A stretch of 54,854 nucleotides of DNA, counting the filler, from Sluysia triapertura (taxonomy: Eukaryota): NCBI GenBank assembly GCA_046118255.1. It is 4 parts of 4 records of this genome, joined end to end, with 100 filler letters (N's around TTAATTAATTAA, not from the genome) between each part and the next. Parts side by side here need not be neighbours in the genome. Positions count along the whole stretch, not along the records: positions 11,902 to 30,255 come from JBJNIA010153049.1; 3 more parts are not named here. One strand, written 5' to 3'. Every line of letters begins with the position of its first letter. Within the stretch, counting starts at the first letter, position 1. Positions 1 to 54,854 of the stretch are shown piece by piece. The position numbers were made by a program, and so were the translations under genes. The notes under the pieces were generated by a model. The model ran no database searches and was not told the origin of the DNA. It was given only the letters and a program-made list of their open reading frames with translations.

Positions 1-1099
1 ATACCTTATCTTAGTTCTTTAATAACGCTCTACTTATCATATTATTCCAAGTTTTGACCCTTATATCAACCCTTATCTTTCACTAATCCCAACATTATTA
101 GAGTTTTAACATAAAATTTAAATTTATCTTTAATCTTATAAACCATGATTTTAATCCTTGAACATTCAAAGGTTCCAAACATTTTTCGAAGTTACTCGAA
201 GGCCTCAAAAATTTATTAAGGTCTTAAACGTCTTCAAAGACTCCAAAAGATCAAGAAGGTTTCAAGTGATCCCAAGGTTCAGAAGTTCAAAGCTGTCTTC
301 ATACTTCAAGACATTTTTCCAAACCTTACTTAAGTCTTCATAATGGCCTCAATACCCTACAAAGGTCTTTGGAACTCCAAGGTATTCGTCGTTTCCAAAA
401 TGATTATAAACATTTTACTATTCATTATTCTTGCTTTGAGAATATTTGATTCCGTTTATATTATCATATTTCAGCTATTTTATATCACTTTTTCTTATAT
501 ATTTTTAAATTCACTTACCGTTTAAGCTATATTCTATGCACTGTTGGACTATTGGATTTAACTGGAATTTTTGGAACACAGTAACATAAACTAAAATTAT
601 CCATTTTAAAGTAAGATTATTTATATAAGTTTAGAAAAATCCTAACTTTAATACATAGGAGGTTAAAATATTTGACTTAAAATCTTTAGCTTCATCCTAG
701 ACATTTTAGGCCAGCTTAATTTGTATTTAACTTGCATATAATACTAAAATCTAGTGATATTAAAAGTTATTTTATCTTATTATTATTATATTTGTTTTAT
801 GATTTAATTTAATGACATGCATGTTTATAATTTTTTTCTTTTATTGGTATACACGTTTTGTAATAGATATTAAGTTTTAAAGCTTTATTTCATTATTTTT
901 AAAATCTAAATTCTCTCATCATTTGTTAGACCGTAAAAAGGCTAACTTAAAATATAATTTTTCTTAATTGAATTACAAAAATTTAGTTGTAATAAATAAA
1001 TATTATGTGACCGAATTTTTAAGTTTTATCAGCTACTACGTGACTACTTAAAAATGTTACGTAACGGATTTTAAGAAATCCTAATAGGACGCCTTCTTT

Positions 1100-1470
1100 A
1101 TAGATTTACGCCGTGCTTGTTAGGCGAATTGAACTTTAGATATTTTTTAAGATAGCTTTTCGAGTAGAGAACACTTGCAAATCGTATAATGGTCTTCGTC
1201 GTCATTATTAAAGAGTATTTACAACTTTTCATTGAAAACGCCATAATTACAAGCACTACTACAATTAATGCGATTATAAAGGCGATTGCGGCTATAATTA
1301 GTGTTTTCAGTACGGAGTCGTTTCATAGTAATTCGAACATCATTAAGGTATCTCGTGTGACTTTTAATGCGAAATGTAAATACTCTACTCTTTTAGGTGG
1401 GAAGAGAATTTTAGCTATAATGTGTTGATAGAGAGAAAATCTAAACAAATTGCATAAGGATTTATTAAAT
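1100..1470 (-). pseudogene. Decayed membrane-protein reading frame with one strong transmembrane helix; possibly the C-terminus of a retroelement env
   Basis: Minus-strand translation ...RDTLMMFELL*NDSVLKTLIIAAIAFIIALIVVVLVIMAFSMKSCKYSLIMTTKTIIRFASVLYSKSYLKKYLKF...*. One internal stop; lies downstream of a same-strand gypsy RT fragment. Confidence 0.3.
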
Positions 1471-1664
1471 TATTTGTGATTTTCAGAAGTGATCCTAGTA
1501 CTAAAATTAAATCTAGTATGTCGGATACAATTAAATTTAACTCGAATATTTTTATATAATAATCTAACTTTCACTTCTGTATCCAAATTATGAAACTCAA
1601 AATATTAAGATCGCTGCAGTGAACAAATGAGATCAGCATTACCTAAACCATAGGCAGCAAGTTT

Positions 1665-1860
1665 TTTCTGTTAATTTTTTTCAACTCCCTAAAATCTATG
1701 CCCTATCCTTTTTCTTAACTAGCAATATTGGTGATGAAAATGAGGAAAAACTAGGTCTTATTATTTCAACTTTTTTCAAGATATATCAATTTCATATTGA
1801 TATTACTTTTCGATATTGGTAGATAATGTCATATAAATGTTTTTTGTTTCGTTGTTAAAT
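1665..1860 (-). mobile_element. Ty3/gypsy reverse transcriptase N-terminal fragment
   Basis: Minus-strand translation EIIRPSFSSFSSPILLVKKKD...IDFRELKK matches the gypsy RT motif IIRPSxSPWSSPIVLVKKKDG..CIDYRxLN. Confidence 0.8.
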
Positions 1861-2375
1861 TCTTATTTGTAATTTGAATTTCTTCATAATCTTCATCTAT
1901 ATCCAGTTGTAACTTTATAGTGTTATTTTTGTTTATTTAAAATAGAATTAATATGCGTTTTTAGACTGTAATTTACAACCATTTATCATCATTTATGTAC
2001 TTTATTATTCGAGTTGGTATATTAAAATTAGTATTTATATTTGATTTATCTCATATTGTATTTTAGTGTTTGTAATATTAAACTGATTTTGCAAAATGTA
2101 ATCATAATCTGTTGCAGTTTTCGTTGGTCATATACTTTTAATTTAAATTAAAACGTTCTTCAATTATTTTAATTTTTTAGTTTTAATATATCTACTTCAT
2201 GATGCATATTCGAGTTTCTTATATAGAAATAATAAATTTTATAATACATAAGTGATGTATTGAGTATTTTTATTGATTTAGTTTGTTATTGTCTGATTAT
2301 TTTATATTCTAATTTTAACATGATTTATTTAATTTATTGAATATTGATTAATTATTCGGAAGTAATAAAATTATC

Positions 2376-3424
2376 ATGACTTCTTTTATAGGAACCACTT
2401 GTAATATATCACCTAGTAAGATGATTAAATAATTAGTGAAAAATACTTAAATTACTTTAGTTCGACGTACTGATGCAGCCGAAAAAGCAAAGAAATTTCG
2501 TGAAAAGAAGAAGTGCGAAGAACAAATTCGAAAATGTCAAGTTTTAGAATTGGAGAAACTTTCTCGTACATTGGAAGATGAATTAAAAAAAATCATCGAT
2601 TATAATGTTACTCTTCGAGACCATATATCATTTTTTAGTAAAATTAATAACACTAATATTCAAGAATTACTTGAAAGTATATCACCAAATCAGCATGGTA
2701 ATTTTTTTCTATATTTGAATTTTATAACACGATTTTGCACATATAATTTATTTTAAGTTTTAAATATTTGACTAAATATTTTGAAACATTGTTTCGATTT
2801 TGATTTGTTAAAGTGGTTATTACAATTTTTGAGTTAATATACTAATTTTCATTTTCAGTTAAATTGAAAATATCTACTAGTATAAAAAAATTAATTAATG
2901 ATATTGTAAAAACTCCGGAATCAAATTACTTTGGACCATCACAAGAAATTATTCGACAAGTATCATTACAGCAACATCCTGTTTTCGTAAAATATGAAGT
3001 AGCACCACCATTTGAATGTCAACAGCTTTTCCACAAGTCACAGCAAGCAATAATTCCACAATCTTACAGTCACGTTGAACGTCCTCAAGCACCAACAACC
3101 TCATATGTTGAACAGCAATATCTGCCATCCTCTGGATTTAATTACTTTGAATCACAACTTGTAGCGCCCCAACAAATACAACATTCACAAACTTCATTAG
3201 CACCTCAACAAATAATACATTCACAAACTTCACTACTACCAAAACAAACAGTACTTCCACAAGTTTCATTACCACCCCAAACATATTATTCATATGAACA
3301 CTCACAAATACAATCCGTCCCGGATTATCGACTAATCGATGAATTTAATATTGATGAATTTAATATTGATGAAATTAATATTGATGAAGTTAATATTGAT
3401 CAATTTGATATTGGTAACATGTGA
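2376..3424 (+). CDS. Divergent bZIP transcription factor, 3 exons (2376-2415, 2461-2697, 2859-3424), ~280 aa
   Basis: ATG at 2376; GT-AG introns 2416-2460 and 2698-2858 join in phase. Basic region and zipper IRRTDAAEKAKKFREKKKCEEQIRKCQVLELEKLSRTLEDELKKIIDYNVTLRDHI, followed by a Q/P/S-rich region and an acidic C-terminal tail. Explains ORFs 2550..2756 and 2864..3424. Confidence 0.8.
3161..3283 (+). repeat. Coding 36-nt tandem repeat (~3.5 copies)
   Basis: VAPQQIQHSQTS / LAPQQIIHSQTS / LLPKQTVLPQVS / LPPQ. Confidence 0.8.
3335..3409 (+). repeat. Coding 15-nt tandem repeat (5 copies)
   Basis: ATTGATGAATTTAAT-like units encoding IDEFN IDEFN IDEIN IDEVN IDQFD. Confidence 0.9.
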
Positions 3425-4039
3425 AAAGTGTTTAGGCTAATAATAATATTAATAATACAATTTTTATAGGGCTAACATCTAAGTATTCAAATGTGTTTAG
3501 AATGTGTTTGTCTTTTTAAATAATTTCAAGTATTTGGCATTCTCTGGTTGTTGGTTATCCATTTCTGAAATAAATTTATCAATGTATTTTTTATAAATTG
3601 TTGTACCTTAACGCATTTTTATGTTCAAATATTTTACTCTTTAAATTTAATTTTTGTATTAAACATTTAGGAATTGACTAATATGTTTGCTTTACTTTCA
3701 TTCAATTAAAATTGTTTTAATTTAGTTTTAAAGAAAGAAGCCTATCGTTTTCGATAAAATAATTATATAAATAACAAAGCATTTCGCTAAACAAGACAAT
3801 TGAAAAGTTTTTGAAAATTAAGATTTGTTGGAATCGTGCTCCACTGTTCCATTATATTTAAGTGTTGCTGCATATTTAAAGTGATATATGTTTTATTTGG
3901 GCACAAGAGGAAATAGTAAGGTAATTTCTATTAGGTTTTGTCCTTAGATAACTAAAGGTTTAAACTCTTCATTCATAATCATAAAAACCTTTATTATTAA
4001 AATCATTAAATCATTTTCGATAGTAATCTTAATATGGAT

Positions 4040-5085
4040 AGTGATACTATGAAAATGGATAAAACGGATTATTAGTATTAGTAAAAAAAGATGAACAATA
4101 GGATTTTGTGTAAACTTTAGAGAACAGAATAAAATAACTAGAAAAGATGTTTTCCAGTTGCGAAGAATAGACGAAATGTTGGATAAGTTGGGAACGCCAC
4201 TTTTCACGACTCTGCAAATAGAAATTGCAGAAAAAGGTAAGTACAAAACGACATTTACATGTATTAATGAATTATATGAATGTGAAAAAATGACATTCGG
4301 ATTACAACTTTTCAACGATGTAAGAACTTCGTTTCATCGGTTTCAAAAATGTTATGGTACATATTGATGTTCTGATAATTCTTTCAGTAAATTTTGAAGC
4401 CCATTTAAAGGATATCAATAATATTTTTAAAAAATTAGAAGTAGCTAGATTAAAAATAAAACATACGAAATACGCTTGGTCCAATTGAACTTTTAGGACA
4501 TATTGTATCAAAAAATTGTCTTAAGATTAATTCTCGAAATATTAAAAAGGTCATCATATCTAAGAGGTTCAAAGTTTCTTAGCACTCGAAAATTATTATA
4601 AAAGATTCGTCAGTGATTTCGCAAAAATCGCAGTCATTAACTAAAATGATGTTCAATTTAAATGGATCATTGAACAAACAATTGCATTTACATTTAAAGG
4701 ACTCACTGTGGCAACAGTATTAATCTTCCCGGATGTTATTAAACTTTTTATATTGACAACTGATGCCAGTAACTACGCCACTGGAACGATAGTAATAATT
4801 TAGAACACGTTATAGCTAACACAAGCCGGTGTCTAAATAAAGCTGAAATGAATCATTTCACTATAGAAAAGGAATGTTTGGTAATTTTGCACACATATAA
4901 ATTGTTTAGATATTATTTATTAGGCAAAATGTTTATTTATATGCGGATCACAAACATATGACTTATTTATACAACCACAGAGACTAAATATATGGTTTAC
5001 TAAATTTTCAGAATTGGATTTGGAAATTATTTGCGAATCTAGAAATCAAAATAATGAAGCTGATTCTATGTTCAGGTTAACCAAC
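4040..5085 (+). mobile_element. Decayed Ty3/gypsy pol (RT + RNase H)
   Basis: FCVNFREQNKITRKDVFQLRRIDEMLDKLG; KTTFTC..YECEKMTFGL; YIDVLII (degenerate YxDD); FILTTDASNYATG; SRCLNKAEMNHFTIEKECLVI; NNEADSMFRL. Multiple stops and frameshifts. Confidence 0.9.
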
Positions 5086-8000
5086 ATCAATGACAACGGT
5101 AAGACAAATTTTATACATTTTGTTGGGATTTTCCAGTTAAGTATACAGAAAATAGGTTAAAAGCTAAAAGAATTCAAATAAATACAAGAAAATATGATGT
5201 AAAATATCTTAAGTATAATAATATTATAGAAGCATTATTTTAATCATTATCTTAAAGTAAAAAGTTATTATTTTTATCTATTTTTTAATCATTACCTATT
5301 TATGTATAAATTAATTATTACTAAATTTTTATTATTGTATTTTATTAATTTTGAAAAATAATCTTAGATTAAAATTGAGCATTATGTTATAGTTTAAACA
5401 AACATTAGTATTATTATTATTATCATTAATCTTATTATGATCATTATCATTATTATTATTAAAATTTAATTACGTCAAACCATATTTATAATATACAATC
5501 TATTTTTAGATTAAATAAATTCATGCGACAAAATGTATTTAATTATTATGCATAACTATTCAATTGTTTAAACATACATAAAGACATGATTAATTTATTA
5601 TTAAGGTAACTACAAAGTGTAAATATTATTCAGACATTATCAAGTATAAAATATTTTATATAGTTTTATTAAGAATTGTGATGTTTGTTTATTCTGTAAT
5701 TGTGTTTTCAAAGTTTAACTATGTAAGATTTATCTTCATTTATGTCTAAATTAGAACTTTTTTCATTATCTAATTATTTTGTGCTATATCAAAAGGTATT
5801 TAATATAGAAATTTTGAATAATATTTTACAAGAATATTAAAAAATTTTAGTTTATATTTGAAAGGAAATTATATTTCATACTTTAAGAAGACATATTTTA
5901 CAATTGGAGAAAACTATATTTTATAAATAAACTATAGTTTATATTTGTTGTATTGGTCATATTTGGAAGAGAAAATTAAATTGTTTATATATTTTATTTG
6001 AAGAAAAGAAACAATACTTAATTTATCAATTTAATCTCTGGAAATTCAATTTAATAGTTTACCTTAACTAATTGTTAGTCTTCTGATCATTTTAAGAAAA
6101 ATTTTAAATTAATTGCATAAACTACACTTAACTTTAAATTATAATTTAGTAATATTTATTTACAAAATAAATTTTGTTTTATGAATTACGAGATAACTTT
6201 TGTATATTTGATATTACATAAAAGCATTTGACGATTGAAATTTGTATTCCTATATAAGTTTGATTTTACATTTCTTTTAAGTATATAATTATACTGATAT
6301 TATTGATTTTTGTGTTTATATTAATAAATAGATCATAATGTTCATTATGTCTTTTTTAGAACTTGTATATTAGTAAACATTTAAACATTTTGATAATTTT
6401 TTGGAAAATAAAATACTTGAAATTAATATTCTGCAACCTTCGAGTCATAATAATACTCCATTTATTCTTTAAATTATAAAAGATTAAGGAAACTCAATTG
6501 CCGTAATCATCTAGAATTTAGAAATATGTAGAATTAAGAATAAATATAAACATATACCTCCAATCTTATTTTTCTTAAGCTGTAAATCTATGTTCTGGCC
6601 CTCCAGCATCACAGAGAACTTACGATAAGAATAAGGCATCTAATTCAAATCAAATATCTATCTTTAATCACACAAATCTCCACATATATTAACAATTGAT
6701 TTTTGGAAGGCTGTATACACAAATTATTTTTAAAAAAGACTTAATTATGTGGGTAACATTTTATCTATTTTTTATTACTAAAAGTTGAACTGATATTTTT
6801 TATTCATTTAGTCTTTATTCATTTTCGAAGTATTTAATTATTAATTCATTTTTAGCTGACAGGTAACTGATAGGAAAGTTTCCTTATCAGTTTCATTTTT
6901 GGCTAACTTTATTACAAAAAGAAGTTATTTTTATTCGATTATTTATTATTTTAACATTGGTATTAATATCTATTTCTTTATTTATAATTTGATTCTGAAA
7001 ATTTAACTTAAAATAAAAAGAAAATTTAGTTACATTTGATTAAGTAATTAGTGTTAGTTTTTAAAATTTATCGTGATAAACCATTTTATCGTGATAAGCA
7101 GCAGTTAAGACTAATAGAGATAATAATGATAATATTAATATTATTATTACATTATAATAATATGCATTATTATTAATATTATTAATAATAATTTAAATAA
7201 TTAAAATAGTACTAATACTAATACAATGTACCAATTTTAATTGTACTCATTTATATAATATATATAATGTTATATAATAAAACCTGATAACAATATGGTG
7301 ATAATAAATAATTTAGTTAGGTGTTCACTTTTTCAACTCTTCAAAAGTTTACGCTGCTTTGATTCCACTTCAATATATAAATTATCTTAAAATTAATAAT
7401 AATTTTAATTTCATTATTAAATAATATAATTAATTTACAATTAAATAAAATTTTTAAATCTTATTAAATAAAAATTTTAAAATAAAACAAATTTATTTAC
7501 TTTTGATGTGTTGAAAAACATTCTATGTACATAAACAATTCAAATAGCAAATACAATTCAATTTAAATAGCAACATGAACTTATTTATTTAATTAAATTA
7601 AAATAATTATTGAATATTAAAATTAATTCTTTCAATGTTACAAAGCTATCAAAAGCAAATGAATTAAAAATCCAAACTAAAAAATAATGAAAAAATATAG
7701 AAATAAATCTAAATAGTATTGTTATAATAATAATAATAATAATTAAAAATGATATTTATTTGTCAGTTATAACATGCTCGAGATAGCACATTGATCTCTG
7801 ATTGCCTTCAGTCAGTAAAAGATTCAACTGTATTTTGAATTAATAAATATATTTTGAAAAATGTGTATACACTTACATTTTTGGCATATTATCTCTTACT
7901 ACTCTAGGCTATTTCAATTTATTTTTAACTGCAAAACACTTTATTATAAATATTGACGAACTTCTTTTAAATTATGAAACTTGTGTCGCAATGGAAAATA

Positions 8001-8149
8001 AGAATTTTATGTAAAATGATAGATATATTTTATTGAATTTTATTTGAAATATGATATTTGTTTTATTGACTCATTTAATAAAAATGGATAATTTCATAAC
8101 GAATCAAAAAATTGAATAAGTAATTACAAGGTTATATTTTATTAATAAG

Positions 8150-8800
8150 AATCACTCACAGAAACAATGAGAACTTATAGAAAGGAAATAAATGAAAAAT
8201 GTTCCCTTAAAGAGTCTCAAATCAGAAGAGGAGAGAAATGACTATTAAGGATCAAATAATTTTAAAACTTTCGTAAAAACATTAAACATAAAATAGCATA
8301 AATTCCAAAAATAGAATGATTAATTAAAATCTTAATTACAAAAATAATTCTAGAATGGAGAATGCTATTTAAACTCATCAGCATGTTTTAAACTGACCTT
8401 TTGATTCTCAGAAATAAAATTTATTATACAGTAAAATCTCGGCTTTCTTATTTTGTGGCATTAAAAGAAAACTGGTAATAAATAAAGTTAAGAAATTAAC
8501 AAAGTAAATTAATTTATTGACCTGTTGTACTTAAGTTATTCTACTAAAACCAAAATTTATTAATTTTATATATAATATTTGGCAATATTTAAAATATTGA
8601 TTGGTGGCAATATATAAAATTGGTATTAAATCAAGATATGACTATAATTTGAATGATATAATGAGAATTAATCGAGTATGAGATGATTCGATGAATGAGA
8701 ATAATATGAAATTGTACTCGAAATTTTTCTATGTTTTGTTCTAATATTAGAACCTTCAATGAATAAGTGAAAACTGATGTTGTTTATTTTGATTTTGAGT
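8150..8800 (+). mobile_element. Possible highly decayed CR1/L2-type LINE remnant
   Basis: KTDVVYFDF at ~8770-8797 resembles the LINE RT motif DVIYxDFxKAFD; the upstream part is A-rich coding-like sequence. Weak support. Confidence 0.3.
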
Positions 8801-11800
8801 AGAAGTTAGAAAATAACTAACTGTAATATTTGAATTGAATGTCTACCAATTTCATTAAGAAAAATTCGTTTCTGGTGTTGAAATTAATAAAGTAATTAAC
8901 AATGACACAGATTAAATTGATTTTGGCTATTCTTTAAATGAAAACAGCAAATTAATAAAACGAAATCAATTAATAACGTTTTTGAATTCAACTCATTCAA
9001 TAAATTATATTTTAATTATTTTTTTAATATTATTATTTTATAATTGAAAATTGTTGAATTTATAATTAGCTTTTATATTTTATAAGTGAATAAATTATTC
9101 AATGAATAAATTTTTACAATATTTTCCAAAATCTGGTGATTCTAGCTTCGGCACTGAATCATAGAGCGCCAAGCAAAAAATAAAACAATTGTTTTATATC
9201 TCTAAGCAAAACATACAATAGAGATTTATCAAATATTCATGTAGTTTTTAATAAAAAATATTGATACGCAATAAAATATTTGGACTTTCTACATTATTTA
9301 TTATTCATATAATTTAAGTATATTAAAAATAAGTACAATGTGCAATTTATAAAATCAGAAATTAAAATTTTAATAAATTTTATGCAAATTTTACATTTAC
9401 TTCAATAAAATTCAAACATTGATATTTTACTTTCAAGTAGAGCTTGAATAATTAAAAATTGAATTTATTTAAACAAATATTACAAACATAGAATATAAAT
9501 GCAAGATAAAAATATGTGTACAGGAAAAATGTTTTAGATTTTAAATTTGGTCTGTTTTATTTGATGTTTAAAGAAGATAAAATAAATGAAATGCTCATCG
9601 AATGTAGGAAAAGATTGTAGTTCATAGTTTTCTTTATTTGTTACGAAAGAAAATTTTTTAACTTCAATTTCCAACATCAGAGCATTTTATATTAGTTGAA
9701 ATATTACGACAGTTTAAATAATTATGGAAAATTAAAAGAATTAAAAGTAAAAGTTTAGAATAAGAGTGATTAATTATTAGCAAACTTAGACTAAGTTTAA
9801 AGTCAAAAAGTAATAGCATAAAGCGATTTATTAAAGAATCATAAATTTATATTTTTATATTTAATCAAAATCATTTATTTAAATTATGTGCATTAAAGTA
9901 ATATGTATTATTAGATCAATCTAATTAAAATTCGAGAAAACATTTGGAAATATTTTCATAATGTATTGTTGCTTAAATTTTATTTTGATTATATAAGGTA
10001 GAAATTAACTTAAAATATAATTTGCCGAATTTCCAAATTTTATGAATTATGCTTCCAGCAATAATTTATAAAATTTTCAACGATGAAGTAAATGAATTTA
10101 ATATTAATAAATTAAAATTCTAAACTTATTTGACAACAATATTTAAAATATTTTGGGAATGAAATTTGTGCGTAGAAATAAAATGTGCATTGATAAATCA
10201 TTAAATTCACATCATAAAGGTTGTTTGGATATGTAGGAATCGAACCCAGCACATATTTACTCACAAAACGTTATTTCACAACTTGCTGTGTTGCACCTTC
10301 TACAACAATTTTAAATATCTTTGAGGTCAAAGCACAAAATCAAAATGAAATTTAATCTCATTTATATTCTTTCACGACAAAACATTAAACATAATTAATC
10401 ATAACAATTATATGATTCATAAATATGAATCAATTAATCAATTGTAATGACGTAATGAAGTAAATACTTTTTGATATGTCATAAAACTGTAACTGTTTAT
10501 CTTAATTTAAACTCGTAATATTTGTCTAATAACTCTTAATCATTTTCCAGCTATTTGTGATATAACTTCGACACTAACATTTTCTTATAATAATTTGGGG
10601 TTTTGGTGGTTTTAAAGAAAGGTCAAGTGTCACTTATATATGATAGTACAAGTGTATGATTGGATGAATTATTTTGTAAACAATGCTGCATCGATTAATT
10701 TATGAATTCGAACCACAAGTGAAACGAAAATAATATAATTTTGAAAAATGACGTTATTTAATTTTAAAATGGATTTATGATACATATTAACTTTTGCAAA
10801 ATAAATTTAAGCTTTAATAAATTATTATTATTAAATATAATTATAACTATAATTATAACTATTATAATTATTATTAAATATAATTATTATTAAATATAAT
10901 TATAACTTATAGACAACTTAGAAGTGACGTTATTTTTAGGTTTATCTACAATAGGTATTTTAAAGATTTATGCTCTATTATTCGGCAGGAAATTGTATCG
11001 TGGAATTTCAATTTTTAGCAATACCCACATGTGAACAAGAAGATTTCTATTGTTTTATAAGTAGATTATTATTAGATTATTTCGCGTACCTTTTAAGGCG
11101 AAATAGAAATACTCTATTCGTTCAGTTGAAAATGAAATATGTCGTTCTTTATTTGCAAGAAAATCGGAGCATAGTGCGAATGGATTTACTAAATTGTTAA
11201 AATAATATTCATACTTAACCCAAGTACTAAAATTGAGACAATGTTACAATTTTTATGTAACATTGTAACTTTTATTTTTATGGTGAGCTCAAAACCAAAA
11301 CACATTTATCTTAAACAAAATCTTACACACAATCTAACACAAAATATCAAATCAACAAATAACATAAATGAATCAGAAACAATCGTCACATGACATTAAA
11401 CGCTAATTTACCATATCTTCATAATAACAGTCACAATAATGGTAGCGATACTCATTTCAACAATTACAGACAGATATAAACTAAAATTAAAAATTATTAT
11501 TAAAATTACTATTATTGTGTCATTGTTATTTAAATTGTTATTGTTATATATTATCTTTTTATCCTTCTATTTTAAATAAATCAATTCTCTTATTTTATTA
11601 ATTATGTTATTGTTTTCCGTCTCTTGTCGCTTTCATTTTAACCCTATTTTACCTTCATTTTTATGTGTCATATTTATTCATTCTCAATGTTATGAGATAC
11701 ATTTTATCATCTATTGTACATACTAGAACAAATTCGAAAGATTTACATTATCATTTTACCGATTAATTTCAATAGGCAATAATTAAGGAACCTGAACTAA

Positions 11801-11801
11801 T

Positions 11802-11901
11802 NNNNNNNNNNNNNNNNNNNNNNNNNNNNNNNNNNNNNNNNNNNNTTAATTAATTAANNNNNNNNNNNNNNNNNNNNNNNNNNNNNNNNNNNNNNNNNNN
11901 N
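11802..11901. other. Assembly gap with TTAATTAATTAA linker
   Basis: N runs flanking an artificial stop linker; identical layout at all three gaps. Confidence 0.97.
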
Positions 11902-12109
11902 AACCAGAATAGAAGAAAATTATATACTTTTGCTGTAAGAAAGCTGATTCAATACAGTAGTGGCAAACACTGATTGAACCCTATATTTCTTTAGAAATCT
12001 GTCTAAATTTTAAGCCCATTTATTTGTGGTTAGTGAACCTTGAGTTCTTATTGTTTAGTTATTCTTAGTTCTTATTGTTTATTGTATTCTGGGTACTAAC
12101 ATTTATTTG

Positions 12110-12321
12110 TGTTGTGTAACCCCTGAGAATGAGTAATATAATTGAATTTTTATTTTATTGAGTAATTGATTATTATAAGAAAGATAACTGTGCTATATTG
12201 ACTTAATTATTATTTGATTTCTTATTGTGATATATTGTGACATCATGTAATATATTGAGATTGAAGCTTATTCAATTGTCTTTTATAATTTAAAGATTAT
12301 TAAACAGATAAAAACACAACA
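12110..12321 (+). mobile_element. LTR-like sequence
   Basis: Inverted termini TGTTGTGT...ACACAACA. The 5' end GTTGTGTAACCCCTGA resembles the start of the LTR at 13654 (GTTGTGTCACCCATGA). No clear TSD. Confidence 0.55.
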
Positions 12322-12417
12322 TGACACTTTTTTAAAAATATTCCAAAATGTTTCGAAATTTTGTTAAGTATTTGTGCTGTTGTTATAAAGATAAAAAATT
12401 ATTAAACAATTTAAACT

Positions 12418-12895
12418 TTACCAGATGAAGTTGACGAACAAGAATCTGAACTTAATGTTATGGCAGATGTAGCGTCAGATATATTATCTTGTTCGATGCG
12501 TGGTAAACGAGTATTACAAGTTATTACGACTACAATATCTAATACGCTGAGAAGTGTAAACTGGCAAGAACGTCAGTGATATTTCATCATGTGGTGAAGG
12601 TTTATCACGTGTCACGGAAAGTTTGGATTATGAAAATGCCGAGTGCAAGCTTATGACGGTGCAGCTTTTGTGAATCTCTTCAAAGCCATTTCAAAAGATA
12701 TAAATCTGATTTATTTACCGAGAATAGCAAAAAAGTATTACCAAGTTATTGAATTAAAATTTAGTGAATTGATTAATTTTGTGACCGTAAATTAGTAATC
12801 GAACAAATTGTAACTACAATAGCAGCTCTTGCTTTTACTATTAGCGTTTCGTTTATGCCTTATTATGATCAATCTATGATTCTAATTAGAATATT
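12418..12895 (+). pseudogene. IPO5: Importin-5 (karyopherin beta-3) pseudogene fragment
   Basis: DEVDEQESELNVMADVASDILSCSMRGKRVLQVITTTISNTLRSVNWQER..ISSCGEG; RVQAYDGAAFVNLFKAISKDINLIYLPRI; KLVIEQIVTTIAALAFTISVSFMPYYD. Collinear with recalled IPO5 segments (ALDRMACGLGGKLVL; RVQAHAAAALINF; LVLEQVVTSIASVAD..FVPYYD). Has frameshifts and an internal deletion. Confidence 0.85.
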
Positions 12896-13653
12896 GTCGC
12901 AGCATTGTTGTACTGGACAAAAGCCACGTTTAAAGAAGCTATTTTTAAATCTTACGATTATTCCCATTAAAGTTTCTCATTTAATAAGTATAAATAAAGT
13001 AAGTAGATGGTTTGAAGACACTGACGTGTGTTTCGCATTACGTAAATTATTTCTCTTATTACACGTGTTAAGGTCACGTGAACATACTTTTCTAATGAGA
13101 AGCTCAGCAAACTAAAGAAACATCCTAAGGAAACTAAGGAAACATACTGTTTCCGTTGTCGCCGGTGTTTGTCTCTAATTTGAACTCAAGCCTCTGTTCA
13201 ACATCCGTAGGTCTCCTTCACAAGATGATCAATCGAATCAATTCACAAAATCATTCCTGACTAGAAAATCAAGTCTACAACGTCCAGTAGTCAGTCCATA
13301 CTCCGCACGACAAATCCGCAGATACTCGAAGCACTCTTAAAAAGCAAGTTTGCCTTATTTTATCGATTAACTTATTTTATTGATTAATTTATTGATTTGT
13401 CGGATTTATTTTTATTGTTTAAAACATGATGTGTCTAATTATTTTGTTTTTTATGTATTTTTAACCAACGTTTCAAATCTAATACGTTTCAGATTTAATA
13501 TAGGACTTTAAGTCCCACCTTCTCTTTAAATCCAATTTTAATGTAATTCCAATTGCACATAACTTAATCAATATATCTAAAACAAACGCCTCACAGCAAT
13601 TATATTTTGCATTGATTATATTTGGTATTAATACGGGTGCGAAAATTTAAATA

Positions 13654-13911
13654 AGTTGTGTCACCCATGATTGTGATTTGTTTTTAAAGAATAATTTACT
13701 TTATTATAAAGTATAATTTATAATATTGTTATAGATAATAATTTGTATTATGTTATATAGAGTACTTTGTATTGTTGTTATAAAGAATAATTTATATTTT
13801 TTAGTTGTAATTTTGTGATAATTCAAAGAATATATAGACAATCTGAATTTGTTTAATTATTGAGTTTTTAATTGATAATTTGTAAAATAAAAAAGTATAA
13901 AAGACACAACA
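13654..13911 (+). mobile_element. 5' LTR of a gypsy element, followed by a PBS-like TGGTGTCCCAGA
   Basis: 8-bp inverted termini GTTGTGTC...GACACAAC, AATAAA near the 3' end, TGG-initiated motif at ~13918, and gag directly downstream. Confidence 0.65.
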
Positions 13912-14023
13912 TAAAATTTGGTGTCCCAGATAAGTATTATTATATAAACTTGTTTTAATCAAAGAATAAGTTTATATAAGAATAAGATTTTATATTATAT
14001 GACAAAAAACACAAAAAAGAGAA

Positions 14024-14560
14024 ATGAATATCGAGCCAGCACGATCTTTTGTACTCCCACTGGAATCTTTCGACGGAAACCCAGATGCATTATCGAATTT
14101 TGTTAACTAATACCCACTTAATGCAAATGTGTACGGTAGGGATGAAGAAGCTCAGTGTAAGCGCTTTCAGCTTCATTTAAAAGTAAAAGCTGTAGAAGCT
14201 TATTCAAATATTCCCGAAGAGAATAAAAACTCATGGCAAAATTTAATTAGTGATTTTAGATTCTAAATTCGTTAATTTTAAAAACTTTCGAAACAGGATA
14301 CTAGGAAGTAAAGAAACAATTTGTATTCGATTTAAAACAATTAGCGAATAAGGCGTACCCGAGTTTTACGCCTGAACAAAAAATCGAATTAATTACTGAA
14401 AAATTTATAGATGGGTGTAAGGAACTAATAAGAACACAGCTTTTAATGTTAGACCTAACTAATTTAGACGACTTAGTATAAAAAGCCTCAAATATAGAAA
14501 GTAGAACAGGAATTACACACCAGTCAAATGTGATGAATATTGAGCCCATAATTCGTAATG
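14024..14560 (+). mobile_element. Decayed Ty3/gypsy gag
   Basis: MNIEPARSFVLPLESFDGNPDALSNFVN*YPLNANVYGRDEEAQCKRFQLHLKVKAVEAYSNIPEENKNSWQNLISDF...FVFDLKQLANKAYPSFTPEQKIELITEKFIDGCKELIRTQLL, a typical gypsy capsid pattern. Confidence 0.85.
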
Positions 14561-15410
14561 ATTGCGGTTGCCAACCTAATATCTTACAATTTTAATTTAA
14601 TATTACTCATAAAAACCACTATTCAGAATATTCAATAATTCATTTCTTTTAGGATTCTTTAAAATTGTCAATACTTTGGATCATTTTAAGTACACAGTTT
14701 CATAATATTAAAATCATAATTTAGGTCTAAAATTTTCAAACGTACATTCCAAAATTAATCCAAAACATTTAAAGTTCATAATTCTTCAACATTCAACCGT
14801 TAATATCATTGAAAAACAGTAAATTCACATTTCAAAATCACTTTTAATATTTAAATCAAAACGGAATTTCTTTTCAGATCTATAACTGTGTGTTATTATT
14901 CTTTTACTTCTTCTTAAGCTTTTAAAAGATAATCAGACATAATTAAAAGAATTCTATTTAAGAAATTTTTATTAGAAAGAAAAGAATTTGATTTACAAGA
15001 ATAAAGATTTATGCGTTTCAGTATAACTATCTCTTTTATTAATTTGTTACTTATTATCATTATCATTTTTATTTCTTGTACATAAAGATTGTGTAAGAAT
15101 TAAAAGGCAATAAAAGAACTTTATGTATTATTTTTATTTTTCATTATTATTATTATTAACATTATTATTACTGTATTAGTACATTTATTATTATTAATTT
15201 TAATTTTTTTATTATTATAATCAACATTTTATTTAATTATCAATGTCATTACATTATTTTTATCATTTTTTGTTATACCATATGTTGTGGTAACTACTTA
15301 ACTATATTCAAAATAGATTTGCCTGTCACCATTTTAATTACTATTTAATGAATTTTGTAAACTTTATGGTGATAGGCATACATTTACACATTGCTTTTAC
15401 ACATGAAACT

Positions 15411-15480
15411 TTGATTGGACAACCAATCATTGCTATTTTTGTTATATTTTCATTTTTTTCTCATTTGATGCCCAATCATA
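15411..15480. promoter_or_regulatory. Palindromic CCAAT boxes upstream of the orphan ORF
   Basis: TGATTGG-acaa-CCAATCA at ~15412-15429, another CCAATCA at ~15472, and TATAAT at ~15512, shortly before the ATG at 15560. Confidence 0.45.
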
Positions 15481-15559
15481 CCTAATTAAACAAAACAATT
15501 TGCATACAATTTATAATAATAGAATTGCTAACTCACTTGGTCGGTTAACAAATTTTAAA

Positions 15560-16111
15560 ATGATTTTGAAATGCAGTTTATGACAAACTCAGGAGCAGAC
15601 TAAGTTAAAATTAACTAATGTTGATATTGAAGAATTGATAGAAGATAGCGTCGATGATGGATCAGAAGTTGGTATGTTCAGAAGATATGATAATGGGATA
15701 TTAATATACAGTTCTAAGATTGATGAAGTATTTGTAATAAGAATCATTACTAATACTCTATCAGTTACCTATTATTTGTCTTATAATATCATATGTCTTT
15801 ACAATGAATTTAATGTCACTAAACAATTACAATATCCTTTTGGGTATTCTACCTACGATTATATCAAAGGCTGTTTAAAGGAATGCAGCATCCATGAAAT
15901 TAGAGAAGTATTTATAATAAAGAAGATCTGTAATATTCTCCGTGATAATATCATATGTACTCATAGTGAATTTATTATTCTTGAGCTATTAGAATATCCT
16001 TTTGGGTATTGTACTTATGATTACATCGAAAGCTGTTTAAAATACTACAGTACTCACCAAATCAATAGCAATAAAAATGATTACTATTGTTGTGATAATT
16101 TTAAGATTTGA
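15560..16111 (+). pseudogene. Intronless orphan ORF with an internal ~55-60 aa tandem duplication (one early stop after ATG 15560)
   Basis: EVFVIRIITNTL..NIICLYNEF..QLQYPFGYSTYDYIKGCLKECSIHEI is repeated as EVFIIKKICNIL..NIICTHSEF..LLEYPFGYCTYDYIESCLKYYSTHQI. Confidence 0.55.
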
Positions 16112-17076
16112 TTGTTTTATTTTACATGTTAAATTTTTCCATTTGATACAAATAATTAAATTTAAATTTTGTAAAAGCTTTTATAATAATTTTGAATTAA
16201 ATTATAAGTACAAATCAAATCATGTAACAAAGGTGAATTTTAAGTTTTTTAAAATTAATTTTGCTTTCCTGAAACACGTACTAAAGAGCATTAGAGTGGA
16301 ATATATTTCGCGTCCAGATGACGAGCATCCGGTTATACATATTCATGGATAAGCTGTATCAACAAATTCAAATGGTAGACAGTATACTAATAACCCAATA
16401 TGTAAGGATTCCATGTTTTATGTCAAGAGTGATTAAAAATTTTCTGTCGTCGTTAATAAATAGAATAACTTTGTATTATTATGTTGTAAAATTTTCGTTT
16501 AATAATGAATTTTATAAGTGCTATTTAAGTACTATTTTTTGTAATCACAGTTATTTGAAAATCGATAAGACTTTATGATAAAGTAAATGATAAAATTAAT
16601 TGTAATACCAATGTTAATAACAACTCATTAATAATTAAAGATAAAAATCATAATCTTAAAGCCATTAATAATAAAACCACAATATACATGTATAATATAA
16701 AATATTTAAAATTGGTGATTAATACATGTATTAAAAGTAAGTTTTACGTATTTTTTTCTATACTGATATGACATTGATTTATATAACTTGACAAACTCAT
16801 TAAATTATCACTATTATTGAATCTTTGATATAACTTGAAATAATCATTGATAGCTTAGTGATAAAGATTTTTACTTATGATTACTTGAAAACGGTATGAG
16901 CATTTAATTTTAGTTATTTCGTTATAGTAAAATCTTAACAGAATTTTAATGATATGAGATAACTTAAAAATTTAATTCTGTGTGATTGGATTAAATTTGC
17001 TTAATCGAAACTGTAACAAATTGTTCGACTGGTTCGACTGGTTAACTCAGAATTGTAACATGTTTTTATAAGTGTG

Positions 17077-17876
17077 TTAGTTAAAGAAATAATTATTATA
17101 AAAGAATATAGTTTTTATTTTTAATGTATTATCTGTACAAACAGTTTTTTGTTCAATGAAAATTAGTGGTTTCATTAGTTTGGTAACGAAGAATTTGAGA
17201 TATCCTTGTATTTTATATATTTCAAATATTTTATCCTTAACTAGCATATTATTTAATGATCTAGTATGTTCTAAATCATTTAAGTTATTAGCATTTATGA
17301 AGAGGTAAAAAGGAAAATTTAGGAAAGTGCTTAAGCTTATTATGGTTGTTACTAAAAGCAAACAAAAATACTCTTCTGGTATCTGATCAATTAATAATTT
17401 AAGCTTATTCTTAAAGTTTTTTATTGGCAGTTCTTGTAGGTTATTTACTTCAGATTTAATATTTTCACTTACGGAGTTTATTTTAATCTTATTAGAATTA
17501 AAATCAGTAATATGAGATAGATGTAAAACGATTTTTCTAAGTATCAATAAAACTTCAAATTTTACCGTTGAACCTATAACGATCTTCCAATTATGATTTG
17601 TAAATTTCTCCACATTCCATTGTAATCCATAAGAATCCATTTTGTATTTGAAATCTACAATATTTATAAAATTAAATATAACAATAAAATGGATATCATG
17701 ATATACCTGGTTCTCAACATTTTTCTCTAAAAGGTAAATAGTATTGAGTCATTTACATAGAATGAATCGAACATACACAATTCATCAATTGCAGGATTGT
17801 TTTCTTTCGAAGTAATAATATCTGTTTCAACTGTTCCATATGGATTGATTATTGCTAAAATTTTCTCCGTGGTCAT
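17077..17876 (-). pseudogene. Intronless orphan gene, ~265 aa with one frameshift
   Basis: MTTEKILAIINPYGTVETD...SILFT-[fs near 17730]-LLEKNVENQVYHDIHF...KMDSYGLQWNVEKF...FFN*. A long open frame in very AT-rich DNA. Confidence 0.5.
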
Positions 17877-17877
17877 T

Positions 17878-18511
17878 TTAGAATTGGAAATTATATAAAC
17901 ATCGGAATTCGTCTTGCATACTCTGGAATAAAGATCTCGTGGTTTCATAATAATTCAGTATTCGTGACGCAGACATTTCGTCTTCTGTATAACACAGAAT
18001 AATGCCACACATCTTGAAGAAAAGACTCTTCTCACCAGTATACGTCAAGAGACAAATTGATGAACGATCGAGATATTTGTTTAGGTATCGATTGATATCA
18101 TGTAAAATTATATCGAGCTCGAGAGAAAATAAATGATAATTTACTAAGAAAATTGAATGTCTAATAGAAAAATCAGTAGAATTTATTTTGTTATTGAACG
18201 AGGTTTAACGAGTTTCATGTATAATGACAAATACTCATTGATTAAGTAGGTTATGTTCATCATGTATCCGAACAACTTTACATCATATAAATGTTTTACC
18301 ATGATTCTAGAAAAAAGATCCATTCTTTGCTGGGATTGATTATATAATGGTGCATCACGTTTAATTTTCGACGATTGTACATTAATAATAGACAGTAATG
18401 CTGTCGACGAGTAATACCACATAGCATTTTGTTTCTGTTTCCAAACTAAAAATCTCTGATATTGTTGATACATATCGATTTGGTGAAGCTTTATTTTTCA
18501 AAATGTTGCAT
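17878..18511 (-). pseudogene. Intronless orphan gene, ~210 aa with two frameshifts
   Basis: MQHFEK-[fs]-KLHQIDMYQQYQRFLVW...SITK-[fs]-INSTDFSIRHSIFLVNYHLFSLELDIILHDINRYLNKYLDRSSICLL...CLYNFQF*. Its stop lies 1 nt before the next ATG. Confidence 0.45.
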
Positions 18512-18623
18512 CGCTATTTTTTTTTGATTCTGTACTTTTTACTGCTAATAATTATGTTATTTTTCTCCTCTCACAAAATGGTCACCACTAAAGCAAGTTG
18601 GTCTAGTTTGATTTACCATTGGT

Positions 18624-18779
18624 TATCCAATCACGACGTCAAAAATAATTATTTACATACAATAGTCGTGATTGGATGATATGTAGAATTGAAGTACAAA
18701 ATTAATTTTTTGATGATTTACCATCATCAATATTGACATGTTAATAAAATAGTGCGTAGAACGTCAATATTGATGATGG
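18624..18779. repeat. Two adjacent inverted repeats, the first containing CCAAT and GACGTC motifs
   Basis: ATCCAATCACGAC..27 nt..GTCGTGATTGGAT, then CCATCATCAATATTGAC..25 nt..GTCAATATTGATGATGG. Confidence 0.9.
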
Positions 18780-18977
18780 CGACGACAAAGGTGGTTTTAA
18801 TTATATTTATAAAATATTTTAGTAATTGATAATAATAATAATAACAATAATATTATTATTATTATTTTTGAATGGAAATAAATCGCATAAATCTTTCTTT
18901 TGATCTTTTGATCTTTTCTTTTAGATTCTTTAGTTCTAACATGTACATAAAAAAAAGAAACAAAAACAGATGGCATA

Positions 18978-19037
18978 CTGTGAAGGAGCAACGGTAACGA
19001 GGTATACTACGTATGAGTTATCGTTGTTGCTTCACAG
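18978..19037 (+). ncRNA. Candidate pre-miRNA-like hairpin
   Basis: 21-bp stem CTGTGAAGGAGCAACGGTAAC / GTTATCGTTGTTGCTTCACAG with two G:U pairs and one mismatch, 18-nt loop. Confidence 0.35.
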
Positions 19038-21329
19038 CAAGACAATGAATTCTTTTAAGCCTTGATATGTTATTTATGTAAGTGTAATGTTGATTTGAGC
19101 TGCGAGTGGAAAAAAAAGAATGTTGGAATAATTTCTTGAGATTTGTTTAAAGTTTGAAATAGAAAACAAGATTTATGCGTTGAATATAATGGTTTGAAAT
19201 GCTTATGAGAAGGTTGTAGTTTATATAATTTAAAAGACAATTCCAAAATAAATCTTAACGTATTTGTGATGTTAAAAAACTTGATAATGAATATGTGTAA
19301 ATGAAGTGGGTTTGGTTTGGTGTAATTGATTCGAGGTTTTAACGTAAATGTTTTCTTTGTCTGAGGTACTGTTAATGTGGTTGTATGGTATTAGTGTATT
19401 TGTGATTTACATATTATGTATTATGGTTGTGGTTTGTTTGATAGAATAACTTTTGAGTGAGTGTTATAAATTATTCGGAATTAATTATCAAAGTATGGCG
19501 TGAAGTGAATGATTGAGGGTGTTAGACGAATTGTTGGTTTATACGTTTTGTTGAAATATTATAAATGTCGAATGTTGTTTGTAATGATTCAATTAATGTA
19601 ATTCGATAGTGTGAAGTAAGATGGATTTAAATATTATGTTTTTTCGTGAGTAAGTTGTTGTGATTTGATGATGTTGAGTATGATTGTGATTTAGGTGTTA
19701 TTAAGTTTTGAATAATTTTGACTTATAGGTGTTCGCCACTACAATTAGTATTAGTATTATTATTATTTAAAACTAGTGTTATTTTCTTTTAATTATATTA
19801 TTATTTTAATTACATTGTTAGTTAAAGCTTAAATCCATTTAATTTTTAAATGTTAATGACATCGAATGTACAAACTTTCTAAAATGTGCATCTAAGATTA
19901 GATAAAAATTAAAATTTGAATCAACAACTTAAAAGTCATTTTCTACCATTTTCACAGTACAATAAATATAAGTTCAGATTAACATTTCAGAAATTAATAA
20001 CTTCTTTTTAAGATGAATATACTGATTCTTTCAAATACTTTTCTTCTAAACATATCCCAAGCTGTAATTCAAAGTCGATTTACACTATCATTGCTGTAGC
20101 TGATCTTGGATAATCTAAAAAAATCAATTGTGATGCCAAATCATTGGATTTTCAATATTGTGTAATTTGATTTTCCCTTCGATTGTTTATTTCTAATTAT
20201 CGATCCTTTCTTGAGAAACTCGTGTAAGTGCTTACAATCGCCTTGAATGTTTAAAAATTGTAAAGTTTCGTAAAGTTACTATTCAATATAGAATAATGTA
20301 ACTTTTGGAGAAATTTCATTATCATGTTTGATATTTAGGTATTATTTTAAGGTTTTATGTAGTGAGTTGGTTTGTTGTACGTGGGATGTTTTGTTAAGAC
20401 AGTCAATAAAATTTTAGTTGAATGGTTGAAGCAACACCACAGATTGTTTGGTAGAAAGTGACACTTATAACACATGCCCCTGAAGGAAGAGATTTTGCGA
20501 ATTCAAGAGTGAAAATATTGACGAGAGAAATGGAACAGAAAAATTTTCTTAGATGCATAGTTGATTACACATCGTGATAAATTATGTGAAACATGTGAAT
20601 TTAAGCCCAGCACAACAAATCATTTTACTTTCAACAACAACCTTAGAAAAATCAAAATAATAGCATCTTTCAACAGCAATATTCATTCTTACTTTTTTTA
20701 TCTCATTATACATAAATTTCTTTCGATTCACAAATAAAATAAATAATTTTATTCTTGTTGTTATTACTTGGTCACCGTATTACCTTATTATCGTTCTATT
20801 TTTGGCTAATACTGCATTGTTGTATTAGTATTAGTCTCGTTGATTTACGATTTTTCTATACTTTTATTATATTATATTATATAATAATTATTATTTTGCC
20901 ATTTTATTAGTTAGCTTTATACGTTTATTACTTAAAAGTTTACAACTAATGAAATTTGTATTTCTTTTTTTTCAGTCCACATATAAAACTGAACAAAATT
21001 AATAAGGTTGGAAAATTGCATATATTGAAAACAAAATACAACTATTGCCACTCACATCATTAAATTTTAAATAGCCAAAAATATTAATGATTGCAGTACA
21101 AATTTCGGATTTATAAAAAGAAATCGAATAAGTTTCATAGATTTATGAATCACATTGTTGAATAAAATCTCGATCGATAAGACCTTAATTAAAGCACTGG
21201 TAAAATATGTATCCTACCTCGAGGTCTATAGTTGTTACACATTCACACATGTCATACATGGAACCATGAGCTTGTCTTAAATATTTGACGGTCACGAGAA
21301 AAATATTCGTAGTGCCATTTCCAGTAAAA

Positions 21330-21565
21330 ATGTAATCTAAATTCTTTAAATTTTCTAATTTAGCTAAATACTTCAATTTTTCAAGAGTTTTAAGTGGGTT
21401 TCCACAAATTTTCGAAATATTTTAAATTAATACGTTTTACTAAATTTCTAAACCATCTTCAATTTGATTATCAAATAAGTATAATTTTTCTAAACTTCTC
21501 AGATTAGGAAAATCCTCGAGACATTTCAAGTGACAATTAGTTAAACTAGTTAAACTAAGGTAAAT
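21330..21565 (-). pseudogene. ANP32: ANP32-like leucine-rich-repeat pseudogene fragment
   Basis: LTNCHLKCLEDFPNLRSLEKLYLFDNQIEDGLEI...INLKY...GNPLKTLEKLKYLAKLENLKNLDY, matching recalled ANP32 [24 protein letters not shown]...LKKLENLKSLDL. Frameshifted. Confidence 0.8.
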
Positions 21566-21600
21566 TTATTCAAAATCACTGTTGTCACAGACATTTTTTG

Positions 21601-21615
21601 ATGATGATGATGATG

Positions 21616-21656
<41 letters not shown>

Positions 21657-21657
21657 C
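21601..21657. repeat. (GAT)n(TAT)n microsatellite
   Basis: Seen directly in the sequence. Confidence 0.95.
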
Positions 21658-22266
21658 GGTTTACTATTGCAGTTTCAAAGACATTTCATATGCCATTTTC
21701 TGATTGAAAATTAATTCCCTTTTTAACTCTATCAAACTTAGATCTGGTGAAGATTTTATTCTTATTCTAGGTGGTAAGGAAATCCAGTAATTCTCGTGAA
21801 CTTTATATAGCGGTGACATTAACACTGAACAATCTAATATTTTGACTTTGTTTTCTTTGGTACTTGTAACAGTTTATACTTGTTACATTCTATAAGTAGT
21901 TCGCTTGTGCATTCTAAACTATCAGGTAATTTTACTGTCACTTGTTTAAATTTATTTATAAGCACGCATAAATTCTCCCATTGGTTTTACAAATGCTCCA
22001 TTTTTCAATGGTATTATTGGTAATACCATAATTGGGTTTGTAATCCATGTGGCCGATTTATTCTTTATAATTTATTTATTTAATTGACAATCTCTATACA
22101 TGAGTATTTGATAATTTTTTTCCAATCAAATTAAAATAATTGTGTTATCGCATGGTTGTGGTTACTATATCTGCTTTAACATTTATTATTAATCGTCCTT
22201 TTTAATAAAAATTCCGCGATAATTAGTACTAATAACTTCTGAGAATTTAGTTACCTTTTTCTTTAA

Positions 22267-22417
22267 CCCTTTCAGTACGACTTTGGGCCAGTGAGATATT
22301 TCTGTATAATTGAACTAAATGTGCTGTAAATAAGTAAAGGAACGTGTTTACATAGTTTCAGATTTTTAGAAAATATGGTTTTCTCTAGGACTTAAATATC
22401 CCGCAGTATTGAAAGGG
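22267..22417. mobile_element. piggyBac-type MITE
   Basis: TTAA|CCCTTTCAGTAC...GTATTGAAAGGG|TTAA: 12-bp TIR with one mismatch and a TTAA TSD. Confidence 0.85.
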
Positions 22418-22972
22418 TTAAGACAAATAACCATTCCGTATCAGGTGTTTCTATTTCTGGAATTTATTAATCCATTTTTTGCTTCAGGGATCTAAGTTGC
22501 ACCAATCTTTAATATGTGAATCCTTTATTTTGATTAAACATCGCTGTTTTTGAATGAGTTAATGGGCATTCCAATTTATTCACTTTGTACACTAATGCAG
22601 TACTTTCTGTAACATAATTATATCCGTACTTGCATCGTAGTATTACTGTTTCAATGGAAATATGAAATCCAAGTTTTCAATTTTATCGTATAATATTCCG
22701 TAGAAATCATGCCCTTACAATTGCATCTAAATTGTAATTTTCATTAGTGCAGAATCCATGTTTACTTTTAGTATAGTTTCCAACTGCAAAATGGTGATAA
22801 TATTTTACTTCAATGATTACTTCAATATTTTACTTCAATGATTAAGTCATTGGTAATTCTTACTCTTCCGATTTGAAATGCTTCTAAACACGTATCTACG
22901 GTCACTATCAATTATACGAATGGTGTTCTTTTAACGCATATGCTAAGCAGTCCGTACTTAATAATCCACTTT

Positions 22973-22976
<4 letters not shown>

Positions 22977-23006
<30 letters not shown>
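22977..23006. repeat. (TA)n microsatellite
   Basis: Seen directly; marks one edge of the insert in env. Confidence 0.95.
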
Positions 23007-23009
<3 letters not shown>

Positions 23010-24316
23010 TATTTATCTGAACTGTTAATAAAAAACTTTAATAATGATTTTACTAAGATTCGTTAAAATGAGCCTGATTACTCAACTATTCAATGATTTA
23101 CCAAAAGTTAACAACTGAAAAAATAATATATTAAGATAATCAAATTTTATAACAAAAGAAATAATAAATAACGTGATTTACAAAATATCAAAATGCAATA
23201 AGTTAGGAAGTTTATTTTTTGATCAATAATCTTATGTAAATAAAGTTTAGAAAATAATTTGCTCAGTTAACGAATTAAATGTTAAAAATTTATTCGAAAT
23301 TTTAAGTTGATTTTACTAGGCAATATTGTTAAATTATTGCTTTAAAACTTATTAAATAAAACTACGAATTATCGAACTAAATCTTTTTCTGTGATGAATT
23401 TTTCTTCCAAGATGTGTTTTCAACGAGAATTTAGATATTAGCCAAATTGTGTTAAAAATTTGTGTCAATATTGTGTGAAATGTATGAGTGAAACTAACTT
23501 TTATAGTAAAATTTTTTTTGACCTTGATATGATTTAAGCATTTGTTTTTTAAACAAATTTATATTTTAATTTAAACAAAATAAAATTTACGTTAGTTTAA
23601 TTTTATTTTTTTGAAATTATTTTATTTAAATTTAACAATTAATTTATTTAATTTATAATTTTTTATAAATAATATAACTTACATAAATCAATAATATCCA
23701 TAATTGATTTGTATAAAGTACAAAATATTAACAGTTCAAATAAATATAAAGTGTGTTTTCTATATCTAATAAAGAAAAACTGCTTCCAATTTCTGTATAT
23801 CTCCAGTTATGTGCAATTATTGAAGTGGTTGGTCTTATTCCACATAATATTAGTATTATTGTTAATAATTTCTGAAAATTCTGACTTATTAATTTATTTA
23901 ATTTTCCTTGTTTGTGTTATTTCTTGAATGTCATTCTTCATTCCTTTTGCTAATTCTTTCCATCATTCTTGAATTATCCACTTTAATAGGTATTTAATTA
24001 TTTGCTTTATAAGAATTTTGGTTCTTTCGTGAATTTATATAGTTGAATGCGCCATTATTGCTATAATTTTGTTACTAGTTTTTTCCGTTTATATAGCTCC
24101 ATTTTATTATTCTAAACTTATGTTATGATGTAAGAATTCTAATGATCCTGCCCTTATTTGCGGCATGAACTTTCCATTTGCATGAATGTCGTTGAATTTC
24201 CCTTACTTGTAACTTTGATCTAATTTTTTTATTTGGATTTTTGTGTCTCAACATTTTCCACAATTTTTTAATTTATGTTTTCCATTTTCATTAAAATTAT
24301 TCCGTAACATTTTTAA

Positions 24317-24496
24317 CACTTAATACGCGGGCTATTTTACAAAATTTGAAGACGCATGAATTTTTATACATAAAATGAAATAACTCCTAAACAACACATC
24401 ATTTTAAATCAAAAATTCGTATAACTTTCATAGACATTTTTGCTTCTACCGCCAACATACAAAGCCCGTGTTAATGCGGGACCGGCACTTTAAGTG
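24317..24496. mobile_element. piggyBac-type MITE
   Basis: TTAA|CACTTAA...TTAAGTG|TTAA, with imperfect GC-rich subterminal similarity. Confidence 0.65.
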
Positions 24497-24789
24497 TTAA
24501 CAATGTTTCCCTTAATTTCTCCGTTTTACGAATATCAATATCAACAATTGCAAATTATCTTAAGGCATTAAATAAACTTCCTCTACGATGCTACTCCAAA
24601 TTCCTAACTTTATCTTTTTTATAATTTCTCTTGTAACTTCTTGATTTATTTTCTCCCTTTGCTACATTATGTACCAATCGTAAACATCATCATCATCGAT
24701 CCAAGCAAAATTTTGTATTGGTTCGCTTTTGTTATTTTCCATCATATAAATACGATTTCTTCGATCCAACGGAAAGTTTGGAGTATATT

Positions 24790-25580
24790 CCGGAAAGCCC
24801 TTTTATAATACCTTTTTTTGACAATGATTGCATTAAATCCTTACCCTAATACGGAATATTTCTTTACGGATGATTTTCAAAGTTATTACCATAATCATTA
24901 AATGGTCTGATTTTATTAGTGGATCAGTTTGCTTGACCTTTTGGTTAATTGTCTGGGCGTATCCAATTATTTGGTGGTAAGTAGTTGTGTTGAATAAGTT
25001 TTTTGATATGTAGGATTATTTGTGAATTTTCTGTGATTATAAATTTCATTACCTTCAGGAGATTTCGACCAAATTGTTTGTTCTTGTTCTTGGTCTTAAT
25101 ATATTGTTATGGTAATTTACATATATATTTTTTGCAGATCTTGATATATTTCTGTAAATTATTTGTTTCGGTTGCAAAATTTACATTATGTTCTTTTTCA
25201 TTAATTTCCTTCTCCAAATATCAAGCCTTTTCTATCGTGGCATTCAACGCTGTTGCCAGAGTATCTGTCTTCCTTTTAATTCCTTTAATCATCCCTTTGT
25301 AAGATTTTTATCAAACTTTTTCTTCATTATTTATTTTGGGCGGATAAGCTCTTTCAATTCAAGTATTTAATTGATAAGCATATTTTGCAACTGTTTCTCT
25401 TTTTGTAACCTTTTTCTTAACGATCGTTTCTGATGTCACTATCTTTAATTAAAGCTGAATTCATTTTTTTCTGATTCTGAGATAAAATTTAATGCATTTG
25501 ATGCATGTTTCTTAAATATGAAGCAAAGTTTTTCTCTTGGAATCCACCTTAGGGATTCTGTTTCCTCATTATATTGATTG
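24790..25580 (-). mobile_element. Decayed gypsy-like gag with a zinc knuckle remnant
   Basis: ESLRWIPREKLCFIFKKHASNALNFISESEK; RETVAKYAYQLNT*IERAYPP; KGMIKGIKRK...IEKA*YLEKE; an N/Q-rich linker; CNHCQK-[fs]-YYKRAF as a degenerate CCHC. Confidence 0.75.
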
Positions 25581-26619
25581 GTTTTGTGAAATAGAACTTA
25601 AAGATTTATTGATGAGATTTTATAAAAAAACTCAACATACCAATTAATTAGAAATATGAGTTCGCCTACAATGCTAGATTTATCCACTAAAGGGCTAGTC
25701 CGTAGGATTTTAAATTTGAAAAAGTTATCTTAAAGTAAGGTTTTGGAGGTCGATTATATTAATATTAATTCAAAATTAATAGTTTATTTTTTCTTAGTGA
25801 TCGTTCTAATCTGCAATTGTTTAATCTATATTGGTTGAATGTTGGTTGGTTGAAATTCTGCTTTTATAGCGAGATTAAAGTGTTGAGAATTTTATTTTCG
25901 ATACCCTTTAAACAGGATCTACACAAAATAATAGATTTTATAACTCGGTCTTAAAAACCGGAAAGATAAATTGTGTACATTTTATAGTAATTCGTAACTA
26001 TGTAATTTAACAAAAGCGAGATTAGTTGTGTAAATATTGTATATGATCCTTTTTAAATAGAATCGAAAATAGAATTTGCTACCGAAGTTTATAATCGGTT
26101 TTATATCTAGAATGTATACTCAACATAAAAATGTAATAAAAACAAATTTACAAAATGTACGCTCAACTAAAGTTCACATTTGACAATATTAAGTAATGAA
26201 ATCTAAAAGTTTTGCCTGATCTGAAAATTTTTCTTTTCTATTCTGATTAAGACAGCGATTCAGTTTCATCATGTGTGCTCGGATTAGTGTATTGTCATTT
26301 ATTATATTCTTATTTACTCTTTTATTATTTTTATCAGCTTCGTAAAGACACTTTTTATCTAAAAGGCTTAAATATAAAATACAAAAACATTAAAACTGTC
26401 AAGAAGTATATAAAACTTTATGGAACTTTATGCTAACTTATATGTATACATCGACTATTTTTTATAATCACTTATTTAATATTTAAGCACCAAGTCTTCT
26501 ATAACTTACATATGTTCAACAAGGACCTTATGAAACTTTACTTTTATAAAGTCTATGCACCAAATATATTCTATAATAATAATATTCTTTAATAATTTTT
26601 TTACTTATGAAACTGTAAC

Positions 26620-26914
26620 ACTTATTAATGTTTATCCAACAAGTATTCTCAGTCCGAGTATCAAATTTTAATATTAGCTCATGTTATATATTATCAAAAC
26701 CAGAAACCATCGACTAACTCATTAAATTTATGACAACTGTAATTCACTCTTCAACTATTCGAAATTCTTTAGTCAATATCAATCTGCAATTATCAATTCT
26801 TATTCGAAATTGTTTGCCGGGTAATAATTCAACTTTTAATCTTACTTTGTAACTTTCCTCCCATGTAAGAGATAGAAATGCCTTTGGGCTTCTGTTGAAT
26901 AATTTTAATTTCAT
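26620..26914 (-). pseudogene. Short orphan (pseudo)gene
   Basis: MKLKLFNRSPKAFLSLTWEESYKVRLKVELLPGKQFRIRIDNCRLILTKEFRIVEE*, with coding-like sequence continuing through further stops. Confidence 0.3.
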
Positions 26915-27237
26915 TGAAATGATTTTATAATTAATTTTTTTTCAATTTTATAAAAATAAATTTCAAATGTTTATAATTATTACTTATTAACTCAGAAAAA
27001 TTTAAAGATTTAAAATTATCATAAAATTGGTTATTAAACAAAGTAAAAAATTCGAATCCTAAAGTTTTATCAATAAAAACATTATTAATGTGATATTAAT
27101 AGGATAATCATACGATATAATGTTTATTATTGTGGAACGGTTTATATTTTGGACCACTATAAGCCTCTTGTAATGCATGAATCTTATAAAAAATAAAAAT
27201 TACTATCAATCGATCTAGTTTCATTAACAGAAAACTT

Positions 27238-27594
27238 TTATTTAAGTCTTGAAGTTTCTATATGAACATCAGAATTGATTTCATCTTCGAAATTCATTTG
27301 GCACTTGTTTATTGTTTGGTTGAAACAACGATGATTAACTTGTACCGACCTTAGCAAGTTGTGGATCCGATCTAAGTGGTTGTTAAATTTATCTTCAATT
27401 ACAGAACGGGAACATAATTCTGCAACATTGTGACAATAGCTGCATGAATGACCATATTTAATACATGAACCGAACTCATCGGTCCAAAATGTACATATAA
27501 CAGCTTGATCAATTTTTATAAGAAAATTGTAATTAAGGTTATTACCGAATGTTGCTGTCGATTGAAAGTCCTTATATACTTGAACGAAATTCAT
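27238..27594 (-). CDS. Unkempt-type CCCH zinc finger protein (118 aa, or the 3' part of a frameshifted larger gene)
   Basis: CTFWTDEFGSCIKYGHSCSYCH gives C-x9-C-x6-C-x3-H at 27430-27495. Confidence 0.65.
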   Translation of the reverse strand: MNFVQVYKDFQSTATFGNNLNYNFLIKIDQAVICTFWTDEFGSCIKYGHSCSYCHNVAELCSRSVIEDKFNNHLDRIHNLLRSVQVNHRCFNQTINKCQMNFEDEINSDVHIETSRLK

Positions 27595-27830
27595 TCTATT
27601 GACACTTGTAAGTTATCATTATGATTAAACATGATTTGATTAAGAGAGTTTATTGCATCTTCAAATCTTTCTACTAACATTACATTGACAAGACGCGTAC
27701 GATAGAGATATTTATCAGACGAGTAGGATTCGCTTTTATACTATCCTTTGGAATCAATTGGAGTAAACATATTCTTTCTCGTAATAAAATTAATAGCATC
27801 GTAAACTTGATATCGACAATTTTCAACCAT
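27591..27830 (-). pseudogene. Orphan frame overlapping the CCCH ORF start (ATGA overlap)
   Basis: MVENCRYQVYDAINFITRKNMFTPIDSKG*YKSESYSSDKYLYRTRLVNVMLVERFEDAINSLNQIMFNHNDNLQVSIE*. Confidence 0.4.
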
Positions 27831-28619
27831 TCACAAATAAATTTATTATTTTAAAAAGAATGGGTATAATGCATAACGTTTATAATATGAATAGCTCTTT
27901 TATTTTTGAACATATCGAAATTTGTCGCTTGCAAGTTATGTCAAAAGAGGATAATAACGTAGTTGAAGATGTTAAAGGGAATTCTATTTTGATTATAATG
28001 ATGTTATGAAATAACTTTGAAATGTAATTTTAATGTTTTTCAATGATATTAATGATTTGAATGTTGAAGAATTGTAAACTTATAATGTTTAAAGTACATA
28101 ATTTTAATGAATCTGAAAAAGTAAAATGTGAAATGTTGTGAAATGTGTAGTGATGAGTTGAAATTTTGAATGAAAAGGTTGGCCACCAAATGCCTTTAGA
28201 TCTAGACTTAAATTTTGAATTCCAATTATCTTTCAAAGTTTCACTGAAAGGTGATTAATCTCCAAAGGTGGATTAATAAACTATCATCAGAAACTATGCA
28301 TAATAAAGACTGAAAAAGAAACCATACGTAATTTATTTAGCTGCAGTTTGATGCTAATATTTTAATTGATATTAATTTAAACAAATTGATTTCATATTCT
28401 TTTATATTATCATGCTCACTAAATCGAAATTCACATATTAGTTAATTTAATTCCAATAACAATATCTCCAATTAATCCATTATTACCTAACATCGGTTTC
28501 TTACCGATATAATTGCACAAAGACTAGTTTAAACCAAATCGGAAATTCGAATGATATCAACTAAATTCGATGTTGATGACCAATTCAAATCGGATCCCGA
28601 TTTAATATTTGGTTGTAAA

Positions 28620-28795
28620 TGCTCTAATTAATCTGTCTTCAGTCTTTTCAGTGTCATTTGTATGTTTGCGTGATATTGTGAAAACAGTTTTTGCTACTCC
28701 TAAATCTTAGCCAATAGCTTGTTCTTTAATAATTTTTCTGTATTCAATTTTTGTTTTTCAGTTAATTTTACTTCAGTTGCCATTTTCTCTCCATA
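28620..28795 (-). mobile_element. Tc1-like transposase N-terminal HTH fragment
   Basis: MATEVKLTEKQK...QAIG*DLGVAKTVFTI...DTEKTEDR. Confidence 0.5.
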
Positions 28796-28997
28796 AAATC
28801 CTAATAGGTATAAATATTACTCTAATATTTTATTAGATACACATTTTTATTACATCTGTATTTCAAAATATTCTTATTCATATATTTCTCTAGGTATTAT
28901 TTATTTATTATTATTATTATACTATTTTTGGATAATACAAATGATATATAGCATCCAGAAAATACTCATTGAATAAAAATTATTTTGTTATATTTAG

Positions 28998-29656
28998 ACT
29001 TTGTACACTAATCAGTATTCAGTTACTAAGCATATCAAGTCGACTGCATTGTCTGGCGGTAGTGACGGATTGCCAGGTGTCTTTTTCACATATGATCTCG
29101 CACCAATAATGGTCTGGATTAAAGAAGAAAATAAGTTTGTTATTCCTTTCCATTAAATCTTTTTTATTAGAAAATAAAAGTATACATTTAAATTTCTTAA
29201 TTCTTTCACAGAGTGCACCTATGTGATATAAGTTTGTTACAGTCATTCGCATTTGACCAAAAGCATGTAAACAATGTTTATTTCTATTTGAAAACACATG
29301 AACTGACAAGACAAAATGCTTGTCCAACCATGAATTCCTAAGTTTCTATTACTTCTGAAAAGTGTCGATACAATAATACTCAATAAATTGTGGACGCTCT
29401 CAATTAATTGGAAGATTGATAATGATGATCTTTGTTTTGAAAAATAAATTTTTGCATGAAAAATTAACACGGAGTATTCAGTTTTAAATTTTAATTCACC
29501 AACATTATCATTAATGAACACATGAAAATTGAATAATTTAATATAATTAAATAATTCATAACATTAGCGGAATTATTTGATGAATAGCATTGTATTTTAG
29601 ATCATTCCTAAAATTTATAACAAATCTTTGTGCTATTATTGGTGGTGTCTTTACAG
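28998..29656 (+). CDS. ERGIC3: Two exons of ERGIC3 (28998-29134, 29601-29656); partial gene or duplicated fragment
   Basis: TLYTNQYSVTKHIKSTALSGGSDGLPGVFFTYDLAPIMVWIKEENK|SFLKFITNLCAIIGGVFT with intact AG/GT boundaries and matching phase. Flanking exons were not found. Confidence 0.9.
29190..29520 (-). mobile_element. hAT (Buster/Charlie-type) transposase fragment within the ERGIC3 intron
   Basis: EYSVLIFHAKIYFSKQRSSLSIFQLIESVHNLL and WLDKHFVLSVHVFSNRNKHCLHAFGQMRMTVTNLY resemble EHxxLLFHTEVRWLSxGxxLxRxFxLxxE and WLxKLAYLxDIFxxLNxLNLxLQG. Confidence 0.55.
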
Positions 29657-30255
29657 GTTATAATTTGTAATAATTCAAATTAATAAATTGTAAAAATAAA
29701 TTTTAATAAACTACTTTTGGATCAAATATTCATTATTTAAAACAGGGTTAAATTAATCCTCTTCCAAATGGAGTAAAAGTGAAATTTTTGTGTGTAATGA
29801 CGATGAACAAAAATTGTAGTAATTTTAAATTTCAAAAATGAAAAAAGTTTTATAAAAAAAGTTCAATTTGACAAAAAACATTAATACTGTACATTTCATG
29901 GGGTACAATAGTATAATACAGTTATAAACTGCAGAAATCAGAATGTTTTATAATTTAATACTTTAGTTCTGATTTAATCTTAGAAAACGATTAAAATATC
30001 CCGATGTCCTTTGTGTGCAATTTAGGATTGAGTGTTAGTCAGTTATTTCCGATTTTAGCCTAGTCGATTGTACTGTATGTGTGGGTGTAGTAAAAAAATT
30101 AAATAATTAAAGAAACGGATAAATTTTTGTTGACTACAAATTAAAATAAAATATTACTTACTTTTATTTTCACAACCCTTTTAAAACAATAAATTTTTAC
30201 GTTTAAAATTTTTAACTTTAAAACAAGAAAGCACTTCATTTAACAGTGGCTTAAA

Positions 30256-30355
30256 NNNNNNNNNNNNNNNNNNNNNNNNNNNNNNNNNNNNNNNNNNNNT
30301 TAATTAATTAANNNNNNNNNNNNNNNNNNNNNNNNNNNNNNNNNNNNNNNNNNNN
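30256..30355. other. Assembly gap with TTAATTAATTAA linker
   Basis: N runs with linker. Confidence 0.97.
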
Positions 30356-31877
30356 TATATGCTATTTTCTTTAATAAAGTATGCAAAATAAAAGTATGGA
30401 AAGAATGATGATAAATTGCCTCTTTTTCGAGTTCATATTTTACGTAATTTTAATTTCTAAGGTTTCATAAGTATATATTCAAATAATATTGATAAAAATG
30501 AAAATGTATTCACGTATCTGCTTGTACTTTCTTTTAACAGTTTGAAGTATCTGAATTTAAATAATGCATTTTTAACCTACATATTTTATTTGAATTTGGT
30601 ATACTAAAAATTCTTTCAAATGAATACTTCTAACTTTCTAAATTTATACTGAATGATAAAATTTTATATTCTAATTCATGTTTTTAAATTTAAATTTTTA
30701 TTTATACATAATAATTTGAAATAAGTCCACATCCTAAATAATTTTGTTTTATTCAGTCATTATTATTATTACCTTTGTTGTTTGGATATAAGTCACATAA
30801 TGAGGTCATTTCTTCTTGGAAATTAGTTGACCTTTGTTATTTGAATATATAATAAATTAATGCAATTTCGATGATTTTATTAATCATTTCATAATTATCA
30901 TTCACCTGACACTACTATATCAAAATTAATAATATTTAAAGTACACTAATTTATCGAATGTCAAATAATCTATTTTTAAATTTACTTTATGTGTACAAAT
31001 AAGTGTTATTTTAAACCACATGTAGTGTGTATTCATTTTTAGAAATCAAAACCTATTCAACCACTGTAATTATATGATTAATTATAGAATGGACTTTCTT
31101 AAATATATTTGTAATATTTACGTATGAGTCATAAATGAGTAATATTAGTTATGATATTCGCAATTTATTGCGAAGTACAATTAAATAAGGATTTAGCAGC
31201 ACATAAACTAGTTATAATTATTTTAAATCTGTAGATTTGTAGATCACATATTTCAAATAAAAGTTTTATTATCAAAATGAAATTCTAATAATTTTGTGAA
31301 ACTAGATGTCAGAATAACGTTCTACAAATACATTTTGTAATTTCTTAAAGCAAACAAAAATTAAACATTAATTATAGTTTTTCGTCTCATTCATTACCTT
31401 TGAATATCCTGAATTTGTACTCGCTTAATCACTATTGATACTTGAACTGATTGAATATATTTCATCGATTTATTAATAAGACCTTTAATTATTAAAAAAG
31501 TTTTTTCTTTCTAAATGCATAAACAACTAATCACAAAAAACTAGGGCTGATTCTTCATTAAATGAATCAGTATATTTGTAAATTTCTGAAATAAGAAATC
31601 CTAGTTACAAATTACTTTCATGAATCACATATTTTAAATAAAAATTAGAATATGGCCATTTAAAAAATGACAATACACGCTGGTTAGAAATTATGCTGTA
31701 ATTTAAAATTTTATTTCACATTTAACCTTCAAAATTAACTCTTGTAAAATTGAAAATTTATTTTAAATATAAACATTTAATTTATTTTAACATTGTTGAA
31801 ATGTAAGATATAATTAAGATTTATTTATAATTAAAGATATAATTATTGTTTACAAGACAAACAATAAATCAAATTAA

Positions 31878-31917
31878 GACGTTCGCTACTACAGGTGACC
31901 AGCGACGCGACCAATAG
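31878..31917. mobile_element. Remnant of the CACGTTCGCT piggyBac-type MITE family
   Basis: TTAA|GACGTTCGCTAC...|TTAA; left end shared with the elements at 41147 and 41748. Confidence 0.45.
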
Positions 31918-32362
31918 TTAAAAAATACAATTAGACTAAATCTTTCCATAATACCATTGTTATTGTAATGGTTTGAAGAAATTAATGCCATATAGAATTT
32001 ACAAAATATATACATATTATCAGTGCATATTGCGATGAGTCATATCCAATGAACTATCCGACGAACTTTTCTCATTGTGTAATATCAGTTTATACCTTCT
32101 AGAGTCGCGTTAAATTTTTTATGGTGTGTGGTGATAATTTATTCTTTAACTTTATTTCCCGTCTCATATTAGATTTATAAAATTGAAATGTCTTCATTAA
32201 AAAAAATATACTACTTGAATTATTTAGCATAACAATAAATTTTAAATTTATATTACCATTTTGCTTTATGGGTACTGCATTTACAAAAATGAACATAAAA
32301 ACAACATGAACAAATTTATTTTTCTAAATTTATGATCAAAAATTATCAAGGTTCTGTTTATA

Positions 32363-33088
32363 TTACTTATTCCCTATATATACCACCAGATTAGTTTCTT
32401 TAAAATTCTTTAAGTCATTCACGAACACGGAGCCAGACAATGTTATATTCGATATAATGGCCTTGATTCGGTCGTAATGTTGATAAATGTCGGTTGCTGG
32501 ATTAATGAAATGACTGAATTCGCGAATTCTATGGCAATAAATGCAATTTTTCCATAGCGGGAACATTCGCCGGTCTGCGTGGTTCCGTATAAACACATAG
32601 CATTCTTATAGAGTTTAGTTGTGTTGCCGTAAAGAGCTGAACTTGTATGCAAAATTTTGTTTTTTTTTGTAGAAGAACATTGGATGGATAGTTCGTGATT
32701 TCACATTTGATGCTTTTTCAACTGTTAAAAATGTTTTATTCTTAATGAAATATGAATCTACATCTATCGTATTTACAAAAGCTAATTTCTGAAAATCGGT
32801 AATGGTACAATTGTGAACACATTGATTTCTCCCAGTCAATTTTATGTACAATGAACAAACAAGTTTCGAGCAAAAATGTTTGTGTTGAGTTACATCAAAT
32901 CGTTCAGTATTGACTTAATAAATTTATTGTTTGGTACATATATGTTCTGGTAGTTGAAATATCGAGGTACATCAACTACCATCATCTGTTCGCTTCTTAG
33001 TAGGAGGATAATTGACATGTTTAATATCCAAATTATCATTAATTTGAAGATCGAGTGAAATATCTATATCAACATATTTGAATGACAT
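32363..33088 (-). pseudogene. Unkempt-type CCCH zinc finger pseudogene, paralog of 27238-27594
   Basis: LYKNAMCLYGTTQTGECSRYGK-[fs in an A run]-NCIYCHRIREFSHFINPATDIYQHYDRIKAII. The upstream frames (MSFKYVDID...; TERFDVTQHKHFCSK...) are broken. Confidence 0.65.
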
Positions 33089-33149
33089 AAAAAACATAAG
33101 ATTAAATATATTTATAAAACTATTTAGTTTTATCTTTTACATCAAAAAT

Positions 33150-33320
33150 CCACCAATGTTTTCCCTTTTGACGTCCAATAAAATCAATTTTTTAAATAGT
33201 TGCTGCTATATTATCTCCACACACCACTATATATTGAAGACTGTATCTGTTGATCATTGGACGTCCAATTAGATGAAGGAAGTATAAAAAAGAGACAACT
33301 AATTGGACGTCCGATTAACC
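33150..33320. promoter_or_regulatory. Three copies of a palindromic ATTGGACGTCCAAT-type motif upstream of the CCCH pseudogene
   Basis: TTGACGTCCAAT (~33168), ATTGGACGTCCAAT (~33256), ATTGGACGTCCGAT (~33302), plus CCAAT at ~33153. Confidence 0.55.
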
Positions 33321-33469
33321 AAAGCAAACAACACATACTTACAAATTGAATGAGTTAATGAAAAACTGTCAACAATTTTATTTGGATTAAAAATGTCAAT
33401 TGTTGGCAGTTACGGTAATAGTTATAATTAAAATTGTCAAATAGTAAATAATGATGATAGAATGATTTT

Positions 33470-33477
33470 AATGATGG

Positions 33478-33508
<31 letters not shown>

Positions 33509-33533
33509 AATAATGATAATGATAATGATGATG
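33470..33533. repeat. (GAT)n/(AAT)n microsatellite
   Basis: Seen directly in the sequence. Confidence 0.95.
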
Positions 33534-34669
33534 AAATTTACAAAAATTCAGTATAAAATATTAAATTAAAAGCATAAATTCTTTTATATGAAATAACATT
33601 CTTTCTTTGCTTTTATATTACTTTTCTAAACATCAATAAATTTCTTTAAGCTTAATCTTTTTAACTAGAGTATTTTGAATGTAATGCGTAAAATAATAAA
33701 AAATGCTATGTTAGGGTTTTTCGTTAATATTCATAGTTAATATCATAATGTTTAGGATTGATTTTGAGATGTATAATGTGATTGTGTAGTTATAAGATTG
33801 TGAATAAAAATGATTTAGCCAAAGTTTATTGACCCTCATTTAAAAGATAGTATTTGTTTCCAACAATAAGATTATAAAATAATTTTCACAATAATTATTG
33901 GTTAAAAAATTTTTTTTAGATTAAGTACATCTAATTTATTTTTTAAAAATTAAGTAAATATAAATTTAAAATCAAACATGCTGAATTTTATATATAACGT
34001 AACATAAGTGTATATATATATATAATTTTCGAGTATTTGTCACTACGATTATGAAACAGGTAAACACCCACTTTTGGTTAAATTTTTAAAATTGAAAATC
34101 GGTTAAATTATAATCTAATATTTAATATTATAGAATCATTCCTACTGTAGCACAGTTTCAGTCTTACACGATAAGATTTTGTTTAAATGTAGTAAGTGAA
34201 CCACACATTTTCACATCAAAAATACAAGCATACTCCATCGCATATGAACATTTCTTACGTTAACCAAACACTAAATAAATTACTCCGAGTCATTTAAAAA
34301 ATAAACGTAGTCTTTGCATATAGTATCATTAATTATATTTATTGTTATCATAATAATAATTTTCATCATAATTTCATATTATCGTAACTATCAACATTAT
34401 CGCATTAAACTACGTATTAAATCAAGTAAAATTTCACTCTCATAATTGTTATTGTTATAATTTTATTATTAAAATCACTTTCTTTTTTTGCTTATATGTA
34501 TGAATTTATGTAATTATGTTTGCATTTCTGTATGTGTTTATTCTTTTTTACTCTTCCTTTTATATTTTATTACTATCTCACTTAAGTCTTCATGCCGTAT
34601 TATAATGTTTGTGTTTCGGCATAGGTGAATATTAATGAATGTGAAGATATAAATAATTGTTGTACCAAA

Positions 34670-35150
34670 AAAATCCGAGCACATAAAAACAGTTTATTAT
34701 TGGTTCGCATTGATATTTATAGCATCAGCTATGTTTTCCAAATTGATTGGTATGTCAATTTATGATTTTAAATTTTTACCATTTATTCAAGTGAATTTAC
34801 TGCTGTTTTCTTGTTTAGCAATCAGTTTTCGTTTATTGATATCTACTCTTGCATTATTCTATGGCTTTATTTTATTTAATTGCCGTTTATTGTGGTTAAT
34901 AGGTAATTTGCATGATGCGAAATTAAATTTCAATTTACAATATTTGATTAATGGAATCAACAAATTTTTATATTGGAAATTTCTCAAATTATACTAATGA
35001 AGAAAAATTTATTCAGTCAAACTCGTGAAGAAGCTAACGTTTAGTCAAAACTGATGTTTATGTAATGGAGCAACAAAATTATTTAAGTGCTTTAGATAAT
35101 CAAGTTGATATGTCAGATACATTTTCAGGACAACCAAATTTGAATTCTGT
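34670..35150 (+). pseudogene. Possible decayed multi-pass membrane protein fragment, family not identified
   Basis: Hydrophobic frame TVYYWFALIFIASAMFSKLIG...LLISTLALFYGFILF followed by a hydrophilic coding-like tail. Confidence 0.25.
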
Positions 35151-36674
35151 AAAATGATTGGAAATAGAAAATGAAAAAGTTACTCATTTATACGCGTCAA
35201 CTCCTGATGGATCCGAAAAAAATTCGGAATATAAAATTTTATTATGCATCTGAAATTATAAATAAAATAGATAAAATATAAAACATTAATATTAATTAAT
35301 ATCTATGTACCAAAAAATCATTAGCTGTTTAAAAATATTGTTATTCAAATGTTCTTTCCAATTGATGCCTATTATCCACGAAAATAAAAGCTTTTTAAGC
35401 GATTGTCAAATTTTTATAAGTGCTCCTTCAGCAATGCCAACGATCCATCAATTACGCCATATGAAACGGTTTTTAATGCTAATCAAAGCAAAACGGTGTA
35501 TGTTAAGCATCCATCAATTATGAGATAACATTGCATTTCACGGATATGAATGAAAGTAAAGTAGAGTATATTAACAATTCCAATGTTTATCACTTAAGTA
35601 ATATATTTGTTATTTTTATAGTTTAATTCTTTTAATATAAAGAAGTTCAACTTGTTTATTGTTAAAAATTTTAATGTTGAATTAATTAGGGATTTTGTTT
35701 ATTGTTTTAACTTAATTTTTTGTCAAACTATAATAAAAAATATTAATTCTTAGAATTTTAATAAATTTTAAGAATGTTATTAAAAAAATTTTTAATGCGC
35801 CCTCGTCAAAAATACAAAATACCTTCAATAAATAATTGAAATCATTGACTGGAACCCATATATTTATACTTGATTTTTCCCTAAGGACTACATTTTTTAA
35901 TTTTTGTAAAACATTAACATATGGTAAAATTACTTTTTAATATTTTATTTACACTATAGTTTCTTATTATTTTATAGTATATATGTTATTATTTTATCTC
36001 TATCTTAATTACTGTTATTTTATTCACTTTATTGTTTACTATTATGTAATTACTTTTTGACGTAATTTTTAATTTACATTTTATTTTTCTATATTATAAA
36101 GTTTAACATTAATTTTATTGTTTTTAATACAGTTTTTTAATAGAATTAAATTTTAAATAATTTCACCAATAACTTTACTATTAATAAATAATAATTATTG
36201 AATATCAATAATTCAAAATTTAATTTTTAATTCCACATAGATTACTTACTGTTATCAAAAATAACTTAATATCCTAATGAAATAGTAATTTAAAACTAAT
36301 TGTTAACATGAATAAAGTAGCGTAGTATTGACCTGAACAAAGATTAAAATAATATAAATGTTCAACAAGTTAAGTATTTATAATTAAACAAACATTAACA
36401 TAGATTATTTAATATACATTAAATTCAAAACTTAACTTATATTGAAAATTAATTAGTTTTACAAATGAAAAATTGGATTCGCAAAGTGGACTGATTAGGA
36501 TCCAAATCTAGAACTTGCTTACAGCAAAACCAGTCTAATAATTTGTTTTTGCTGCAGTCAATTGTGCAATATTGCTTTTTTAAATATAGTAAATTTGTGA
36601 TATAATGTCTGAAAATTCATTAGATGATTTGATTAAAATTTTTATTGAGACAATGGAACACCTAGTTTTACATA

Positions 36675-37740
36675 CAATGGACGGCAGCTATATTTGAATT
36701 AAAAAATAAAATGTGATTTTACATGTGACAAAATTATAATAACACCATTCTAAAGTTTAATACATTAATTAATTAGTCAATTTTATTTAATATATTCTAT
36801 TTAAATTTTTTTTTGTTAATTATTATATATCTAATTAAAAAATTTTGACAAATAAAATTATTTTAACAAATTTGGACAAATTTTGGCCTATAGAGATGCA
36901 AATTTTGGAATAAGAGAAATTGGATGTCGCATTAACAAAGATGCAAGCACAATCAATCGATTTCTTCAAGATCCCGAGAATTATGACAAAATAAGAAGAG
37001 GGCGGAAACCAAAGTTAACATCGAGAGAGAAAGGAGAATTCTTCGTGACGTCACTGACAAAACAGATTAAATTGGTCCATCAGCTTCCTTGTTCAATAAG
37101 AACTTCCAGAGGGTTGTAGGCAACTGCCAACACTTAAGATATGAGAAGAGGAAGCCCAAACCAAAACTCACAGCTGTGCACAAGTCGGCACGGGTCACAT
37201 GGGCACAATTATACATATCGTGGATTTTAAAATGGCATCAAATTATATTCAGTGATGAGAAAAAATTTAATCTTGATGGCCCCGATGGATGCCAATTTTA
37301 CTGGCATGACCCGAGGAAGAGTCGGAGGTGGTTCTGTGATAGTCTTGGAGCCTTTGGTTGGAATGGGAAAATAGAAATTGTGTTCTTAGACGGTAAACAA
37401 AACTAATAGAAGAATATTCAAACACTCAATGACTTCCTCATCCACGACGCAGGTCAAATTGGAGGTCGAAACTGGATCTTCCAACAGACAATTGTTCAAT
37501 CTATTGCTCCGCGGAGACAACTAAATGGTTTGAATATAACCAAATTCGGGTTTTGAGTTAGCCATCTTGTAGCCCTAACTTAAAGCCCATTGAGAACCTA
37601 TGGGGTTTACTCGTTCGGAAGGTTTACCGGAATGGACGCCAATTTGACAATATAAAGAATTTGAAAGCAGCCATTCTTTCTGCTTGGGAAGAAAGCAGCC
37701 TTGAGGAGATGAAAAATCTAGTTAGCTCAATTCCTCATAC
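36675..37740 (+). mobile_element. Tc3-like Tc1/mariner transposon with a disrupted transposase (36883-37740)
   Basis: HTH IREIGCRINKDASTINRFLQDPENY..GRKPKL; IIFSDEKKFNLDGPDGCQFYWHD; WIFQQ-DN; PSCSPNLKPIENLWGLLVRKVYRNGRQF. Putative left end TA|CAATGGACGGCA; right TIR not found. Confidence 0.93.
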
Positions 37741-51790: not shown

Positions 51791-53554
51791 TCTTATTATT
51801 GTAATAAAATCAAAATTTAACATGATTACATATTAATGTTTACTGTTTAAATAATGTATCAACTTAAATTAAAGATCAAAATTAAATACAAAATTTATTT
51901 TCCACTTCATGCGTTACAGTACGTTATATATTGATTTCAACAATCTGTTTGATTTGGTGTATTAATGAGGATCAATTTGATATATACTTTGATTATGCTT
52001 AAATATTGCAACATATATAAATTTAGCTTTACATTATAGAAGATTAATTAAAATAAATAATTTTTACTTTATTTGAGCCGACACGTTTCGGAACAATTAA
52101 TTAAATAATTAATTTTTAATTAAATAATTAATTATATTTTCATGATTAAGACCTTACAGTGAGTTCTCTTCGTAACTCTCCATTTTATTTTAATTTAAAT
52201 ATTTTATAAGCACATCTAATAAACACATATAATCTAGCACAGTAATTTCTTGTATTCTTTTATTCGTATATTAATGAGTATATATGGCTTGTGATTAATT
52301 TAATTGTGCTGTGTTGTATGATGTTCTTATTGAATATTGAGTCTTCGAGTTTTAAAGAATATAAATCTTAAATTTGTTTAAAATTACAACAGTGTTAGTA
52401 TTTTGTTGAATGTATGTAAACAATATGCTTGTAAACGTGTTAATTGATATAATTTTATAATACAAAATATTACAAAATATTATCATGTTAAAATTCGAAA
52501 AATTTATGTTGAAATTAAGTATTGTCACTTAGCAAATTACTTTGAAATCGTACTTTATAATAAAAATCCTATAAACATAACAGATGTGTTCGAAATTAAG
52601 ACTAAAATATTATGAAAAAATGAATACGATAAGTAATAATTTTATTCTGAAGTTTATGTACAATTTCTTTATAATTGTTGTCGTTATAAGAATTAAGGTT
52701 ATAATGAATTATAATAACAGTTTTAAAAATGTTTAAGATTTAAGTAATTGAAATGTAAGATTTGTTTTATAATGTTATAATGCACTCAAATTAGTTCTAT
52801 CTTTGATTACACCCGATTGTTAATCAAAGATAATAATAAATAATTAAAAGTAAAATTAAAACTCTTGCAAATGCATCTGATATGTTTTTTGATTTTGTGA
52901 AAAGAATTATTTAGAAAGAAAAACATAAATGTAAAAACATTTCTTTAAAAATATTGTAATTATTCAAAAAGAATTTGTAGGTGGCACAAAATTCATTATG
53001 CAGGTAAAATCTCAAGTCCTAAATGTGACATATTTATTGTGTTAATTTTGCAATTTAGTTAATTATAAAAATATGCACTTTGAATTTGAAAGAGTACAAA
53101 ATTTTAAATAATTTTATTAATCAATAGATGAATTAAATGTGACATTTTTAAAGAAATTTTTCACAAAATAAAATTGAAATTTATTAATTTAATGTAATAT
53201 AAATATGAAATTATTAACATTAGAATTTTAATGGTGTCATTTTTCATACTACGAGAACTTTACAATAAGAATGTCTCTTCATTTGACTTTTTATGTGTGA
53301 ATCATTTCACATTTTACCAGAAGCATTTTACAAATATTTATCTATGTATACCGATGAGGTCATTTTGAAACCATGCAATTATCAACTCACATAATTAATT
53401 ATATAATCAATTCAAACATTGAGTCCGTTTATTTTATACAATATATTAATTTTTTTAACAAATCTGGATACATATGTAATTTTATATTAATAATAATAAA
53501 TAAATAAATTGTACAACTATAAATAACAATGATTTATAAGAATAAGAATATTTA

Positions 53555-53654
53555 CACGGTTCAAAAAAATTTAAATTTAATATTAAAAATTAGTTTCTTG
53601 TTATCACAGGCAGTTTATTTTCAATATTTAATTTTAAATTTTTTTAGAACCGTG
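53555..53654. mobile_element. Hairpin MITE with TA flanks (Tc1/mariner type)
   Basis: TA|CACGGTTCAAAAAAATTTAAA...TTTAAATTTTTTTAGAACCGTG|TA, with ~40-bp imperfect arms. Confidence 0.8.
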
Positions 53655-54679
53655 TAAAAGCTATAACGTATAATAAAACCGTGTAAAACGAAGATAAGTC
53701 TGTATTTAAATAACTATCTTTAATCAATTTTATAAATAATTTATTAAATATAATTGTTTAATTTGGAACTAAAGATTATGAATAGTAATTTTGATAAATG
53801 TGGAAGCGAATATGATGCAAATATAGAAATAGTTGAAATAATTTCATTAAAGAATTTTTGGAATTAAATATTAATATAAGTAATATTGATGAACATATAA
53901 GAATGTATTGTACAATTTTGGAAACATACAAACCGGAGACATGAGGCTAAACACATAGAATAATTTATAAAAGTTAAATATACTTAATTTAAAGTGTATA
54001 TAGTAATTTTTAGTTTTAATTTATTTGACGGTGAAATAAATTTCATGCATTTGTTGTGCTGGATATCAAACTTACGGCCTTATTCCCCACAAAAAATATT
54101 ACCTTCAAAACTATAATAACACAAAAATCTTAATCTACGTACAAAATATTACTCATCTGACTGGCGCGCTTACAGCGTAAGGTTTATCAGACAAGACTCC
54201 GACGTACCTATAGGTAAGCTATTATAAATTATTGTTAAAAACAAAATATTGTATTATATTCACTAATAATATTCAGTATGTGTAAAATAATAATGTATCC
54301 AAAAATAAAATATTAGTCTGTGAACCTAATACTTAAATCTTTATTTTAATTAAGAGTTTAATACTAGCGTTAAACTAGTAGAAAATGCTTAGATTTTTTT
54401 AGTGGATTTTAATCATTCATTTAAAGAAGGAAAAACTGATCAAAATTAATCTTACTACTTGCCATGAAACAATTTTGAGCGGTAATAACTACCTTATGAG
54501 TTTATATTTAATTCCGGAAATGTCGTTGAATAATCCTTCATTTGCTACGATTTTACTTGTGTTCCATTAACTTTTTTGTGCCTCTATTTATATTATTTTT
54601 GGACACAATTTATTTCTTTGTCTTACATAAAATTTAAACAATTATTTGCATATTAAGAATATAAAAATCACAAAAAATT

Positions 54680-54854
54680 TATCGAAGTTATTGACACACA
54701 TATGGTAACATCAACATTACCATACGTAACAACTTTAATACCCTCAACATTCGTAACAGTCACCTTTTCAAGTATCACTCTGACTGAATCCATTTTGGCT
54801 TTTTAATGCAACAGATACGATGCAACGTAAAAATACATTAGGTACTGGATTATA
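54680..54854 (-). mobile_element. Possible retroelement aspartic protease fragment at the window edge
   Basis: VTVTNVEGIKVVTYGNVDVTI resembles the protease flap region. Confidence 0.3.

What the first reader, a model, noticed from the sequence alone, without database searches (positions are those of the whole stretch)
21680..25670. Gypsy-like retroelement carrying a chuvirus-type class III glycoprotein as env
Seen on the minus strand, in order: a PBS-like motif (25660-25666), gag with a decayed CCHC knuckle, a short pol remnant with no RT, and a signal-peptide-led Cys-rich frame (IIAHNW..SLLDIEN; VDTCLEAFQIG; HGFC; MGEF..VTVK..ECTSELL; DCSVLMSPLYKV..YW). Known: chuvirus G reads roughly LIGYDC..SLLDVxxC; CGMHS; CxxMHxTG; GEVxHxxKCxPVxV..CYxELPV; CxPLxPxMY, and such genes have been captured by BEL/Pao elements in mosquitoes. 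Inference: here the carrier gag looks Ty3/gypsy-like, which suggests an independent env capture and a once-infectious invertebrate retrovirus-like lineage. The supplied ORF track does not show it.
Basis: partly seen in the sequence, partly recalled or inferred. Interest (0 to 1): 0.72.

Follow-up and report, generated by a model that had tools for sequence, protein, structure and literature searches.

The report
Decayed Burro-like flatworm envelope retroelement
This is a broken, cut-short copy of a virus-like jumping gene, likely of a flatworm, whose membrane-fusion gene sits between its capsid and polymerase genes, a layout already described for planarian 'Burro' elements; sister copies also carry several proteases and two extra predicted surface proteins whose job is untested.

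Summary
The glycoprotein and its link to a gypsy gag are real. Window env matches genome copies (58% aa, E 7e-42) that hit PF24664 Monjiviricetes_fusion (E 3e-47). Two readings are wrong. The 'pol remnant' is a Bcl-2-like domain; pol lies after env and is lost from this truncated copy. The 'PBS' lies inside a 611-bp repeat that splits gag. Copies give the order gag - ubiquitin-like - Bcl-2-like - signal peptide - class III env - TM - 3 to 4 proteases - dUTPase-like - Ty3-type RT - RNase H - integrase - two membrane proteins - protease, then a RING ORF (54 of 54 contigs collinear). That is the Burro / GAG-ENV-POL errantivirus layout of flatworms (PMC6431247, PMC13524379), and env resembles the Schmidtea envs listed there. 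So this is likely an old flatworm lineage, not a fresh chuvirus capture. Host is likely a flatworm (cox1 reads AAA as Asn). I found no print record of the protease/ubiquitin-like repeats or the post-integrase membrane proteins. The scan had already noted the Bcl-2 cargo and a post-integrase surface protein in other genomes. New member of a known kind.

The parts
26346..26432 (-). 5' leader of the element (part); a decayed leader motif may reach 26562; no LTR or intact PBS recognised in this copy
   Evidence: 76% match to the leader of copy L050; motif position
   Evidence: tblastn with gag frame of L137, 40% identity, E 1e-4
25575..26185 (-). inserted 611-bp TG..CA repeat with ATAT direct repeats, likely a solo LTR of another element; holds the supposed PBS
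   Evidence: ends and repeats; 43 matches incl. self
25012..25574 (-). gag capsid C-part and linker, many stops and frameshifts
   Evidence: tblastn; probe L135 hits Retrotrans_gag E 3e-6
24492..24850 (-). decayed CCHC knuckle (24832-24818) and following helical region
   Evidence: tblastn E 6e-20 to 8e-22; sister copies read CNHCKKYGHYERAC
24313..24500 (.). TTAA-flanked MITE; the ubiquitin-like domain and acidic linker of sister copies (about 360 aa) are missing around here
   Evidence: inverted ends; gap in match to L133 aa 405-762
23921..24166 (-).
   Evidence: 43% to L133 aa 763-859, E 3e-17; family tests
23755..23913 (-). internal signal peptide (predicted) and start of env
   Evidence: 61-63% to L113 and L135; these hit PF24664 from profile position 7
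22980..23747 (.). AT-rich insert with 22-bp terminal inverted repeats, plus (AT)n run
   Evidence: no family copy covers it
21697..22979 (-). class III-type env ectodomain, broken, ending before the C-terminal ectodomain and TM helix
   Evidence: tblastn 46-70% to L047, L049, L004 frames; those hit PF24664 at E 1e-5 to 3e-47
22263..22421 (.). TTAA-CCC..GGG-TTAA MITE inside env, high copy
   Evidence: many 83-95% matches
21323..21594 (-). unrelated decayed LRR fragment after an (AAT)n run; marks the 3' break of the element
   Evidence: Pfam LRR_4 E 6e-5; ANP32 likeness is recalled, not tested

Best explanation
The locus is a dead, 3'-truncated copy of a multi-copy Ty3/gypsy retroelement with the order gag - Bcl-2-like - class III env - pol, likely a flatworm relative of the Burro / GAG-ENV-POL errantiviruses. 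Shown: domain order, gypsy-type pol, purifying selection between copies, four later insertions and loss of everything after mid-env in this copy. Inferred working: one long polyprotein is threaded through the ER membrane. Gag, the ubiquitin-like and Bcl-2-like domains stay in the cytosol; an internal signal peptide sends env into the lumen and would leave the Bcl-2-like domain membrane-anchored; the env TM helix returns the chain to the cytosol, where 3 to 4 aspartic proteases would free RT and integrase; two more signal/TM pairs after integrase would make two small surface proteins, the first with two PPxY-type motifs in its tail. Env would fuse particles with a new cell, and the Bcl-2-like, ubiquitin-like and RING parts would tune host cell death and ubiquitin pathways. 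None of these functions was tested.
For: Env family: PF24664 E 1e-32 and 3e-47. Order: 54 of 54 contig groups with 3 or more domains and 417 of 417 domain pairs collinear, from 241 loci in 178 groups; L137 spans gag to RT, L057 env to integrase. Gypsy pol. Bcl-2-like: Pfam E 1e-3 to 0.05, all below the curated cut-off; profile against PDB, 60 of 60 listed hits are Bcl-2 family, best E 6e-4; Atlas first hit Bcl-2-like 15, score 0.90, 199 features. Ubiquitin-like before Bcl-2: Pfam E 6e-4. One frame: 19 of 23 adjacent junctions are spanned by a stop-free natural frame in at least one contig. Selection: dN/dS 0.12-0.51 Bcl-2 (10 pairs), 0.07-0.49 env (10), 0.19-0.32 membrane proteins (19 of 21; 2 saturated), 0.05-0.19 RT (6) (pairs not independent, open frames preselected). 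Match to print: Burro order in PMC6431247 section 7; GAG-ENV-POL with gB-type env in flatworms in PMC13524379; env motifs and cysteines line up by eye with its six Schmidtea rows. Host: cox1 L205 has AAA at 5 sites where three fish cox1 have Asn.
Against: No copy is intact or complete, so the single polyprotein is pieced from overlapping copies; 4 of 23 junctions were not spanned by the strict motif test (one, protease to RING, is a true stop). No RT tree against named Burro or Schmidtea sequences could be built; the env comparison with them is by eye. Burro's MATH, BIR and ankyrin domains were not hit in the 5 gag-to-env frames scanned. The Bcl-2 AlphaFold model was poor (pLDDT 44) and matched nothing. 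The env profile found no class III structure in the PDB by sequence; only a faint herpes gB Pfam hit in a relative (E 0.014). The assembly also holds fish mitochondria, so the cox1 host call is indirect.
Confidence: 0.88

Rival explanations
1. One reading: an independent, lineage-specific capture of a chuvirus glycoprotein by a gypsy element, parallel to the mosquito BEL/Pao element Anakin.
For: Env is in the same Pfam family as chuvirus G. PMC13524379 says GAG-ENV-POL elements are not monophyletic in pol, so several origins are possible.
Against: All 6 homologues found in two searches are unnamed long proteins; 3 carry retroviral proteases, 1 more begins with a gag-like region, none is named as viral; identity 37-43% to the L003 frame for the four found. 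Both searches are word-limited. The same env type and order occur in Schmidtea, Macrostomum and Prostheceraeus elements.
Confidence: 0.07
2. The family was never infectious in this host: env and the membrane proteins serve intracellular or cell-to-cell spread, or were kept for polyprotein processing only.
For: No particle, expression or fusion data exist here; a 1:1:1 gag:env:pol polyprotein is unusual for budding retroviruses (general knowledge). PMC6431247 calls the provirus idea a hypothesis.
Against: Env keeps signal peptide, cysteines and TM helix and is under purifying selection between subfamilies (dN/dS 0.07 at dS above 1).
Confidence: 0.3
3. Chance mosaic: unrelated gag and glycoprotein fragments nested by separate insertions, or a host-domesticated env.
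For: The locus does hold four nested insertions.
Against: Same order in 54 of 54 contig groups; the window env is full of stops and lacks its TM end.
Confidence: 0.02

Closest known systems
Burro / GYPSM1 giant gypsy-like LTR retroelements of dugesiid planarians (PMC6431247, section 7 read; Grohme 2018 and Jurka 2007 known only through it)
   Same: Gag with CCHC, ubiquitin/SUMO-like, BCL2-like, env like mononegavirus fusion glycoproteins in frame between gag and pol, dUTPase-like before RT, one very long ORF.
   Different: One CCHC seen instead of 2-3; no MATH, BIR or ankyrin hit; 3-4 proteases with ubiquitin-like repeats and a zinc-binding H2C2 copy before RT; two membrane proteins and another protease after integrase; RING ORF. 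The section does not mention these, but its figure could not be seen.
GAG-ENV-POL HSV/gB-type errantiviruses of Platyhelminthes, C1a cysteine type, Smed_errantivirus_1-6 (PMC13524379)
   Same: Ty3/gypsy pol, gB-type/chuvirus-like env before pol; env motifs and cysteine spacing alike by eye, closest to no. 3; listed spans 12-18 kb.
   Different: Those are intact, up to 215 copies; here all copies seen are broken. A PBS-like motif is visible in this family, while the paper lists none for the Schmidtea elements. Its main text has no mention of bcl, apoptosis, ubiquitin or accessory genes.
Anakin, mosquito BEL/Pao elements with chuvirus glycoprotein (10.1101/2020.02.15.950899, abstract and outline only)
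   Same: Glycoprotein of the same broad family inside an LTR element.
   Different: BEL/Pao carrier, insect host; here gypsy pol, env before pol, Bcl-2-like cargo.

Membership tests
Ty3/gypsy (Metaviridae) | pol order PR-RT-RH-IN | tested here: met
   L057 and L085; in sister copies, not in the window copy
Ty3/gypsy (Metaviridae) | RT closest to Ty3-type RT | tested here: met
   PDB best hits Ty3 RT E 8e-48 and 6e-47, next caulimovirus-type 2e-30; no tree built
Ty3/gypsy (Metaviridae) | flanking LTRs, PBS and target-site duplication | tested here: inconclusive
   conserved TGG-led PBS-like motif after ..ACA in 5 of 7 leaders shown; one short stretch shared by 5' and 3' flanks; no full LTR pair on these short contigs; priming tRNA gene not found
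BEL/Pao (Anakin type) | BEL/Pao gag and pol | tested here: not met
   Pfam hits are gypsy-type (Retrotrans_gag, RT_RNaseH, Integrase_H2C2); no Pao-type family appeared; RT nearest Ty3
Class III / chuvirus-type fusogen | profile match to PF24664 | tested here: met
   (sister copies); window linked at 58% identity
Class III / chuvirus-type fusogen | class III fold and fusion activity | not tested
   env was not folded; sequence search of PDB found no class III chain
GAG-ENV-POL errantivirus (PMC13524379) | env between gag and pol | tested here: met
   env before RT in 6 of 6 contig groups holding both; gag before env in 10 of 10
GAG-ENV-POL errantivirus (PMC13524379) | same pol clade as the flatworm elements | not testable with these tools
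Burro | ubiquitin-like then BCL2-like then env in frame | tested here: met
Burro | dUTPase-like domain between protease and RT | tested here: inconclusive
   a conserved ~110-aa segment sits there but has no Pfam hit; the name rests on position and recall
Burro | MATH, BIR, ankyrin accessory domains | tested here: inconclusive
   no hit in the gag-to-env frames scanned; upstream accessory ORFs could not be examined on short contigs
Burro | giant size (over 30 kb with LTRs) | not testable with these tools
   619 Mb in 263,945 contigs; coding part roughly 13-14 kb by adding overlapping copies
Burro | host in Dugesiidae | tested here: inconclusive
   flatworm-type mitochondrial code only; host not resolved further

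The most novel reading that the evidence does not exclude
This lineage is a complex invertebrate retrovirus made as one flavivirus-style, membrane-threading polyprotein: a class III fusogen plus two separate surface proteins (a candidate attachment pair, one with PPxY budding motifs), up to five aspartic proteases interleaved with ubiquitin-like repeats in a Ddi1-like arrangement, a membrane-anchored Bcl-2 mimic and a RING ligase; the multi-protease, three-glycoprotein design is undescribed.
Probability: 0.3. Interest if true: 0.7.

Novelty: new member of a known kind. Interest (0 to 1): 0.33.

Why it matters
The headline claim, a gypsy element with a chuvirus-type env, is already in print, so the locus itself adds one more decayed member. 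What may matter is the family's anatomy. Herpes gB and related class III fusogens often need partner proteins for attachment (general knowledge); two conserved membrane proteins behind integrase are candidates for that role. Several proteases in one retroelement polyprotein pose a testable question about processing. Intact, expressed relatives exist in Schmidtea (PMC13524379 supplement; BURRO1 expression in PMC8532177 passages), where these questions can be asked without touching the broken copies here.

Tried and rejected
Direct Pfam scan of window frames with X at stops: no env, gag or Bcl-2 hit. AlphaFold of the Bcl-2-like domain: pLDDT 44, fold search uninformative. AlphaFold of the post-integrase proteins: first ectodomain a confident beta-sandwich (pLDDT mostly 73-92), but only weak Ig/FN3-like matches (Foldseek best E 0.06, VIA best Z 6.0 rmsd 3.1 over 65 residues, viral best E 8e-3); second domain low confidence. 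No homologue of that region among 1.84 billion representatives; Atlas hits under 0.9, several FN3; Pfam fn3 E 0.046 in 1 of 5 such frames. Ubiquitin-like repeats inside pol: weak only (PDB profile best BAG6 UBL E 0.09; hhalign to the first ubiquitin-like domain 62%). Priming tRNA: 3 pattern hits were not tRNA genes. Sequencing runs: one DNA holder, no RNA holder listed. Grohme 2018 not held under the id tried. Literature searches for the extra features found nothing: 0 papers; only the papers cited. No named chuvirus G came back for a tree. Look-ups of earlier scan notes by sequence: nothing. Figures of both key papers could not be seen and may show the extra domains.
Full report
Setting. The finding lies in window stretch 11902-30255, which is contig G000:C153049 of a 619-Mb, 263,945-contig, about 25% GC assembly. 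The assembly holds four near-complete cox1 genes. Three are 47% GC and look like fish genes (recalled likeness); the fourth (L205, 30% GC, 47% T) has AAA at five sites where those three have Asn and uses AAG for Lys at two shared Lys sites. AAA = Asn is the code of rhabditophoran flatworms and echinoderms (established knowledge). With the env likeness below, a flatworm host is likely. I did not resolve it further.

Observation. All quoted env motifs are present at the stated places. Six related polyproteins from the protein collection score up to 78.6 bits on 21680-23920, against at most 25.0 in 50 shuffles. The window frames are too broken to hit Pfam themselves, but sister copies are not: L003 (335 aa) and L004 (269 aa) hit PF24664 Monjiviricetes_fusion at E 1e-32 and 3e-47, and the window matches L004 at 58%, E 7e-42. 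The window env stops at 21697, before the end of the ectodomain and the TM helix; an (AAT)n run and an unrelated LRR fragment follow.

Corrections. The 'pol remnant' (24166-23921) is not pol: protease, RT, RNase H and integrase probes do not hit the locus. It is the C-terminal half of a domain with at least 150 matches in the genome that is Bcl-2-like: weak Pfam Bcl-2 hits, all under the cut-off; BOK at E 0.003 by single sequence, below two designed repeat proteins; 60 of 60 listed PDB profile hits in the Bcl-2 family; Atlas first hit Bcl-2-like 15 at 0.90, with a recognition value under the tool's threshold. Its predicted model was too poor to use. The 'PBS' at 25660-25666 lies in a 611-bp TG..CA repeat with ATAT direct repeats; gag resumes at 26186-26344 and the leader at 26346-26432. 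The family's own PBS-like motif sits about 220 bases upstream of gag in other copies. Three more insertions break the copy: two TTAA-flanked MITEs and a TIR element. The nearest copies are only 67-77% identical over gag and env, so this copy is old.

Family anatomy. I mapped 12 domain probes on 241 loci (178 contig groups; 125 hold a domain). All 54 groups with three or more domains and all 417 domain pairs are collinear. The order is gag (Retrotrans_gag, one CCHC) - ubiquitin-like - acidic linker - Bcl-2-like - signal peptide - env - TM - protease - H2C2 - protease - further protease(s) with ubiquitin-like repeats between - dUTPase-like segment - RT (YIDD) - RNase H - H2C2 - integrase - signal/Cys-rich ectodomain/TM/two PPxY-type motifs - signal/FN3-like ectodomain/TM - protease, stop, then a RING ORF. 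L137 has four protease motifs between env and RT and L057 three. RT is nearest Ty3 RT in the PDB. Env is tied to the post-integrase proteins on 3 contig groups. A stop-free natural frame spans 19 of 23 adjacent junctions; three more are bridged only by overlapping frames seen; protease to RING is a true stop. Pairwise dN/dS is below 0.6 in all 52 pairs with a value, so the accessory parts were kept by selection while the element was active; the pairs are not independent and open frames were preselected. The first post-integrase ectodomain folds as a confident beta-sandwich with only weak Ig/FN3-like matches and has no homologue among 1.84 billion representatives. The ubiquitin-like reading of the repeats in pol is weak.

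How it likely works. Env would mediate entry; the extra membrane proteins may aid attachment or budding. No step of this was tested, and no RNA run was listed.

Comparison with print. PMC6431247 section 7 (read whole) describes Burro: gag, ubiquitin/SUMO-like, BCL2, env with hits to mononegavirus fusion glycoproteins, protease, dUTPase-like, RT, in one ORF of about 5,000 aa, and notes decaying fragments in another planarian. PMC13524379 (abstract, passages, section 14, part 1 of section 5, part 2 of section 6, rows of supplements 1 and 2) reports GAG-ENV-POL gypsy elements with gB-type env in Platyhelminthes, Nematoda and Bryozoa, and 114 arthropod gypsy elements with the chuvirus-like glycoprotein. 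By eye its six Schmidtea env rows share the YQES, C-x-x-A-F, C-x-TG-x-S and TNY-x-G motifs and the cysteine spacing with this family. The Anakin preprint was seen as abstract and outline, PMC8532177 as passages. Grohme 2018 was not available, and figures were not visible. Searches found no paper on multiple proteases or post-integrase membrane proteins in such elements; that is limited evidence. Three of six relatives from other assemblies also show retroviral proteases after env, two or more each, so the trait is probably family-wide. Earlier scan notes on other genomes report the Bcl-2 cargo and a post-integrase surface protein.

Verdict. Observation partly confirmed, interpretation partly supported. 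A decayed new member of a known kind; interest 0.33, carried by the under-described accessory anatomy of the family and not by this copy.

Noticed in passing
L154-L174, L206-L229 (e.g. L172, L214, L216, L224): Integrase runs in frame into two tandem signal-ectodomain-TM proteins (first with PPSY/PPPY motifs), then a further aspartic protease; about 150 genome matches; dN/dS 0.19-0.32.
   Followed up: yes
L137:876-4500, L057:3460-5740, L046:1-2450: Three to four aspartic protease domains between env and RT, with an extra H2C2 and weakly ubiquitin-like repeats; Ddi1-like arrangement is a recalled likeness.
   Followed up: partly
L102:724-1071, L156:439-927, L138:2929-3324: Separate RING-finger ORF after the long ORF (Pfam zf-RING_2 E 2e-6).
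   Followed up: partly
L200:830-1723, L198-L201: A second, distant family with Bcl-2-like domain, env and gypsy RT (about 65% RT identity) in the same genome.
   Followed up: partly
L133:269-2950: An 894-aa open frame in which an unrelated Asn-rich N-terminal part replaces gag before the ubiquitin-like and Bcl-2-like domains and ends at the env signal peptide; possible host-gene fusion or domestication.
   Followed up: no
L202-L205: Three distinct fish-like cox1 genes beside the flatworm-code cox1; food, host or contamination.
   Followed up: partly
window 21323-21594 (-): Decayed intronless LRR fragment, ANP32-like by recall, right after the element's 3' break.
   Followed up: partly
window 14003-14269 (+); 44648-47533 (-); 37071-37403 (+): Another gag-like fragment; a decayed gypsy gag-pol; a Tc1/mariner-like transposase fragment (by recall).
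   Followed up: no
L230-L232: Other repeats share the family's PBS-like motif, suggesting a common priming tRNA (Met or Ile by recall); the tRNA gene was not found.
   Followed up: partly
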